DNA of 64,000 nt, from NCBI GenBank assembly GCA_963775295.1, contig CAVZIK010000006.1:1887602-1951601 (forward strand), given 5' to 3'. Below the pieces are notes generated by a model. It was not told the DNA's origin and did no database searches. It worked only from the letters and a program-made list of their open reading frames with translations. The position numbers were made by a program, and so were the translations under genes. Of this stretch, positions 1-64,000 are shown in pieces. The stretch's first letter is position 1; each line of letters begins with the position of its first letter. The stretch comes from an uncultured Actinomycetes bacterium. GTDB taxonomy: Bacteria; Actinomycetota; Thermoleophilia; RBG-16-64-13.

Positions 1-124
1 TGCGCGGAGGCCGCGGTGGTCGATCCCCGGGGTCACGGGGCGGTCATTGTCGAGATGAAGCGGCGGGTGCCTGCCGGGCCCGTCGACGTCCAAAGCTGGC
101 TGAAAGCCGACTATTCCATGGTGA

Positions 125-1135
125 CTACGCCAGCGAACTGATGAGTGCCGGCACGACCGCTTTCCAGTCGTCCACAATGCCATAGTCGGCAAATGTGAAG
201 ATATCCGCTTTAGGATCTTTGTTGATGGCCACGATCACCTTGGAACTTGAGCAGCCGGCCATGTGCTGGCTGGCCCCGGACATGGCGACCGCGATATACA
301 GATCGGGGCTGACGATCTTGCCTGTAATGCCAATCTGTTGGCTGTCCGATGCCCACCCGGCATCGCACGGCGGGCGGGTCGCTCCAACGGCGCCGTGAAG
401 CAGGCCGGCCAACTCCGCAAGCTGTTGGAAGCCGGAAACACCTCCCACGCCCCGTCCTCCTGCCACGATGACCCTGGCCTCCTCCAGCTTGATACCGGCG
501 GTTGGCTCGACCTTCCTGTCCCGCACAGTGGCTCTGGGTGCAGACGGTACGATAGCGGCGGTGACATCGATCACTTGCCCCTGCAGTGCGTCGTCCCTGA
601 CCGCCGGAGCCATCGCCTTAAGCCTGATGGTAGCTACTTGGGGGTCGGTGCGGCAGGTCTGCACCGCCTGTGCATTGCCGCCGTATACCGGGCGCGTCAT
701 CAGCAGACGACCGGACTCTGGATGAACCTCCAATGCCATGCAGTCCATGGTTGCCCCGGTGTTGAAACGGAGAGCCAGCCAAGGCGCCAGGTCACGGCCC
801 AGTGGGGTCTGGCCCAGAAGTATGACGGTCGGAGGAGCCTGCTGAATGACCGTCTCCATGGCCTGAAGATAGGGTTCCGTGGCGTAATCGTTCAAGAAAG
901 GCGCGTCGACGACATAGACGCGGCTGGCACCGTAGGCGACAGCCTCCTCGGCCAACCCACGGACGCCGGCGCCGATGAGTACAGCGCTCAGTTGCTGTCC
1001 CAGCGCGGCCGCTAGACGGTTCCCGGCCCCGAGAGCCTCGGCGGCCACCGGCGCCAGTCTGCCGTCGCTGACCTCACAGTGTACTAGCACTCCACTACCG
1101 GTCTGCATCTCCATGTCAGCCCCCATTCTGGTCAC
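125..1135 (-). CDS. etfA: Electron transfer flavoprotein alpha subunit (EtfA). The true start is probably an internal ATG near 1114 (MEMQTGS...).
   Basis: The 336-aa translation has the FAD-binding C-terminal domain (…PDLYIAVAMSGASQHMAGC…IVAINKDP…). It lies immediately downstream of etfB on the same strand, a 6-nt gap. Confidence 0.9.
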   Translation of the reverse strand: MTRMGADMEMQTGSGVLVHCEVSDGRLAPVAAEALGAGNRLAAALGQQLSAVLIGAGVRGLAEEAVAYGASRVYVVDAPFLNDYATEPYLQAMETVIQQAPPTVILLGQTPLGRDLAPWLALRFNTGATMDCMALEVHPESGRLLMTRPVYGGNAQAVQTCRTDPQVATIRLKAMAPAVRDDALQGQVIDVTAAIVPSAPRATVRDRKVEPTAGIKLEEARVIVAGGRGVGGVSGFQQLAELAGLLHGAVGATRPPCDAGWASDSQQIGITGKIVSPDLYIAVAMSGASQHMAGCSSSKVIVAINKDPKADIFTFADYGIVDDWKAVVPALISSLA

Positions 1136-1141
1136 GGCGCC

Positions 1142-1948
1142 TCAAATCACTTTGGTCTCTCGCAGCCGCACAAGGAGCTGTCTGGCCTTCTCTTCGGGGT
1201 CGGCCCCCTCGAGGATCTCGCACGAGCCCTCGTGTACAGGGGTTTCCATCGTAAGAATCTCGAATCTGTTCGTCTCACCGAGCGCGATTCCCAGGTCCTC
1301 CGCGGTCCAGGTGGTAGTAGGCTTCTGGCCCGCGGACATGAATGCTTCCACTCCAGGCTCTCGCAGGGAACCGACCTCGTAGGTTGTCGTGACCACCGCC
1401 GGACACGGCACCTCAATCACCTCGTAACCGTCGGGCAACGACCTCTCGACGATGACCTTGTCGCCCTCCACCCCAACCTTGCGGGCGGCGGTAATGCAAG
1501 GAATGCCGAGCAGACCAGCGATGTAGGTGCCGACTTGCCCCGTGTTGGTATCAGCCGCCTGCAGCCCGCATAGGACCAGATCGAACGGCCTCAGCTTGCC
1601 GATGGCAGTGGCGATGGCCGAGGCCGTGAGGTAAGTGTCAAAGTCGTCGAAAGCGCCATCCTGAAGGAGGACAAGCCGGTCAGCCCCGGCGGCGAGAGGC
1701 GCGGTGACCACAGCTTTGACAAACTTCTTACCCAGGCTGATTACCGTGACCGTGGCCCCGTGAGCGTCTTTGATCTGAAGAGCGGCTTCCAGAGCGCTCT
1801 CGTCAAAGGGGCTCAGGACCGGCGGCGTAGCTTTCGGCGGGATCGCAGTTCTAGCCTCTGAATCAATGTGAAAGAGCGACAAAGGGATTTCTGGATCGAG
1901 CACCTGTTTCATGCACACTATTAGGTTCTTCAACGCTGCCTCGCTCAT
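1142..1948 (-). CDS. etfB: Electron transfer flavoprotein beta subunit (EtfB)
   Basis: The 268-aa translation has the typical EtfB N-terminus (MKQVLDPEIP…) and the VISLGKK…LVLCG…DTNTGQVG motifs. It sits in an operon with etfA. Confidence 0.9.
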   Translation of the reverse strand: MSEAALKNLIVCMKQVLDPEIPLSLFHIDSEARTAIPPKATPPVLSPFDESALEAALQIKDAHGATVTVISLGKKFVKAVVTAPLAAGADRLVLLQDGAFDDFDTYLTASAIATAIGKLRPFDLVLCGLQAADTNTGQVGTYIAGLLGIPCITAARKVGVEGDKVIVERSLPDGYEVIEVPCPAVVTTTYEVGSLREPGVEAFMSAGQKPTTTWTAEDLGIALGETNRFEILTMETPVHEGSCEILEGADPEEKARQLLVRLRETKVI

Positions 1949-2219
1949 CTGGTATCAAATGGCCGATCAATCCTGCCTAGTAAATCCACCAAGAGGATCT
2001 TTCCGGATTCATCCGGATGGCATAAGATCCGACGCTCCTTCGTGGGCAATATCTTAGTTGTTCCCTGTCATGAGAACGACCACAACTTAAACACGATTAT
2101 CCAAGCTGTCAAGCTGGTGGCGAGCATCTTGCCCCGGAAAAACACCCCTGCCTCCTGTAGCGAAGGCTCTCGTCTATTTTTTATGGCTCACCTCTTGCAC
2201 TGTTCCCAATTTGCGATAG

Positions 2220-2261
2220 AGTAGCGCTCGCTAGTAGCAAATGCTAGTAGCGAGCGCTACT
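2220..2261. promoter_or_regulatory. Perfect 42-bp inverted repeat (AGTAGCGCTCGCTAGTAGCA-AAT-GCTAGTAGCGAGCGCTACT). It lies in the 650-bp divergent intergenic region between etfB and the GlcD-like oxidase operon and is a candidate operator.
   Basis: Read directly from the sequence: 19-20-nt arms that are perfectly complementary around a 2-3-nt centre. It lies upstream of both divergent operons, next to an AT-rich stretch (2040-2225). Confidence 0.5.
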
Positions 2262-2617
2262 TACCAGGGGGGGTGCGCGAGCATGTCTGGTCGGTGCAAG
2301 GAGCAGGCGGGGAAGAGGATCCATCGCATCAGCGACGTGATGCGTCTCCGACGGCCAGAGCGTCTCTCGCTCATGATGCCTGTCGGTATGACGCTTGCCC
2401 GGTTGGGCGGCGTCACCAGTCTGTTCTCATCCGACACCATTTCCGGGCCGGCGCCGTCGGATCCCAGCCAATCCTGTCCCACAGCTACTTCCCGCGGACT
2501 ATCGCTGCTTTGGAAGGCTTCGTCTTGAGGTCCCGCGCCTCCTTGAGATCAAGCGGTTTTGTCGATCATGGGCTCTGCATGTAGCGCACTATTCGCACTG
2601 TGACAGGGAGGCCAAGC

Positions 2618-4093
2618 ATGGCTAAGGACGATCTCGTCGGCATCGTTGGCATGGAGAACATCCGGGATGACCCGGCCGTTCTGGAGGAGTACTCCGGTGG
2701 GTCTACGGAGAACACCCCAGTCGCCGTGGTCAGTCCGGCCAGCACCGACGAGGTCCAGCGGGTCGTCAAGTGGGCCAATGAAAGCCAGACTCCGCTTATA
2801 CCGGTGAGTTCAGGACCGCCCCATTTTCGGGGCGGGACCGTGCCCGGCATCAAGGGAGGCGTCGTCGTCGACCTGCGAAGGATGAACAGGATCATCCGCG
2901 TGGACGCCCATAATCGCGTCGCGATTGTTGAGCCGGGGGTCACCTTCGGCCAGCTTCAGTCCGAGCTTGCCACTAGCGGTCTCTCTGCCTACATGCCACT
3001 CCTTCCCCGTGCCTCCAAATCCGTGCTGGCCAGCGCTCTTGAACGTGACCCCATCCTGATGCCGAGCGTTCACTTTGACAGCACCGACCCGATGCTCTGC
3101 ACGGAGGTCGTGTTCGGCTCGGGTGACTATATGAGAACCGGCGAAGCCGCTGGGCCGGACACCCTGGAGCAGCAGTGGGAGATCAGCAAAGCGCAGATCA
3201 GCCCCTTCGGGCCCACCCAGATGGATCCGCAGAGGCTGCTGTCGGGCGCGCAGGGGACCATCGGTGTCGTCACCTGGATGTCCTTGAAGTGCCGGGAGAC
3301 GTCGGAACTCTATCGAGCATTCATGATCCCATCCGACAGCTTGGAGCCCTTGATCGAGCTTAGCTACCACCTGTCACGAATCCGCTTCACCGGCAAGATC
3401 TTCATCCTCAACGGGCTTAACCTCGCCGCCATAACCGGTGACGATCCTCGGGAGATAGCCGACTCGCGCGGTGGCTTACCCGCCTGGGTCATGTTTGTCG
3501 GCTTCGAGGGCTGCGGGCTCTTGCCGGAGGAAAAGGTCCAGTATCTGTCGGACGACCTTGGAGAACTGGCGGCTTCGTACGGCCTGCAACCCCAAACCGA
3601 GATCTCCGGAATCAAGGCGGAAGATTTCTACCTTCTCTTGATGGGACCTTCGACAGATCCCTACTGGAAGCTGAAATACAGGGGAGGCTTCGAAGATATC
3701 TTCTTCCTCAGCACGCAGGGCAAGACTCCAGAGCTCTCCGGAGTGATCCTGCAACTGGCCAGGCAGCTGGGATTCTCTCCCGAGAACATCGGCGCGTACA
3801 TCCAGCCGGTTGCACAGGGCACCAGCTGCCACTGCGAGTTCAACCTTTACTTCGATCCAGCAGATGACGCCGAATCAGATCTGATGCGCCGTTTGGAAGC
3901 TGAGGCAGTTGATCGCCTAGAAGAAGCGGGCGCCTTTTTCTCCAGGCCATACCCGGGATGGGTCGAGGTGGCGTACCGGCGTTCCCCCGACACCGCTGCC
4001 ATGCAGAAGAAGGTCAAGGACATCTTCGACCCCAACTGGATACTCAATCCTGGCAAGTTGTGCTTCGGGCCGGGCGAACTGAGGGGGAACTGA
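2618..4093 (+). CDS. FAD-binding (PCMH-type) oxidase, GlcD / D-2-hydroxyacid dehydrogenase-like
   Basis: FAD-binding domain motifs (VVSPASTDEVQRVVKWANE…PVSSGPPHFRGG) in a ~490-aa product. GGGAGG lies 5 nt before the ATG at 2618. The ORF track begins at 2600. Confidence 0.85.
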   Translation: MAKDDLVGIVGMENIRDDPAVLEEYSGGSTENTPVAVVSPASTDEVQRVVKWANESQTPLIPVSSGPPHFRGGTVPGIKGGVVVDLRRMNRIIRVDAHNRVAIVEPGVTFGQLQSELATSGLSAYMPLLPRASKSVLASALERDPILMPSVHFDSTDPMLCTEVVFGSGDYMRTGEAAGPDTLEQQWEISKAQISPFGPTQMDPQRLLSGAQGTIGVVTWMSLKCRETSELYRAFMIPSDSLEPLIELSYHLSRIRFTGKIFILNGLNLAAITGDDPREIADSRGGLPAWVMFVGFEGCGLLPEEKVQYLSDDLGELAASYGLQPQTEISGIKAEDFYLLLMGPSTDPYWKLKYRGGFEDIFFLSTQGKTPELSGVILQLARQLGFSPENIGAYIQPVAQGTSCHCEFNLYFDPADDAESDLMRRLEAEAVDRLEEAGAFFSRPYPGWVEVAYRRSPDTAAMQKKVKDIFDPNWILNPGKLCFGPGELRGN

Positions 4094-4094
4094 G

Positions 4095-5372
4095 ATGGCC
4101 TGGCAGGATTTCAAACATGATATGGAGCGCTGCACTCGCTGTTCGTACTGCAAATACATACCGTGGCGCTTCATCAAGGACTTCAACTATATGGAAGGCT
4201 GCCCGTCCGCTGCCAGGTACCACTGGCATGCCTTTGCGGCCGGCGGCAAGTACAACCTCTCATATGCTTTGATGCAGGGCGCCATCGAGATCGACGACAC
4301 CTTCCTGGACGTGGTGTACAGGTGCATGATGGACGGCTCCTGCGATATCGCCTGCAAGGTACAGCAGGATATCGAGCCGCTGCAGCACATGCAGGAACTC
4401 AGGATCGAATGCGTCGACCAAGGCTATCTGTTGCCCCAACATCAGCCCTATCTCAGAAGCCTGCGCAACGAAGACAACATGTTGCTCAAGCCGCGGGCGG
4501 AACGGGGAGATTGGGCGGCCGACCTCGACGTCAAACGGGTCACCCAAGAAAGCGCCGAAGTCGTGTACTTCGCCGGCTGCCGCTATTCCTATGACCAGGA
4601 ACTGTGGCCGATAGCCCGTGCAGGTGTGACGCTGCTGCAGTCGGCCGGAATAGATGTAGGCATTCTGGGGGCCGACGAAGCCTGCTGCGCGGGGCGCGCG
4701 TACGAAATGGGTTACGAAGGTGAGTTGACCAAGTTCGCTGAACACCATGCCGACACCCTCAAAACGGTGGGCGCCAAGACGCTGGTCACGCCTTGCTCAG
4801 ACTGCTACGGCACCTTCAAGGTCCTTTACGACAAGATCGGGAAGGACACAGGGGTCGAGGTCTACCACATCACTCAGTACCTGGAGAAGTTGATCCAGGA
4901 AGGCACGCTGCGGTTGAAGAAGCCCCTCGACCTCAAGGTGACCTATCACGACCCCTGCCATCTTGGCCGTTTGGGCGAACCGTGGATTCACTGGGAAGGG
5001 AAGGAATACAAGCCCGCGGGCATGCAGATCTGGCTGCACGATCCTCCCAAGAAGTATCGTCGGGGGACCAACGGTGTCTACGACACCCCCAGGAACATCA
5101 TCAAGAGCGTCCCGGGCGTGGAACTCGTTGAGATGTACCGCACCAGGGAGTACGCGTGGTGCTGCGGCGCCGGCGGCGGTGTGATCGACGCCTACCCGGA
5201 CTTTGCCGAGTGGGCGGCTACTGAGAGGCTCAAAGAGGCCAAGGCGGTTGGCGCCGAGGCGATCGTCAGCGCCTGCGGCTGGTGCAAGAGGAACTTCCTC
5301 AACGCAGCTAGACAGACCGGCGACGAGATCAAGGTCCTGGACATCATCGAACTGGTGCAGGAATCCATTTGA
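4095..5372 (+). CDS. Fe-S oxidoreductase with cysteine-rich CCG domains (GlcF / HdrD-like)
   Basis: Has a CTRCSYCKY ferredoxin-like motif and two CCG-type motifs (CSDCYGTF, …WCCGAGGG…). It is transcribed together with the flanking FAD oxidases. Confidence 0.85.
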   Translation: MAWQDFKHDMERCTRCSYCKYIPWRFIKDFNYMEGCPSAARYHWHAFAAGGKYNLSYALMQGAIEIDDTFLDVVYRCMMDGSCDIACKVQQDIEPLQHMQELRIECVDQGYLLPQHQPYLRSLRNEDNMLLKPRAERGDWAADLDVKRVTQESAEVVYFAGCRYSYDQELWPIARAGVTLLQSAGIDVGILGADEACCAGRAYEMGYEGELTKFAEHHADTLKTVGAKTLVTPCSDCYGTFKVLYDKIGKDTGVEVYHITQYLEKLIQEGTLRLKKPLDLKVTYHDPCHLGRLGEPWIHWEGKEYKPAGMQIWLHDPPKKYRRGTNGVYDTPRNIIKSVPGVELVEMYRTREYAWCCGAGGGVIDAYPDFAEWAATERLKEAKAVGAEAIVSACGWCKRNFLNAARQTGDEIKVLDIIELVQESI

Positions 5373-5406
5373 CGCCTCGGGCGAGGAAGCGGTGAGGAGC
5401 CTAGCG

Positions 5407-7020
5407 ATGAGATTGACTCAAGAAGAATACAAAGCACTGGAAGAAATCGTCGGCCCTGAGTACATCACTCAGGACCCCGTAATCATGGAGAGCTACTGCC
5501 AGGTCTGGGGCAACAAGGTGCAGTTCGGCGACAAGCGACACCGTCCGCCGGCTGCCGTGGTCTTGCCGGGAAGTACCGAAGAGATACAGGCGATCGTGCG
5601 GTTCTGCAATCAAGCCGGCATCTTGTTCAAACCCTCGGCCCGCGCCTTTGAATACGTGGCCACCTACCTCAGCGACGATCGCGGGATCCTGCTTGAGCTG
5701 AAGAGACTCAACCGCATACTGGAGATCGACCCCAAGAACATGCACGCGGTGGTCGAACCGTTCGTGACGGTCTATCAACTCATCGACGCCGCTAGCAAGC
5801 AGGGCTTCTACGTGGGCAAGCCGGGAGTGGGATACAGCGCCGCGGTGATCTCGCTGGCCTGCTGTCACCAGGAGATGACCATCTCCCAGCTCTTCACCAG
5901 CGGCTACGGGCGCAACGTGCTGGGTGCAGAGTGGGTCCTGCCGACGGGGGACATCCTGAACTTGGGTACGGCCAACCGAGAAGGAGGCTGGTTCTCGGGG
6001 GATGGGCCGGGCTTCAGCTTGAGGGGCATCCTGCGCGGGCGTGCCGGAGCCAACGGCGGGCATGGAGTCATCACCAAGTGTTCGGTGAAGCTCTATCCCT
6101 GGAACGCCCCCGCGCCCACGCAGTACCGATTGACAAGGGAGTCGGGCCAAGCCCTCTCGGCCGCCCAAATTGAGAAGGTGCCCGACACCTATCGCGTGAA
6201 CGTACTTACCTTCCCGGACACCGAGAAGATGATGAGGGCCGCTCAAGACATCGGCCACGCCGAGATCGCCTGCATTGTAGCCCCTGCCTATCTCAACACC
6301 GGCTTTCATCAGGAGGGCAACGACGAACAGTGGGCCAGTATGCGGGTCTCGCCCCCCGACCCGGACAAGATCGCGAGGACGGTGCCCGTGTTTGTCACCG
6401 GCCACTCGGCTCGGGAGCTTGAATATCGGGAAAAGGCCGTGATGTCGGCCATGGAGAAATGGGGCGGCCACCTCGACCCCGCGTGGAACAACGAGAAGAC
6501 AAAGGCGCAGATTTTCATGTACCAGATATGGTCCACAGGCGTAACGCTGAGGGCCACCGGTGACTTCATGTTGTCCACCCAGGGGACCGACGGCAGCCTG
6601 GAAAGTCAGCTGAAATATCGCGCCATAGAGTTCCAGGCTCTCCAACCCTTTGTTGAGGCAGGCGATACCGTCCACCCCAACATGGGCATGTCGTACCGTC
6701 CCATGGAGCACTTCTCACTTGGCTTCTCAGGCGGCATCGCCATGGGCATCGATCCCTGGGACCCCATATCGTACGCAGCGGCCAAGAAGTACTTGGACAT
6801 AGTCTACGACCCCGACGGGCCCTGCCGGAGCTTCGGATACACAAATCGGGGAGCCATGATGCAGGTGGAGGATATCGAGCATATCCACGAGAAGTGGGGC
6901 CCCATGTACGATCACGCCGATCTCTGGCTGCAAAAGGTGAGGAACATGCTCGACCCCAATCGCGTGGCTGATTGGTCGGCATACATACCGCCGGAGTACA
7001 GCAGCAACGAAACCAAATAG
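5407..7020 (+). CDS. Second FAD-linked oxidase (GlcD/GlcE-like paralogue)
   Basis: FAD_binding_4-like N-terminus (…AAVVLPGSTEEIQAIVRFCNQAGILFKP…). The ORF track starts at 5203, which overlaps the preceding gene. The ATG at 5407 (MRLTQEEYK) is the likely start. Confidence 0.8.
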   Translation: MRLTQEEYKALEEIVGPEYITQDPVIMESYCQVWGNKVQFGDKRHRPPAAVVLPGSTEEIQAIVRFCNQAGILFKPSARAFEYVATYLSDDRGILLELKRLNRILEIDPKNMHAVVEPFVTVYQLIDAASKQGFYVGKPGVGYSAAVISLACCHQEMTISQLFTSGYGRNVLGAEWVLPTGDILNLGTANREGGWFSGDGPGFSLRGILRGRAGANGGHGVITKCSVKLYPWNAPAPTQYRLTRESGQALSAAQIEKVPDTYRVNVLTFPDTEKMMRAAQDIGHAEIACIVAPAYLNTGFHQEGNDEQWASMRVSPPDPDKIARTVPVFVTGHSARELEYREKAVMSAMEKWGGHLDPAWNNEKTKAQIFMYQIWSTGVTLRATGDFMLSTQGTDGSLESQLKYRAIEFQALQPFVEAGDTVHPNMGMSYRPMEHFSLGFSGGIAMGIDPWDPISYAAAKKYLDIVYDPDGPCRSFGYTNRGAMMQVEDIEHIHEKWGPMYDHADLWLQKVRNMLDPNRVADWSAYIPPEYSSNETK

Positions 7021-7070
7021 AAGGACTGACTGGTCTTGAGGCGGGCAAAAGCTACGAAAGGGGATCAGAG

Positions 7071-7859
7071 ATGTTGTTGAAGGACAGAGTGGCTATCGTC
7101 ACCGGGTCGGCCAAAGGCATGGGCCAGGGCATCGCCCTCAAGTACGCCGACGAGGGCTGCAACGTGGCCGTCGTCGACATTGACGCAGCCATGGCTGAAG
7201 AAACGGCCGCCCAGATAGCGGCGAAAGGTGTCGAAGGACTGGCGTTGCCCTGTGACGTCACTGACATCAACCAGGTGCGGGCCGCCGTGCAGGCCGTCGC
7301 CGACAAGTTCGGCAAGATCGACATCCTGGTCAACAACGCTGGGGCCATCGCTAAACACATGAACATCGAGGACATGCCGGAAGAGGCCTGGGACAAAGTC
7401 CAAGCCCTCAACATCAAGAGCCATTTCCTCTTCTGCAAGTTCGTCGTCCCGTACATGAAGCAGGCGAGGTTCGGCAAGATCATCGGCATGTCGTCCATCG
7501 GTGCCGTTCTGCCGCCCGCCCACGAGATCAACTACAACACGGCCAAAGGCGCAGTCATGGCTTTCACCAACGACCTGGCCACCGCCTTGGCCCCATACAA
7601 CATCAACGTCAACTGCATACTGCCCGGCCCGATCAAGACCCATTTCTATGATGGCCTGTTCGGTACCGTGTCCGAGGCGGAGATGGAAGAGATATTCGCA
7701 GGCATCGGCAGAAAGACGCCGCTACAGCGGATGGGCACTTCGGAGGATATAGCCGGGGCCGCGCTGTTCCTAGCCTCGGAGCTATCGTCCTACATCACCG
7801 GTCATCCCCTGTACGTGACCGGCGGTCTGCCGTTGCAACCCACCGGACCGGCTCACTAG
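7071..7859 (+). CDS. Short-chain dehydrogenase/reductase (SDR) family oxidoreductase
   Basis: Has the TGSAKGMG Rossmann motif, NNAG, and the S…Y…K catalytic triad pattern. A GGGGA RBS precedes the ATG at 7071. Confidence 0.85.
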   Translation: MLLKDRVAIVTGSAKGMGQGIALKYADEGCNVAVVDIDAAMAEETAAQIAAKGVEGLALPCDVTDINQVRAAVQAVADKFGKIDILVNNAGAIAKHMNIEDMPEEAWDKVQALNIKSHFLFCKFVVPYMKQARFGKIIGMSSIGAVLPPAHEINYNTAKGAVMAFTNDLATALAPYNINVNCILPGPIKTHFYDGLFGTVSEAEMEEIFAGIGRKTPLQRMGTSEDIAGAALFLASELSSYITGHPLYVTGGLPLQPTGPAH

Positions 7860-7861
7860 TC

Positions 7862-9259
7862 ATGGGGGCTTCTACGGCCGGTAGCGCAATCACCGCCATG
7901 GATAGGATCATTGCCAATATTCTGGAAGCGGAGTTTGAGGCAGTTGATCGAGAAACGCTGCAGAATGCCAAGGATCGTATCATCGACACGGTGGGCTGCC
8001 TCATCGGCGGTGCCGGCGACCCCAGCAATCCCGAACTCGTCAGACTCATCCTGGACTTTGGGGGCAAGCCGGAAGCGACGATCTTCATGTACGGCGGCAA
8101 AGTCCCCGCCTCCCATGCCGCTATGGTCAACTGCATCCTCTGCCGTTCCTTCGACTTCGAACCCGTAAGTCCGGTGGTGGAAGACCACATCGCCCCGGGT
8201 CACGTGTCCGGCACGACCGTTATGACCGCCCTCACTCTGGGTGAGGCTGTCGGCGCCGGCGGCCGCGAAATAATCACGGCCATGCTGTTGGGAGACGATC
8301 TGGCGGCGCGCTTGCTCAACACGTGCGAGTTCACTCTCACGCTGGGCTGGGATGGAAACGGTACGGCCAACGCCTTGGGGGCCACGGCCATCGCCGGGCG
8401 TCTCATGGGGCTGAACGAGAAGCAGCTGAGGAATGCGTTCGGATTGGTGCTGAGCCAGCTGAGCGGCAGCGCGCAGAACATCACGGAATCGACTTCAGCC
8501 TTTAAGCTGCCCCTCGGTCTGGCCGCCCGCAACGCCATCTTTTCCACGGAACTCGCCGCCGCCGGCTGGACCGCTCCGAAAGACGCGCTACTGGGACAAT
8601 TCGGCTACTACGACCTATTCACGAGCGGTATCCGCAACGAAGAGCTCTTGACCAAGGACCTGGGCAAGAGGTTCTGGGGCGACAGGACCTTCAAGCCTTA
8701 CCCGTGCTGCCGCGGCACACATGGGCCCATAGACTGCGCCCTCGACATTGTGAACAACCACGGCGTCGATCCCGACAGTATCGACGGGGTAATGCTGTAC
8801 TTGCCGGAAGGGGGACTGAACGGTGTCTTGGGCCAGCCCTGGGAGATCGGCGACTTTCCCCACGGCAACGCCATCTTCAGCTTCCGTTTCACCGTGGCCA
8901 CCGCTCTGCTGAGAGGTAGCGTGAAGCCGGAGCACTTCACCGAGGAGGCGATCCGCGATCTCAAGCTCGCCGAACTCATCGCAAAGATCGAATTTGCCGA
9001 CCTTCCGCCGGGAAAGACTGGCTTCGTCCTGAGGGTCCGCACGAAGGAAGGCGGCGAATACGAGGCCCAGAGCCAGATTCCCCGGGGGGACATTGCGGGC
9101 AATCCCTTGTCTCGCGATGAGCTGCTGGCAAAGTTCTGGGGGAACGTCGAATTTGCGCAGAAACATAAGAGGAGCGACGCGGAGGCGTTACTCCAGCTCC
9201 TGGAAGACCTAGAAGGGCAAGACGACATCAGCGAGGTAACGCGGCTACTGGTCCCATAG
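7862..9259 (+). CDS. MmgE/PrpD family protein (2-methylcitrate dehydratase / cis-aconitate decarboxylase superfamily)
   Basis: The 465-aa translation has an N-terminus typical of PrpD-family proteins (…NAKDRIIDTVGCLIGGA…). The gene is adjacent to the SDR gene with a 2-nt gap. Confidence 0.8.
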   Translation: MGASTAGSAITAMDRIIANILEAEFEAVDRETLQNAKDRIIDTVGCLIGGAGDPSNPELVRLILDFGGKPEATIFMYGGKVPASHAAMVNCILCRSFDFEPVSPVVEDHIAPGHVSGTTVMTALTLGEAVGAGGREIITAMLLGDDLAARLLNTCEFTLTLGWDGNGTANALGATAIAGRLMGLNEKQLRNAFGLVLSQLSGSAQNITESTSAFKLPLGLAARNAIFSTELAAAGWTAPKDALLGQFGYYDLFTSGIRNEELLTKDLGKRFWGDRTFKPYPCCRGTHGPIDCALDIVNNHGVDPDSIDGVMLYLPEGGLNGVLGQPWEIGDFPHGNAIFSFRFTVATALLRGSVKPEHFTEEAIRDLKLAELIAKIEFADLPPGKTGFVLRVRTKEGGEYEAQSQIPRGDIAGNPLSRDELLAKFWGNVEFAQKHKRSDAEALLQLLEDLEGQDDISEVTRLLVP

Positions 9260-9307
9260 TTTTCGGCACGAGCAGCACAACTGGACAGAGAGGGGGGTCT
9301 TCGTCGG

Positions 9308-11431
9308 ATGTCACCGCTTGTGAGCAGTTATCTCGGCATCCCTGGCTACGTGTTGTTCTGGGTTCTTTTCGCGGTGGCAATGGGACTCTTCATTCAGAGG
9401 GTCGTTCTTCTGATCCGTCTCCTCAGACTTGGTAGACCGGAGAAACGCTTCGATCACTTGCGCCAACGCGTTGGCGGCATGCTGGCGATACCCTTCTCAC
9501 AGACAAGCAACTTGAGGCACGTGTCTGTGCGGGACTTGGCCCCGCTGGGACACGCTTTGATGTTCTGGGGGCTGGGCATCTTCGCTCTCGGATATGTCGT
9601 GTTCCTCGGCCTGGGAGCCGGTCTCGGCCTATTCCCGATCATGAGCGGCAGCGCCTTTGAGAGGATCTTCTTCTCGATTATGGAGATCGTGGGGATATTC
9701 ATCCTCCTCGCGATCATCGGGGTCATCATAAAGCGGTACGTAGTCAGACCAGCCCGGCTGGAGAGGAAAGAGACCACGAGCGAGAAGGTGATTCAACCCA
9801 TACTTCTCGGGGTCATCATGGCCGTAGTGGTGCTGCACTATCTTCTTGAGGGCTTCGGCTATGCCGCGGGTGGCATCCAGCATGCCTGGCCACCGATCGG
9901 CATGGCTATTGCCGACTCCCTCAGGCACGCTGGCATTGCTTCACACAGCCTGACGACTGTATTCAAGAGCCTCTGGTGGCTCAATTGGCTGATACTGCTC
10001 AGCGCAATCGTCTACACACCCCGCTCCAAACACCTCCACCCTCTCTTTATCTTCCCAAACATGGCCTTCAGGAATCTGGCCTCCAAAGGGACCCTGCGGC
10101 TGGTGGATCTGAACGACACCACCACGATCAGAAGGGCGGAGACCCGGGATCTCACTTGGAAACAACTGCTGGACTCCTTCGCGTGCACGTGGTGCGGCCG
10201 CTGCCATATCGCGTGCCCGGCCCAGGCCAGCGGCAAGCCACTCTCCCCAAGGGAGTTGGTCTTAGGCACAAAAGAGCATTTGCTGAAGGTGGGCCCGCCG
10301 CTGCTCAAAACAGGGACCGCGAAAGAGCGGGCTCAAAACGAGGCATCCGGCACCGACAGCGGCGACGCTCAGCAGTCGGCGGCGCCTACGCCCTTCGTTG
10401 GAAGCGTCATCACGGAAGAGGCCGTCTGGGCCTGCACAACCTGTCGAGCCTGCCAGGAAGTCTGTCCTTCTTACAACGAGCAGATGAATACCATAGTCGA
10501 TCTCAGGCGGCATCTCCAGATGGTCACCACGACCGAGACGGCCAGAGAGACATTGAAGAATCTCAGAGTGAGGGGCCACCCTTGGCGCGGGACGACATAT
10601 GCCCGCACGGACTGGGCCGAGGGGCTTGGTGTCAAGGTAGTCGGCGAAGACGACCAGGTAGACATTCTTTACTGGGTGGGTTGCACGCAGGCCCTGGAGG
10701 ATCGCAGCCTCAAAGTCGCGCAGGCCATTGCCTTTCTCATGAAGAAGGCTGGCATCAATTTTGGGATCCTCGGTGAAGAGGAGATGTGTTGCGGTGATCC
10801 CGCACGCCGTCTGGGGGCGGAACACATCTTCCAGATGATGGCCGTAAACAATATCCAGCTTCTCAACAGCTATAACGTCAAGAAGATCGTGACGGCTTGT
10901 CCTCATTGCTACAACACCTTGAAGAACGAGTATCCCGAGTTCGGAGGTCACTTCGAAGTCGTCCATCACACCGAGATGCTTGCCGGCCTGGTGCGAGACG
11001 GCAGGCTGGCAATGGGGGATGCCGTCAAAGAGACCGTCACCTATCAGGATCCTTGTTATCTCGGCCGCTACAACGACCTGTATCAGCCGGCCCGGCAGTT
11101 GTTGCAACATATGCCCGGGAAGACCTTGGTGGAAATGGAGAAGAACCGGGCGGACGCCTTCTGCTGCGGAGGCGGGGGGGGGCGGATGTGGCTTGAGGAA
11201 AGTGCGGGCACCAGGATCAACGCGCTCCGCCTGACTCAAGCGATGAGCACCGGGGCAAACGTGGTGGCCACCGCCTGCCCCTACTGTCTGCAGATGCTCG
11301 AAGACGCCGCCAGGGGCGAGGACGCAGGCGAATCGGTGGCCGTCAAAGATGTTGCGGAGATACTCGCTGACGCTGTGCTGGTCAGTCCGACGCTCCAATC
11401 CAATCCAGGGCTGGGAGGTGAACTAACCTGA
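9308..11431 (+). CDS. Membrane-anchored Fe-S oxidoreductase. An N-terminal ~6-TM domain is fused to a 2x[4Fe-4S] ferredoxin domain and two CCG domains (HdrD/DsrK/GlpC-like).
   Basis: Hydrophobic N-terminal ~250 aa. Two CxxCxxCxxxCP motifs (CTWCGRCHIACP; CTTCRACQEVCP). CCG motifs (CCGDPA…, CCGGGGGRMW). Confidence 0.8.
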   Translation: MSPLVSSYLGIPGYVLFWVLFAVAMGLFIQRVVLLIRLLRLGRPEKRFDHLRQRVGGMLAIPFSQTSNLRHVSVRDLAPLGHALMFWGLGIFALGYVVFLGLGAGLGLFPIMSGSAFERIFFSIMEIVGIFILLAIIGVIIKRYVVRPARLERKETTSEKVIQPILLGVIMAVVVLHYLLEGFGYAAGGIQHAWPPIGMAIADSLRHAGIASHSLTTVFKSLWWLNWLILLSAIVYTPRSKHLHPLFIFPNMAFRNLASKGTLRLVDLNDTTTIRRAETRDLTWKQLLDSFACTWCGRCHIACPAQASGKPLSPRELVLGTKEHLLKVGPPLLKTGTAKERAQNEASGTDSGDAQQSAAPTPFVGSVITEEAVWACTTCRACQEVCPSYNEQMNTIVDLRRHLQMVTTTETARETLKNLRVRGHPWRGTTYARTDWAEGLGVKVVGEDDQVDILYWVGCTQALEDRSLKVAQAIAFLMKKAGINFGILGEEEMCCGDPARRLGAEHIFQMMAVNNIQLLNSYNVKKIVTACPHCYNTLKNEYPEFGGHFEVVHHTEMLAGLVRDGRLAMGDAVKETVTYQDPCYLGRYNDLYQPARQLLQHMPGKTLVEMEKNRADAFCCGGGGGRMWLEESAGTRINALRLTQAMSTGANVVATACPYCLQMLEDAARGEDAGESVAVKDVAEILADAVLVSPTLQSNPGLGGELT

Positions 11432-11528
11432 GCCGCCGTTCACTCCGGGTGGGAGCGTCCGCCAAGAGGAGCTTTGGTCAACATTGAAAGGAGGGATATA
11501 GGTCATCTTCCTGAGTGCAGAGGCTGGT

Positions 11529-12719
11529 GTGGTAACAGATGGCGAAGAAATGGTCTTACAACATGAAGCGATGGGGGGCTTGACCGTGAAAAAGCTGCTA
11601 TTTGCATTACTTGCGCTGGTGATGATCGGTGGTCTAATGATGGCTGGTTGTGGGGGGACGGCAACAACGGCCACGACTTCGGCGGTAACTACGTCCGCCC
11701 CTACGGCAGTATCAACGGCTGATACTTCCACAGCATCGACCGACAGTACAACGGCAACAACCGTGGCCATGGCCGCCAAACCCGACTTCTATTTGAGATG
11801 GGCGCAGTTTGCGACGGCCGTTCTGCCGGATAGCCAACCTCAGATCAAGATGGCCGAGAACGTTTTTAACCGCACCAACGGACGGTGCAAGATCGAGCTG
11901 TTCTGGAGCGATTCCCTGGTTCCCATGTTTGACTCCATGGATGCCGTGAGACAGGGTTCCGCGGAGATGGCCACCTTCCCCTTCGGCCCCTTTGGCGGTC
12001 TCGACCCCAGGTTTACATCTTCGGAAATGCCTCTCTTCTACAACACGATAGAAGCCATGGTCGAAGCGCAGTCAGCCCTGATGCCGGCCTACAGCAGCGT
12101 GTTCGAAGAGAAGTTCAATCAGAAATGTATCCAGGTCAGGTCCATCAACCCACTCGGAATCGGGTCAGCGAAGAAGCCCGTCAAGACCCTCGCTGACTGG
12201 AAGGGTCTCCTGACCCAGACAATCTCTCCCGCGATGGGCCCGTTGGTACAGAAGCTGGGTGGGGTTGGCGCACCCGCCTCCCCCCTCGACGTATATGAGT
12301 TGCTCCAAAAAGGCACGGTGGATGCAACGGTCCAGTCGCTCGGCAAGTTCGTAGAGGCTAAGCTCTGGGAGGTCTGTAAGTATTACACCGACTGCATGTT
12401 CATCTCCGCCTCAGCGGCAACGACTGTGAACTTGGATGTATGGAACAAGATGCCTAAGGATATTCAGGACATCATCCAGGAAGAGGCAAAAATTGCCCAG
12501 GATGAGATCCAGCGTCTCACCGTAGAGACATTCTACTCGTATACCAAGGAACTCGAAGCAAACATGGAGGTCTACCACCTACCGGCGGCAGAACGCGCGG
12601 TATGGCAGGCCCAGCTCAAACCGCTTGTTGACGGCATGATGGCCGCAATGGGAGATTTCGCGGCGACTGTGCAAAAGACGGCTGACGACGCCAACGCAAA
12701 GTATCCGTATCCTTACTAG
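11529..12719 (+). CDS. dctP: TRAP transporter substrate-binding protein (DctP family), a lipoprotein
   Basis: Signal peptide plus lipobox (…LMMAGCGG) and the DctP-like fold signature. It is followed by dctQ and dctM. The start codon is ambiguous between GTG 11529 and ATG 11571. Confidence 0.75.
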   Translation: MVTDGEEMVLQHEAMGGLTVKKLLFALLALVMIGGLMMAGCGGTATTATTSAVTTSAPTAVSTADTSTASTDSTTATTVAMAAKPDFYLRWAQFATAVLPDSQPQIKMAENVFNRTNGRCKIELFWSDSLVPMFDSMDAVRQGSAEMATFPFGPFGGLDPRFTSSEMPLFYNTIEAMVEAQSALMPAYSSVFEEKFNQKCIQVRSINPLGIGSAKKPVKTLADWKGLLTQTISPAMGPLVQKLGGVGAPASPLDVYELLQKGTVDATVQSLGKFVEAKLWEVCKYYTDCMFISASAATTVNLDVWNKMPKDIQDIIQEEAKIAQDEIQRLTVETFYSYTKELEANMEVYHLPAAERAVWQAQLKPLVDGMMAAMGDFAATVQKTADDANAKYPYPY

Positions 12720-12783
12720 CAAGAGGCGCTTAAGAGGCACCGTATTAGCATAGGTTAACCAACACGTAAGTGTAGTAGCCGAG

Positions 12784-12828
12784 CGCCAATAGGAAAGGAG
12801 GTAGTAGAAATACCTCCTTCCTATTGGC
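12784..12828 (+). other. Perfect intercistronic stem-loop (19-bp stem, 7-nt loop) between dctP and dctQ
   Basis: GCCAATAGGAAAGGAGGTA-gtagaaa-TACCTCCTTCCTATTGGC is perfectly complementary. It is AT-richer than its surroundings and no U-tract follows it. Confidence 0.55.
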
Positions 12829-12869
12829 GGAAGAGATGTATAAGCTGGACGAGAGAAACGGTTGCTGTC

Positions 12870-13424
12870 ATGAAGATAGGTAGGTTTCTTGATAAGACAA
12901 TTGACATATTGAGCAGAGGCGCTCTGCTCATCGGTGGATTGCTACTCATGGCCATGGCCATCGCCGTCACTTACGGCGTGTTAGCGCGTTACGCGTTTCA
13001 TCGTCCGTCGATCTACGCCATGGATCTCACAAAGATTCTGATGATACCAGCGCTAGTGCTGTCCGTCTCTTATGTGCAAAAGTACAAACGGCACCTTCAA
13101 GTGGACTTCATCTCGTCACGTTTGCCCGAGAAGGTTCGGCTCGTAGTGCTTGATTTGATCGTGCCGCTCTTCGCCCTTTTTGTCGGGTTCATTCTGGTAT
13201 GGAAGGGATGGGAAGCCATGGCCTACTCCTTCTCTATTCACGAAACAAGCTTTTCGACATGGGCTGAACCGTTGTGGCCGGTGAAGCTGTCCATTCCCAT
13301 AGGCTATGGGCTTTTGTGCATCGTAATAGTGGGGCAACTCGTACAAGTCGTCGCTCAATTGTTCGGTTACAGGAGGATTTCGCCGGGAGGTTCTGAAGTG
13401 ACGGTAGAGAGCGAGCGGGTGTAG
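12870..13424 (+). CDS. dctQ: TRAP transporter small permease (DctQ)
   Basis: A 184-aa, 4-TM protein positioned between the SBP and large permease genes. Confidence 0.8.
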   Translation: MKIGRFLDKTIDILSRGALLIGGLLLMAMAIAVTYGVLARYAFHRPSIYAMDLTKILMIPALVLSVSYVQKYKRHLQVDFISSRLPEKVRLVVLDLIVPLFALFVGFILVWKGWEAMAYSFSIHETSFSTWAEPLWPVKLSIPIGYGLLCIVIVGQLVQVVAQLFGYRRISPGGSEVTVESERV

Positions 13425-13427
13425 GCG

Positions 13428-14723
13428 ATGGACTACGTACCCGGATTGATATGTCTCGGCGTCATGATCGTTATGATGCTGATGGGCGTGCCCATCGCCT
13501 TCAGCATGCTGATCCCCGCTCTCCTTGTCGGGCTGTTCACGTATGGCCCGCCGGTCATGGACCTGTTGGGGAGAACTACCTTTTCCTTCCTCTTCAGGGA
13601 CCAGCTGGCGCCCCTGCCGCTGTTCTTCCTGCTGGCCTGCATCATCGCGGAGACGGACGTAGGCGATGAGCTATTCGGGGCCGCCAGCAAGTGGCTGTCC
13701 CGGGTACCGGGCGGGCTGGTGGCCGCCAGTATCATCGGCGAGGGCGCTATGGGCGCGATAATGGGCCACAGCGGCGGCGTTATCATCACGGTGGGCAAAG
13801 TCGCGGTACCACAGTACGAGAAACATGGATACGACCGAGGGTACGCGCTGGGAGCGTTGGTCTGCGGCGGCGTTCTCGGCCCGCTGATCCCACCCAGCAC
13901 CACGATGATAGTCCTCACCCTCTTCGCGGAGGTCTCCCTAGGCAAGCTGTTCATCGGCGGCATTATTCCCGGCTTGCTCCTGGTCGTCATGCTGTCCGGA
14001 ACGGCTGTGTTCCTGGCCGTGCGGAATCCCAAGTTGGGGCCTCCCGCCGGCAGGTATACCTGGAGAGAGAAGTTCCGTTCCCTCAAGAGGCTCTGGATTG
14101 TTGGATTGATAATATTCAGCATACTCGGGGTCATCTATTTGGGAATAGCGTCAACAACTGAGGCCGCAGGCTTCGGATGTGTGGCGGCTCTGCTGGTTGC
14201 CGTGTTCGCCTATCGGTTCCGTTTTCGGCATTTACGGAGAGCGGTCTTTGAGGCTGCGCTCGTTACCGGGATGCTGATTCTGGTCATCATCGGAGCTTCC
14301 TTCTTCACCTACGTCGTAGGCAGCGGCGGACTGGGTAAGTCGATAGCTTCGCTCGTAGTCAATTCTGGGATGTCACCCATAGGGTTCATCGTTCTGCTCA
14401 ACATTATGTATCTTTTCCTTGGTTGTATCATGGATACAATGACCATACTGCTGCTAACACTGCCAATATTCGTGCCTGTAGTTACCGCGTTAGGTTTTGA
14501 CATGGTATGGTTTGGTGTAATGATAGTGGTTAATATGCAAATAGGGCTTATAACACCACCGCTTGGACTAGATCTGTATATCATGCGAAACACGTTCGGG
14601 ATACCGCTGGGAGAACTTCTGCGAGGGGTAAGGCCGTTCATCATTGTCCTGCTTGTTTTCCTGGCCCTGCTGGTCGCTTTCCCGCAGATCGTCACCTGGC
14701 TTCCGAACCTGATGTCGGGTTAG
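13428..14723 (+). CDS. dctM: TRAP transporter large permease (DctM)
   Basis: A 431-aa polytopic membrane protein with DctM-like architecture, translationally coupled to dctQ. Confidence 0.9.
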   Translation: MDYVPGLICLGVMIVMMLMGVPIAFSMLIPALLVGLFTYGPPVMDLLGRTTFSFLFRDQLAPLPLFFLLACIIAETDVGDELFGAASKWLSRVPGGLVAASIIGEGAMGAIMGHSGGVIITVGKVAVPQYEKHGYDRGYALGALVCGGVLGPLIPPSTTMIVLTLFAEVSLGKLFIGGIIPGLLLVVMLSGTAVFLAVRNPKLGPPAGRYTWREKFRSLKRLWIVGLIIFSILGVIYLGIASTTEAAGFGCVAALLVAVFAYRFRFRHLRRAVFEAALVTGMLILVIIGASFFTYVVGSGGLGKSIASLVVNSGMSPIGFIVLLNIMYLFLGCIMDTMTILLLTLPIFVPVVTALGFDMVWFGVMIVVNMQIGLITPPLGLDLYIMRNTFGIPLGELLRGVRPFIIVLLVFLALLVAFPQIVTWLPNLMSG

Positions 14724-14895
14724 GTGGAGGCTTGGTATCTACCAAGCATTCGGTCGGCGCACAGACGGACAATTGCGCACCGGCTCCCTCTGGATTGGAA
14801 GAAGCGCCGTATCCAGGGGGAGCCGGTTGTCTGGAGCGGCCTGGGCGGGCCGGGGGCCCGCAGCGTAGGAGGCCGCTTCCGGCAGCATCACGTTC

Positions 14896-15816
14896 TCAGT
14901 CTTCGCCCCCCACCAGGAGCAGCGGCGTCACCTTCACCATGTGGATGATGCTCTCGGTCAAGCTGCCGAAGATGGTTCTATTGAGCCTGCTCTTTCCCCG
15001 GGTGGCCATGACGAGTAGCTGGGTTGGGTGGTCCTTGAGATAGTTGATGATGCTCTCAGCGGGCTCCCTCGAGGACAGGACCTCGGTCCGCACGTGGAGA
15101 CCGGAGGCCCTGATCGGCTCGGCGAGGGCCTCCAGATACGCCTTCATCTTTTCGCGTTGGGCGCCGAGATCGTCCACCACCGGCATCATGATTTCCGGGC
15201 CTTCCATCACGTGGAGCAGCACGAGTTCGCTGCCGCTCTCGGCGCCCCTCTGCTTGAGGATCTCCACGGCATGAGGAATTGCCGCTCCGGACTTCTCTGT
15301 GCCGCTGAGAGGGACCACCAGGGGCCGTTTGGGCAGCACGTCAGCCAGGACCTCCTCACGGAGCTCGATGGGCACCAGCCAGACCGGCACCTTTGAGGCG
15401 TGGACGACCTTGTTGGCCACCCCGCCGAGATCCCAGTCCTTCACCCCGGAGCTGCCGCGCGTCGACATCATAACCAAGTCGATGTTGTTCTCGTCGATGT
15501 ACTTGAGGATCTCCTCGGCGGGATAGCCCACCACGACATGTCCTCGCGCCAAAATGCACTGGGCGGTGGCGTCTCTGTCGTACTTGCTTCTGACGGCCTC
15601 AGCCCTGGCGCATAGTACCTCGGCCTTCTGCTCCATATACGCCCGGCGCATAGGCAGTTGGGCTTCCTGGTCGGGGCTGCACACGTGCAACAGATCTATG
15701 TCCACGTGCATTCTCCCGGAGACTTCTTGAGCATAATCGAAGACCACTTCGGCTAGCTCCGAGCCGTCCAGAAGAACCACCATCTTCTTGTACATGCTTG
15801 TACCTCCTCGGTGCAA
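14896..15816 (-). CDS. Universal stress protein with tandem UspA domains
   Basis: Two UspA-like halves (MYKKMVVLLDGSELAEVVFDYA…; …SELVLLHVMEGPE…ATRGKSRLNRTIFGS). Confidence 0.85.
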   Translation of the reverse strand: MHRGGTSMYKKMVVLLDGSELAEVVFDYAQEVSGRMHVDIDLLHVCSPDQEAQLPMRRAYMEQKAEVLCARAEAVRSKYDRDATAQCILARGHVVVGYPAEEILKYIDENNIDLVMMSTRGSSGVKDWDLGGVANKVVHASKVPVWLVPIELREEVLADVLPKRPLVVPLSGTEKSGAAIPHAVEILKQRGAESGSELVLLHVMEGPEIMMPVVDDLGAQREKMKAYLEALAEPIRASGLHVRTEVLSSREPAESIINYLKDHPTQLLVMATRGKSRLNRTIFGSLTESIIHMVKVTPLLLVGGED

Positions 15817-15956
15817 GGACTGTTGGAGATAACCATACCCCCGGCTCAGCGTAGTAGCAATGCGGAGAGACCCGTTCGGGTGCCCGAAGCAGCCAGCCGG
15901 GCAACCGTCCGTTGCGAGGGGTGATGACAGACGGGGTAAGCGAGACCGGGTAGAAG

Positions 15957-18900
15957 CTATCCCACCTTCTTCGGAATAGCCGTGGTCCCGGCTCCAGGCG
16001 CCCTGCGGGCGCGGCGCCGAGCCAGTACCACTTCCAGATCCAGCACCTCCTCGGCTACGATGGCCAACCCCCGTTTGTGGTTGTTCTGCAGCCTCCCCCT
16101 GACCAGGAAGTAACTCGCCCGAGCGACCACCGGCGCGATCTTGGCCAGCTTGCTCTCAAAGCAGACGCACTCGAAGAGGCCGTAGGCGTCCTCTAAGGTC
16201 AGAAACATCGTCCTTTTTCCCGAGCGCATCCAGGGATTCTGGGCCCGCTCGTAGACACCGGCCACAGATACCGGCACCTCGTCTCCCATAGCGGGGAGTT
16301 CGTAGCTCATGCGTACACCCATCGACCTCAACTCTTCCTCATAGAGCTCCAACGGGTGAGCGCTCACGGTGAGTCCCATGAGTTCGAGCTCGGAGCGGAC
16401 CTTGTCCTCGAGACTCCACTGGCGTTCCAGCCCGGCGCGGCTGGGCGGGGAAAAAAACGCCCGCAGTTGGCCGCGCCTCTGTCCGGACGACCCGGCCAGC
16501 GCCTCCAAACGATCGTGCAGAAGGGGTAGACGCCAGAGCAGTTCGGTGCGGTCGGGTTCCAGCGAGTCGAAGGCACCCACCCGGATGAGGTTCTCGGCCA
16601 CAGGGTAGTCGATGCGGGTACGGAGGTAGAAGTCCTCGAAGCTGGTGAAGGGGCCGTGGCGGCGCTCCTTCTCGATGCGGTCGAGGGAGCGCTCGCCCAT
16701 CTGCTTGAGGTAGGAGAAACCCACCCGTAGGGCCCGGCCGGCATCCGGGGCGATGCCGCAACTGGGTGCGAGGCAGGCTCCGGGCTCCACGCCGCCGCGG
16801 GCGCGGGGCGCGCGGGGGAGAAGAAGGTCGCCGGGAAGCAGCGGCGCTTCGCGCGGTGGCACGGGGGCGCCGGCCCATCTCTGCTCCGGCGCCGCTCGCA
16901 GGGCCTCGGCATAGGCCAGCTCGCCTTCCTGCTCGGCCCCCAACTCGGCCAGGTCGGACTCGGTGAGGCCCCAGTTGCGCTCGGCGTTCCAGACCTGGGC
17001 GAAGGGGTCGTAGGGGCCTGCGGCCCCACCGGTGTGTGTCGCCGTCTCATCGGCCTGCGCCTCACTACCAGGCAGGCCTCCCGCGGCTCCCGCTCCCAGC
17101 AGGCCCGGCTCACTCGAGACCTCCGGCGGCGTGTCGCCCTCCACCGTGAACCCGCGCCCCGACAGGTTGATGTCCATAGACCTCACCTCCAGACCAAAGC
17201 GGCGGGCGTCGTTCAGTACCGTCCGCGGGGTGTAGAAGCCCATGGGGTAGTTGTTCAGCACGGCGCACAGGAACTCGGCCGGGTAGTAGGCCTTGAGGTA
17301 GGCGGTGGCGTAGCTGATGACGGCGAAACACACCGAGTGGCTCTTGTTGAAGCCATAGGCGGCGAAGCCCTCCAGTTGGCGGAAGACCTCCCTGGCGGCG
17401 TTCTCCGGGACTCCCCGCTCGACGGCGCGGCTGATGAAGGTCTCGCCGATCTTGGCCATCTCCTCCCGGCTGCGGTCGCGGGTCATGGCCCGGCGAAGGG
17501 AGTCGGCGTCGGCCAGGTCGAACCCGGCCACCAGTTGCGCCACCCGCAGCACCTGCTCTTGGTAGAGGATGACGCCGTAGGTGTCGCCCAGGGCTTCGGC
17601 CATAGCGGGGTGGGGAAGGACGACAGGCTCGATGCCCCAGCGCCGGTCGATGAAGGGACCGATCATCTCGGCCTCCAGTGGACCGGGGCGGTAGAGGGCG
17701 ATGGCGGCGATGATGTCGTCGAAATCCCGCTCCTGCAGGCGGCTGGCCAGGTTGCGCTGCCCGGCGGATTCCAGTTGGAACAGCCCGATAGAACCTCCGT
17801 TGCTGATGATCTCGTACGCGGCGGGGTCGTCGGGCGGCAGCTCGTAGGGCCGGATCCGTCTCCCCGTCCGCTGCCTGATGATATGTACGCACTCCGACAC
17901 GGCGGAATGGGTCCTTAGTCCGAGGATGTCCATCTTGACCAGGCCCAGGGCGGCAACGTCGTCCTTGTTGAACTGCAGGACCACCACCCCTTTGGCCGCC
18001 CATTGGAGGGGCGCGTAAAAAGGGATCTCTCTATCGGCGATGACGAACCCCCCCAGGTGAGTTCCTAGGTGCATGGGGAACGAGTCCAACCGCTCCACCA
18101 AATCGAGGAAGCGCCCCCACCGGGACTCGTCCTGCAGCGGGGAATCCTTCAACTCGGGCCAAGCGCCGCCCAGGTACTCGCGCATGCGGGCGGCGTCGCC
18201 ATGCCGAGGGACGTGTTTGGCCAGGGCGTTGATCTCCGTGGGGGCGAACCCCAGGGCTTCGGCCACGACCCGCACCGCCGAACGCGGAGACATGGTGTTC
18301 ACGTTGGCAACCACGGCTACGTTCTCCGATCCGAAGGTCTTGTAGATGTGGTCTATCACCTCATCCCGTCGGGAAGAGCAGAAATCGACGTCGATGTCGG
18401 GCATCTCTCGACGGTTGGGATTGAGGAACCGCTCGAACAGCAGGTTGTGGCGGATGGGTTCCGACGCGGTGATGTCGAGCGCGTGACACACGATGGAGTT
18501 GCCGGCGCTGCCCCTCCCTGAGCAGGCGATCCCTTGGGTCCGCGCCCATCGGACGATGTCGTGCACCACCAAGAAATAATGGGCGAACTCCATCTGCTGG
18601 ATCATGCAGAGCTCCTTCTCCAGAAGCTCGACGGCTCGCGGCGGCACCGGCTTGTATTTGCGGGGGACGCCGCGAAAGCACCGCTTGGCGAGAAGTGAGT
18701 ACGCCGTCTCGCCGACAGGGACGTCGACCTTGGGAAAGTGGTAGGTGTCCAACTCCAAGTCGACGGTGCAGCGCTGGGCGATATGCCACGCAGCATCGAG
18801 GGGGGAAGGATCTGCTGATGCAGCCATACCCGGGTTGCGCTTCGCCGGGGCTCCAGAGCCAACGGTCACACGCGAGGTGAGTAACGTCCCGGAAAGTCCC

Positions 18901-20639
18901 GGACTAGGTGTCCTATCCTCGCCCCTGGATGATGCAATTGCTGTTGCATTATAGCCATTATGCAATACAGGAGGTCGACAGGCATCCGTGAAGGCCGACA
19001 CCACCTCCACCGCCCCCCGCACTCGGTCTCTCTCTCGCTCTCCTGGCAAACCCGATTCCCCCTCCAATAATGCAAGTTCTGTTGCAATGCAATAAGTATG
19101 CATACCAACAGCCTGGTCAACGGGTGTCACCAGAGAGAGCAAAGCCTCCGCCTCAAGCTTCAGTTGAACTTTAGACTTCAGACAACGTGCGCCAGGGACG
19201 ACGTCTGGGTAGCCGGAGAGTGGTTTATCGTGACCGGCGGCGCGGCATATCAGGTGGATGGCGCGATCGGATGCCCCAGCATAATGGGCATTACAAGTCA
19301 GTACGGTGGGCAGGCGGCACTCCGCGGCCAGGTGGGTGAGGTCGAGGCAGTAGGTGAGGCAAGAGAGGCGCCAGGGCCGACCGTCGTGGTGGAACCCTAC
19401 ATCATAGTCTGAGGGATTGAGACGCTGAGGTTGACCCTCGGGAAGGTCAGGACGACCGACGTGAGAACGGGGTTTGGGAGGACGGACTGGGACAAACGTC
19501 CGCGTTGACTCGGATATTGCTGCAGACTTTGTTGCAATGCAATGTGATTGCATTTGGGCAGATGGAGGTTCGGCTGGGCGAACACCGGCGCGGGTAGGCG
19601 CGGGGTCGGCGATCAGTGCCGGGGTTGCGGACGTTGCAGTGTGCTCCACCCCGATGGTGTCCGGGGCCGGCGTAGCCCGGTGCCGAAGTCGTCCGCCCTC
19701 TGCGCGGATCTTTTCGTAAACGGGAGACCCATACTGGCCGGCGTGAGCCTCTTGGTGGGGTTCGTACCCGAAATACTGTAGTTCGACGTAAAGGTGACCA
19801 GGGCCGAAGATATCGCGCAGGTGGAGGAGGACGGCGCCGGCATCCCGGGTGCGGCCGAGGTCTGTGAGGTAGCCCAACTCTCCGTGGCGGCATCCGGTGA
19901 GGCAGATGAGACCGTTGGCATGAACGCGCAACGAGTCCACGGTGACGGTGGGCGGATGCTCCCGTTCGGGATCGGCCAGGTGTGCGGCAGAGATGATGCG
20001 GCAAAGATTGGCATAGCCCTCTCGGGTTTCGGCGAGCAGGACAAGATGGTGCGGATCATGGGGGGAGACGCCGCTTGTTGCGGCAAGGGCGTCGGACGGC
20101 GAGGGTGAATGTTCGACCTGAGGGAGCAGCGAGTCCACCCGGACCTCGGCTCCGAAAATCGGCTTGATACCGCGCTTGCTGCAGGCCTTGGCGAAACGTA
20201 CCGCGCCGTAGAGGCCGTCGTGATCTGTAAGGGCCAAGGCCGGCTGTCCCAACTCGGCCGTGCGGGACACCAACTCTTCGATGCGGCTGCCGCCGTCGAG
20301 GAACGAGAAGTTGGAGTGGACGTGCAGGTGGACAAACGGGGAAGCGCCGGTCGCTGTGTCTGCGTCGAAATCGACGGCATCGCAGGTGACGGGCAACTCG
20401 TGCAGCTTGGGCGCCCGGGTGTAGCCGAACTTGTGGACGGCGCCGTGGGCGGTAGGTCCCGGTCCGCCGATCTGGGACTTGGGACCGGGATCCGCCGGCC
20501 CTTTGGCCCAGGCCTTTTTGGGGGCGGCGTTACCGAGTTGCCGCGCATAGTCCTGACTTGGCGGGATTCTTTGCACCGGGAACCGGCTCGACTGACTGTC
20601 GGAAGGACGGCCATCGTGTGCGGTATCGCTCGCTGTCAT
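15957..20639 (-). CDS. dnaE2: Error-prone DNA polymerase DnaE2 (ImuC-like Pol III alpha homologue) with three long low-complexity insertions
   Basis: PHP domain (HLHVHSNFSFLDGG…LALTDHDGLYG), polymerase core and a C-terminal OB fold. No tau-binding C-terminal extension. 1560 aa, against ~1050-1100 aa typical. Tandem LexA boxes lie upstream. Confidence 0.85.
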   Translation of the reverse strand: MTASDTAHDGRPSDSQSSRFPVQRIPPSQDYARQLGNAAPKKAWAKGPADPGPKSQIGGPGPTAHGAVHKFGYTRAPKLHELPVTCDAVDFDADTATGASPFVHLHVHSNFSFLDGGSRIEELVSRTAELGQPALALTDHDGLYGAVRFAKACSKRGIKPIFGAEVRVDSLLPQVEHSPSPSDALAATSGVSPHDPHHLVLLAETREGYANLCRIISAAHLADPEREHPPTVTVDSLRVHANGLICLTGCRHGELGYLTDLGRTRDAGAVLLHLRDIFGPGHLYVELQYFGYEPHQEAHAGQYGSPVYEKIRAEGGRLRHRATPAPDTIGVEHTATSATPALIADPAPTRAGVRPAEPPSAQMQSHCIATKSAAISESTRTFVPVRPPKPRSHVGRPDLPEGQPQRLNPSDYDVGFHHDGRPWRLSCLTYCLDLTHLAAECRLPTVLTCNAHYAGASDRAIHLICRAAGHDKPLSGYPDVVPGARCLKSKVQLKLEAEALLSLVTPVDQAVGMHTYCIATELALLEGESGLPGERERDRVRGAVEVVSAFTDACRPPVLHNGYNATAIASSRGEDRTPSPGLSGTLLTSRVTVGSGAPAKRNPGMAASADPSPLDAAWHIAQRCTVDLELDTYHFPKVDVPVGETAYSLLAKRCFRGVPRKYKPVPPRAVELLEKELCMIQQMEFAHYFLVVHDIVRWARTQGIACSGRGSAGNSIVCHALDITASEPIRHNLLFERFLNPNRREMPDIDVDFCSSRRDEVIDHIYKTFGSENVAVVANVNTMSPRSAVRVVAEALGFAPTEINALAKHVPRHGDAARMREYLGGAWPELKDSPLQDESRWGRFLDLVERLDSFPMHLGTHLGGFVIADREIPFYAPLQWAAKGVVVLQFNKDDVAALGLVKMDILGLRTHSAVSECVHIIRQRTGRRIRPYELPPDDPAAYEIISNGGSIGLFQLESAGQRNLASRLQERDFDDIIAAIALYRPGPLEAEMIGPFIDRRWGIEPVVLPHPAMAEALGDTYGVILYQEQVLRVAQLVAGFDLADADSLRRAMTRDRSREEMAKIGETFISRAVERGVPENAAREVFRQLEGFAAYGFNKSHSVCFAVISYATAYLKAYYPAEFLCAVLNNYPMGFYTPRTVLNDARRFGLEVRSMDINLSGRGFTVEGDTPPEVSSEPGLLGAGAAGGLPGSEAQADETATHTGGAAGPYDPFAQVWNAERNWGLTESDLAELGAEQEGELAYAEALRAAPEQRWAGAPVPPREAPLLPGDLLLPRAPRARGGVEPGACLAPSCGIAPDAGRALRVGFSYLKQMGERSLDRIEKERRHGPFTSFEDFYLRTRIDYPVAENLIRVGAFDSLEPDRTELLWRLPLLHDRLEALAGSSGQRRGQLRAFFSPPSRAGLERQWSLEDKVRSELELMGLTVSAHPLELYEEELRSMGVRMSYELPAMGDEVPVSVAGVYERAQNPWMRSGKRTMFLTLEDAYGLFECVCFESKLAKIAPVVARASYFLVRGRLQNNHKRGLAIVAEEVLDLEVVLARRRARRAPGAGTTAIPKKVG

Positions 20640-20701
20640 AGCAATGAACGTTGCATTATTAATAAGATGAAATTGAACCGGTCAAAATCTGGCTCGCTCT
20701 C

Positions 20702-20748
20702 TGAACGTATGTTCGTGGAGCACGGAGTATATACGAACAAATGTTCGG
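20702..20748. promoter_or_regulatory. Two Cheo-type LexA/SOS boxes (cTGAACgtatGTTCGt at 20702-20716; aCGAACaaatGTTCGg at 20734-20748). They lie upstream of dnaE2 and within the GGDEF-gene upstream region.
   Basis: Matches the Gram-positive / actinobacterial SOS-box consensus GAAC-N4-GTTC (TCGAAC-N4-GTTCGA). A sigma70-like TTGACC-N17-TTAATA lies just downstream on the minus strand. Confidence 0.6.
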
Positions 20749-20848
20749 ATGACAAGAGCGGTTTTTCGAGGGAAAACGGGGTCGCGACTACTATCGTTTT
20801 GGTTCGGGTAGAAACAAGATCGCAAGAGTCAAATGGTGGGGGTTGAAA

Positions 20849-22723
20849 ATGACCCAAGCACCCTCGGGCCGGTCCATGGCCAACGACGAACGCACGATGT
20901 TCAAAGTGCGGATTCCTCCCGACCTGTCTCGCGTGCGGGACGCACGTCTGCTCATGGAGCAGGTGGCCTCGTTGACCGACATCGACACTCGGCGTCTCTT
21001 CGATCTGCAGGTGGTCGTATCTGAGGCATGCGTGAATGCGATCGAGCACGCGGGCACGGAGGTGGATGTGGTCGCCTGGGTTCTCTCGGATCGAATCGTG
21101 ATCGAGATCTCTAGCGAGAGTTCTTTTCAAACGCGGGTCTTCTCGGACGATCACTCTCAGCGAGCCGGGGTTGGACTGCCTCTGATGGCGGCTCTGGCCG
21201 ATCAAGTCCAGGTATCGCGCTTGAGCGGCGCGCTTACCCGAGTGTCACTTACCTTCCTGCTCGAGCCCGAGATCGAGGGCGACCGTGTCTCGGTCGAGGA
21301 GAGTCCGTCCCAGCCCCCGAGGAGATGTGAGCTTTTGGAGGACCCCCACGTGCATGCCGTGGTCCTGACCCCGGGCGAGATAAGGGAGAAGAATCGCTTG
21401 GAGCGGGAACTGACCCGACGGGCTTTCCACGATCCACTCACCGGACTTGCCAACCGCGGGTACCTCTTCGAGCGGGGCGAGGAAGTGCTGCGCGGAATCG
21501 GGCAAGGGGGTCGTTCGGTGGCGGTCCTTCTGCTCGATGTAGACCGCTTCAAGGAGGTGAACGATACCCTGGGCCACGAGGCCGGCGATCGGTTGCTGGC
21601 GACTGTTGGCGCGCGTTTGCGGAGTCTGCTCAGGCCGAAGGATATAGCGGCCAGGTTGGGTGGAGATGAATTCGTCCTCCTTATCGAGGACGGTACCAAG
21701 ACTTTGGAGGTCGGGAGACTTGCCGAACGGATTCTCAGCCGTCTTCGCGAACCTTATGACCTATCACCCGGCGAACTGCGGGCCACGTTCTCCATGGGCG
21801 TCGCCGTCTCGGGTTCTTCGTCATCCACGCTTTCCGAGTTGCTTCGCGAGGCCGACATCGCTCTCTACAGCGTGAAGTCCGAGCGGAGGGACGGCTGGAA
21901 GCTCTTTGAGACCGGAATGTTGGAGGCCGAACGGGCCAAGAGAGAGTCGGAAGGGGAGTTGCGGCGCGCTCTGGAATCGGACGCGATTGTCACGCATTTC
22001 CAGCCGGTTCTGTCGACCGACTATGGCACGATTGTGGGTTTCGAGGCTCTGGTGCGCTGGAACAAACCCGAGGGTCGCCAGTTGCTGCCAGAGAACTTCC
22101 TCGGCCTTGCGGAGGAATCGGGGCTGATCGTGCCGCTTGGCTACGAACTGCTCGAGCGGTCCTGCATCCATCTTCGCGACTGGGATGCCCGCCATCCACG
22201 GGACGGCCTCAAGCTGATGGTGAACCTTTCGTCGCGTCAACTGAGAGAGCGGGACTTGGTCGATAGGGTGGAAGCTGCGTTGACCGCGGCTGGCGTCAGT
22301 CCCGATAGACTGGTGCTCGAGATCGTCGAGGACGTTCTGGCGGACGGCAGTCTCGGGGCACTGGAGAATGTCGACGCGCTCAGGACTCGCGGAGTGAAAG
22401 TGGCCCTGGACGATTTTGGGACGGGGAGTTCGTCGATAACGGGTCTCAAGGAGTACCCCATCGACATTCTCAAACTCGCTCCTCACTTAGTGGAGGCCGC
22501 TGTCGCTACGGAAGAAGGGGCTTTGCTGGTCGCCGCGGTCGTGGGTCTGGCCGGATCTGCCGGTCTGCAGGTCGTTGGGGAGGGGGTGGAGAAGAGCGCG
22601 CAATTGGAAAAACTCAGACTTCTTGGATGTGAGATGTGGCAGGGCAGATATTTCTCCCCGCCTGTCCCTCCGGCCGAAGTTCCAGGCCTGCTTCAGCAGT
22701 CGGTTCGTGGGCACAACTGGTGA
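20849..22723 (+). CDS. Signalling protein: an N-terminal RsbW-like HATPase (anti-sigma-factor kinase-like) domain fused to GGDEF and EAL domains
   Basis: EACVNAIEHAG…VIEISSES is an HATPase_c_2-like motif. RLGGDEF is the GGDEF motif. EALVRW plus DDFGTG is the EAL motif. A GGTGGGGG RBS precedes the ATG at 20849, with an alternative TTG at 20843. Confidence 0.85.
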   Translation: MTQAPSGRSMANDERTMFKVRIPPDLSRVRDARLLMEQVASLTDIDTRRLFDLQVVVSEACVNAIEHAGTEVDVVAWVLSDRIVIEISSESSFQTRVFSDDHSQRAGVGLPLMAALADQVQVSRLSGALTRVSLTFLLEPEIEGDRVSVEESPSQPPRRCELLEDPHVHAVVLTPGEIREKNRLERELTRRAFHDPLTGLANRGYLFERGEEVLRGIGQGGRSVAVLLLDVDRFKEVNDTLGHEAGDRLLATVGARLRSLLRPKDIAARLGGDEFVLLIEDGTKTLEVGRLAERILSRLREPYDLSPGELRATFSMGVAVSGSSSSTLSELLREADIALYSVKSERRDGWKLFETGMLEAERAKRESEGELRRALESDAIVTHFQPVLSTDYGTIVGFEALVRWNKPEGRQLLPENFLGLAEESGLIVPLGYELLERSCIHLRDWDARHPRDGLKLMVNLSSRQLRERDLVDRVEAALTAAGVSPDRLVLEIVEDVLADGSLGALENVDALRTRGVKVALDDFGTGSSSITGLKEYPIDILKLAPHLVEAAVATEEGALLVAAVVGLAGSAGLQVVGEGVEKSAQLEKLRLLGCEMWQGRYFSPPVPPAEVPGLLQQSVRGHNW

Positions 22724-22755
22724 GCCGCTCTGACCGCCTGGGGCGGCGACAGCGG

Positions 22756-22989
22756 CTACCAGTCGTGTGCCTCCGTATTGAGGCGATCGAGTAGGTCCTC
22801 TCGTTCCGTCTGATCGAGAGCGTTGAGCCAGTCGACTACCTCCGAACTCTTGCACTCGGGACCGTAGCCGCCGCACATCTCGTCGTTGATGACCTCAGGA
22901 ACCCTCAGAAGTTGAGTGGCGCTCCACGGCCCGTTGGAGATCATCTCCAGGGCTTCCTTCACTATCATCTCGTATTGACCCAAGGCCAT
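22756..22989 (-). CDS. Small acidic hypothetical protein (77 aa)
   Basis: An AAGGAGAG RBS lies 12 nt upstream of the ATG. Codon usage looks coding-like. I recognise no domain. Confidence 0.5.
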   Translation of the reverse strand: MALGQYEMIVKEALEMISNGPWSATQLLRVPEVINDEMCGGYGPECKSSEVVDWLNALDQTEREDLLDRLNTEAHDW

Positions 22990-23109
22990 GACGACTCACT
23001 TTCTCTCCTTGACGCAGGAGAATGAACTCGGCGGAGGACAGGTACTGCAAGGTATGTTCACATTCCGCGCGATTCTTGAACCCGAAGTATGCCCACCGGG
23101 GAAGGCGGA

Positions 23110-23480
23110 GGTGAAACGGATATCCTCACGGTCCGATGGCCGGCTTGGCGTACACGGTCTCGAATGCGCTCCTAAACACCCGGTTGGTGGCATGCAGCTC
23201 GTCGTCATTCCAGCGGGGGTCGGGGGCGCCGTTGATGTACCAGCTCCCGTTATTCATCAGGGTAGAGGGTGGCGGGGTCGTTGGGACCGGCATCGCTGAA
23301 GGGTGGGATGGACCCTTCGGTCACCTTCAGGCCGAGCACTCCGCAGATGATCTTGGCGAATTGGGCCCGCATGACCGGTGTGCTCGGTTTGAAAAGCAAC
23401 GAGCCATCCTCGAGGTGCCCTCCGACGACGCCCGAACGATTGGGTCTGCGCCCCGGCCGGGGCCTCCCTCGGGGTCTGCG
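23110..23480 (-). pseudogene. Frameshifted remnant carrying S-layer-homology (SLH) motifs
   Basis: Two adjacent reading frames give DGSLLFKPSTPVMRAQFAKIICGVLGL… and …FSDAGPNDPATLYPDE / …NNGSWYINGAPDPRW…. These match the SLH consensus (DGTFRPNxPITRAEFAKML). There is no intact ORF. Confidence 0.3.
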
Positions 23481-23759
23481 CAACCGCGCCCATCGTGAAA
23501 CACAGCAGAGGAGGGTGCCGAACACCGCCGCAGGTAGAAAAGCTTTTCTGATTATGGACCCGCGCTCCAATACTCGTAACCGTTCCACGTCCAGTTCCCC
23601 GTCCCATGACGGAAAACGCGGTATTTGCCCCTTCTAAGACGTCGGGCCTCGGGGACGTGCAGGCGGACCCCGACCCGCTTTACCGGCGCCCTTGCGTTGA
23701 GTACGATGGGTGCGCTATCACGCGATTGAGGGTAATCACACCCTGACTGGAGGACCGTC

Positions 23760-23993
23760 ATGGAGAAGATAGACATAGGTCCGCAGGGGTTTCTCTACCC
23801 TATGCCGGTCACGCTCGTGGGCGCCGACCTCCCGGCCGGCCCCAACTTCATGACCGTTGCCTGGGTTACCCGTTGTCAGTTCAATCCACTCCGGCTGAGG
23901 CCGCTTGTGCTGACCATGCCGGACAATCGGTATTGGTCGGTAGGGGACCATATCGCCGATGCCTGGAGCGCAGGGCGAGGAGGGAGCCAATGA
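23760..23993 (+). pseudogene. Truncated N-terminal fragment of a flavin-reductase-like (flavoredoxin family) gene
   Basis: MEKIDIGPQGFLYPMPVTLVGA…PNFMTVAWV… matches the start of flavoredoxin-type FMN-binding domains. It degenerates and stops after 77 aa, and it overlaps the agmatinase-family gene in another frame. Confidence 0.35.
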
Positions 23994-24997
23994 GCGTGCC
24001 GATACCCCCTGCAGGCATCGGGACGTTCTTGAGGTCGCCCCATGTCGTCCGACCCACGGCCGCCGACGGAGACGTGGCCGTCATCGGCGTCCCTTACGAT
24101 GAGGGGACGACGGCGCGCGCGGGCACCCGGGAGGGGCCGCGCGCGCTCCGGTCTGTCTCCGCCAACTGGGCCTACCGACATGGCACTGAGCCGTTTTGGG
24201 ACGGCGAGGCGGGAGTCTCTCTCCTTGGCGGGGTGCGCTTCGTAGACACGGGAGACGTGAAACTTCCGCCCATGGCTCCTCCGGACTTAGGACGCTCGCT
24301 GATCGCCGGCCGGGTGGCGGCTGTCGTCGAAGCCGGTCTGTTTCCCGTCATCCTCGGCGGCGACCACTCCATTACCTATCCGGTGCTGCAGGGCGTGATT
24401 CAGGCCCGGGCTGCAATTGCGGCCGCAGACGTGACCCCGGCCGGAACTCAGGTCCTTGCCAGGTCGACCGCTGGGCTGAACCTGGTGCACTTCGACACGC
24501 ACATGGACTATTGGGACTGCATTAGCGGTCAGTGCTTCACACACGCTAGTCCCATCATCCGCGCCCACGAAGCCGGATTGGTGAGCGGCATAACTCAGTA
24601 CGGCATACGCGGGCTGCACACGGAGGCCGACAACGTCGAGCTTGCCCGGGAGCGCGGCGTGGTCAGCTTCTGGTGCCAACAGGCCAAGCGCGAGCCCGCG
24701 GAAAGACTGGTGGCCCATCTTGAGCTGGGTGCGGACACCTGGATCACCTTCGACATCGACTGTCTCGATCCCGCGATCGCGCCCGGCACGGGAACGCCCG
24801 AACCAGGTGGTTTCACGTACTACGAGGCAAAGGCGCTGCTACTAGCCTTGGCGAACAGAGTAAACGTGATCGGCTTCGATCTGGTCGAGGTCAACCCGTT
24901 GTACGACCCGGGAGAGTTGGCGGCGCTGCACGGGGCCCGGTTGATTCTGGACCTCGTGGGCGCGGTAATGCGGTCTGCCGCGCGGGCGTCTGGGTAG
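23991..24997 (+). CDS. Arginase/agmatinase/formiminoglutamase-family ureohydrolase
   Basis: ILGGDHSITYP, DTHMDYWD and TFDIDCLDPAIAPGTGTPEPGG match the binuclear-Mn ureohydrolase motifs. The ORF track starts at 23873. The ATG at 23991 (MSVPIPPAG) is preferred. Confidence 0.85.
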
Positions 24998-25002
24998 CGC
25001 TG

Positions 25003-28000
25003 CTAAGCGGCATCCTCCGGGCTGGGAGCGAAGCCCCGCCGTATGGTGTTCTCGGTGATCGTGCGGGGTTCCATGAACTGGAGTAGGTAGTCCGGTCCTC
25101 CCGCCTTGGAGCCCACCCCGCTCATGCGCGACCCGCCGAAAGGTTGTCTTCCAACCATGGCGCCTGTGACAGGTCGGTTGATGTAGAGATTGCCCACTCG
25201 ATATTCGCGGACAGCGCGACGGATGTGGGTGGGATTGCGGGAGTAGAGACCGCCGGTGAGTCCGTACCGGACCTGCAGGGCCATCTCGAGCGCTTGGCCG
25301 AATTTTTGCGCCCTGAGCACTACCAGAACCGGTCCGAAGATCTCCTCCTGGGCGATAGTCGATTCCGGCTCGGCGTCGACGAAGATGTGGGGCATGACGA
25401 AGTATCCAGCTGCAGGACGGGGCGCTTCGGGAGCGTCGGCCGTGGGGGTCGGCGTGTCGCCTGCGGTCTGCTCTGCCGCCGCCTCGGCTGCCGACGGCGG
25501 GGTCGGTCCGTCGGTTTCCACATCGGCCGCGGGAGCGACGTCGGCTACTATCGCCTCCACCAGGGTGGAGGTCCGGATGTCCGCCGACGCGCCCTCTACA
25601 GGAAGTACAAGGTGGGCCTCCAGCTTGCCTTTGCCGATGTAGGAAAGGATCTTGTCCCGGGCGCTTTCGCCGATGACCGGTCCCACGCGTACGGCCGGGT
25701 CCGCCGGGTCGCCGACGATGAGGCTCGCGGCCGCCTGAGTGAGACGACGGACGAACTGGTCATGGATGCTTTCGAGCACGATGACCCTGCTGCACGCGGA
25801 GCACTTCTGCCCGGCATAGTTGAAGGCCGAGGTGAGGACCCCTTCGACTGCCGCGTCGAGATCGGCGTCGGTGTCGACGATGATGGCGTTCTTTCCGCCC
25901 ATCTCGGCGATGACCCGCTTGATGTTGCGCTGTCCCGGTCCCACGACGGCAGCCTGGCGCATGATGGAAAGTCCTACGTCGAGACTGCCTGTGAAGGGGA
26001 TGAGATCCACTCTCGGGTCTGCGGCAAGGTAGTCGCCGATCTTGCCGCCCGCTCCGGGCAGGAAATTGAGCGCACCGCCGGGCACGCCGGCTTCGTGAAG
26101 GATGCTCACCAGGGCATAGCCGAGCACAGGCGTGGCGCTGGCCGGCTTGAACACCACCGTGTTGCCGGACACCAGAGCGGCCGAAACCATGCCTGTAGGT
26201 ATGGCCAGGGGAAAGTTCCACGGGGCTATGACCGCCGCCACGCCACGCGGCTCATATAGGTAGAGGTCCTCCTCGCCGGGCACGTCGCTGAGGTCCCTTA
26301 TCGTCGAGTGGCGGATCATCTCGCGCCCGTAGTAGTCCATGAAATCTATGGCCTCGCTGACGTCGGCATCGGCTTCGCGCCAGGGCTTGCCGGCCTCTAC
26401 CACTTCCAAAGCGGCCAGTTCGAAGCGGCGTCTGCGCATGAGCGAGGCGGCTTGAAAAAGGATGTCGGCGCGATCTGAGGCCGGGGTGTCTCTCCACGCC
26501 GGAAATGCGGCCCGAGCCGCGGCCAGCGCCTTATCGGCATGTTCCTCTGTCGCGGTGGCAACCGAGCCCACGATCTCATCGGGCCGCGCGGGGTTCACTG
26601 AGTTGATCCGCGTTTCGGTCTGCACGTTTGCCCCGTCGATGACCAGCGCGTATTCCCGCCCCAGACTGCCGCGAATGGTCGCAAGCGCCTTTTCCATGAT
26701 GGTCCGATTCTCGAGATGGGAGAAGTCGGTGTGGGGCTCGTTCTGGAACGGCCTCAGACCCTGCCGTTGCGGCGTGGCGGCGCCCGTGGACAACCGCTCG
26801 GCTGGTGCGGCTTCCTCGGCCGGGAGTCCATCGGGTGAACCGTCGGTTGTAGGAGGTTCGAGCAACTGCCGCGGGTCAAGGTGCTGCGCGAAGGTCAGCC
26901 GCAGGAACGATTCGTTCGACGTGTTCTCCAACAGCCGGCGTACGAGGTATGCCATTCCAGGGATCAATTCGCCTATCGGGATGTATTCGCGCACTCGATA
27001 ACGCTGGGAGATTGCCGCTTTCCGGATGGGTTCCGCCATGCCGTGGAGCATCTGTAGCTCGACCGACCGGGGGGCAAGTCCCGTTGCCTCTGCCGTTGCG
27101 AGGGCGGTGGCGATACTGCGGATATTATGCGTCCCGAGAGCCGGGCGTGTGAGTTCGCTGTTCTCGATGAGGATCTTCGCCAGCAGCTCGAATTGGGCGT
27201 CCGTCTCCGCTTTACGGGAGAACACGGGCACCGGCCAGTGCTCCTGACGAGCGGCCGTGGTCTCGTAGTCCCAATAGGCGCCTTTGACCAGGCGGACCGT
27301 TATTGGAGTGCCGCGCCGGCCGGCAAGGTCCACGAGGCTCTGCACATCGTGGGCGCTGTCTCGAAGGTAGGCCTGTACGGTAATGCCGAGGTGTGGGTAG
27401 GAGGCAAGTTCCGGGTCCAGGGCAAGGTCGGAAAAGACCGCGAAGGTGAGGTCTCGGTAGGCAAAGCGCTCGAGGTCGAGGCCCACAAAGACTCCTTGCT
27501 CACGGGCCTTGATAAAGAGGGGTTTGAGAACGGCAACCACGGCGCGGCGCGATCCTTCGAAGTCGACCGGGTCTATCTGCGAGTAGAGCGACGTGATTTT
27601 CAGGGAAAGGTTGACCCGTGGGATCTCTCCCCAAGGGGCTTCGTCGAGAAATGGATCCGGCGACCAGCGGGCCGTTTTGGGAGGGAGGGTCTCGAGGACG
27701 TCGAAATACCGGCGAACGTACTCTTGGGCTTCCATTTCGCTGAGACAAGCCTCGCCCAGAATGTCCAAGGTAAACGAGGTGTGCTGGTGGCGGAGCCGCT
27801 TCAGTTCCTGGAAGACCTCGCCGGCGTCCCGTCCGGCGATGAGGCCTTTCGCCATACGCTGCATCGTTCGCTCGGTGAGGCGGGCCACGGCCCACGACGG
27901 TAGGCGCCGCCCGCCGTCAGGACCGACCAGACGGTCCAGAGGACGGGGGAGTTCTCCGCGGTCAGCCAGGTAGGCCCGGAGGTGCCGGACCAGATCACCC

Positions 28001-28221
28001 GAGTCACGAAGACTGGGGTAAACGTCGATGAAGCGGAACAGTTGCGTCTTGAAGTGCGGGTCCTCAGCGGCGCGTGCGAGAACCCTGCGCTGTACGGCGC
28101 GGCCTCCAAAGATGGGTGAGAACGCATGGATACGTCCCTCGTCTGCCATCGCTGCGAAGAGCCGCTTGCCGATCTCCTGGATTCGAGGTTCAAGTTCGGC
28201 GGGCGCGGTCATGTCAATCAC
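25003..28221 (-). CDS. putA: Bifunctional proline dehydrogenase / L-glutamate-gamma-semialdehyde (P5C) dehydrogenase PutA, lacking a DNA-binding domain
   Basis: N-terminal PRODH barrel and a C-terminal aldehyde dehydrogenase domain (…FTGS…EMGGKNAII…), 1072 aa. It contains a Pro/Ala/Thr-rich low-complexity insert. Confidence 0.9.
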   Translation of the reverse strand: MIDMTAPAELEPRIQEIGKRLFAAMADEGRIHAFSPIFGGRAVQRRVLARAAEDPHFKTQLFRFIDVYPSLRDSGDLVRHLRAYLADRGELPRPLDRLVGPDGGRRLPSWAVARLTERTMQRMAKGLIAGRDAGEVFQELKRLRHQHTSFTLDILGEACLSEMEAQEYVRRYFDVLETLPPKTARWSPDPFLDEAPWGEIPRVNLSLKITSLYSQIDPVDFEGSRRAVVAVLKPLFIKAREQGVFVGLDLERFAYRDLTFAVFSDLALDPELASYPHLGITVQAYLRDSAHDVQSLVDLAGRRGTPITVRLVKGAYWDYETTAARQEHWPVPVFSRKAETDAQFELLAKILIENSELTRPALGTHNIRSIATALATAEATGLAPRSVELQMLHGMAEPIRKAAISQRYRVREYIPIGELIPGMAYLVRRLLENTSNESFLRLTFAQHLDPRQLLEPPTTDGSPDGLPAEEAAPAERLSTGAATPQRQGLRPFQNEPHTDFSHLENRTIMEKALATIRGSLGREYALVIDGANVQTETRINSVNPARPDEIVGSVATATEEHADKALAAARAAFPAWRDTPASDRADILFQAASLMRRRRFELAALEVVEAGKPWREADADVSEAIDFMDYYGREMIRHSTIRDLSDVPGEEDLYLYEPRGVAAVIAPWNFPLAIPTGMVSAALVSGNTVVFKPASATPVLGYALVSILHEAGVPGGALNFLPGAGGKIGDYLAADPRVDLIPFTGSLDVGLSIMRQAAVVGPGQRNIKRVIAEMGGKNAIIVDTDADLDAAVEGVLTSAFNYAGQKCSACSRVIVLESIHDQFVRRLTQAAASLIVGDPADPAVRVGPVIGESARDKILSYIGKGKLEAHLVLPVEGASADIRTSTLVEAIVADVAPAADVETDGPTPPSAAEAAAEQTAGDTPTPTADAPEAPRPAAGYFVMPHIFVDAEPESTIAQEEIFGPVLVVLRAQKFGQALEMALQVRYGLTGGLYSRNPTHIRRAVREYRVGNLYINRPVTGAMVGRQPFGGSRMSGVGSKAGGPDYLLQFMEPRTITENTIRRGFAPSPEDAA

Positions 28222-28336
28222 CCTCGCGTTTCATGGGGTTCTCTTGTTCCAGTACTAAAAAGTGAATTCGACGACGTGCTGATAATTCCGGCATAGAAAT
28301 GAGCGAAGACCTCAGCGGGGAGAGGAGTTCCAAGCG

Positions 28337-31300
28337 TCAAACCTGTCGCTGGTCGCCTCCGGTCTCGAGAGCGGAGCGCACCCGTTCCCTCAGCATGGCC
28401 AACGTGTAGGGCTTCTGGATGAAGCCGGCCGCGCCCTTCCCCGCGAAACGAGAAAGGATATCGTTCTCGGCATATCCGCTGGACATGAGTACGCGGACTT
28501 TGGGATCGATTTGCCGCATCTCCCGAAATGCCTCTTCGCCGCTCATCCTGGGCATGGTCAGATCGAGTATCACCAGCACGATCTCGTCTCGATGTAGTGC
28601 GTACATCTCAAGAGCCGCTCGACCATCCGCCGCGAGCAGAACCTGAAAGCCCAATCGCTCGAGCATGCGCTTTCCCAAGGCCCGGATCGTCTCTTCGTCG
28701 TCGGCGAGAAGAACGGTCCCTGCTCCACTCCAGTCTGCTTCGTCACTCTCGCCTGTCGCGGGCAGGTGACCGCCCCCGAACCCGACTGCCGGGAAGAGTG
28801 CCTTGAACGTCGTGCCCTTGCCCGGTTCGCTGTAGACTTTGAGCGCGCCCTTGTGTCCTCTCACGATACCGAGCACGGCCGCCAGTCCAAGTCCGCGGCC
28901 CGTGAACTTGGTGGTGAAGAACGGCTCGAATAGGCGGGCGAGGGTCTCCTTGTCCATGCCGATCCCCGTGTCGGAGACCTCCAGCGTGACAAACAGACCG
29001 GGACTCAAGCCTTCGCAGAAGTAAGTCGCGTCGAGGTACGCGCCCGTGCACTCCTGGGCCCCAACCGAGATTGTGATCACGCCGCTACGCTCGCCGATCG
29101 CCTCCGCGGCGTTGATGACGAGGTTCATGATCACTTGGCTGATCTGGGTCACATCGCCTCTGATCGTGGGGAGGTTCTTGCCGATGTTCAAATTGAGAAG
29201 CACCTTCTTGGGGATGGCGCTACTCAACAGGTTGAGCATGTCTTCGATGAGTCGGGAGAGATCGATATCCTCGATGATGAACTGGCCGTGTCCGGAGTAG
29301 GCGAGCATCTGCCTACACAATTCCGAGGCTCTCCGGGACGCTTTTACAATCTCCTGCACACCCTGGCGTCCCGGGGACGATAGCGGCAAGTCCTGCAAGG
29401 TGAGATCGGCGTGACCGAGGACGGCAGTAAGGATATTGTTGAAATCGTGGGCTATCCCTCCGGCCAACACCCCCAGGCTTTCCAGCCGCTGGCTGTGCTG
29501 CAGTTGTTGTTCCAGCTTGAGCCGTTCCTCCTCGGCCCGTCTTCTGTCGGTGACGTCCGTGCACACCCCGACCCACTCCGCTACTTCGCCGTCGGACCCG
29601 TAAGAGGGCGCGCCACGGATCCAGAAGTCCCGATACTGTCCGTCGGCGCGGCGCATCCGGCACTCTGTCTCGAAGCGGGTGTGGTTTGCAAGGGCGTGAG
29701 CCCAAACTGCCGCGACCTGATCCAGGTCCTCGGGGTGTACCGCCGCTAACAGTCCTTCCTCCTGAAGGCTCTCGAAAGTCAGGCCGGCGTAATCTTGAAG
29801 AGTTGAAAGCGACTCTACGATCTCTCCCGCTGGTCCGGTGACCCACACGATTTGTGCGACCGCCTCTACCATTGCTCGGTACCGCTCCTTGCTTGCAAGA
29901 ACGTCACTTTCGGCCTTTTTGCGGACCGTGTTGTCCCTAATAATGGCCTGAACGTAGGGTTTACCCTCTATCTCGAACGAACGGTCGCTGACTTCGACCG
30001 GGAACAGGGATCCGTCCTTCCGCCGCCCAATGATCTGGTGGATCGAGGAGCCGGAAAGATCGACCTCGCGCATCCGCTCATCGAAGTGGCCGCCCTCCTC
30101 CCGGGGGACCAGATCCTTCAGGAGGAGACCGAGGAACTCGGCGCGTGAGTAGCCGTACGTCTCGATCGCCCGGTCGTTGAGCTCCACGATACGACCGTCT
30201 TCGTCCGCAAGGATTATCGCGTCGTTGGCCTCCTTCACCAGATGCTCGAAACGCGTCAGCAGTTCGTGGTGCGCACGTTCGGCTCGATGAGCGGCGATGT
30301 ACCGATGCTTCAGACCTACCTGCCACATGAGAGTGGCGCCTACGAGTAGAGCGAGGAGCAACACTCCTATCAGTCCCCCGAGCAGCCCGAGGCGCACTCG
30401 AGCCGGGCCGAAGGCCTCTGAAGTATCGATCTTTGCCACTATGAACCAGGAGGAGCTTGGGATCGGCGCGAGAGCGGCCAGTACTTCCACCCCTCGGTAG
30501 TCTTTGCCTATCGCGATGCCCTGCCGCCCCAAGACGGCCATAGTTGCCGGCAGTTTAGTGTTGCTCAGTGGCTCCCTCAACTTGAGCGCCGTACCGCTCT
30601 CATGGCGCAACTCATTGAGGAAAAGCACGGAGTCGCCATCCCTGCGCACCAACAGGGTTTCGGCGCTTCCGCTCGGCACAGGCCATGAACTGATCAGTGG
30701 GTAAAGGAACTGGTCGGCATCGGCGATGAGAACTACAAAGACTGTGGCTTCGCTCGACGCTGCTCCCGCAGACACCACCGGCGCGATCGCGCTCAGATGG
30801 ATTGCGGGATGGTCCGGATCGCTGTGGAGGTCCGTGAGGACAGACGTGTGCTCCTGCTTCGCCGTCTTGATCGAGCCCAAGGTCTCCGTCTCCGGAGCAC
30901 CCGGAGACTGGGCTGTGCTGAGGAGAACAGTTCCACTCTCGTCCACCAGTTGGGCTTCGGAATAGTTGTAGAGATCAGCCTGATTCGCGAGCGTCGCGAC
31001 GATAACTGCAGCGCCCGACGCCTGTTTCGTGGTCATCCACGCGGCGACGGCCTCGCCGAAGGTCGGGTTCCCGCCCAAATCGGCAGCGTTGGCCAGACGC
31101 TCCGCGCGCCAAGCCACGATCTCGCTTACCTTCAGCTGACTGATGGAAAGGAGGTCGTCCTCGACGTCTTTGCGGATGTCCCGGTTCTGACTGACGAGGA
31201 GCCAGACTCCTCCGGCAATAATGGCGATCGACACCAGACCGACGAAGATCAGCAACCAGAAGGGAAATCTAGGCTCGTCTTTGGCTCTATGCAGGGTCCC

Positions 31301-31432
31301 ACCCCCAGCGGTCGAGCCGCGCCAAAATCGCGCGGCTTTGCTCGCCTCTCCAGTTTGAGGCCGTGGCGGGAAGACTGTCAAGGACGGGCCCGGCCCACAC
31401 GTTGTCGACGATGCCGTGGGCGATGCCTCCAT
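28337..31432 (-). CDS. Hybrid sensor histidine kinase (TM - periplasmic sensor domain - TM - PAS x2-3 - HisKA - HATPase - REC)
   Basis: H-box SLGVLAGGIAHDFNN. HATPase motifs G1/G2 (DTGIGMD…GRGLGLA). C-terminal receiver (VLLADDEETIRAL…ILDLTMPRMSG). The 5' end is uncertain because the ORF-track start at 31600 overlaps the next gene. Confidence 0.8.
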   Translation of the reverse strand: MEASPTASSTTCGPGPSLTVFPPRPQTGEASKAARFWRGSTAGGGTLHRAKDEPRFPFWLLIFVGLVSIAIIAGGVWLLVSQNRDIRKDVEDDLLSISQLKVSEIVAWRAERLANAADLGGNPTFGEAVAAWMTTKQASGAAVIVATLANQADLYNYSEAQLVDESGTVLLSTAQSPGAPETETLGSIKTAKQEHTSVLTDLHSDPDHPAIHLSAIAPVVSAGAASSEATVFVVLIADADQFLYPLISSWPVPSGSAETLLVRRDGDSVLFLNELRHESGTALKLREPLSNTKLPATMAVLGRQGIAIGKDYRGVEVLAALAPIPSSSWFIVAKIDTSEAFGPARVRLGLLGGLIGVLLLALLVGATLMWQVGLKHRYIAAHRAERAHHELLTRFEHLVKEANDAIILADEDGRIVELNDRAIETYGYSRAEFLGLLLKDLVPREEGGHFDERMREVDLSGSSIHQIIGRRKDGSLFPVEVSDRSFEIEGKPYVQAIIRDNTVRKKAESDVLASKERYRAMVEAVAQIVWVTGPAGEIVESLSTLQDYAGLTFESLQEEGLLAAVHPEDLDQVAAVWAHALANHTRFETECRMRRADGQYRDFWIRGAPSYGSDGEVAEWVGVCTDVTDRRRAEEERLKLEQQLQHSQRLESLGVLAGGIAHDFNNILTAVLGHADLTLQDLPLSSPGRQGVQEIVKASRRASELCRQMLAYSGHGQFIIEDIDLSRLIEDMLNLLSSAIPKKVLLNLNIGKNLPTIRGDVTQISQVIMNLVINAAEAIGERSGVITISVGAQECTGAYLDATYFCEGLSPGLFVTLEVSDTGIGMDKETLARLFEPFFTTKFTGRGLGLAAVLGIVRGHKGALKVYSEPGKGTTFKALFPAVGFGGGHLPATGESDEADWSGAGTVLLADDEETIRALGKRMLERLGFQVLLAADGRAALEMYALHRDEIVLVILDLTMPRMSGEEAFREMRQIDPKVRVLMSSGYAENDILSRFAGKGAAGFIQKPYTLAMLRERVRSALETGGDQRQV

Positions 31433-31565
31433 TGGCGGTACGGACTTGGCATGGGCTACGAGCGCCGCTCTCGAGGCTCGTAGGTGGTCGAGGAACAGCG
31501 AAGGCCGAGATTCGGCGAATGGGAGGGTATAGTCTTGCTGTTGGCGCCGTCGGACTGAGAGGGGC

Positions 31566-32273
31566 GTGATGGAGAAGCTCGATCTAAAGAAGCAGCTCAA
31601 ACACCTCTACCTGCCTTCGGTAAAGGAAGTCTCTCTCGTCGACGTCCCCGAGATGAAGTTCATCGCCCTTGAAGGACAGATCGAAAGCGGAGCAATGCCG
31701 GGTACCTCGCCCGGTTTCGCGCGCGCTGTGGGCGCGTTGTACGGGTTGGCCTACACGCTCAAGTTTGCGTCGAAGCTTCGCGCGGACGATCCCATCGACT
31801 ACACAGTCATGCCGTTGGAAGGGCTTTGGACGACGCCGGACGGCGGGGCAGATTACGCCGATTCTTTGGGCTGGATGTGGACTCTATTGATCATGCAGCC
31901 CGATCATATCGATCGGGAGATGTTCGACCAGGCGCTCGCGAGACTTGGGGAGAAGAGAGAGAAGGAAGCGCGTAAGGCCGTCAGGACGGGGGACGGGAGC
32001 CCTGAGGTCGACGGCGGTGACCCCGAGCCCTATCTCGCCTGTCTGGGAAAGGTCCGTCTGGAGAGTCTCCATGAGGGTCTTTGCGTCCAGGCGATGCACG
32101 TTGGGCCCTATGCGGACGAGCCAGTCACTCTGGCCAAGATGTCCGCTTTCGTCGAGCAGAACGGGTACGTGTTCCACGGCCAGCATCACGAGATCTATCT
32201 GGACGACCCGCGCACGACGAAGCCGGAAAATCTCAAGACGGTTCTCAGACATCCAGTGCGCCCCGCATCGTGA
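31566..32273 (+). CDS. GyrI-like small-molecule-binding domain protein
   Basis: The 235-aa translation matches the GyrI-like/AraC-effector-binding fold pattern (…FIALEGQ…PLEGLWTT…QAMHVGPY…). Confidence 0.65.
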
Positions 32274-32293
32274 CCGGCCGCTCGACGCGAACG

Positions 32294-33127
32294 ATGGAGG
32301 AGGGCTACGAAGCGGGAAGGATCCCCCGGATGCGGGTGTGGCTTGTCGCCTCCGCGGGAGTCGTTCTTCTGGGCGTCTTCATGTTCATAGCCTACGAGGC
32401 CCGCGCGGGTACGTTTGTCGCCCGATGGGACGTTCACGTGGCCGACGCGCTCGTGGCTTTCCGTAGCGGCGCATGGAACCGGGTTTTTTGGGGCGCCACT
32501 CTGCTGGGAAACGCCTCTTTCATGACCGCCTACCTGATCGCCGGGGTCATACTCTTTCTGGCCTGGGGGAGGTGGAGGGCGGCGGTCCTGCTCGCCGCGG
32601 GCACCGGGCTCGCTCAGGCGGTCTCCGCCGTGGCTAAGGCCGTCATACACAGGCAGCGGCCGCCCGTCTCGGTCGCCCTGATCCAACAGCCGACATCCCA
32701 CAGTATGCCTTCCGGACACGCCTTCATGACCCTGGTGGTGGCGGGCCTGCTTATCTACCTGCTATTGCGTCCGCCGGCCGCGGACCGGCGGGCGAGCCAG
32801 GGACTACCGGCCGACCGCCGGCGACGCCGGCGAGCAGCTTGGGTTGGCGGGGTGGTCGCGGCCTCGGTGTTGCTCTTACTGGTCGGAGCTTCGCGGGTCT
32901 ACCTGGGAGTCCACTGGGCTTCAGACGTATTCGCCGGGTGGTGTCTAGGCGGTTTTTGGCTGATATTGGTCCTGGGTTCAGTGCGTCTATTGCGGTGGGA
33001 CGATCCGCTGTTGGTCCGCGGTTATCCCTGGCTAAAGAGTCGCTGGCGGATCGGTCTGGTATTCCTGTTGGTGACGACCGGAGCAGTCGTCTTGCTGCTG
33101 ACGGCGAGGGCCGAGCCGCTGCTGTGA
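32294..33127 (+). CDS. PAP2-family (type 2 phosphatidic acid phosphatase) membrane phosphatase
   Basis: PAP2 motifs KxxxxxxRP (KAVIHRQRP), PSGH and SRxxxxxHxxxD ([12 protein letters not shown]). A terminator-like hairpin follows at 33128-33152. Confidence 0.8.
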
Positions 33128-33281
33128 TCGGCCGAATGTAGTTTCCGGCCGACTGTCCTCATGGCGATGTCTTTCAGAGACGGACAAGGGTCGAGTTTCG
33201 CTGGGCCGGGTGACACTTCCGAGTGGGCTTTTACGTACGTTTTACCCCCGATGATGTATCCTTGCGAACGTAAGGAGGGTC

Positions 33282-34319
33282 GTGCCGCAAATAATCTTTC
33301 GGCCCCCGATACGGGCCGACAAACATATGAAGTCGGATTCACCCACCGGTGCCAGCAACATGGCAGCAGCTACCGTCAAACGCCGTTGGCCCATATGGTC
33401 GGCAAGGTTGATTTTGTATGCGGGAGTGGCGTCGTTGATCCCGCTCTTGCGGATGCAACTCAGCCATCCCGAAGGCCGCGAGACTTTTATCATGTCAGCC
33501 TTGGCTGTGGTGTTGCTACTCACTCTCTTCCTCATGTGGGCGCACAACCTCGTGGGCAGGTTGGACCGTATCCCGCGGACACGGACCGTCCGGCGGATCG
33601 CTACTTTTGGGGCATCCTGCGTCGCGGTAGGCATGTTTCTGCACGGCGCCCAAGCGGATGCGGCGAGTGCGCGGACCAAGGCGGCCGCTCTGCCCAAGAC
33701 GCTGTGGCCTCTCAAACATGGTTTAGGGAGTCTGGCCATCCACCACGAACATGTGGGCCTGCTCCCTCGGTTTTCAGCCAAACTCGACGGCGCATCCATG
33801 GCCCCGGTGAGCCTCGTCTTTCTTGGAAGCGGCACCGAACTTCTCGATACCTTCGCCGCGGCAGGCTGGAACGTGGCAGATCGGGTAACTATCGAGACCG
33901 CGCTTCGGGCGTTCGCGCGCGGGGTTCTCAACCGACCCTACCCGTGCGCCCCGGTCTTTCCGGTCTTCCTCGACGGTAAGTTGCACGACGTGGCTTTCCA
34001 GAAACACGACGAAGGCGACAGTTCCCGCCGTCGTCACCACGCGCGCTGGTGGCTGACCGACTTCGTCATTGAAGGCAAACAGGTCTGGGTCGCCACCGCT
34101 TCCTTTGACGCGGGGGTAGGCATCAGCCGTTTGGTTCCCATTCCCATCCACCACATCCACCCGGATATCGATGCCGAGCGCGACTACATCGTCGACTCGC
34201 TCGTTTGTACGCACAGGGTTGAGATGACGCAGATCATCCAGGTCACCGAGCCGATGATGGGCCGCAACGCCGCCGGAGACCGTTTCTTCACCTCCGGCAC
34301 CGCCTGCGTCCTGGCATAG
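33282..34319 (+). CDS. Membrane-anchored hypothetical protein, possibly LssY-C-terminus-like (a family commonly paired with or fused to PAP2)
   Basis: Two N-terminal TM helices and a ~200-aa soluble domain. It lies immediately downstream of the PAP2 gene. The family assignment is from memory only. Confidence 0.4.
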   Translation: MPQIIFRPPIRADKHMKSDSPTGASNMAAATVKRRWPIWSARLILYAGVASLIPLLRMQLSHPEGRETFIMSALAVVLLLTLFLMWAHNLVGRLDRIPRTRTVRRIATFGASCVAVGMFLHGAQADAASARTKAAALPKTLWPLKHGLGSLAIHHEHVGLLPRFSAKLDGASMAPVSLVFLGSGTELLDTFAAAGWNVADRVTIETALRAFARGVLNRPYPCAPVFPVFLDGKLHDVAFQKHDEGDSSRRRHHARWWLTDFVIEGKQVWVATASFDAGVGISRLVPIPIHHIHPDIDAERDYIVDSLVCTHRVEMTQIIQVTEPMMGRNAAGDRFFTSGTACVLA

Positions 34320-34416
34320 CCACTTTGTCCGGCGCCCCCGCCGGCGCCGTTGCGCATGCTCTACAATTTGAACCTTCCGGGTTGGGCAGTGCTGGGTTCG
34401 CGAGAAGGGGGCCGCA

Positions 34417-35295
34417 ATGAGTTGGAGTCCATTCCACCGAGGTCGAGGGATCGCGTCCGCGGCCGCCGGGATGCTTGCGCTCGTCTTGTTGGGCGTGCTT
34501 TTCACCGCTGGGTGCGGAATCAACGTCGGGCCCACACAGGAACTCACCATTGACGAACCGCTCTCGGGGACGGCAGTCACCCATGTCACTCTGACCATGG
34601 GGGCGGGTAAGTTGTCCTTAGGCGAAGGTGCGCCCGGGCTGATATCGGGGACGGTTCGCTACAACGTCGAGTCTTGGAAGCCAACGGTGACCAGAGCCGA
34701 CGGCTCGCTCACCGTGAAGCAGGGAAACCAGAAGGGCATTTCAGGCCTCGGGACCGACATAGTCAACGATTGGTCGCTGAAGCTGGGCAAAGGGCCTGTG
34801 AGGTTGATAGTAAACGCTGGTGCCTACGAGGGTACTTACGAACTGGGCGGGTTGAACCTGCAGGCTCTCGCCATCAAGGATGGGGCCGCGAAGACTCAGG
34901 TGCTGTTCAATTCGCCCAACTCGGGCAATATGGACACCTTCACCTACGAAACCGGCGCGTCGAAGGTCGCCATGACGGGTCTGGCCAACGCGAACTTCAC
35001 GAGCATGGACTTCAAAGGCGGGGCGGGGTCGTATACGTTCGACTTCTCCGGTGATCTTCGGACCGACGCGAACGTTAGCATCAGGGCGGGTGTGGGCACG
35101 GTACAGGTGATTGTGCCCAAAGAGACCGCAGCCAGAGTGACCGTGGGCGGCTCTCTCACCGATGTTTCCGTGGATGGCAATTGGACTACCAGCGGCAAGA
35201 CTCACGAGACCCCCGCCACGGCTGCGGCGTTGGGCAAGCAACTAACGATAACTGTTAACATGAGCGTGGGGACGCTGAAGCTCATCACTCAGTGA
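34417..35295 (+). CDS. Lipoprotein with a beta-rich repeat domain (DUF4097/[13 protein letters not shown])
   Basis: Lipobox (LFTAGCG). Repetitive G/T/V-rich beta-strand pattern. Confidence 0.5.
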   Translation: MSWSPFHRGRGIASAAAGMLALVLLGVLFTAGCGINVGPTQELTIDEPLSGTAVTHVTLTMGAGKLSLGEGAPGLISGTVRYNVESWKPTVTRADGSLTVKQGNQKGISGLGTDIVNDWSLKLGKGPVRLIVNAGAYEGTYELGGLNLQALAIKDGAAKTQVLFNSPNSGNMDTFTYETGASKVAMTGLANANFTSMDFKGGAGSYTFDFSGDLRTDANVSIRAGVGTVQVIVPKETAARVTVGGSLTDVSVDGNWTTSGKTHETPATAAALGKQLTITVNMSVGTLKLITQ

Positions 35296-35376
35296 AGCCG
35301 CGCCGCCGCTCGCGAGTGGGCATGCTTCTTTTGTAACCGCTCGACGAGTTTCGACAGCGCGGCCGTCTCCCATGCT

Positions 35377-35832
35377 CTACTCGATGTTCAGGGTGGCGCT
35401 GAAGGTTTGAGCGGGCTGGGCGCTCTCCCAGGGCCGTGCGTAGGCTAGTTTGAGCGTGGCCTGACCCTCAGCGAGCGCTTTGAACGTGAAGGTGTAGACA
35501 CCGCCCGACCCCACTACGCCGTCGTCGGTGCTGTCAGGAGCATACGCGGCTTCCCCGACCTGTTGAATGAGAGCCGCATCCTTGTCGACCAGTACCGCTA
35601 CCCACTCGTAGCCCGTTGTTGGATTGCCTGGAATCACAACCTGAATGATGTCGCTCGCCGCAACGGCGAACGTCTTGCCGTCGTCCGCCTGCGTAAGCTT
35701 GAGTGTGCCCTTGGCGGCATCCGCGGACGTACCGCACCCGGCGGCAGCCGCCACTACGATGGCCAAAAGAATTACCGCCGCCACAGCCGTTGCGTACCAA
35801 GTCCTGCTGCCCATTGTCGTCACCCCCGACAT
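35377..35832 (-). CDS. Chagasin-family (I42) cysteine-protease inhibitor, lipoprotein
   Basis: The conserved NPTTGYEW motif and surrounding beta-sandwich pattern. Lipobox AAAGCG. The ORF track extends to 35976. The internal ATG at 35832 is preferred. Confidence 0.7.
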   Translation of the reverse strand: MSGVTTMGSRTWYATAVAAVILLAIVVAAAAGCGTSADAAKGTLKLTQADDGKTFAVAASDIIQVVIPGNPTTGYEWVAVLVDKDAALIQQVGEAAYAPDSTDDGVVGSGGVYTFTFKALAEGQATLKLAYARPWESAQPAQTFSATLNIE

Positions 35833-36020
35833 GTCGCTTTGCCATGCCGCTGAGACGTCCCGCTCTGCTTGGCGAGTTCCAGACGTTTGTAGGGGACTCA
35901 CGTGTGCTCCTCCGCCTCCGAAAATACCTATCGAAATGTTTATCCCCCAGGGAATCGGACAAGCGGCGAAACCCAAGAAAGCCGAGGAACGAAAGCGAGG
36001 ATTAGAAGGAACTCATGCAC

Positions 36021-37196
36021 CTAGATGGGCGGGGCTCCGTCGTCCGGGGCGGGTCTCTGAGTCAAGGAGGTTCGCGCCGCCGCTAACCTGAAGGCTCGGC
36101 GTCGTCGCCAGATGGTGAAGGCCAGCAGTAGTACGATCGCGATCGTGGCGCTGGCTATCTTGAGTGCTGACATCCCCTGAACGACGGCCATGGCGACCAA
36201 GTTTGTAGCCAGAGTCACTCCCCATAGGATCAAGGTGGTGCGGGTCTGGGACAGGCCGCGGGCCAGGAGACGGTGGTGAAGGTGATCGTTGCCGGGGGAA
36301 GACAGCGGATTCTTGCGTCTCAGCAGGCGGCGAAGGACTACCTGAAGAGTGTCTATCAACGGCAGAAGCAGGAAGAGGACAGTAGGAAACAGTCCGAAGA
36401 TCGTCGTGATGTTCCCGCCGCCCAAAATACTGGACGCAGCCAGGACGAAACCGAAGAAGTACGCGCCGCTGTCACCCATGATGATACGTGAGGGGGGGAA
36501 GTTGTGACGAAGAAAGCCCAGGGCGGCGCCGGCTAGGGCCGCCAGCACCAGGGTTGCCGCCGCGCGGGGGGCGGATTGCGCGGCGACGGCCAGGAGACTC
36601 ATGCTGGTGATGAAGCTGACGCCCCCTGCCAGCCCGTCTACTCCGTCAATAAGGTTGACCGCATTGGTGATGCCGACGATCCAGACCAACGTCACCAGCA
36701 CGGAAGCGGCACTAGACCATATGCTGCCCGGGTCTGCTGCAGTTCCTCCGAAGATGATCTCGATGCGGATTCCCGAACTCACTAGGAGCAGGGCGGCGAC
36801 GAGTTGGACGAGTAGCCGAAATACAGGGGGGAGACCGAACTGGTCGTCGATGAAGCCGGCAATGATCATGAACGAGCCGCCCAGAAGGATCGCGAGAACC
36901 TGCACTTGGACGCCTTCAATGTCGATGGAGCGGAAAATAGTGGTGAGCACGAGGGCTACGATCACCGAGCCGAAGATCACCAGCCCGCCTGCGTTGGGAA
37001 GAGGTTCTTTGTTAAGTCTGCGACCGTTGGGCTCATCGGCCCAGCCCATCTGAAGCGAGAACAATCTGGCTCGAGGCATGAAACGCCACGCAACCACGGC
37101 GGCGATAATGAAGGTGGCAACCACCGTCACCCACCCCAGCCTGCCGGGCTCAGCAATGCCGAGTGCTTTGAAGAAGTGAACTATGGGATCAAGCAC
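36021..37196 (-). CDS. Polyprenyl-phosphate N-acetylhexosamine-1-phosphate transferase (MraY/WecA family, GT4)
   Basis: DDxxGL (FIDDQFGL), NAVNLIDGVDGLAGG and IMGDSGAYFFG motifs. ~10 TM segments. Confidence 0.85.
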   Translation of the reverse strand: MLDPIVHFFKALGIAEPGRLGWVTVVATFIIAAVVAWRFMPRARLFSLQMGWADEPNGRRLNKEPLPNAGGLVIFGSVIVALVLTTIFRSIDIEGVQVQVLAILLGGSFMIIAGFIDDQFGLPPVFRLLVQLVAALLLVSSGIRIEIIFGGTAADPGSIWSSAASVLVTLVWIVGITNAVNLIDGVDGLAGGVSFITSMSLLAVAAQSAPRAAATLVLAALAGAALGFLRHNFPPSRIIMGDSGAYFFGFVLAASSILGGGNITTIFGLFPTVLFLLLPLIDTLQVVLRRLLRRKNPLSSPGNDHLHHRLLARGLSQTRTTLILWGVTLATNLVAMAVVQGMSALKIASATIAIVLLLAFTIWRRRRAFRLAAARTSLTQRPAPDDGAPPI

Positions 37197-37338
37197 ATAA
37201 TAATTGTAACCCGACCGGGCGACGGGAACCTAACCGGGCGGCGTCGGTTCTCGTCACAGAGGCCGATGCGGTAAAGTCTAGGCTGAAAGAACAGGCAGGC
37301 ATCGGCCCGATGGGCCTCATAGATCGGACGCATACGGT

Positions 37339-38346
37339 ATGAAGAACGGCGAAGCTATCAAGATAGGCACCAGAGGTCTTCTGAATCGCACCAAGGGCTG
37401 GCCGCTCTGCGTCTCCTTCGAGGTGACCCACTCGTGTGTCGCCGATTGTGTCCACTGCGACAAGGGCGGAGTCAAACAGGAGACCGTCCTTATGGGCCTC
37501 AACGAGTACCGGCGCTACTCGGAGGATCTCAAACCGAGCGTCTGCCAGATGTCCGGGGGCGAGCCGCTCATGCGTGCCGACCTCGAGGACATCATCCGCG
37601 CGATCAAGCGTCCCAGTGGATTGCCGCTGGTCGTGTGCGTGAGCAATTGGTGGCTAATGACCGAGGAGCGGTACCTGTCTCTCAGCGAAGCCGGCACGTC
37701 TCTCTTTTCGATCTCACTCGATTTTCCCGACGAGCGCCACGACGACTTCCGCCGCGTTCCCGGGCTCTTTGCCAAGATGGACGAGATAATTCCTTATCTG
37801 GTGAAGAAGTACGGCAGGAAGAACATCGTTCTCAACTCGGCGCTAACGCATGCCAACTTCGCGGAGATACCGGGCCTAGTCGCCAAGGCGGAGGAGTGGG
37901 GAACCCGGATCTCCTTCAGCGCTTACAGCGCGTTGCGGACCGGGGATCGAACCCTTTGCATCGAGAAGCCCGAGGACTTGGCTGTGTTGCGCAGCCACAT
38001 GGACTATCTCAAAGAGCACAGGCGCCGATCGAGCAGCGTGATGAACTCCGATCACATCCTTGACATGACTTACCGTTTCTTTGCCCAAGGCGGCATGAAC
38101 CATTGCCAGGCGGGGCGGCGCTTTCTGGTCGTTCGTCCCGACGGGCGCATCAACCCATGTTCAATGTTTCCTGAGGAGCAATACGCGACCCGAGACGAGG
38201 CGGTCGAGGGCTTCAAGAGTACAAGGGAGCATTGCGACCAGTGCTACGTTTCCATCAGGGCGAGCACTGAGCGGTCGCTGGGACGACTGATCAAGGAGAA
38301 CATCGGTCTCGCATTCCGGATGCCGAGCTATTCGGACTCCCGCTAG
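37339..38346 (+). CDS. Radical SAM enzyme with a C-terminal auxiliary Cys cluster (HpnH-like/SPASM-like)
   Basis: CxxxCxxC (HSCVADCVHC), GGEPL, and C-terminal Cys motifs (CQAG…NPC…CDQC). The 335-aa size is compatible with HpnH-type enzymes. The subfamily is uncertain. Confidence 0.7.
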   Translation: MKNGEAIKIGTRGLLNRTKGWPLCVSFEVTHSCVADCVHCDKGGVKQETVLMGLNEYRRYSEDLKPSVCQMSGGEPLMRADLEDIIRAIKRPSGLPLVVCVSNWWLMTEERYLSLSEAGTSLFSISLDFPDERHDDFRRVPGLFAKMDEIIPYLVKKYGRKNIVLNSALTHANFAEIPGLVAKAEEWGTRISFSAYSALRTGDRTLCIEKPEDLAVLRSHMDYLKEHRRRSSSVMNSDHILDMTYRFFAQGGMNHCQAGRRFLVVRPDGRINPCSMFPEEQYATRDEAVEGFKSTREHCDQCYVSIRASTERSLGRLIKENIGLAFRMPSYSDSR

Positions 38347-38399
38347 ACCTCAGAGGCCGCCGGCGCAGGGTTGTGGCTCGAGCGGATCAGTCCGTCGGA

Positions 38400-38846
38400 T
38401 CAGTGCTTGCGATAGACCAGCTTGAGGCCCGACCAGTCGTGATCCAGGGCTGCGATCTTCACGTCCACGAGGCCGCTCATCAGAGCCATTCTACGGATCA
38501 CATTCTCGTTCAGGTCACCAGATAGGTTGCCTGAATGACGGGCCGACGCCTGCTTGATCCAGGAGATCCACAGGCTTCCGCCGGGGGCCAGCCTGTCGCG
38601 GAGTTGCGGGAACACCTTGGTGAGCTCAGCTCGGCTGCGGGCGAAATAGTGGATGTACTCGAGTTGCCCGTCAAGAGCTCCAAGATCTTCAACTTGGGGA
38701 AGAGACGTGATTCCCTCAGGAAGCGGAATCAAGGGATTATCCTCGTCGTCGGGCGGAGAGACGACTGCGCCCACCACGCCGGGACGCAGTCCGAGGCGCT
38801 TGTGGAGCGGGTTTTCAGCTATCGCATCGTTGTCCACTAGAGTCAC
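38400..38846 (-). CDS. DUF3052-family protein
   Basis: The pattern …LGLRPG…LPEG…LWISWIKQAS…NENVIRRMALMSGLVDVKIAALDHDWSGLKLVYRK matches, from memory, the conserved actinobacterial DUF3052 family. Confidence 0.55.
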   Translation of the reverse strand: MTLVDNDAIAENPLHKRLGLRPGVVGAVVSPPDDEDNPLIPLPEGITSLPQVEDLGALDGQLEYIHYFARSRAELTKVFPQLRDRLAPGGSLWISWIKQASARHSGNLSGDLNENVIRRMALMSGLVDVKIAALDHDWSGLKLVYRKH

Positions 38847-39095
38847 CTTCGCTCAAGGATCGATTGAGATGGCCGTCACCCGACCACTGCTTGCCCGGCA
38901 ATCTTAGCATCGGCGGGCCCTCGGGCGGGAACCGAGTGCTCCAAGCCAAGCCGACCGATATGAGCCAAGGCGCTGGGGTGGACCTTTCCTGCCCCGGCCC
39001 GTCGCTTAATGCGGCCTCATGACGCTTACCTCGCCGAAGCTTTACTGGAAGTATGGGTTGCTGTACGCTGGGTATTGTCACGGGAGGGAGGCCTC

Positions 39096-39344
39096 ATGAC
39101 CGAGTATGGCCCGAACACAAGGCCCTTTAACGTAAGATTGCCACTCTGGGCGGTCGACTACATCGACCGTCGTTCGGAGGAACGCGGCGTCACCAAGACT
39201 CAGATTGTCGTCGATGCGCTCTCGAGCCTTCGGGCCCAGGAGCTCCAGAATCTGATGCGGGAGGGATACGAGGAGATGCGCGTACTCGATCGGCAGATGG
39301 CGCAAGAAGCGCTGCCGGCCTCAGTTGGGAGCCTCACCGAATGA
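39096..39344 (+). CDS. Ribbon-helix-helix antitoxin (MazE/CopG-like)
   Basis: An 82-aa protein (…FNVRLPLWAVDYIDRRSEERGVTKTQIVVDAL…). GGGAGG RBS. Its stop overlaps the start of the MazF-like gene. Confidence 0.65.
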   Translation: MTEYGPNTRPFNVRLPLWAVDYIDRRSEERGVTKTQIVVDALSSLRAQELQNLMREGYEEMRVLDRQMAQEALPASVGSLTE

Positions 39345-39721
39345 GCGGCGGGGCGGGAGTGCGCCGCGGATTCATCTATCTGGTTGATCTCGAACCCGTG
39401 GCTGGCTCGGGCGAAAGCAAGCCACGCCCGGCTCTGGTGGTTCAGAACGATCTTGGGAACCTCTCCGGAGCAACGACGATAGTGGTCGCTCTGAGTTCCC
39501 ACATTCCCTCTCGGCTGTATCCCTTCCATGTGGCCTTGCCGGCGGAGGTTCTGGGCCGCGCCGGCGTCGTAATGTGCGAGCAGATACGCACCGTCGAGAT
39601 GGAGAGGTTGGACCGACAACCGCTGGCCCAATGCCCGTCCGATGTCATGAAACAGGTGGAGCAGGCCCTCCGTCATTCCCTGGGTCTGTCCGTGGAGACC
39701 GCCTCGATCGCCTCACTGTGA
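39341..39721 (+). CDS. MazF/PemK-family endoribonuclease toxin
   Basis: RGFIYLVDLEP…KPRPALVVQND…TIVVALSSH motifs typical of PemK/MazF. Confidence 0.8.
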   Translation: MSGGAGVRRGFIYLVDLEPVAGSGESKPRPALVVQNDLGNLSGATTIVVALSSHIPSRLYPFHVALPAEVLGRAGVVMCEQIRTVEMERLDRQPLAQCPSDVMKQVEQALRHSLGLSVETASIASL

Positions 39722-39764
39722 TCCAGTAGATGGCCTACCGCCGGCGACCGATCTTGGCGCCTCT

Positions 39765-40688
39765 CTAGGACTCCGGGGACTTCTTCGCGGGCACCTCCAC
39801 CTCCACGAACACCCGGTTCACCTGCGGGAACGGCTTGCTTATGTGTTCTTCGATGCGGTGGATCGCGCCATGGATATCCTCGGCTGGAAGTCCCGGCGTG
39901 AACTGGATCTCGATGTTGAGCAGGACCTCGTCGGGGCCCATGTGCATCGTGAGAACTTCGCCGAGTCCGACGACGACCGGATCGGCGAGCGCGATGTCGC
40001 GTACCGCCTGCACGAGCGCCGGATCGGCGGCTTCTCCTACGAGCAGGCTCTTGCTTTCGTAGGCCAACCAGCCGGCCGCGCAAACGAGTATGAGCCCGAT
40101 GACTACGGAAGCCGCTCCGTCGAGAACCGGTTGCCGCAGCTGGTGGCTGAGGAACACGCCGAGAAAAGCCACCAGAAGCCCAAGCAAGGCCGCCGTGTCC
40201 TCAAAGAGTACGGTGAACAAGCTCGGGTCCTTGCCGCGGTGGATAGCAGTGAGGGTGCTTCGCGAACCCCGCTGCTTGCGGAAGGTTCTCCAGGCGACGC
40301 TGAACGACATCGATTCGAAGACGGCCGCCAGACCCAGCACGATGTAGGCTATGCTAGCGCTCTCCAGAGGGGATGGATGTCGGATGTGTGTGATTCCTTC
40401 GTACATGGACATGCCTCCGCCGACTCCGAAAATGCTCACTGCGACGATGAGGCTCCAGAAGTAGACCTCCATGCCGTGACCGAAGGGGTGGGCGGCGTCG
40501 GGTGCGCGTGCTCCGCGCCGGAGGCCATGGAACAAGAGCCCGCCGTTGCCTGTGTCGACAACGGAGTGGATACCTTCGGAGATCATGGCGGAGCTGCCCG
40601 TCATCACTCCTGCCACGAACTTTATGACCGCGACAATGGCGTTCCCAATGATCGCGGCGACGACGGCTTGTTTTGATTCGGCGGCCAT
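39765..40688 (-). CDS. Cation diffusion facilitator (CDF) family metal efflux transporter
   Basis: Six TM segments with the HSVVDTG motif and His/Asp metal sites, followed by a C-terminal cytoplasmic domain. Confidence 0.85.
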   Translation of the reverse strand: MAAESKQAVVAAIIGNAIVAVIKFVAGVMTGSSAMISEGIHSVVDTGNGGLLFHGLRRGARAPDAAHPFGHGMEVYFWSLIVAVSIFGVGGGMSMYEGITHIRHPSPLESASIAYIVLGLAAVFESMSFSVAWRTFRKQRGSRSTLTAIHRGKDPSLFTVLFEDTAALLGLLVAFLGVFLSHQLRQPVLDGAASVVIGLILVCAAGWLAYESKSLLVGEAADPALVQAVRDIALADPVVVGLGEVLTMHMGPDEVLLNIEIQFTPGLPAEDIHGAIHRIEEHISKPFPQVNRVFVEVEVPAKKSPES

Positions 40689-40783
40689 TCTTCTACGTTA
40701 GCAAAAACCCCGATGAGCATAGGACCCACCGGGGTTTCCGACCTTGGCTGCTCGCGACGGTGTGAATCAGCGAGGTGCTCGGT

Positions 40784-41326
40784 CTAGGCGAAGTAACGCC
40801 CCAGAAGGCCTTTGAAAGCCTTTCCGTGTCGCGCTTCATCGCGGGCCATCTCGTGGACGGCATCGTGGATTGCGTCATATCCGAGTTCTTTTGCGAGCTT
40901 GGCCAGTTCGAACTTGCCCTCGGTGGCGCCGTATTCAGCCTCGACCCGCGCCTGCAAGTTGACCTTGCTCTCGGGAGAAACAAGCTCGCCCAGCATTTCG
41001 CAGAAGCGGGAAGCATGGTCGGCTTCCTCGTAGGCGATGCGCTTGTAGGCTTCCGCAACCTCAGGATAACCCTCGCGGTCGGCGGCCCTGGACATAGCCA
41101 GATACATGCCCACTTCGCTGCACTCTCCATTGAAATTGTTGACGAGACCCTCGATGACTCGTGGATCTATACCCTTTGCTATGCCGATGACGTGCTCGGC
41201 CGCCCAAGTCATTTCGGCTTCAGCTCCGACGACGAATTTGTCTCCGGGAGCCTTGCACCCTGGGCAGCTGTCCGGCGGAGCGTCGCCTTCGTAGACGTAA
41301 CCACACACGCTGCACCTGTATTTCAT
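40784..41326 (-). CDS. Reverse rubrerythrin (N-terminal rubredoxin-like domain followed by a diiron ferritin-like domain)
   Basis: [10 protein letters not shown]…CPGCKA at the N-terminus, then ExxH diiron motifs. An AGGAGG RBS precedes the ATG at 41326. The ORF track starts 16 codons upstream. Confidence 0.85.
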
Positions 41327-41530
41327 TCTGATTCCTCCTAACCACGGATAACGAGCGCGATCGACAGACAAGCACCGGACACGGCCCAGCGCCCCTTTGA
41401 CCTTTCCGCAATAATTCCACGTTCGGACACGATCAAAACATCAAGCTGGCAAATTTTATGAGCCGGGTCGAGTCATGGCAAGATCGTATAGAATTCTCTC
41501 TGAGAAGGGGTGACTGACTGGGAGGATCAC

Positions 41531-42019
41531 TTGTCGCACGTGGAGTTGAACACTCCCGCGCCCGATTTCGAACTGCCCGACTTCGAGGGGAAGGTCTTCC
41601 GTCTTTCCCAATTGCGCGGCACCAGGAACGTACTCTTGGTCTTCAACCGCGGGTTCACGTGACCCTACTGCCGCGCGCACATGGCGCAGTTGCGCCAAGA
41701 CTTTCCGGAGTTTGATAAGCGGGATACCGCGGTTGTGGTTGTAGGGCCTGAGGACGCAACCGCGTTCGCCAGGTATTGGCGCGCAAACCTGCTGCCTTTC
41801 GTTGGGTTGCCGGATCACGAGCACACGGTGCTCAAGCAGTATGGGCAGGAGATAAAGCTGTTCAAGTTCGGGCGGATGCCCGCTCAGGTCTTGGTGGACA
41901 AGGCGGGCCGCGCTCGATTCGTCCACTACGGACACGATATGACCGATATCCCTTCCACGGCAGAGATGCTCAAATTGATCGACGGCTTGGAGCGCTCCAG
42001 AGCCCAGACGCCCGGGTAG
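41531..42019 (+). CDS. Thioredoxin-fold redoxin (TlpA/AhpC-TSA/Prx-like). It has an in-frame TGA at 41660-41662 exactly at the first position of the CxxC active site (…FNRGFT-U-PYCRAH…). This is a candidate selenoprotein, otherwise a pseudogene.
   Basis: A frame that is open, with the single TGA at codon 44, runs from TTG 41531 (GGGAGG RBS 5 nt upstream) to 42019. Its N-terminus is APDFELPDFEGKVFRLSQL…VLLVFNRGFT*PYCRAHM…. Only the C-terminal 112 aa appear in the ORF track. A stem-loop lies 20 nt after the TGA. Confidence 0.5.
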
Positions 42020-42035
42020 GGAACTGTAAAAGCCC

Positions 42036-42797
42036 CTACTCGACGAACCCCTCAATGACGTAGGTCCAGCCGGCCTTCTTGTCCCGGTGCAGTTTGATGT
42101 AACCCTGCTTCTCGGCGTCGACCAGCAGGTTGCTGAAGCTGCGGTATCCGTAAGCGGACTCGTTGAACGACGGCTTCTTCCGCTGCATCGTGTCCTTGAC
42201 CATGGAGGCGAAGATGGGGTCCTTGTTCTCCCGGATGAGGGCCGCGATGGACTCCAATAGCAGATCGAAGATCTCCTTCTTTTCCGGCGGGATGTCTGTG
42301 GCTTCCGGACCCGCGGGAGCCGGTGTGGGCTGTTTCTCCAAGTCCTCGTAGAAGATGAACTCGTCGCAGTTGCCGGCCAGCAGATCGGAGGTGGACTCCT
42401 TCATCCCGATCCCGATTACGTGCTTGCCGTTTTCCTTGAGCTTGGACACCAGGGGAGAGAAGTCCGAGTCGCCGGACACGATCACGAACGTATCGATGTG
42501 CTCTTTAGACCAGGCCAAGTCCATTGCGTCCACCGCCAAGCGTATGTCGGCCGAGTTCTTGCCTGTCATGGAACGTCGCGGAATCTCTATAAGTTCGATT
42601 GCATTCTCATGCAGGGGGCGGGTGTACTGCTTGTATTCCCCCCAATCGGCGTAGGCCTTCTTGACGATGACCTTGCCCTTCTCTACCAGGCGTTCAAGGA
42701 TCTTGTGGATGTCGAATTCGCCGCGGCGATGCTTGAAACCGATAGCCAGGTTTTCGAAGTCGATGAAGACTGCAAGGGTGCGTTCGGTCTCGGCCAT
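42036..42797 (-). CDS. NYN-domain (LabA-like) protein with a C-terminal OST-HTH/LOTUS domain
   Basis: LAVFIDFENL…ADIRLAVDAMDL…TFVIVSGDSDFSPLV is the NYN signature. AAGGAG RBS before the second ATG. GC is lower than in the neighbouring genes. Confidence 0.8.
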   Translation of the reverse strand: MAETERTLAVFIDFENLAIGFKHRRGEFDIHKILERLVEKGKVIVKKAYADWGEYKQYTRPLHENAIELIEIPRRSMTGKNSADIRLAVDAMDLAWSKEHIDTFVIVSGDSDFSPLVSKLKENGKHVIGIGMKESTSDLLAGNCDEFIFYEDLEKQPTPAPAGPEATDIPPEKKEIFDLLLESIAALIRENKDPIFASMVKDTMQRKKPSFNESAYGYRSFSNLLVDAEKQGYIKLHRDKKAGWTYVIEGFVE

Positions 42798-43142
42798 GTG
42801 TTTCTGATGCTCCTTCCCGAGCAATGCGGCGGACGTGCGCTTCTGTGGATGAATTCTTGCACGATTTCCGTATTCCTGGTACCCGCGGGCGTCGACCCGC
42901 AGTTCCCTCGATCTCGAACAGTCTATGTTTACCCCCTCCAGACGTCTGGGTAACAGGGGGCAGAACGCCGCGTCTGGGGCCGTCGCGTTCTGGTCATCAG
43001 AGCTTTGCGTGAGCGATGATCCCGGTGACGGTTATCAAACCAAAGCCGGGTAGGACTCGCAAATCGGGAGGGGCCATCAAAGGTCGCCACTCCCGAACGT
43101 GTCGGGGTGTGCTTGGTCGCCAATGGGACAAGGGGTGGTCGC

Positions 43143-44705
43143 ATGGCTCAGTCTGAGAAAGACCCGACCGCTGGTGGTGTCCTCCAGGACGAACGCGGTC
43201 GACGGGGGTTCCTTCAGCGGCATTTCGGATCTGAGTATGAGCGGGTAACCGGCTTCGGGGAGATCGTGTACGAGCACGATGACCGTGCTGCCAGAGTCTG
43301 GCTGGCGAGTAGCGTCTTTTGGTTCGTTGTGGTCACCACTTTCGGCATCATCATCGCAATGGAGCTCGCCTTTCCTGAGACGTTCGCCGGGGTCTCCTGG
43401 TTGGTATTCAGCCGCGCCCGTCCAGTCCACGTAGAAGGCGTGGTGTACGCCTGGCTCACCATGATGTATTGGGGAGCTATCACGTACTTCACCCCACGGC
43501 TCTTGGGCACGCGCAGTCTCTGGAGCGAGAAGCTCGGCGTCTATCTGGCGTACCTGTATAATGTCGTCATCGCCGCCGGTTTCTTCGGGATTCTCACCGG
43601 AGCCTCGCAGGGCCGCGAGTGGGCTGAATTTCCATGGCCTGTCGACGTCGCCATCATCTGTATCTTTATCGCCCTCACTTTCAACACCCTCATGACGGTA
43701 AGCATCCGCCGAGTGAGGCCGCTTTATGTGAGTATGTGGTGGGCGATAGCCGCCCCTATCTGGGTCACCGCTTCAATATTCATTGAGAATGTCGTGTGGC
43801 GCCCGGGCGCAATTTGGAGCAACCCCTCGGGCGCCCTTGAGAATGGAATCCACGACGCAATGATCAACTGGTGGGGCAACCACAACCTGTTCGGATTGTG
43901 GCTCACGCCTGTGCTGGTAGCGGTTGTCTATTACTTCATTCCTCGGATCACAAACACGCCCCTGTACAGCCATACACTGTCCTTGGTTTCGTTCTGGGGG
44001 CTGATCTTCGTCTACGCCGCGGTAGGTGACCACCATATATTGCAGAGCCCCACGCCGGGGTGGTTGAAGACCATTTCTTCGGTCAACAGTGTGGCGATCC
44101 TCATCCCAGTGTTCGCCTTCTTCACCAACGTCTTTCTCACCATGCGAGGGCAGTGGAACCGCTTCTTTACGAACTTACCCCTGAGATTCGTGTTGACCGG
44201 CTTCATCTTCTACATCTTGGTCAACCTACAGGGGTCTTTGCAGGCCGTGCAACCCTTCAACATCTACATACACTTCACGTATTTCATCATCGGACACTCC
44301 CATCTGGCTCTGCTTGGAGGGTTCACGATCCTGGGGATGGGGGTCCTCTACTACGTCATCCCACATATATTCAACAAGCCTGTCTATTCCACGGCGCTTG
44401 CGGAGTGGCAGTTCTGGCTGGTGACGTTCGGTTTTCTGCTCTTCTTCGCAGCCGTCACCATCGCCGGTTTCATTCAGGGACAGAGTTGGTTGGCGGGCGA
44501 GCCCGAGGTCAACGTGCTGCCGGCCTTGAGGTTGTGGAACATCGTCCGGGCCCTCGCCGGAGGGATGATCTACCTCTCAGCTTGGGTTCAGATCTACAAC
44601 CTTGTCCGAACCTACGCGAGCGATACCAGCGCCAAGCGCCGCCGTCACGCCGTCGAGGACAACGAGTCCTCTCTGCTGGACACCCAACCCGACATCGTCG
44701 CCTGA
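43143..44705 (+). CDS. ccoN: C-family heme-copper oxidase catalytic subunit (cbb3-type CcoN, or NorB-like)
   Basis: 12+ TM helices. His ligands in WGNHNLFGLW, …GDHHILQ… (CuB HH) and …FIIGHSHLALLGG…. It is followed by a c-type cytochrome gene. Confidence 0.8.
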   Translation: MAQSEKDPTAGGVLQDERGRRGFLQRHFGSEYERVTGFGEIVYEHDDRAARVWLASSVFWFVVVTTFGIIIAMELAFPETFAGVSWLVFSRARPVHVEGVVYAWLTMMYWGAITYFTPRLLGTRSLWSEKLGVYLAYLYNVVIAAGFFGILTGASQGREWAEFPWPVDVAIICIFIALTFNTLMTVSIRRVRPLYVSMWWAIAAPIWVTASIFIENVVWRPGAIWSNPSGALENGIHDAMINWWGNHNLFGLWLTPVLVAVVYYFIPRITNTPLYSHTLSLVSFWGLIFVYAAVGDHHILQSPTPGWLKTISSVNSVAILIPVFAFFTNVFLTMRGQWNRFFTNLPLRFVLTGFIFYILVNLQGSLQAVQPFNIYIHFTYFIIGHSHLALLGGFTILGMGVLYYVIPHIFNKPVYSTALAEWQFWLVTFGFLLFFAAVTIAGFIQGQSWLAGEPEVNVLPALRLWNIVRALAGGMIYLSAWVQIYNLVRTYASDTSAKRRRHAVEDNESSLLDTQPDIVA

Positions 44706-44720
44706 AGGAGGGAGTGAGAC

Positions 44721-46169
44721 ATGGCCGACATGGGCAAGTGGCTGCCGACCTATCAGAGCTTCCCACAGGGTTGGGCTCCCCATCCGCGGAAGCGAATGCT
44801 GATGACACCACTCCTGGTCTTCCTGGGAGGCATCTTCGCTTTCGCGATACCCACACTGGTCGCGGCATTTTTTCAGCTGATGTTCTTCAACGCGCCGGTA
44901 TCCAACAACTGGTCTCCGCTTACGGCCTCGGCGATCGAGGGCAGGAAGGTGTTTGTCGCCAACGGTTGCATCTATTGTCACAGCGGGTACACGAGGCCGC
45001 AGGACGTCCGCACCGGCCTCATGTACCTTTACCCACGCATCTCGCTGCCCGGCGACTTCGTCAGTAGCGACTCCAGCCCAAATGTGTTCGGTTCTGCGCG
45101 CATCGGCCCGGACCTGAGCCAAGAAAGCGGGTTCCATCCTGACGACTGGGAGAGAGCACACTTCAGCGATCCACGGTACGTCGAACCCCTATCGATCATG
45201 CCCCGTTTCATCTTCCTCAGTGACAAGCAGGTGGACGATCTCTCCACCTATCTTCAGCTACGGGCCGGCAAGGACGGACTGGTGCGGTATGCGGGACAAC
45301 TCTATGCCAAGCAGATGCAGAAGGTGGCATTGGGCATCGAGGATCCGCCCACAGGGTTCCAAGGCGCGAAGCTGACGCTCACCGACGTGATGAACTTGGC
45401 CGCGAATGGTTCGAACCCACCGCAGGGGACGGTGGATGGCCTGGATTGGCCCGACCCCATCAACCTCAATATCGTGGACCGGTCGTACTGGCTGGCCGAC
45501 AACCCGCTTCCTGTGACCAAAGACAACCTGCTTCGGGGTCGTCTCATCTTTAGGGAACGTTGCATAGGGTGCCATGGGGACAAAGGTGACGCCGTCAGCG
45601 AGGCGGCCAAGTATCTTCGACCGATGCCCATCGACTTCACCGGACCCGATGACGCGTCGGGAGGCAACGATACGGCGCCGGGAGTCCTGTACTACCGCGT
45701 GCTTCGCGGTATAGAGGGGACCGCCATGGAGAACTTCGGATCTCGGTTGCGGGTCGATGACATATGGCGGGTGGTCCTGTTCCTCAAGACGATACCCAGC
45801 GGCGGCCTCGACCCCTCCAAGGTGCCGACGACAGACATGTATATCCAGTGGAAACCGCCGGATGCCCTTTTGCAGTACGTAGCGGCGCATCCGATAGATC
45901 AGAATAAGAGGTATGTCGAAACGGCCTCGACCACCGATCCATGGATGCTGGAAGCCCAGAGGTTCTTGGCCGGTCTCAATGATTCCGACACCATGGACCT
46001 CCCGGGGTTCGGTACCGTGTCACTCGCCACAGCTCGAGACGGAATCAAGTCCATCTACGACCAGTTACTCGATCAGGGTTGGAACGACTACTTCGCTCGC
46101 GGCGGATCGCCCAGCGTTCCCGCGACTCAGAAGGACATCGCGCCCACTCTGGATGCCGAGCTACGCTAG
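44721..46169 (+). CDS. Fused CcoO-like monoheme subunit plus a second monoheme cytochrome c domain (CcoP-like), membrane-anchored
   Basis: N-terminal TM. CIYCHSGY plus GPDL…W.RAHF.DPR…SIMP (CcoO/FixO signature). A second CxxCH (CIGCHGDKGD) lies in the C-terminal half. Confidence 0.8.
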   Translation: MADMGKWLPTYQSFPQGWAPHPRKRMLMTPLLVFLGGIFAFAIPTLVAAFFQLMFFNAPVSNNWSPLTASAIEGRKVFVANGCIYCHSGYTRPQDVRTGLMYLYPRISLPGDFVSSDSSPNVFGSARIGPDLSQESGFHPDDWERAHFSDPRYVEPLSIMPRFIFLSDKQVDDLSTYLQLRAGKDGLVRYAGQLYAKQMQKVALGIEDPPTGFQGAKLTLTDVMNLAANGSNPPQGTVDGLDWPDPINLNIVDRSYWLADNPLPVTKDNLLRGRLIFRERCIGCHGDKGDAVSEAAKYLRPMPIDFTGPDDASGGNDTAPGVLYYRVLRGIEGTAMENFGSRLRVDDIWRVVLFLKTIPSGGLDPSKVPTTDMYIQWKPPDALLQYVAAHPIDQNKRYVETASTTDPWMLEAQRFLAGLNDSDTMDLPGFGTVSLATARDGIKSIYDQLLDQGWNDYFARGGSPSVPATQKDIAPTLDAELR

Positions 46170-46186
46170 AAAGGAGATAGGGGACA

Positions 46187-46428
46187 TGACCATCGGTCCA
46201 CTTGAAGCGCAACTCCTAGCGTCGTCGGTTCTCGCCGTTCCGGCCATAGCAATACTGCTTTTCGCGGTACTTCGCGGTCACCTCCGGCATCAGGAGGCGG
46301 CTAAATACGCGGTCTTCACCGCGAGGGACGAGCAGGAGGATTTCTGGGACGACGACTGGGATCAGCGCCACGGGCGCGAACTCGCTCCCCCCAAAGGCCG
46401 GCCCAAGCCAATGAAAGGGGGCGATTGA
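46187..46428 (+). CDS. Small single-TM protein (80 aa) downstream of the cbb3 genes
   Basis: GGAGATAGGGG RBS. One hydrophobic helix. Confidence 0.4.
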
Positions 46429-46429
46429 C

Positions 46430-46921
46430 ATGAAGAGGATGCGCGGCAAACATGGTGCGTACCGCATCTACATTGGCGGCGTTCTGCTGTACCTGATTTT
46501 GGGAGCCATACTGGCCGTCCCGGCACAGGCAACGGAGAACACCCTGAACCCCTTCGTGCCGGGGCCCTCCTCCTCTTTGAGCGTCCCGTCTGGTTCAGAT
46601 GACGCGTCGGTGCTTGCCTACTACGACTATCTCAGCCTTCAACACTCCAATTCGCTGAAGGAAACCTACAATTACAACTGGCAGAACTTCCTTATGACCT
46701 ACGCTGTTATCGCGGCGGCCCTCATCTCCCTCTACTTTTTCGCCTTCGCTTGGTATGCGCGCAGACGTGTCGCTGACCTGTATCCGGTGGAAGTTTTCAA
46801 CGGAATCATCACCGAGCGGGGCGGCCCCATCGATGCGTTCAATTATGCCGTTTGGACAATCCTCGGCATCTACATGGTCTATTACACCGTGATCCAGATC
46901 ATCTACGGACAGATCTACTAA
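46430..46921 (+). CDS. Hypothetical membrane protein (163 aa, 3 TM)
   Basis: A hydrophobicity pattern read from the translation. It is co-oriented and tightly packed with the neighbouring genes. Confidence 0.5.
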   Translation: MKRMRGKHGAYRIYIGGVLLYLILGAILAVPAQATENTLNPFVPGPSSSLSVPSGSDDASVLAYYDYLSLQHSNSLKETYNYNWQNFLMTYAVIAAALISLYFFAFAWYARRRVADLYPVEVFNGIITERGGPIDAFNYAVWTILGIYMVYYTVIQIIYGQIY

Positions 46922-46960
46922 CTGCCACTGCCGAATCGAAGGACAAAGGAAGAGCGGGAG

Positions 46961-47347
46961 ATGGAAGAAGTCCGAGATCACCGTATGAAAGAGCACCTGC
47001 AAAGGCTTATAGAGGAGGGCTTGGGCGGGACACGGTACAAGGAGCACGAGATCGCTCCCTACGCTCTGATCGTCCGTGCCCGGATGCCAGCCGAGGTGTG
47101 GAGCGGGGTGTTTTATTCCTGGCTTTCGATGAAGGGGCACCTTCAGGGAATGCACGGCTTCGACCGGACGCAAATGTTCGCGGCCCGAGAGGACGATACC
47201 GTCACCGCCACGTTTGTCACGGTTTGGGATAGGGCCGAGACGATGTATCAATGGTTGCAGGGGGGCTATCCAGTCCCGGACATGTTGGAGGCGATGGGAG
47301 TCCCAGAAGATGTGATCGAGTCGGAACTGGTAAGGGACTACTCCTAA
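46961..47347 (+). CDS. Hypothetical soluble protein, possibly ABM (antibiotic-biosynthesis-monooxygenase)-like fold
   Basis: …TATFVTVWDRAETMYQWLQGGY… resembles ABM-domain signatures. Confidence 0.4.
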   Translation: MEEVRDHRMKEHLQRLIEEGLGGTRYKEHEIAPYALIVRARMPAEVWSGVFYSWLSMKGHLQGMHGFDRTQMFAAREDDTVTATFVTVWDRAETMYQWLQGGYPVPDMLEAMGVPEDVIESELVRDYS

Positions 47348-47387
47348 GTATCCGCCGTCGTGCGGTGGGTTGAGAGGAGCTACTGAG

Positions 47388-47591
47388 ATGACGGAGTATG
47401 AAGAACTGCGAGCGCGCAACCGTATGGACGAGATCGCGTTCGACGCGACTCTGAGACAGAGCTACGAGCGAGAGGACGAGCGGTATAGTGCCGCTAGCCA
47501 GGCCCGGGACTGGCTAATCCTCGTGGCTATCGGGGCCTTCCACTTTGCCTGGATGCTAGTGGTGTTCCTTCTGGAGCCGGGAATCCGTTGA
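47388..47591 (+). CDS. Small C-terminally anchored membrane protein (67 aa)
   Basis: GAGGAG RBS before the ATG. One C-terminal TM helix. Confidence 0.4.
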   Translation: MTEYEELRARNRMDEIAFDATLRQSYEREDERYSAASQARDWLILVAIGAFHFAWMLVVFLLEPGIR

Positions 47592-47601
47592 GGGGTCGCA
47601 G

Positions 47602-48093
47602 ATGAGCTTTGTCCTCGGAACACTCGCAGGTCTCGTGGTGGTCTTCGCGCTGGTGGGCTTGCTGGTCACGGTAAGTGCGCTCAGGTCCGCGAAGGCCGAG
47701 CGGCGAAGCCCGGATCCTAAGGATGACTACTCCCTTCGCGCGAAGATCGGGCGCTATGTAGGTCCGATCGATCCAAACTTGGCCTTGTTCAATCCTCCGG
47801 GACGAGTGGCGACCGAGTTTTTCACATCGCTTTGCGGCTTTCCCGGCATGGGGTGGCTGCTGTCCGGGAGCGTCTTCACCGGGATTGTGTTGCTCTGCTT
47901 GGGCCCGGCCTTCGTTTGGGGGATCTACCCGCTTCTTCTCCTGCTTTCCGGCAAGATGGCGAGCGGACCTTTCGTGGCCGTCCAGTACCTGCCCGGGCTC
48001 GCGATCGGCTCCTCATCGTTGCTCGCCTATAGGGAGATGCAGCTCCGTCGAAGAAGGAAGCGTGTGGCCCAGACTGCCTCCGGCGATGAGTGA
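47602..48093 (+). CDS. Hypothetical membrane protein (163 aa, ~4 TM)
   Basis: A hydrophobicity pattern read from the translation. Its stop and start sit tightly against the neighbouring ORFs. Confidence 0.5.
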   Translation: MSFVLGTLAGLVVVFALVGLLVTVSALRSAKAERRSPDPKDDYSLRAKIGRYVGPIDPNLALFNPPGRVATEFFTSLCGFPGMGWLLSGSVFTGIVLLCLGPAFVWGIYPLLLLLSGKMASGPFVAVQYLPGLAIGSSSLLAYREMQLRRRRKRVAQTASGDE

Positions 48094-48099
48094 GTTTGG

Positions 48100-48618
48100 G
48101 TGCGTTCTGTGACGACCGGCGAGCAACTTCGCAATCCCAGGGAGACGGTTCGACTCACTCGCAGGGCGAAGATAGTTATCCTTGCGGCTCTGGTGCCGGT
48201 CGTGGTGGCCGTCGCCGTGTTGCCACTTATCCTCCTTGCGATTCCCGACCCGCACCCTGTGAAGGTGTCGGGCCTCGCCGGTGAGATCGCCGGAACGTAC
48301 ATCAATCGGCAGGACGGTCTGTACAAGCTCTTCCCGTATACCGCTCCTCTCATGTCGTTTCCTTCCGATGCGCTGGTGGTGGACGGCGATGCGCCCCAGG
48401 TGATAGTCAAGTACCGGCAGCTCGACATCTTGGATGCCTACGGCATCATTGCCTACGGTGATTCACAGGAAGTTCCGGTACAGAAGCAAGTCGATCAGAC
48501 GGAGAAGGCACTCTATCTCAAGCCCACGACTGCACTCGCGACCGGGCAATACGTGGTCACGGCCTCCAGGGACGGGGCGGATGGAGGAACGGACTACTTC
48601 TACTTTCGAGTCCCCTAA
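48100..48618 (+). CDS. Hypothetical N-terminally anchored extracytoplasmic protein (172 aa)
   Basis: N-terminal TM (IVILAALVPVVVAVAVLPLILLAI) followed by a soluble domain. Confidence 0.5.
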   Translation: MRSVTTGEQLRNPRETVRLTRRAKIVILAALVPVVVAVAVLPLILLAIPDPHPVKVSGLAGEIAGTYINRQDGLYKLFPYTAPLMSFPSDALVVDGDAPQVIVKYRQLDILDAYGIIAYGDSQEVPVQKQVDQTEKALYLKPTTALATGQYVVTASRDGADGGTDYFYFRVP

Positions 48619-48661
48619 GCGTCTGCTTGCGGACTCGACGTCGAAGAGGTCTGTTCCCCTC

Positions 48662-49903
48662 CTAAAGCAATTCCAAGAAGCTCTCCATCGCCTGCACGGA
48701 TTTCTCCTGCTGAGGCCCGCCGCGTCCCAGCGCATCTCCGTCGATGGCTAGGAAGGGAATGCCGGCTTCCATGAACGCATTTCTAATGACGGGCACCGAG
48801 CCCAGGCCGTGGCGGCAACCCCAATGATTGAAGTGCACGGCCCCGTCGACTCCTAGTTGCTTGGCCAGCGCGACGTTGAGGCGCGCGCGGCGGGCAGAGC
48901 TGCCCCACAGGGCGTGGTCTGTGAGGCGCTTTGCCAGTCCAGGGAAGGGATCATCGGGATCGACCGTCTCCATGTGCATCTGACCCATCTCCTCGAAAAT
49001 GACCACCGCATCCTGTTTCTCCAGCATCGCGAAGAGTTCGGTGTCGTGATGGGGAACAGTGTGCAGCCAGAGCAGGCGTTTGAGCTTGCGGCCTTGATCG
49101 AGAACTGGGGCCATCAAGTCCTTGCGCCCCCGTTCGGTCAGAAGCCGCTCGAAGTCCTTCGCCCCGGCCTCCGTGCCCCACAGGAGTTGCCCCAGGAACA
49201 CCGTCGCGAACGTGCGGCGCCCGTTCATTTCCAGACGGCAGTCCAGACGCTTGGTCATGATCTGTCCCCACGCGGCGGAAGCCCGGTTTGAGAGCTGCAC
49301 GGTCTTTTTGAGGTTTGGCCTGCGGCCGGTCCAGCGACCGATATCCTCGTGAAGCAGTTGTATCTGATCGGCCACATCCGCCACTACGTCCGGAGCGGCC
49401 TCGCCCTCGTCGGGAGGGAGGGGAACCCGAATCTCACGGAACGGCACCTCGTAGCGCACGGCGAGCATCTCAAGGAGACACTCTTTCCCCAAACAGAGGG
49501 GAGTCGTGCCCAGGCACATGGTCGGACGGGGCAGCATGTCGTTCTCGACCGCCGCCAGCGCGATGCGGTGGTAGCTGCAGACATCGCGGGCGAGTGGCAT
49601 CCGTGCGGCGGCCGACTCCACCGCCTCGCGCAGGTCACTTCCCGTCAGCGTGGCCGAGCCGATTTCCGGGATCATCGGAGTGATGCCGTACGAGGTCAGG
49701 ATCTCGGTGGGGAAGAGGTACGACACCCACGGCACGATGGCCCCAGTCTTAAACAGCTCCAGCGACGCCCCCAGGGCATGCAGCTCGAGATAGCCTCGGG
49801 CGGAGCGGGACTGTATCGCCTTCCACCGGGTTTGGGCAAGAAACGCGGCGCGAATGAGCGAAGCACTGAACGAGTCACCGGTTACGTCCGCCATTCCGGG
49901 CAT
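48662..49903 (-). CDS. 2-hydroxyacyl-CoA dehydratase / benzoyl-CoA reductase BcrB-C-type component-D family protein (HgdB-like)
   Basis: Conserved Cys pattern (…DVCSYHRIALAA…CLGTTPLCLGKEC…), 413 aa, paired with a second family member. Confidence 0.7.
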   Translation of the reverse strand: MPGMADVTGDSFSASLIRAAFLAQTRWKAIQSRSARGYLELHALGASLELFKTGAIVPWVSYLFPTEILTSYGITPMIPEIGSATLTGSDLREAVESAAARMPLARDVCSYHRIALAAVENDMLPRPTMCLGTTPLCLGKECLLEMLAVRYEVPFREIRVPLPPDEGEAAPDVVADVADQIQLLHEDIGRWTGRRPNLKKTVQLSNRASAAWGQIMTKRLDCRLEMNGRRTFATVFLGQLLWGTEAGAKDFERLLTERGRKDLMAPVLDQGRKLKRLLWLHTVPHHDTELFAMLEKQDAVVIFEEMGQMHMETVDPDDPFPGLAKRLTDHALWGSSARRARLNVALAKQLGVDGAVHFNHWGCRHGLGSVPVIRNAFMEAGIPFLAIDGDALGRGGPQQEKSVQAMESFLELL

Positions 49904-49908
49904 GTGGG

Positions 49909-50892
49909 CTAGTCCTCCTCGAAAAGCAGGTCGTCGACGTTGGGATCGTCGAGATCGTTGCCAAGCAAGTCGTCATCGAGCAGTTGGGCCTCGAGGAACG
50001 CTTCCACCCTGGTACGGAGCGGCCCACCGACTTCAAACGGGAAGCCGACCTCGATTTCCAAAAATGGAAGCCCACGCTCCTCGGCCAACTGGGCGACCAG
50101 AAGGGCGTCGTATGCTCCCGGGTCGCAGAAGCTCTGCCTGGCGTAGATAACCGACGTCGGGTGGGCTTCGTCCAGGCGGCCGGCGAGATACTCTCGCCGT
50201 TCACTCGTGGATCGGCGCGGGCACATCCCGATGTCGAGCAGTCGAACGGCAAGCGTTTCAAATGTAGTGGGGTCTTGGTCGCTCAGGGCAAGCTGAATCG
50301 CGGTCTCGTCGGCCAAACGTTTCCAGCGGTCCGGTGAGGTGCAGGATTCCAATGCGGCGATGTGCACGCCGAGGTCCTTGACCATGCGTAGAAGTGAGGC
50401 GTCACTGAGGGGACCGGCCACAATGAAGGTGCCATCCGGTCGAGGGGAAGAAGGGTAATCCACCGTGGGAGGCTCTCCGGCTGCGCAAAGGTCCTCCGCG
50501 CCGTCCGGCAGGCGGCCCTTCAGCCAGGTGGCCAAAGAGCGAAGATCAGCGGCAAGCGTGCTGACTGCCCCCGGCACCGAAGATCGGGGCATGGCCAGCA
50601 CGAATACCTTTCCCGGATAGGTGGCAGCCATGAGGTCGCCCATTCGGCGCATGGCATCGCAGCCCCCGGGAACTATCAGGCAGTCCTCCTCCGCAGCATC
50701 CGAGAGCAGGACGTCCGCGGCCAAAACCAGTTGGGTCACGTAGGGGCAGGTCATGGGGTGGATGCTGAGAGCCTCACGTCGGGCGGGTGCGGCGACGTCC
50801 TCGAGATGGTTACCCAGCCATCGTGGGGAGTAGCCGGACTCGACTGCGAGCCCGACGGGGAAGAGATTGCAGGTGTAATAAACGCTCGGCAT
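49909..50892 (-). CDS. 2-hydroxyacyl-CoA dehydratase component-D family protein (HgdA-like partner subunit)
   Basis: 327 aa with a Cys pattern typical of HGD-D partners. It is separated by 5 nt from the previous family member. Confidence 0.65.
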   Translation of the reverse strand: MPSVYYTCNLFPVGLAVESGYSPRWLGNHLEDVAAPARREALSIHPMTCPYVTQLVLAADVLLSDAAEEDCLIVPGGCDAMRRMGDLMAATYPGKVFVLAMPRSSVPGAVSTLAADLRSLATWLKGRLPDGAEDLCAAGEPPTVDYPSSPRPDGTFIVAGPLSDASLLRMVKDLGVHIAALESCTSPDRWKRLADETAIQLALSDQDPTTFETLAVRLLDIGMCPRRSTSERREYLAGRLDEAHPTSVIYARQSFCDPGAYDALLVAQLAEERGLPFLEIEVGFPFEVGGPLRTRVEAFLEAQLLDDDLLGNDLDDPNVDDLLFEED

Positions 50893-51032
50893 CGAAAGGG
50901 AGATTAGGGCCCTTGGAGCGAGAAGGCAAGGGCCGCTGGGGTTGTGGCAGCGTTCGCTTGGCGTTTGCAGTCATGCTATAAAGGGGCAGAATTGTCGACG
51001 GAGATGCCAACGTTCTCTGAAGGCGGGGGGAT

Positions 51033-51731
51033 ATGAACAAGGTTTTCCCGAGTGCCGAAGCCGCGATCTTCGATATCGAAGACGGGGCATCGATCATGAG
51101 CGGGGGGTTCGGCTTGTGCGGAAACCCCGAGAATCTCATTCGGGCGGTCCACGACAAGGGGGTCAAGGACCTCACCATCATGAGCAACAACTGCGGTACC
51201 GACAAGTTCGGGCTGGGAATACTGCTCAACAATGGACAGGTCCGCAAGATGGTCTCCACCTACGTGGGCGAGAACAAGACTTTCGAGCACCTGTTCCTAA
51301 GCGGCTTACTCGAGGTGGAGTTGGTCCCGCAGGGCACGTTTGCAGAGAGAATACGGGCAGGGGGCGCGGGCATTCCGGCCTTCTACGTCCGGGCCGCGGT
51401 CGGGACCCCATTGGCAGAGGGCAAGGAAGTCCGTGTCTTTGACAGCAAGGAATATCTTATGGAGACCGGCCTGCACGCGGACTTCGCGATCATCAATGCA
51501 TGGAAGGGCGACAAGTACGGCAATCTGGTCTATCGAAAGACCGCGCGCAACTTCAATCCGGTCATGGCGACCGCGGCCACGATCACCATCGCAGAGGTAG
51601 AGCATCTGGTGGAACCGGGGGAGATCGAACCCGACCAGGTCCACACTCCCGCCATCTACGTCAACCGCGTGGTTCAGGGTGAGCACTACGAGAAGTGGAT
51701 CGAGAAACACACTGTCAGGCCGCGTCCGTAG
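51033..51731 (+). CDS. 3-oxoacid / glutaconate-type CoA-transferase subunit A
   Basis: SGGFGLCGNPENLI … GNLVYRKTARNFNP motifs of the family I CoA-transferase alpha subunit. Confidence 0.9.
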   Translation: MNKVFPSAEAAIFDIEDGASIMSGGFGLCGNPENLIRAVHDKGVKDLTIMSNNCGTDKFGLGILLNNGQVRKMVSTYVGENKTFEHLFLSGLLEVELVPQGTFAERIRAGGAGIPAFYVRAAVGTPLAEGKEVRVFDSKEYLMETGLHADFAIINAWKGDKYGNLVYRKTARNFNPVMATAATITIAEVEHLVEPGEIEPDQVHTPAIYVNRVVQGEHYEKWIEKHTVRPRP

Positions 51732-51773
51732 ACGTCGTCGAAACAGCCGAATGGTACTTGTCGGGAGGCGACA

Positions 51774-52430
51774 ATGGGGATTACCAGGGAGCAGCAGGCA
51801 AGGCGGATCGCGGCCGAATTCAAAGACGGCTATTACATCAACCTGGGCATAGGCATGCCCACTATCGTCAGCAACTACATCCCCGAAGACATCATGGTCT
51901 TCATCCACTCCGAGAACGGCATCCTGGGGTGCGGGCCGTATCCGTTCGAGGGTGACGAGGACCCGGATCTCATCAACGCCGGCAAAGAAACGGTGACCGC
52001 CCTGCCGGGCGCGAGCTATTTTTCAAACGCCGACTCGTTCGCCATGGTCCGTGGGGGCCATGTGGATGCCACCGTGCTCGGCGCGCTGGAAGTCTCGGCG
52101 GCCGGAGATCTCGCTAACTGGATGGTGCCGGGGAAGATGGTGAAGGGCATGGGCGGGGCCGGCGACATGGTCGTTGGCGCCAAGCGGGTAATAATCATGA
52201 TGGATCACTGCACCAAAGAGGGAAAGCCGAAAATACTGAACCAGTGCTCCCTGCCTCTCACCGGCAAGAAAGTGGTCGATCTCATAGTGACCGACCTCGC
52301 CGTCATAGAGATCCGCCCCGCGGGGATGGTGCTGCTCGAAGCCGCCCCCGGACTGAGCGCTCAGGACGTCCAGGATGTGACCGAGCCCAGCCTGGTGGTT
52401 GCCCGGAAGTTCAAGCCGATTGAGGTCTAG
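51774..52430 (+). CDS. CoA-transferase subunit B
   Basis: INLGIGMPT … SENG (catalytic Glu) … GMGGAGDMV motifs. Confidence 0.9.
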
Positions 52431-52612
52431 AACGTGCGCTGTGGCGGCCGCCCGTTTGGCGGCCGCCACAGCCTGACCAGCGGCTATCAACCCCCATCGG
52501 CGCGGCGTCACCTCATACCAAATACCCGCACTTGGGCGGGTCGGAAGCGGTATGATGTTGTCTACTGTCATCAATTGGGCCCCTCCCGGGGTCCGGTGTA
52601 TAGGAGAGGAAG

Positions 52613-53314
52613 ATGCCGAAAAACAAGGTTGTAGGACTCCAGGAGGCTATATCCCATATTGAGTCCGGGATGAGCATCGCCATTGGGGGGTTCCTCAGCC
52701 AGGGCGACCCGCTGACCTTGATGCACGGTCTGAAGGATTCGGACGTCAAGGACTTGGTCATTTACTCGTGTACGGCCGGCTTTCGCGACCGGGGCATCGT
52801 GGAACTGGTCAAGGCCGGCAAGGTGCGCAAGGTCGTGACCAGCCACATCGGCACCACGCCCGATGTGGTAAAGGCTTACCATGCGGGTGAGATTGAGGTG
52901 GAACTCATTCCCCAGGGGACGCTAGCCGAGCAGTTGCGCGCAGGCGGCGCTGGCCTCGGCGGTTTTCTCACTCATACCGGGGTGGGAACGATTGTCGAGG
53001 AGGGGAAGCAGAAGATCGAGCTTAACGGCATGGTTTATCTGCTGGAACAGGCCATCCGCACCGATGTGGCCTTTGTCCGGGCTCACGACGGCGACACTTG
53101 GGGCAATCTTAGGTATCGGGGCACGGCGCGTAACTACAACCCCGAGTGTGCCACCTGTGCCGATTACGTGATCGCGGAAGTCGAGTATCTGTACGACCCG
53201 GGCGAAGTCGCGCCTGAGAGTGTGCACACCCCCGGTCTGTACGTCGACGCGGTGGTCCGGGCGGATCTCACCTACCGCGGTTCTTCGGTATTCGTCGGCC
53301 AGTGTTCATTGTGA
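52613..53314 (+). CDS. Second CoA-transferase subunit A (paralogue)
   Basis: AIGGFLSQGDPLTLM…GNLRYRGTARNYNP. Confidence 0.9.
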   Translation: MPKNKVVGLQEAISHIESGMSIAIGGFLSQGDPLTLMHGLKDSDVKDLVIYSCTAGFRDRGIVELVKAGKVRKVVTSHIGTTPDVVKAYHAGEIEVELIPQGTLAEQLRAGGAGLGGFLTHTGVGTIVEEGKQKIELNGMVYLLEQAIRTDVAFVRAHDGDTWGNLRYRGTARNYNPECATCADYVIAEVEYLYDPGEVAPESVHTPGLYVDAVVRADLTYRGSSVFVGQCSL

Positions 53315-54009
53315 CAAGGGGCGTTAAGGTGACAGATATTAAACAAATCATTGCGCAGCGGGCCGCGTTGGAGTTGAAGGACGGCCTTGTCATCAACCTA
53401 GGTATCGGAGTTCCCACGTTCGTCGCCAACTACATACCTGATGGGGTCGACGTGGTGATCCACTCCGAGAACGGAGCAGTGGGGGTTGGACCGGCGCCGG
53501 AGAAGTATTGTGACGACCCGGATCGTGCCAACGCCGGAGGCGCCCCGATTACGCTGGGCGCGGGTGGCAGCTACTTCGATTCGGCCACATCGTTCTCCAT
53601 GATCCGGGGTGGCCACGTGGACATGACCTTTCTCGGAACGTTGCAGGTGGATGGCGAAGGCAATATTGCCAGCTACGAAATCCCCGGCAAGTTGGTGGCC
53701 GGCATGGGTGGGGCCATGGATCTTCTGGCGGGCGCGAAGATCGTGAATGTGGTCACCGAGCATTGCTCGAAAGATGGCAAGACCAAACTGGTGAAACTCT
53801 GCACGTTCCCATTGACGGGTGCCGCGGAGGCAGATGTCATCATCACCGAGCGCGCCGTGTTCCGTCGCTTCCCCCATCACAAAGGCTTTGTGCTCGAGGA
53901 AATCGCGCGCGGCTTCACTCTCGAGGATATCGCCGCCTGCACTGAGATGGACTACACGGTCTCACAAACCGTCAAGATCGACGCGTTCGGGCCGCGGGCT
54001 CCGAGATGA
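53302..54009 (+). CDS. Second CoA-transferase subunit B (paralogue). The start may be GTG 53329.
   Basis: INLGIGVPT…SENGAVGVGP…GMGGAMDLL. Confidence 0.85.
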   Translation: MFIVTRGVKVTDIKQIIAQRAALELKDGLVINLGIGVPTFVANYIPDGVDVVIHSENGAVGVGPAPEKYCDDPDRANAGGAPITLGAGGSYFDSATSFSMIRGGHVDMTFLGTLQVDGEGNIASYEIPGKLVAGMGGAMDLLAGAKIVNVVTEHCSKDGKTKLVKLCTFPLTGAAEADVIITERAVFRRFPHHKGFVLEEIARGFTLEDIAACTEMDYTVSQTVKIDAFGPRAPR

Positions 54010-54057
54010 GGTAGAAATCGTTGCAGTGGCGACGAAGGTAAGTGGATGGTCTTGAAG

Positions 54058-54087
54058 CGAGGGGCGCGCTCTAGAGCGCGCCCCTCG
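54058..54087. terminator. Bidirectional intrinsic-terminator-like hairpin. It is a perfect 30-nt GC-rich palindrome flanked by direct CTTGAAG repeats, between convergent genes.
   Basis: CGAGGGGCGCGCTCTAGAGCGCGCCCCTCG is self-complementary. It lies between the CoA-transferase B gene (+) and the nitrilase gene (-). Confidence 0.55.
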
Positions 54088-54274
54088 TCTTGAAGGGAGG
54101 TCGAGAATCAGGGCCGATCACGCGGCTGGACTGTACTTATCGCGCGGTCTTGCTGCTCTTGCGACGCTGCAGCCACCACTCGGACGCAATCGCCAAGATG
54201 GCGAGGAAACCTAAAATGACCACGTTTACCATGGTACTCCACCAGTTTCGGGTCTCGTCTCCGTAAAAGCCTTT

Positions 54275-55393
54275 CTACGTGGCAGTCCTTTCCCCTGCCT
54301 CGGCCAGTCTTCGTTCCAACTCAGCTATCTTCTGTCTTAGTTCTGCGATCTCCGTTCCGCTTGCTTCGGCGGCGCGCCTGGCGGGAAACGCGTCCTGGCT
54401 GCCTGCCACGGTCGCGGTTTCCAGGCACTCCATGGGGACCATTGGCTCGTAGCTGTTCTGACGGACGAGAAGGCTCAGAATATCCCAGCGACTGTAGAGT
54501 CCGGTGACGTTGATGATCCCGCGGGCCATCTCGTTGACTTTGAGGTCGATCTCTCCATACACGATGGTCTCTTCGTCCCTTACGGGCCCGGCCACCACTT
54601 CGCCGAACGGGTTGATGATGGCGCTTCCTCCAAAGGTCTGCCAGAAGTCGGTGTTCGTATAGAAGTCCTTAGGCCGCTTCTCCGGCGGGAGGTAGTTTGC
54701 GGCCAAGACGCACCAGCATGCGCCGGATACCGCCATCGCGGTGGTCATGGCCGGAGTCACCCACGGCAGTTCCTCCGCCCCGCCCAAGTATCCGGGCCAC
54801 ATCGAGCAGTTCACCTTGGTGCCCTGGACGATGTAGTTCTGTTTGAGGAGCGGTTGATCGTGCTCGCCGCAGATGAGGCTGCTTATGCCTCCGAAGTCCA
54901 TTTGCCGGACTCTTAGGTTGTCCCCGCCATCGCCCCGGGTATGGATCATGAGTTCCTGCACCGTGATGTTGATCTTCCGATGGGTCCCAAGGATCTCTCC
55001 GCGGTTGTTGATGAACAGCGAGGAGTTGTACTGGCGTCCGCCGTAGTACTTATCACGCTCGTTGATACCCATCACCACGTTGACGTTGTACCGGCGCGCT
55101 GCACGGCAGAGGATCTCGGTCTCCTCGCTTGGTACCTCAACGCCGTGTCGTAAATACTCCGCCCAGATGTTCGTGTACTCGGGTCCCTTGGTCAAATCGA
55201 TGGCGAAGTGGCAGTAACCGGGAATGTGCAGCTCGGGAAAGACGATGAGCGTGGCTCCGTTACCCGCGGCTTCCTTGATCCTCTTCACGCAGTTGTCCAG
55301 CGTTGCAGCTGAGTCGAAGTAGACGGGTTTGTCGCGGTATTCGGGAGCGGCCTGGACAGCCGCGGCGATAAACTTGGAAAACTCTTTGGGCAC
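54275..55393 (-). CDS. Carbon-nitrogen hydrolase (nitrilase/cyanide-hydratase branch) with a C-terminal coiled-coil tail
   Basis: Glu-Lys-Cys triad context (FPELHIPGY; HRKI; LICGEH). 372 aa with an ELRQKIAELERRLAEAGE tail. Confidence 0.8.
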   Translation of the reverse strand: MPKEFSKFIAAAVQAAPEYRDKPVYFDSAATLDNCVKRIKEAAGNGATLIVFPELHIPGYCHFAIDLTKGPEYTNIWAEYLRHGVEVPSEETEILCRAARRYNVNVVMGINERDKYYGGRQYNSSLFINNRGEILGTHRKINITVQELMIHTRGDGGDNLRVRQMDFGGISSLICGEHDQPLLKQNYIVQGTKVNCSMWPGYLGGAEELPWVTPAMTTAMAVSGACWCVLAANYLPPEKRPKDFYTNTDFWQTFGGSAIINPFGEVVAGPVRDEETIVYGEIDLKVNEMARGIINVTGLYSRWDILSLLVRQNSYEPMVPMECLETATVAGSQDAFPARRAAEASGTEIAELRQKIAELERRLAEAGERTAT

Positions 55394-55571
55394 GGTTGCC
55401 TCCTGGGGCCGGTTGCAGGCGAACGTTCACCTAACATTGTAAGTACTAGCACATCAAGTCTCCGTATGGAACGGTCTTCCAATACGTCCTTGGTCGCAGT
55501 TTAGCGATTCTCGGGGCGGCTCGGTCGCCCGAACTTGCACCGCTCAAGAGCCTCAACTAAACTGTTGCACC

Positions 55572-55681
55572 ATGGAGAGCAGAACAGGCTTTGAGGCGTT
55601 CGTCGGCGGTCGGCCCATCTCGTGGGATGATGGCTCACGCCTTGCTCTCGTTCTCGACCTCCTCCTGCTGCTCCCCCGCTA
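55572..55681 (+). promoter_or_regulatory. Leu-rich leader peptide ORF (MESRTGFEAFVGGRPISWDDGSRLALVLDLLLLLPR). It is a candidate leucine transcription-attenuation leader upstream of leuA, followed by hairpins at 55671-55688 and 55700-55720.
   Basis: 8 Leu in the final 14 codons. CTCCCCC-GCTA-GGGGGAG hairpin at the stop codon. It lies ~80 nt upstream of leuA. Confidence 0.5.
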
Positions 55682-55760
55682 GGGGGAGATATTCGCGTGG
55701 CCGGCGCTATCCGGCGAGTCAGCAGCTATCATTGGTTGAACAGTAGGAGGTAATTGAGTC

Positions 55761-57335
55761 ATGTCTTCGACCGAGGGTCGTCGAAATATCGGTAAGCCGG
55801 TCGTCTTTTTTGATACTACGCTCCGCGACGGGGAACAGTCGCCCGGAAGCAGCTTGAACGCCTCTGAGAAGCTGGAGATCGCGCAGCAACTCGCACGCCT
55901 ACACGTCGATGTGATCGAGGCCGGTTTTCCGGCCAGCAGCCCGGGCGACTTCGAGGCCGTCCGCGCCATCGCTCGCGAGGTCAAAGGTCCAGTCATCTGC
56001 GGGCTGGCGCGCTGCACCGACGGCGACATTCGCAGCTGCTGGGATGCCATCAAGGACGCTGAACGTCCGCGCATCCATACGTTCGTCTCCACGTCCGACA
56101 TCCACCTGGAGCACCAGATGCACGCCAGCCGCGCGGACGTATTGAAACTAACGAAGGATATGGTCGAGCTTTGCGTGTCCCTCTGCCCCGGAGATGTGGA
56201 GTTTTCCGCCATGGACGCCACTCGGTCGGACGTAGACTTTCTGGCGGCTGTTCTGGAGACGGCCATCCAGGCTGGAGCCACGACGGTCAACGTGCCCGAC
56301 ACCGTTGGCTACACGCTTCCTACGGAGTACGCCGCGCTCATGGATCGCCTCTACGAAAAGACGCCCAGTCTGGGTAAAGTCACCCTGAGTGTGCACTGCC
56401 ACAACGACCTGGGCGTAGCCACGGCCAACTCGCTTGCCGCGGTGGAGCGCGGCGCCACTCAAGTGGAGGTGGCCATCAACGGCCTTGGCGAAAGAGCCGG
56501 CAACGCCGCTCTCGAGGAGATTGCAATGGCCCTGGTGACGCGGCAGGACATCCTCAACAGGCCGTGCAACATCGTCACCACCGAGATCTCCCGAGCCAGC
56601 CGCATGGTCTCGAGCTTTACCGGACACATGGTCCAAGCCAACAAGGCCGTGGTTGGCAAGAATGCCTTCGCACATGAATCCGGGATCCATCAGGATGGGG
56701 TCCTGAAGGAGCCTTCCACCTACGAGATCATGCATGCGAAGGACATCGGGCTCATCGATTCGGACATCGTGCTCGGCAAACATTCCGGCCGACATGCGTT
56801 GCGCTCGCATCTGGCCGAGCTGGGCATCCACATGGACGAGGCCGATTTGGACGAGGCCTTCCGGCGCTTCAAACTGATCGCCGACAGGAAGAAAGAAGTT
56901 ACCACCGCCGATCTGGAGGCTCTCGCGGGGGAGGAGATTCGGGAGCGCGAGGACGTCTACTCGCTGGAACGTTTCTACGTTTCTGCCGGCACCGATATCA
57001 TCTCCTCTACGCAGGTAGGAGTGCGTCAGAAGGGCGAGCCCGAGACTGGAAAAGCCTTTTCGGGCGGCTCTGTGGAATCGATCTTTATGGCCATCGACGA
57101 TGCGGTGGGCGTGAACGGGAAGCTCATGGACTATCAGGTCCGTTCCATAACCTCGGGCAAGGACTCTTTGGGCGAGGTGAGGGTTGTGGTTGAGGTGGAT
57201 GGCAAGCGCTACGCCGGTCGAGCGGTGGCGATAGACGTCCTGGAAGCGTCGGCCAAAGCTTATGTACGGGCAATGAACAACGTTGCAATGAAGCGGGAAG
57301 CGGGGGGCGCCCGCACGAACCGGGTCTACTTGTAG
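55761..57335 (+). CDS. leuA: 2-isopropylmalate synthase (short bacterial form, LeuA/CimA family)
   Basis: DTTLRDGEQSPG … HCHNDLG … a C-terminal LeuA-dimer regulatory domain. 524 aa. Preceded by the Leu leader peptide. Confidence 0.85.
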   Translation: MSSTEGRRNIGKPVVFFDTTLRDGEQSPGSSLNASEKLEIAQQLARLHVDVIEAGFPASSPGDFEAVRAIAREVKGPVICGLARCTDGDIRSCWDAIKDAERPRIHTFVSTSDIHLEHQMHASRADVLKLTKDMVELCVSLCPGDVEFSAMDATRSDVDFLAAVLETAIQAGATTVNVPDTVGYTLPTEYAALMDRLYEKTPSLGKVTLSVHCHNDLGVATANSLAAVERGATQVEVAINGLGERAGNAALEEIAMALVTRQDILNRPCNIVTTEISRASRMVSSFTGHMVQANKAVVGKNAFAHESGIHQDGVLKEPSTYEIMHAKDIGLIDSDIVLGKHSGRHALRSHLAELGIHMDEADLDEAFRRFKLIADRKKEVTTADLEALAGEEIREREDVYSLERFYVSAGTDIISSTQVGVRQKGEPETGKAFSGGSVESIFMAIDDAVGVNGKLMDYQVRSITSGKDSLGEVRVVVEVDGKRYAGRAVAIDVLEASAKAYVRAMNNVAMKREAGGARTNRVYL

Positions 57336-57390
57336 TTCGGCCGGCCGTCACGGCTGCGCGGGACAGAAGACGAGGAAAGGTGCGATCCCG

Positions 57391-60123
57391 ATGGTGAAGA
57401 CATTCGGCAGCGGCCCCTTCGACGCTTGGACCACTATCGACCTTTCCGGCGGACCCTGCTGGATCGCCGGGTTGCAGGCCTTGACCAAAAACACCGGCCG
57501 CGAGCTCGGGCGGCTCCCGTACTCTATCCGGGTGCTCTTAGAGAACGCCCTCCGCCAATGCGGGCGCGGCGTTGTTGAAGAGCGTGATGTCCTGGCCCTA
57601 CTCGACTGGGACGCCACGGCAGTGGGACGTCCTGAACTGGCCTTCATGCCCTCGCGGGTATTACTCCAAGATTTCACCGGAGTGCCCTGCGTGGTGGACC
57701 TTGCCGCTCTCCGCGCGGCGGTGGCTCGGACCGGCGGCGATCCCACGGTCATCAATCCTCGCGTCCCTGTGGATCTGGTTATCGATCATTCCGTCCAGGT
57801 GGACTACGCCGGCACGCCGGACGCATGCGCGCGAAATATGGCCCGGGAGATGAAGCGTAACACCGAGCGCTACTCGTTACTTCGCTGGGCGCAGGGCGAG
57901 TTCGACAATCTGCGTGTGTTACCGCCCGGCACCGGCATCTGTCACCAGGTCAATCTGGAGTACCTGGCCGAAGTGGTGCGCCGGGGCCCGGCCGCCGGCG
58001 CCGAGCCATGCGCTCCGGAAGAGCAGTGGGCCTACCCCGACACGGTCATTGGTACGGACTCGCACACCACCATGATCAACGGCTTGGGAGTGCTCGGATG
58101 GGGTGTGGGGGGCATCGAGGCCGAGGCGGTCATGTTGGGGCAGCCCTACTTCATGCTGATCCCCCAGGTGGTTGGGGTCCGTCTTGTAGGGGCCCTCACG
58201 GGACAAGCAGGCGCCACCGATCTCGTTCTCACTTTGACCGAGTTGCTGCGGGGCCTGGGTGTTGTGGGGCGCTTCGTGGAATACTTCGGCCCGGGCGCCC
58301 GGGGTCTCACGCCTGCCGATCGGGCTACGGTGGCCAACATGGCGCCGGAGTACGGGGCCACCTGTGGCTACTTCCCAGTGGACGAGCAGACTGTGGCATA
58401 TCTGGCAGCTACCGGGCGTCCTCAGGAACTGTGCTCTCGTGTCGACGCCTACTGCCGTGCTCAGCGTCTACTTTGGGATTCGGGCGCGGCCGCCCCGGAA
58501 TACTCGTGGGTGATCGAACTCGATCTGGCGGACGTGAAGCCGAGTCTCGCCGGTCCCCGCCGTCCCCAGGAGAGGACTCGCCTCGAGAAGCTTCCTGAGA
58601 ACTTCCGTCGTCATCTACCCGGGTTGGCGAACGGCAGGCGGAGCATACATAAGGCTAAGGTAGAGCTTGATAGCAAGCGCGAATTGATCCACGACGGCGA
58701 CGTCGTCATCGCCGCCATCACGAGTTGTACGAACACCTCGAATCCTGCCTTGATGTTGGCTGCCGGTCTTGTAGCGCGCAACGCTCTCAGGTTGGGGCTC
58801 ATGCCCCCGAGTTGGGTCAAGACCAGTCTGGCGCCGGGATCACGGGCCGTGACCGGCTATCTGGCTGCGGCCGGACTGCTGGAACCTCTGGAAGCGCTAG
58901 GATTCTCGCTCGTCGGATATGGCTGCGCTACCTGCATCGGCAATAGCGGACCGCTACCCGAAAATCTCGTCGAGGCCATAAAGGAAGAGGGTCTGGTCGT
59001 TGCAGCCGTGCTCAGCGGCAACCGCAACTTCGAGGCGCGCATCCACCCATCGGTGAGGGCAAACTACCTCGCTTCGCCGGCACTTGTCGTTGCCTACGCC
59101 CTGGCCGGGACTGTGAACATCGACCTCACGTGCGAGCCCCTGGGGACGCGTGCGGACGGCAGGCCCGTGTACCTTAAGGATGTCTGGCCCGCGCCGGAGG
59201 AACTGGCCCAACTCGTGCCTGAGGCGCTGAGTCCGGGACTGTTCTTGATGGAGTACGCCGAGGCCCTCAGGGGCACCAAGGCTTGGCAGAAGATGACCGT
59301 GCCGGAGGGTGCGCTGTACCAATGGGACGCTGAATCGACTTACGTGAAGGAGCCGCCTTTCCTCACCGCCTTCACCGCCGCCCCCGGGGCCCCTGGTGAT
59401 GTTCGGGGGGCGCGAATATTGGCCATCCTCGGCGATTCCGTGACGACAGACCATATCTCTCCAGCGGGTGCGATCGCCCTGGATTCCCCCGCCGGTCGCT
59501 TTCTAAAGGAGCACGGGGTGAAGCGGGCCGAATTCAACACCTACGGGGCCCGGCGCGGCAACCACGAAGTGCTGCTACGGGGCACCTTCGCCAACGTTCG
59601 GTTGCGAAACCTGATGGCAGAGGGTCGGGAGGGCGGCTGGACAAAGCACCATCCGTCGGGTGAGATCCTGCCCATCTATGACGCCGCCACGCGTTACGCG
59701 GCGGAGAAGGTACCGCTGGTTGTCTTCGCGGGGCGGGAATACGGCACGGGCAGTTCGCGAGACTGGGCGGCCAAGGGTACGGCCTTGCTGGGCATCCGCG
59801 CGGTGATCGCGGAGAGCTTCGAGCGCATTCACCGAAGCAACCTGGTGGGGATGGGCGTCCTGCCCTTGGAACTGGCTCTGGACGTGACTATCGAGAGTCT
59901 GTGTCTGGACGGTTCGGAGACTGTCGACATCACGGGCATTGCGACCGACGTGCATGCTGGGGCCGAGGTCGCGGTGACGATCCGCCGGGCGACTGGGGAG
60001 CATCTCTCCCTGTCCTGCCGGGCTCGCCTCGACTCCACCACCGATGTCGAGTACTACCAACATGGCGGTGTGTTACCCCGCGTCCTCCGTCTGCAACTGG
60101 ACCACCTCGCCTGTCAAATCTAG
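57391..60123 (+). CDS. acnA: Aconitate hydratase A (AcnA/IRP type)
   Basis: 910 aa. ICHQVNLEYL, the SCTN…CTCIGNSG Fe-S ligand context and a swivel domain. Confidence 0.9.
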   Translation: MVKTFGSGPFDAWTTIDLSGGPCWIAGLQALTKNTGRELGRLPYSIRVLLENALRQCGRGVVEERDVLALLDWDATAVGRPELAFMPSRVLLQDFTGVPCVVDLAALRAAVARTGGDPTVINPRVPVDLVIDHSVQVDYAGTPDACARNMAREMKRNTERYSLLRWAQGEFDNLRVLPPGTGICHQVNLEYLAEVVRRGPAAGAEPCAPEEQWAYPDTVIGTDSHTTMINGLGVLGWGVGGIEAEAVMLGQPYFMLIPQVVGVRLVGALTGQAGATDLVLTLTELLRGLGVVGRFVEYFGPGARGLTPADRATVANMAPEYGATCGYFPVDEQTVAYLAATGRPQELCSRVDAYCRAQRLLWDSGAAAPEYSWVIELDLADVKPSLAGPRRPQERTRLEKLPENFRRHLPGLANGRRSIHKAKVELDSKRELIHDGDVVIAAITSCTNTSNPALMLAAGLVARNALRLGLMPPSWVKTSLAPGSRAVTGYLAAAGLLEPLEALGFSLVGYGCATCIGNSGPLPENLVEAIKEEGLVVAAVLSGNRNFEARIHPSVRANYLASPALVVAYALAGTVNIDLTCEPLGTRADGRPVYLKDVWPAPEELAQLVPEALSPGLFLMEYAEALRGTKAWQKMTVPEGALYQWDAESTYVKEPPFLTAFTAAPGAPGDVRGARILAILGDSVTTDHISPAGAIALDSPAGRFLKEHGVKRAEFNTYGARRGNHEVLLRGTFANVRLRNLMAEGREGGWTKHHPSGEILPIYDAATRYAAEKVPLVVFAGREYGTGSSRDWAAKGTALLGIRAVIAESFERIHRSNLVGMGVLPLELALDVTIESLCLDGSETVDITGIATDVHAGAEVAVTIRRATGEHLSLSCRARLDSTTDVEYYQHGGVLPRVLRLQLDHLACQI

Positions 60124-60140
60124 CCCTTAGGGAGGCCGAA

Positions 60141-61298
60141 TTGGATATCTCCAAACCACGATATCGGGTCGTGGGCGAACGACGGCGCTTTGACGAACGG
60201 GACAACGTGCAGTCCCGTAACACGTTGGAGCCGGACAGCCCGGAGTACGAGGGCTTCTACGCCCTTCACCCCGAATGGAAGGAGAAGGACGACGCCATCC
60301 GAGCGCTTCCAGGCATGGGTCATGTGGGGAGCCCCTTGGATCTTCCGTTCCTCGGCGTGCAGTACGAGTTTCTGGCCAGCCTCGGCATGTCCGACCGGGT
60401 CGACGGTCCGGTCGCGCCGGTGAAACAAGAGATCTCTCCGGAGCGGGCGGCCGAGAAGGTCAAGGGCTTCGCCAAGCATCTCGGCGCGGATCTCGTCCGG
60501 ATCGGGCCACTCAACCCTCTCTATGTCTACACGAATATCGGTAAGACCTGGCACGATTCGGCGCGTTCCTTCGGTCAACCCATTGAGTGTGTGCACAAGA
60601 GTGCCGTCAGTGTGGCGGTGGGCATCAATCCCCGGATGATCGAGACGGGACCCATCCTTCCGGAAGTAGTCGAGATCATGCGCGTATACGTCAAGTTGGC
60701 GAGCATCGCCGTGCAACTCGCGGGGTACATCCGCGCGCTTGGCTATCCCGCCCGGGCGAACGTCATGCCGAACTACGAAGTACTGGCTATACCTATCGCT
60801 ATCGATGCTGGCATGGGGGAACTGGGGCGACACGGGATCATGATCACCAAGGAGTTGGGAAGCGCCCTCAAGTTGGCCACCATTACCACGGATCTACCCC
60901 TCGCCTATGACTCGCCCCGGGACATCGGTGTGGAGGAGTTCTGCAAGGACTGCAAGATCTGTGCGGAGACTTGTCCCAGCGGTGCTATCAGTCAGGGAGC
61001 TCCCAAGGAACTACGGGGGGTCCAGCGCTGGTCTATCAACCCGGAAGCCTGTTTCTCGGTGTGGAACGACACCGGCACGGATTGCGGAGTTTGCGTCGCA
61101 AGCTGTCCCTGGACCAACCCGCGTACGCGCTTTCACCGCCTGATGGTGGAGGTTGCTTCGAGGAAACGCAAGGCCGGTTGGTGGATGAGTCTCGCCGACA
61201 AAGTCTTCTACGGAAAATTCAAGATGAGACGGCAGCCTCCCTGGTTCGAGGAGCCGGACCCGGGCTGGAAGAAATACAGGAGACTGGTTAGCAAATGA
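60141..61298 (+). CDS. Cobalamin-dependent 2x[4Fe-4S] oxidoreductase of the QueG / reductive-dehalogenase superfamily (epoxyqueuosine-reductase-like)
   Basis: GMGELGRHGIMITKELGS…DLPL. CKDCKICAETCPSGAI. CFSVWND. CGVCVASCPW. These parallel the QueG motifs. The TTG start has a GGGAGG RBS. Its stop overlaps the uppP start (ATGA). Confidence 0.55.
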   Translation: MDISKPRYRVVGERRRFDERDNVQSRNTLEPDSPEYEGFYALHPEWKEKDDAIRALPGMGHVGSPLDLPFLGVQYEFLASLGMSDRVDGPVAPVKQEISPERAAEKVKGFAKHLGADLVRIGPLNPLYVYTNIGKTWHDSARSFGQPIECVHKSAVSVAVGINPRMIETGPILPEVVEIMRVYVKLASIAVQLAGYIRALGYPARANVMPNYEVLAIPIAIDAGMGELGRHGIMITKELGSALKLATITTDLPLAYDSPRDIGVEEFCKDCKICAETCPSGAISQGAPKELRGVQRWSINPEACFSVWNDTGTDCGVCVASCPWTNPRTRFHRLMVEVASRKRKAGWWMSLADKVFYGKFKMRRQPPWFEEPDPGWKKYRRLVSK

Positions 61299-62143
61299 CA
61301 CTCATTCAGGCCACCATTCTCGGACTCGTCCAAGGGCTCACCGAGTTTCTGCCCGTTTCGAGCTCCGCACACCTCCTCATCGTGCCGTGGCTTTTCGGAT
61401 GGCACCTCACCATGTCCATCGACCTCGAGAAGACTTTCGACGTGGCCTTGCACCTGGGGACGTTCATCTCCATCGTGGTGCTCATGCGACGGGACATCTG
61501 GAAGGTCCTGAAGGCATTCTTCGGCAGCATTTGGCGGCGCAAGATTGAGAGCGCCGAGGAGAAGCTGGCCTGGCTCCTTCTAATCAGCACCATCCCGGCT
61601 GGGCTCGTCGGCGTGGCTTTCGAGAGCTTCATCGAGGACAAGTTGGGGCAGCCTTGGCTCATCGGGATTCTCATCATCGCCTTCGGTTTCGTCCTGTGGG
61701 CCGTGGACTCGCTCGCTGCCCGCAAGAAGGATCTGGGCTCTCTGCATTGGTATCATGCCCTCTTCATCGGGGTCGCGCAGGCTCTTGCCCTGGCCCCAGG
61801 CGTGTCGCGCTCCGGAGTCACCCTCAGTGCCCTCAGGGGTCTGAAGATAAGCCGCGAAGAGGCCGTGCGATACTCCTTCCTGCTCACCGTTCCCATCATC
61901 GGCGGGAGCGCCGTGTACAAAGGTCTCAAAGTGGCGTCGAACGGGGGACTTCCGGCGGGGACGGGGATGCCCTTCCTGCTGGGGACCATCACGGCAGCCA
62001 TCAGCGGGTTTGTGGCTGCTTGGTTCCTTCTGCGCTATGTGCGCAGCCATTCCTTGCGGCCGTTCGTCTGGTACCGCTTCGCGTTTGGCGTGCTGGTGCT
62101 GGCGCTCATCATCGCCGGGTTGCGGACGGCGGGAATCGCCTGA
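61295..62143 (+). CDS. uppP: Undecaprenyl-diphosphate phosphatase (UppP/BacA)
   Basis: LVQGLTEFLPVSSSAHL and the downstream PGVSRSG motifs. 8 TM. Confidence 0.9.
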   Translation: MTLIQATILGLVQGLTEFLPVSSSAHLLIVPWLFGWHLTMSIDLEKTFDVALHLGTFISIVVLMRRDIWKVLKAFFGSIWRRKIESAEEKLAWLLLISTIPAGLVGVAFESFIEDKLGQPWLIGILIIAFGFVLWAVDSLAARKKDLGSLHWYHALFIGVAQALALAPGVSRSGVTLSALRGLKISREEAVRYSFLLTVPIIGGSAVYKGLKVASNGGLPAGTGMPFLLGTITAAISGFVAAWFLLRYVRSHSLRPFVWYRFAFGVLVLALIIAGLRTAGIA

Positions 62144-62145
62144 CC

Positions 62146-63963
62146 CTACCAGGGCTGCTCCACGATCTCGTCGACCGGGATTCTTCCGCGGACAGAGTTC
62201 CCGAGGACGACTTCATCGGCCGCAACGAGGTCGTCGAGGGTAAGGGAGCGCTCCACCGCCCGAGTCTCCCGCATGAAGCGGGCCCTCCATATACCAGGAA
62301 GAAGACCATCGGACACCGGGGGGGTGACCCAGGTCGTACCGAAGCGTGCGAACAGGTTGGTGATCGCCCCCTCGGTCACGTGGTCGCGTCCGTTGAGAAA
62401 GACGGCGTCGAAGAATCCCAGTTTCGCCGCGCGCGCGTGCTCGCGATCGTAGAGAGGTCTATCGGCCGCCTTGTGCTGGAGGTGGTCGTCTTTTGATTCC
62501 ACGCGAAAGGGAGAGAGCAGCACCCTGACGGGCGCAGCGGGTGGGTCCGGAAGCGCCCTGGTCTTCAGACTCATCTGGCCGGAGGTCTGCAGGTCTAAAC
62601 GGACCACGGCGGTCTCGGAGTGGGCAAGCGCGAGTGAAGCCAATTGGGCCCGGGCCGTTTCAAGGGCGAAAGGGATACCAAGCGCGACCGCAGAGCAAGT
62701 CATGCGCTCGAGATGCTCCTCGGCCAAGGGGTAACGAGCCAGAGGGGTCGCAGGCGCATCGACGTCGACTGCGGTCAGCAGCATGGTCTCGAAGATCCCG
62801 GTGACGGGTCCGAGGCCGGCTCGTCCGGTGCTTGTAGAGAAGTCATCACGGAAGACGAAGGCCGCCTTCGTCAAGGTTTCGTCGTATTCTTCCTGAGCGT
62901 CGGAGTTCCACACGACGCCGGAGCCGACTCCGAGCAAGCATCGCCCCTGCTCGTGAGCTACCGTGCGAATCGCCAGGTTGCAGGTGAAGTCTCCTCCCGG
63001 CAGAAAGAGGGCCACGGTGCCTGTGTACGCGCCACGCGGCTCCGATTCGAGGTCACGGATGATCTCCATGGTGTGATGCTTCGGCGCTCCCGTCACCGAT
63101 GCGCCTGGAAACGTGGCCTTCATGACGTCGAGCAAGCTTGTGCCGGGATTGAGATCGCCAACGACAGTACTTGCCATTTGCCACACCGTCCCATAGGGTT
63201 CTAGGGCGAACAGGGCGGGCACATGGACACTTCCCGTGCGGCAGACCCGCCCGAGGTCATTGCGCACCATGTCGACAATCATGAGGTTCTCAGCGCGGTC
63301 CTTCTCCGACCCCACGAGTTCGTAGGCGAGATCAACATCCTGGGAGCGGGTGGCGCCTCTCGGGCGGGTGCCCTTCATCGGCCGACTTTCCAGACGGTCG
63401 CCTCGGCGGCGAAGGAACAATTCGGGAGAGAGGGAGATCACTTGGAGAGGCCCCAGATCGAGAAAGGCCGCGTAAGGGACGGGATGCCCCGCCGCGCGGG
63501 CGAGAAAGTAGTCCGTGGGGTCCAAGCCCAGATCGAAACGGGCGCGCACGGTGTAATTGACCTGGTATGTGTCTCCTGCGGCGATGAGCGCGCGGACTTT
63601 GGCGATAGAGGCGCAGTACTCCGTTTGACTCTCGTTCAGGGTCAGAGCGGCTTGCGACGACGGCAGCGCGGCCACGGAGCCCGCGGGAACCGGCAATGCC
63701 GACTCTCGTACCGTTCCTCCCTCGTAGATTCCCATCCAGGCGAGGGGCAGACAGTCGGGAGTCAAGCGCTCGGAACAAGCCGTGGTGCGTGTGGTCTTGG
63801 TCGCCAACCCAAACGCGGCCCCGGCTTCGTAGGCAAGGTACCCGACGACGTAGAGACCTCGTCTCTGGGCGGCTTCCACGGATTCTATGAGGTTAGGGAC
63901 CTCCTCCGCCGTACGAGCTACGAGCACTTGCTTGGGTCGACTCAGCACCAGCGTGGGCTGCAC
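62146..63963 (-). CDS. pabBC: Aminodeoxychorismate synthase component I fused to aminodeoxychorismate lyase (PabB-PabC fusion)
   Basis: N-terminal chorismate-binding domain (…GSPE…RGxYxG…). C-terminal class-IV aminotransferase-like PabC domain (…GAITNLF…). Confidence 0.8.
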   Translation of the reverse strand: MQPTLVLSRPKQVLVARTAEEVPNLIESVEAAQRRGLYVVGYLAYEAGAAFGLATKTTRTTACSERLTPDCLPLAWMGIYEGGTVRESALPVPAGSVAALPSSQAALTLNESQTEYCASIAKVRALIAAGDTYQVNYTVRARFDLGLDPTDYFLARAAGHPVPYAAFLDLGPLQVISLSPELFLRRRGDRLESRPMKGTRPRGATRSQDVDLAYELVGSEKDRAENLMIVDMVRNDLGRVCRTGSVHVPALFALEPYGTVWQMASTVVGDLNPGTSLLDVMKATFPGASVTGAPKHHTMEIIRDLESEPRGAYTGTVALFLPGGDFTCNLAIRTVAHEQGRCLLGVGSGVVWNSDAQEEYDETLTKAAFVFRDDFSTSTGRAGLGPVTGIFETMLLTAVDVDAPATPLARYPLAEEHLERMTCSAVALGIPFALETARAQLASLALAHSETAVVRLDLQTSGQMSLKTRALPDPPAAPVRVLLSPFRVESKDDHLQHKAADRPLYDREHARAAKLGFFDAVFLNGRDHVTEGAITNLFARFGTTWVTPPVSDGLLPGIWRARFMRETRAVERSLTLDDLVAADEVVLGNSVRGRIPVDEIVEQPW

Positions 63964-64000
63964 GCCGCCGCCCGCCCGGGCCGGGCGCGGCGGCAGCCAG

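Follow-up and report, generated by a model that had tools for sequence, protein, structure and literature searches.

A divergent cbb3-type oxidase gene cluster with a fused CcoO-cytochrome c subunit and a set of small genes conserved in Actinomycetota and Chloroflexota

The 64,000-nucleotide stretch of DNA analysed here (hereafter, the window) carries, at positions 43143-48618 of the plus strand, a ccoN-like gene that is followed, in the same orientation, by a gene for a 482-aa protein and six small genes denoted s1 to s6. The ORF coordinates yield gaps of 1-40 nt between the genes, and hydropathy analysis predicts a single transmembrane (TM) segment in each of s1, s4 and s6, three in s2, two or three in s5 and none in s3, so that all but the soluble s3 are predicted membrane proteins; on both counts, an earlier, sequence-only reading of the locus was accurate. 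Within the block, promoter-like and terminator-like sites do not exceed the number expected by chance. The same reading had noted a GC content below that of the flanks, and this holds marginally (58.7% against 60.9% for the window) but not as an argument: most of the deficit comes from the hydrophobic CcoN (57.3%), and the GC3 of the block, 0.75-0.76, equals that of the neighbouring genes, so that the lower GC is no evidence of foreign origin.

The catalytic subunit (43143-44705, plus strand; 520 aa, or 532 aa from an alternative GTG start at 43107) scores 268 bits against Pfam COX1 and 286 bits against the ccoN family TIGR00780, under the equivalog cut-off of 583, and its best matches in the PDB are the CcoN chains of cbb3 oxidases (1e-61 to 4e-63, ~215 bits). 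Residues H96, H247, H297, H298, H385, H387 and Y291 align, respectively, with H60, H207, H257, H258, H345, H347 and Y251 of the Pseudomonas stutzeri CcoN, and these six metal-binding histidines and the cross-link tyrosine are invariant in 26 relatives. The alignment shows that the predicted protein has a complete O2-reducing centre, with two sets of haem ligands, the three histidines of CuB and the cross-link tyrosine. Could the enzyme be a NorB/NorC-like nitric oxide reductase variant instead, an alternative that the sequence-only reading had entertained? The cNORs form the sister group of the C-family oxidases (PMC11214002), the PDB search also recovers NorB (5e-6), and in the window clade E323 and H243 of the P. 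stutzeri CcoN are replaced by Gln (Q363) and Ser (S283). However, the NorB match amounts to ~29 bits compared to the ~215 bits of CcoN, Y291 and the three CuB histidines are invariant, the partner subunit matches FixO rather than NorC, and a CcoS-like gene is present. Furthermore, no glutamate follows H247 in the alignment of the window clade, in particular not one turn further on, where NorB has its FeB ligand in the P. aeruginosa cNOR structure. The scores and the active-site residues contradict the nitric oxide reductase interpretation, which we regard as highly improbable, and uphold the original assignment to the C-family (cbb3-type) oxidases, with CcoN matches of the order of 1e-63: judged by its sequence, this CcoN belongs with the O2 reductases of the C-family and not with the NO reductases.

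In the 482-aa protein encoded by the next gene (44721-46169, plus strand), Pfam FixO matches residues 30-201 (86.9 bits) and Cytochrome_CBB3/Cytochrom_C residues 270-358; beyond CcoO and one class-I haem c domain, the protein ends with a C-terminal extension of ~125 aa. The motifs that had been quoted in favour of a fusion between CcoO and a monohaem CcoP-like domain (CIYCHSGY, GPDL, WERAHFSDPRY, SIMP and CIGCHGDKGD) are all present in the translation, which contains two CxxCH motifs, and hydropathy detects a single TM segment, the N-terminal anchor at residues 31-49. These features demonstrate that the electron-entry subunit is indeed CcoO fused to a single CcoP-like haem c domain and that the fusion protein is held in the membrane by the one TM helix of CcoO. 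The arrangement is not confined to the window: 80 genome loci were retrieved with a CcoN profile, and in all 62 with at least 7 kb of downstream DNA, which come from Actinomycetota and Chloroflexota MAGs and underlie the conservation counts below, the fused gene lies downstream of ccoN.

Are the small genes real? High-GC DNA is rich in long spurious ORFs, with 120 listed in 15 kb, and none of the six window proteins has a direct Pfam or NCBIfam match, so one might suspect spurious frames or unrelated passengers. The conservation data effectively refute this explanation, to which we assign next to no credence. Matches are found in 50 (s2, by tblastn), 50 (s3), 56 (s4), 61 (s5) and 57 (s6) of the 62 loci, all colinear and in the same order in two phyla; independent gene callers applied to the relatives call the same genes; the dN/dS values of all six, measured against four relatives, fall between 0.03 and 0.24, values that are approximate because dS is saturated; the families contain invariant residue motifs; and the structure models of s3 and s6 are confident. 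On the evidence of these comparisons, the six small genes are conserved, co-oriented partners of the oxidase. Most of them are uncharacterised; since all six are real and conserved in two phyla, they probably encode additional subunits of the oxidase or proteins that help to assemble it. The suggestion of lineage-specific accessory or assembly proteins thus stands with regard to conservation next to ccoN but not to lineage specificity, given that the set spans two phyla.

The first of the small genes, s1 (46186-46428, plus strand; 80 aa, single TM), proves to be recognizable, contrary to the previous claim that none of the ORFs resembles CcoS. The window s1 itself has no direct Pfam match, yet 19 of 37 orthologues match Pfam FixS (PF03597; best E 9.4e-7), and hhalign aligns the s1 family with CcoS at 94.8% probability (E 5e-8). 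A gene at this position, between the fused gene and s2, is kept in nearly all loci and is CcoS-like. The window protein lacks the N-terminal half of its family; missing are a signal peptide at the N-terminus and the segment AHDxPE..W.MADWM, both present in most relatives. By sequence comparison, s1 is a member of a divergent family of CcoS/FixS proteins.

The next three genes are of a different kind. The s2 protein (46430-46921, plus strand; 163 aa, three TM, the first of which may be a signal or anchor) is conserved in a loop, YPVExxxGYxxExxGP, and at the C-terminus, GQxY, with E129 and G160 invariant; no Pfam or PDB sequence family was found for it, and hhalign yields only 3.2% with FixP_N but 70.8% (E 3.8e-5) with a 74-aa hypothetical protein encoded downstream of a fused ccoO-dihaem gene on Sinorhizobium meliloti pSymA. 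The s4 protein (47388-47591, plus strand; 67 aa, single TM) could extend to 73 aa from a TTG start at 47370; gene callers in the closest relatives call it as 67 aa. It has no Pfam family; in an alignment of 35 orthologues R32, W42, P64, G65 and R67 are invariant, as is the extreme C-terminus, EPG(I/L)R. The protein encoded between these two, s3 (46961-47347, plus strand; 128 aa), is soluble and is the ORF that had been described as ABM-like, a description that the evidence sustains. Its AlphaFold2 model (mean pLDDT 81.9, core >90) adopts the ferredoxin-like beta-alpha-beta-beta-alpha-beta (ABM) fold, the top Foldseek matches in the PDB are the haem-binding IsdG and IsdI, SnoaB and other ABM proteins (E down to 1e-5), and the family consensus, at 28.1 bits, exceeds the 23.1 bits that Pfam requires for ABM, whereas the window sequence alone falls short of this score. 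Identity to IsdG, IsdI and other ABM proteins is only 10-16%, and the likeness to IsdG, an enzyme with a catalytic Asn/Trp/His triad, may stem from nothing more than the fold that ABM proteins have in common.

The last two genes present a more complex picture. The s5 protein (47602-48093, plus strand; 163 aa, two or three TM) shares a conserved motif, GFPGxGW...GPA..W, and has no Pfam match; like s2 and s4, it matches no known family. The s6 protein (48100-48618, plus strand; 172 aa) combines an N-terminal TM anchor with an extracytoplasmic beta-sandwich; in the AlphaFold2 model (mean pLDDT 93.8), the helix spans residues 21-46 and the sandwich follows. The closest PDB folds are CopC/PcoC, beta-sandwiches of similar size, although the match is weak (Foldseek E 3e-3, target TM-score 0.5-0.6) and the s6 family has no conserved His, Met or Cys, hence neither His nor Met ligands. 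Its C-terminal hairpin motif, L..G.Y.V....D..G...F.V, resembles that of CopC. In general layout, with one N-terminal TM helix, an outward-facing domain of ~120 aa and a location beside cbb3 genes, s6 is like CcoH/FixH, but hhalign gives 0.1% with FixH, s6 has no Pfam family, and a search of 54 members produced no FixH match and a single weak CopC match (E 0.17). More generally, no homology of s2, s4, s5 or s6 to CcoQ, FixP_N or FixH was detected (e.g. an hhalign probability of 16.6% for s4 with CcoQ), and none of these four contains conserved metal or cofactor ligands. The s6 family comprises 79 cluster representatives in 1.84 billion proteins. A link to cofactor supply is apparent in the closest clade of the window, where a CopC-CopD fusion directly follows s6; the loci with CopCD after s6 are L001, L003, L004, L007, L009 and L021.

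The genomic context of s5 and s6 varies by lineage. A COX1-like domain occupies this position in 63 of the 80 loci, and in most loci s5 and s6 are internal modules of an ORF of ~1060-1120 aa that begins with this domain, a paralogue that keeps the helix-X HxH motif and has no His at the CuB positions. A B12 radical-SAM gene precedes s5-s6 in L082 and L088, both genes are found upstream of ccoN, apart from s1-s4, in L006 and L088, and an independent s6 homologue is encoded, with s5, directly upstream of ccoN-ccoO. The window itself has neither the COX1-like domain at s5-s6 nor CopCD after s6. This variation implies that s5 and s6 may serve a partner other than CcoN. If so, the cluster would consist of two modules, s1-s4 with the oxidase and s5-s6 with the CuB-less paralogue, CopCD or the radical-SAM enzyme, perhaps a copper-uptake or haem-protein system that does no more than accompany ccoN, the window copy being a leftover without its partner. 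However, s5 and s6 are under purifying selection in the window's clade, where the COX1-like partner is absent (dN/dS 0.09-0.24), they always lie within a few kb of ccoN where flanking DNA existed, and no s6 homologue was found in a clearly oxidase-free context (three were looked up, two on uninformative contigs). We consider the two-module scenario unlikely.

The explanation that we favour as likely is that the genes make up a single operon for a divergent respiratory cytochrome c oxidase of the low-oxygen cbb3 type (C-family), whose accessory set replaces ccoQ and some of ccoGHIS. The variant occurs in Actinomycetota (Thermoleophilia, Gaiellales), among them soil Actinomycetota, and in Chloroflexota. 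Beyond the status of conserved neighbours, the roles of s1-s6 that we infer, and that lead to the notion of a stand-in set, are the following. The CcoN of model bacteria depends on CcoS to become active and to contain haems b and b3 and CuB, and s1 would be a maturation factor of this type. The s2 and s4 proteins would sit in the membrane as small subunits packed onto CcoN and the CcoO-cytochrome c fusion, in place of CcoQ and the missing membrane anchor of CcoP; the invariant cytoplasmic loop and the outward-facing C-termini of these proteins would fit fixed protein contacts. The s3 protein would be a cytoplasmic ABM protein, perhaps involved in haem handling. Finally, s5 and s6 could form a membrane module for scaffolding or assembly, possibly assisting in copper supply, with s6 being CcoH-like in size and topology, an anchored beta-sandwich devoid of metal ligands.

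Compared with the canonical cbb3 systems, CcoNOQP plus ccoGHIS (P. stutzeri, 3mk7/5djq; Rhodobacter capsulatus, 6xkw), the cluster has the same six histidines and helix-VII cross-link tyrosine, a monohaem CcoO partner, a CcoP-type haem c domain and a CcoS-type factor. It differs in that CcoN is only ~30-35% identical and below the TIGR00780 cut-off, with the substitutions at E323 and H243, and in that only one haem domain of CcoP remains, as part of the CcoO fusion; homologues of CcoQ, CcoG, CcoH and CcoI were found neither in the cluster nor in a scan of the 10 largest ORFs in the rest of the window. Fusions of CcoO with C-terminal cytochrome c domain(s) are known (NF011054; S. meliloti pSymA, L083), but the window protein scores far under the cut-off of NF011054, 'bifunctional subunit II/cytochrome c' (115 against 447 bits). 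The nearest plasmid-borne relative is the pSymA CcoN (35.6% identity, compared with ~29% for fixN), and downstream of the fused gene pSymA encodes a short TM protein that resembles s2. Unlike in the window, the pSymA fusion protein (554 aa) contains two extra haem domains, and downstream of its gene are DsbD_2/TauE-like and P-type ATPase genes instead of s1 or s3-s6. Small lineage-restricted cbb3 subunits and factors have been described, namely CcoM of Pseudomonas (PMC4742706) and CcoX/Y/Z and CcoH of Campylobacter jejuni (PMC8267372); mostly single-TM, these proteins have their genes beside ccoNOP, and the enzyme requires them to be stable or fully active. These proteins provide a precedent for s1-s6, but no sequence relationship between the two groups was detected, and the window set has more members, extends over two phyla and contains a soluble ABM protein. 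The oxidase cluster thus appears as a divergent form of the known cbb3 type to which s2-s6 add five conserved proteins without counterpart there.

Is the product of the ccoN-like gene at 43143-44705 (+; 520 aa by ORF translation) an oxygen reductase at all, or does it belong to a NorB/NorC-like NO reductase variant, as the sequence-only reading had alternatively proposed? Its best sequence matches in the PDB are CcoN chains of cbb3 oxidases (9g83, 6xkw, 9g6b and 3mk7; E 4e-63 to 3e-61) whereas NorB (3o0r) reaches only 29 bits (E 5e-6); with TIGR00780 (ccoN) the protein scores 286 bits against an equivalog cut-off of 583 and so stays below the curated score. In the alignment, H96, H387, H385, H247, H297 and H298 correspond to H60, H347, H345, H207, H257 and H258 of P. 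stutzeri CcoN, and all six conserved histidines of the C-family (two for the low-spin haem b, one for the high-spin haem b3 and three for CuB) are present. The cross-link tyrosine, the role of which has been described (PMC11214002), is Y291, equivalent to P. stutzeri Y251; it lies in helix VII, six residues ahead of the HH pair and, like the six histidines, is invariant across an alignment of 26 relatives. The gene next to ccoN is of the monohaem CcoO/FixO type (it scores 86.9 bits with Pfam FixO, whose cut-off is 29.6). When the protein is aligned with P. stutzeri CcoN and the 26 relatives, no Glu follows H247, the position at which the cNOR structure has the Glu ligand of FeB in NorB. A cNOR would have no active-site Tyr, Glu ligands for its non-haem FeB and NorC as partner, and the window enzyme shows none of these features. 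Sequence scores and active-site residues therefore speak for a divergent C-family O2 reductase and against the cNOR alternative. As judged from the alignment, the window CcoN carries a complete C-family O2-reducing centre and represents a divergent subfamily of these enzymes.

The proton-channel residues, a check on which had been recommended, are kept only in part. T215, Y223, S240 and Y317 of P. stutzeri, residues of the proposed proton path, are retained in the window CcoN but E323 is replaced by Gln (Q363) and H243 by Ser (S283), both of the P. stutzeri residues being located near the active site and the proposed proton path. Within this clade, Q363 and S283 are nearly invariant or invariant, and these replacements may reflect a modified proton pathway.

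The second gene (44721-46169, +) encodes, by ORF translation and Pfam, a 482-aa protein in which CcoO is followed by one class-I haem-c domain and then by a C-terminal extension of ~125 aa. The CcoO and second CxxCH motifs that had been picked out by eye are all located in this product, for which Pfam gives two domains (FixO, residues 30-201; cbb3-type cytochrome c domain, residues 270-358); hydropathy indicates a single N-terminal TM helix. The protein is a membrane-anchored dihaem-c electron-entry subunit, with the CcoO haem and one extra. The fusion of CcoO to a cytochrome c is an already known architecture: it is the same in NCBIfam NF011054 ('bifunctional subunit II/cytochrome c'), although the window protein scores far under the cut-off of that family, and plasmid pSymA of S. 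meliloti encodes a 554-aa CcoO-dihaem fusion beside the proteobacterial plasmid-borne CcoN that is most like the window's (35.6% identity as against ~29% for canonical fixN). Variant C-family clusters are found on pSymA (locus L083, 7938-14662) and on the Ralstonia solanacearum megaplasmid (locus L091, 6710-10985), with CcoN proteins 33-36% identical to that of the window and closer to it than canonical fixN. The pSymA cluster comprises the CcoO-dihaem fusion, a 74-aa protein resembling s2 (the second of the six small genes, s1 to s6, that follow the fused gene in the window), a 40-aa product, a DsbD_2/TauE-like protein and a P-type ATPase; in that of Ralstonia solanacearum, ccoN and ccoO are accompanied by genes for a separate cytochrome c, an SCO protein and a hypothetical protein.

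The small genes s1 (46186-46428), s2 (46430-46921), s3 (46961-47347), s4 (47388-47591), s5 (47602-48093) and s6 (48100-48618), all on the + strand, bring the block at 43143-48618 (+) to eight genes in one orientation, and the tight packing reported for them is confirmed by spacers of 1-40 nt. Hydropathy finds TM segments in every one of the six small proteins except s3, in agreement with the earlier count of five membrane proteins and one soluble one. Promoter-like and terminator-like sites inside the block do not exceed chance; a convergent 2-hydroxyacyl-CoA-dehydratase-like gene (assigned by eye) begins 43 nt past s6. The lower GC content attributed to the block is real but small (58.7% against 60.9% for the window) and uninformative, being due mostly to the hydrophobic CcoN, and GC3 is the same as in the neighbours; the argument from low GC to a foreign origin was rejected.

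Upstream of the oxidase operon, and flanked on its other side by a rubrerythrin-like gene (40784-41371, -), is a thioredoxin-fold, AhpC/TSA-like gene (41510-42019, +; by eye) with one in-frame TGA at 41660-41662, in the redox motif NRGFT-TGA-PYC-RAH. This TGA could be a selenocysteine UxxC site, and the gene may be a selenoprotein gene or a pseudogene; a 6-bp hairpin, GGCGCAGUUGCGCC, lies ~22 nt downstream of the TGA, in a stretch that folds no better than shuffled sequence (z 0.39). Further upstream, two overlapping small genes (39009-39344 and 39341-39721, +) putatively encode, again by eye, an RHH-type antitoxin followed by a MazF/PemK-like toxin.

The conservation of the small genes was assessed in 80 loci from species-representative genomes, all MAGs, that were retrieved with a CcoN profile and are nearly all labelled as Actinomycetota (Thermoleophilia, Gaiellales, Solirubrobacterales) or Chloroflexota (Anaerolineae, Caldilineae, Ardenticatenaceae). 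In 62 of these loci the sequence extends 7 kb or more past ccoN; among them, tblastn with the window proteins matched the fused gene in 62/62 and s2 and s3 in at least 50 each, s4 in at least 56, s5 in at least 61 and s6 in at least 57, these counts being lower bounds from single-sequence searches at 20-45% identity; the gene order is identical wherever there is a match, so that the conservation beside ccoN homologues on which the proposal had been staked holds for s2-s6. Each small gene has a dN/dS of 0.03-0.24 against four relatives, an approximate range because dS is saturated, and independent gene callers predict products of 79, 165, 128, 67, 165 and 169 aa on the closest contigs. Thus, besides a CcoS-type gene, five protein families under purifying selection co-occur with the oxidase in two phyla. 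Where databases name these proteins, they do so as 'hypothetical protein', and no description of the accessory set was found in the literature covered, which lacks much relevant, mainly subscription, work.

The CcoS-type gene is s1, which is conserved almost everywhere among the loci between the fused gene and s2. The feature sought was that of FixS, one TM helix and then a (K/R)xG...L(E/D)...IL..(D/E) segment; most s1 orthologues are ~100 aa long, with a signal peptide, an AHDxPE..W.MADWM segment, a TM helix and a K.G....LE.AKY.IL.I.E.DYYTPDWA segment. The earlier statement that nothing in the block resembles CcoS does not hold at the family level: Pfam FixS/CcoS (PF03597) matches 19/37 s1 orthologues (best E 9.4e-7), and hhalign gives 94.8% for the s1 family against three CcoS sequences. 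The window s1 is N-terminally shortened and has no FixS match of its own at E<=1; at the level of family profiles, a CcoS-family gene is present in the block. In model bacteria, CcoS is required for active, cofactor-loaded CcoN, as stated in PMC8267372, which cites Koch 2000 and Kulajta 2006. In the proposed mechanism, s1 would be the cofactor maturation factor.

The core of s2 is formed by two TM helices flanking a basic loop with YPVExxxGYxxExxGP, in which E129 is invariant, as is the C-terminal GQxY; in the window's clade there is an extra N-terminal hydrophobic segment. No relatives of s2 were detected by sequence in Pfam or the PDB; a likeness in the loop and second TM helix links s2 to the 74-aa hypothetical protein encoded after the fused ccoO on pSymA (hhalign 70.8%, E 3.8e-5). 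The possibility that s2 is a split-off N-terminal anchor of CcoP (FixP_N, PF14715) was considered but is not supported (hhalign 3.2%; no support from a PDB profile search; one of 34 members matching at E 0.043 and the consensus not at all), and the resemblance by eye, in motif and topology, to the (H)EWDGIxExxNPxPxWW motif before the TM helix at the CcoP N-terminus serves as a lead only. Along with its single TM helix, s4 carries ED.RW in a cytoplasmic segment and ends in an invariant EPG(I/L)R; it belongs to no known family, with no Pfam match in 35 members. Its identification as CcoQ is not supported by sequence, either by the same Pfam result or by hhalign with a profile of two CcoQ sequences (16.6%, E 1.5e-3). 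Functionally, s2 and s4 would be small structural subunits standing in for CcoQ and the absent membrane anchor of CcoP.

The soluble protein, s3, had been called ABM-like, an assignment that modeling and family comparison uphold. Its AlphaFold2 model (pLDDT 81.9), built, like that of s6, on shallower alignments of database matches, shows a ferredoxin-like beta-alpha-beta-beta-alpha-beta fold for which IsdG, IsdI and other ABM proteins take the top Foldseek ranks, and the family consensus scores 28.1 bits with Pfam ABM (PF03992; cut-off 23.1); the window s3 sequence alone falls below that model. The predicted likeness to the IsdG-type haem oxygenases is in overall fold only, and s3 might handle haem on the cytoplasmic side.

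The last two proteins are harder to place. With 2-3 TM helices and a GFPGxGW motif, s5 has no family match in Pfam. The s6 model (pLDDT 93.8) consists of a TM helix (residues 21-46) and a beta-sandwich, for which CopC/PcoC are, weakly, the best PDB folds (Foldseek E 3e-3); s6 has no Pfam family, and Pfam CopC (PF04234) hits one of 54 members at E 0.17. CopC carries its Cu ligands (N-terminal His, His/Asp or Met-rich site) on the beta-sandwich whereas s6 has no such ligands, with no His, Met or Cys conserved in 54 homologues, so a copper chaperone was rejected. An identity with CcoH/FixH (PF05751) is not supported by sequence either (no Pfam match in 54 members; hhalign 0.1% against two FixH sequences): what s6 shares with CcoH is size, topology and genomic setting. 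An exhaustive search among 1.84 billion proteins found s6 homologues in 79 cluster representatives.

The relatives show what else can accompany s5 and s6. In 63/80 loci, s4 is followed by a COX1-like domain (its consensus scores 79.5 bits with Pfam COX1), and in most of these it forms, together with s5, s6 and a C-terminal TM domain of ~250 aa, a single ORF of 1060-1120 aa (for instance, in the related loci L013, 14279-17635, and L033, 13981-17181), of which we know no described counterpart. The COX1-like N-terminal domain has 12 TM and retains the helix-X HxH (H385/H387 in CcoN) and several other conserved His; when it is aligned with CcoN, no His falls on a CuB position. The window's closest clade has no COX1-like domain, and a CopC-CopD fusion comes directly after s6, as in seven related loci, L001, L003, L004, L007, L009, L021 and L082 (~600 aa; L001, 15503-17332; L082, 8824-10668). 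Just upstream of s5(-s6), a B12-binding radical-SAM gene (478-508 aa) is present in L082 (6270-7796), L088 (3574-5010) and L008 (15595-16179). The window contains no such COX1-like ORF, CopCD or radical-SAM gene, and its cluster is thus the most reduced of all. With the convergent gene starting 43 nt past s6 where the closest relatives have CopCD, this copy of the cluster seems to have lost its copper-handling gene by a rearrangement. The main rival explanation starts from these same neighbours: s5 and s6, fused into the large ORF and adjoined by CopCD or the radical-SAM gene, would belong to the neighbouring module and not to the oxidase. We consider this unlikely; still, that s5 and s6 are tied to the oxidase rather than to that module is what we infer, and it is the weakest link of this report. 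If s5 and s6 do serve the oxidase, their link to CopCD and to the paralogue resembling a heme-copper oxidase suggests cofactor delivery, and they could form its scaffold.

Tentatively, and with rather more doubt than confidence, we propose that s2-s6 are an undescribed, phylum-spanning module of cbb3 subunits and biogenesis factors in Actinomycetota and Chloroflexota, joined in relatives by the CuB-less COX1-like paralogue or CopCD, that replaces CcoQ, CcoG, CcoH and CcoI and includes a cytoplasmic ABM protein delivering haem b as well as a ligand-free CopC-fold anchor docking copper-supply proteins onto CcoN. The two phyla are in general counted among the single-membrane lineages, in which anchoring every extracytoplasmic part in the membrane would make sense. 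The cbb3 oxidases support respiration at very low oxygen, and their assembly is understood in a few Proteobacteria only; in abundant soil Actinomycetota and Chloroflexota the enzyme is built differently, with CcoO and one cytochrome c domain fused and a fixed escort of five unannotated protein families. Understanding s2-s6 would show how a C-family oxidase is supplied with haem and copper without the CcoG/H/I machinery, and would turn several hypothetical proteins of soil MAGs into usable markers of microaerobic respiration. Lineage-specific small partners of cbb3 oxidases are known, namely CcoM (PMC4742706) and CcoX/Y/Z (PMC8267372), as is the fusion of CcoO with a cytochrome c; the present system is therefore a variant on established themes rather than a wholly new kind of oxidase.
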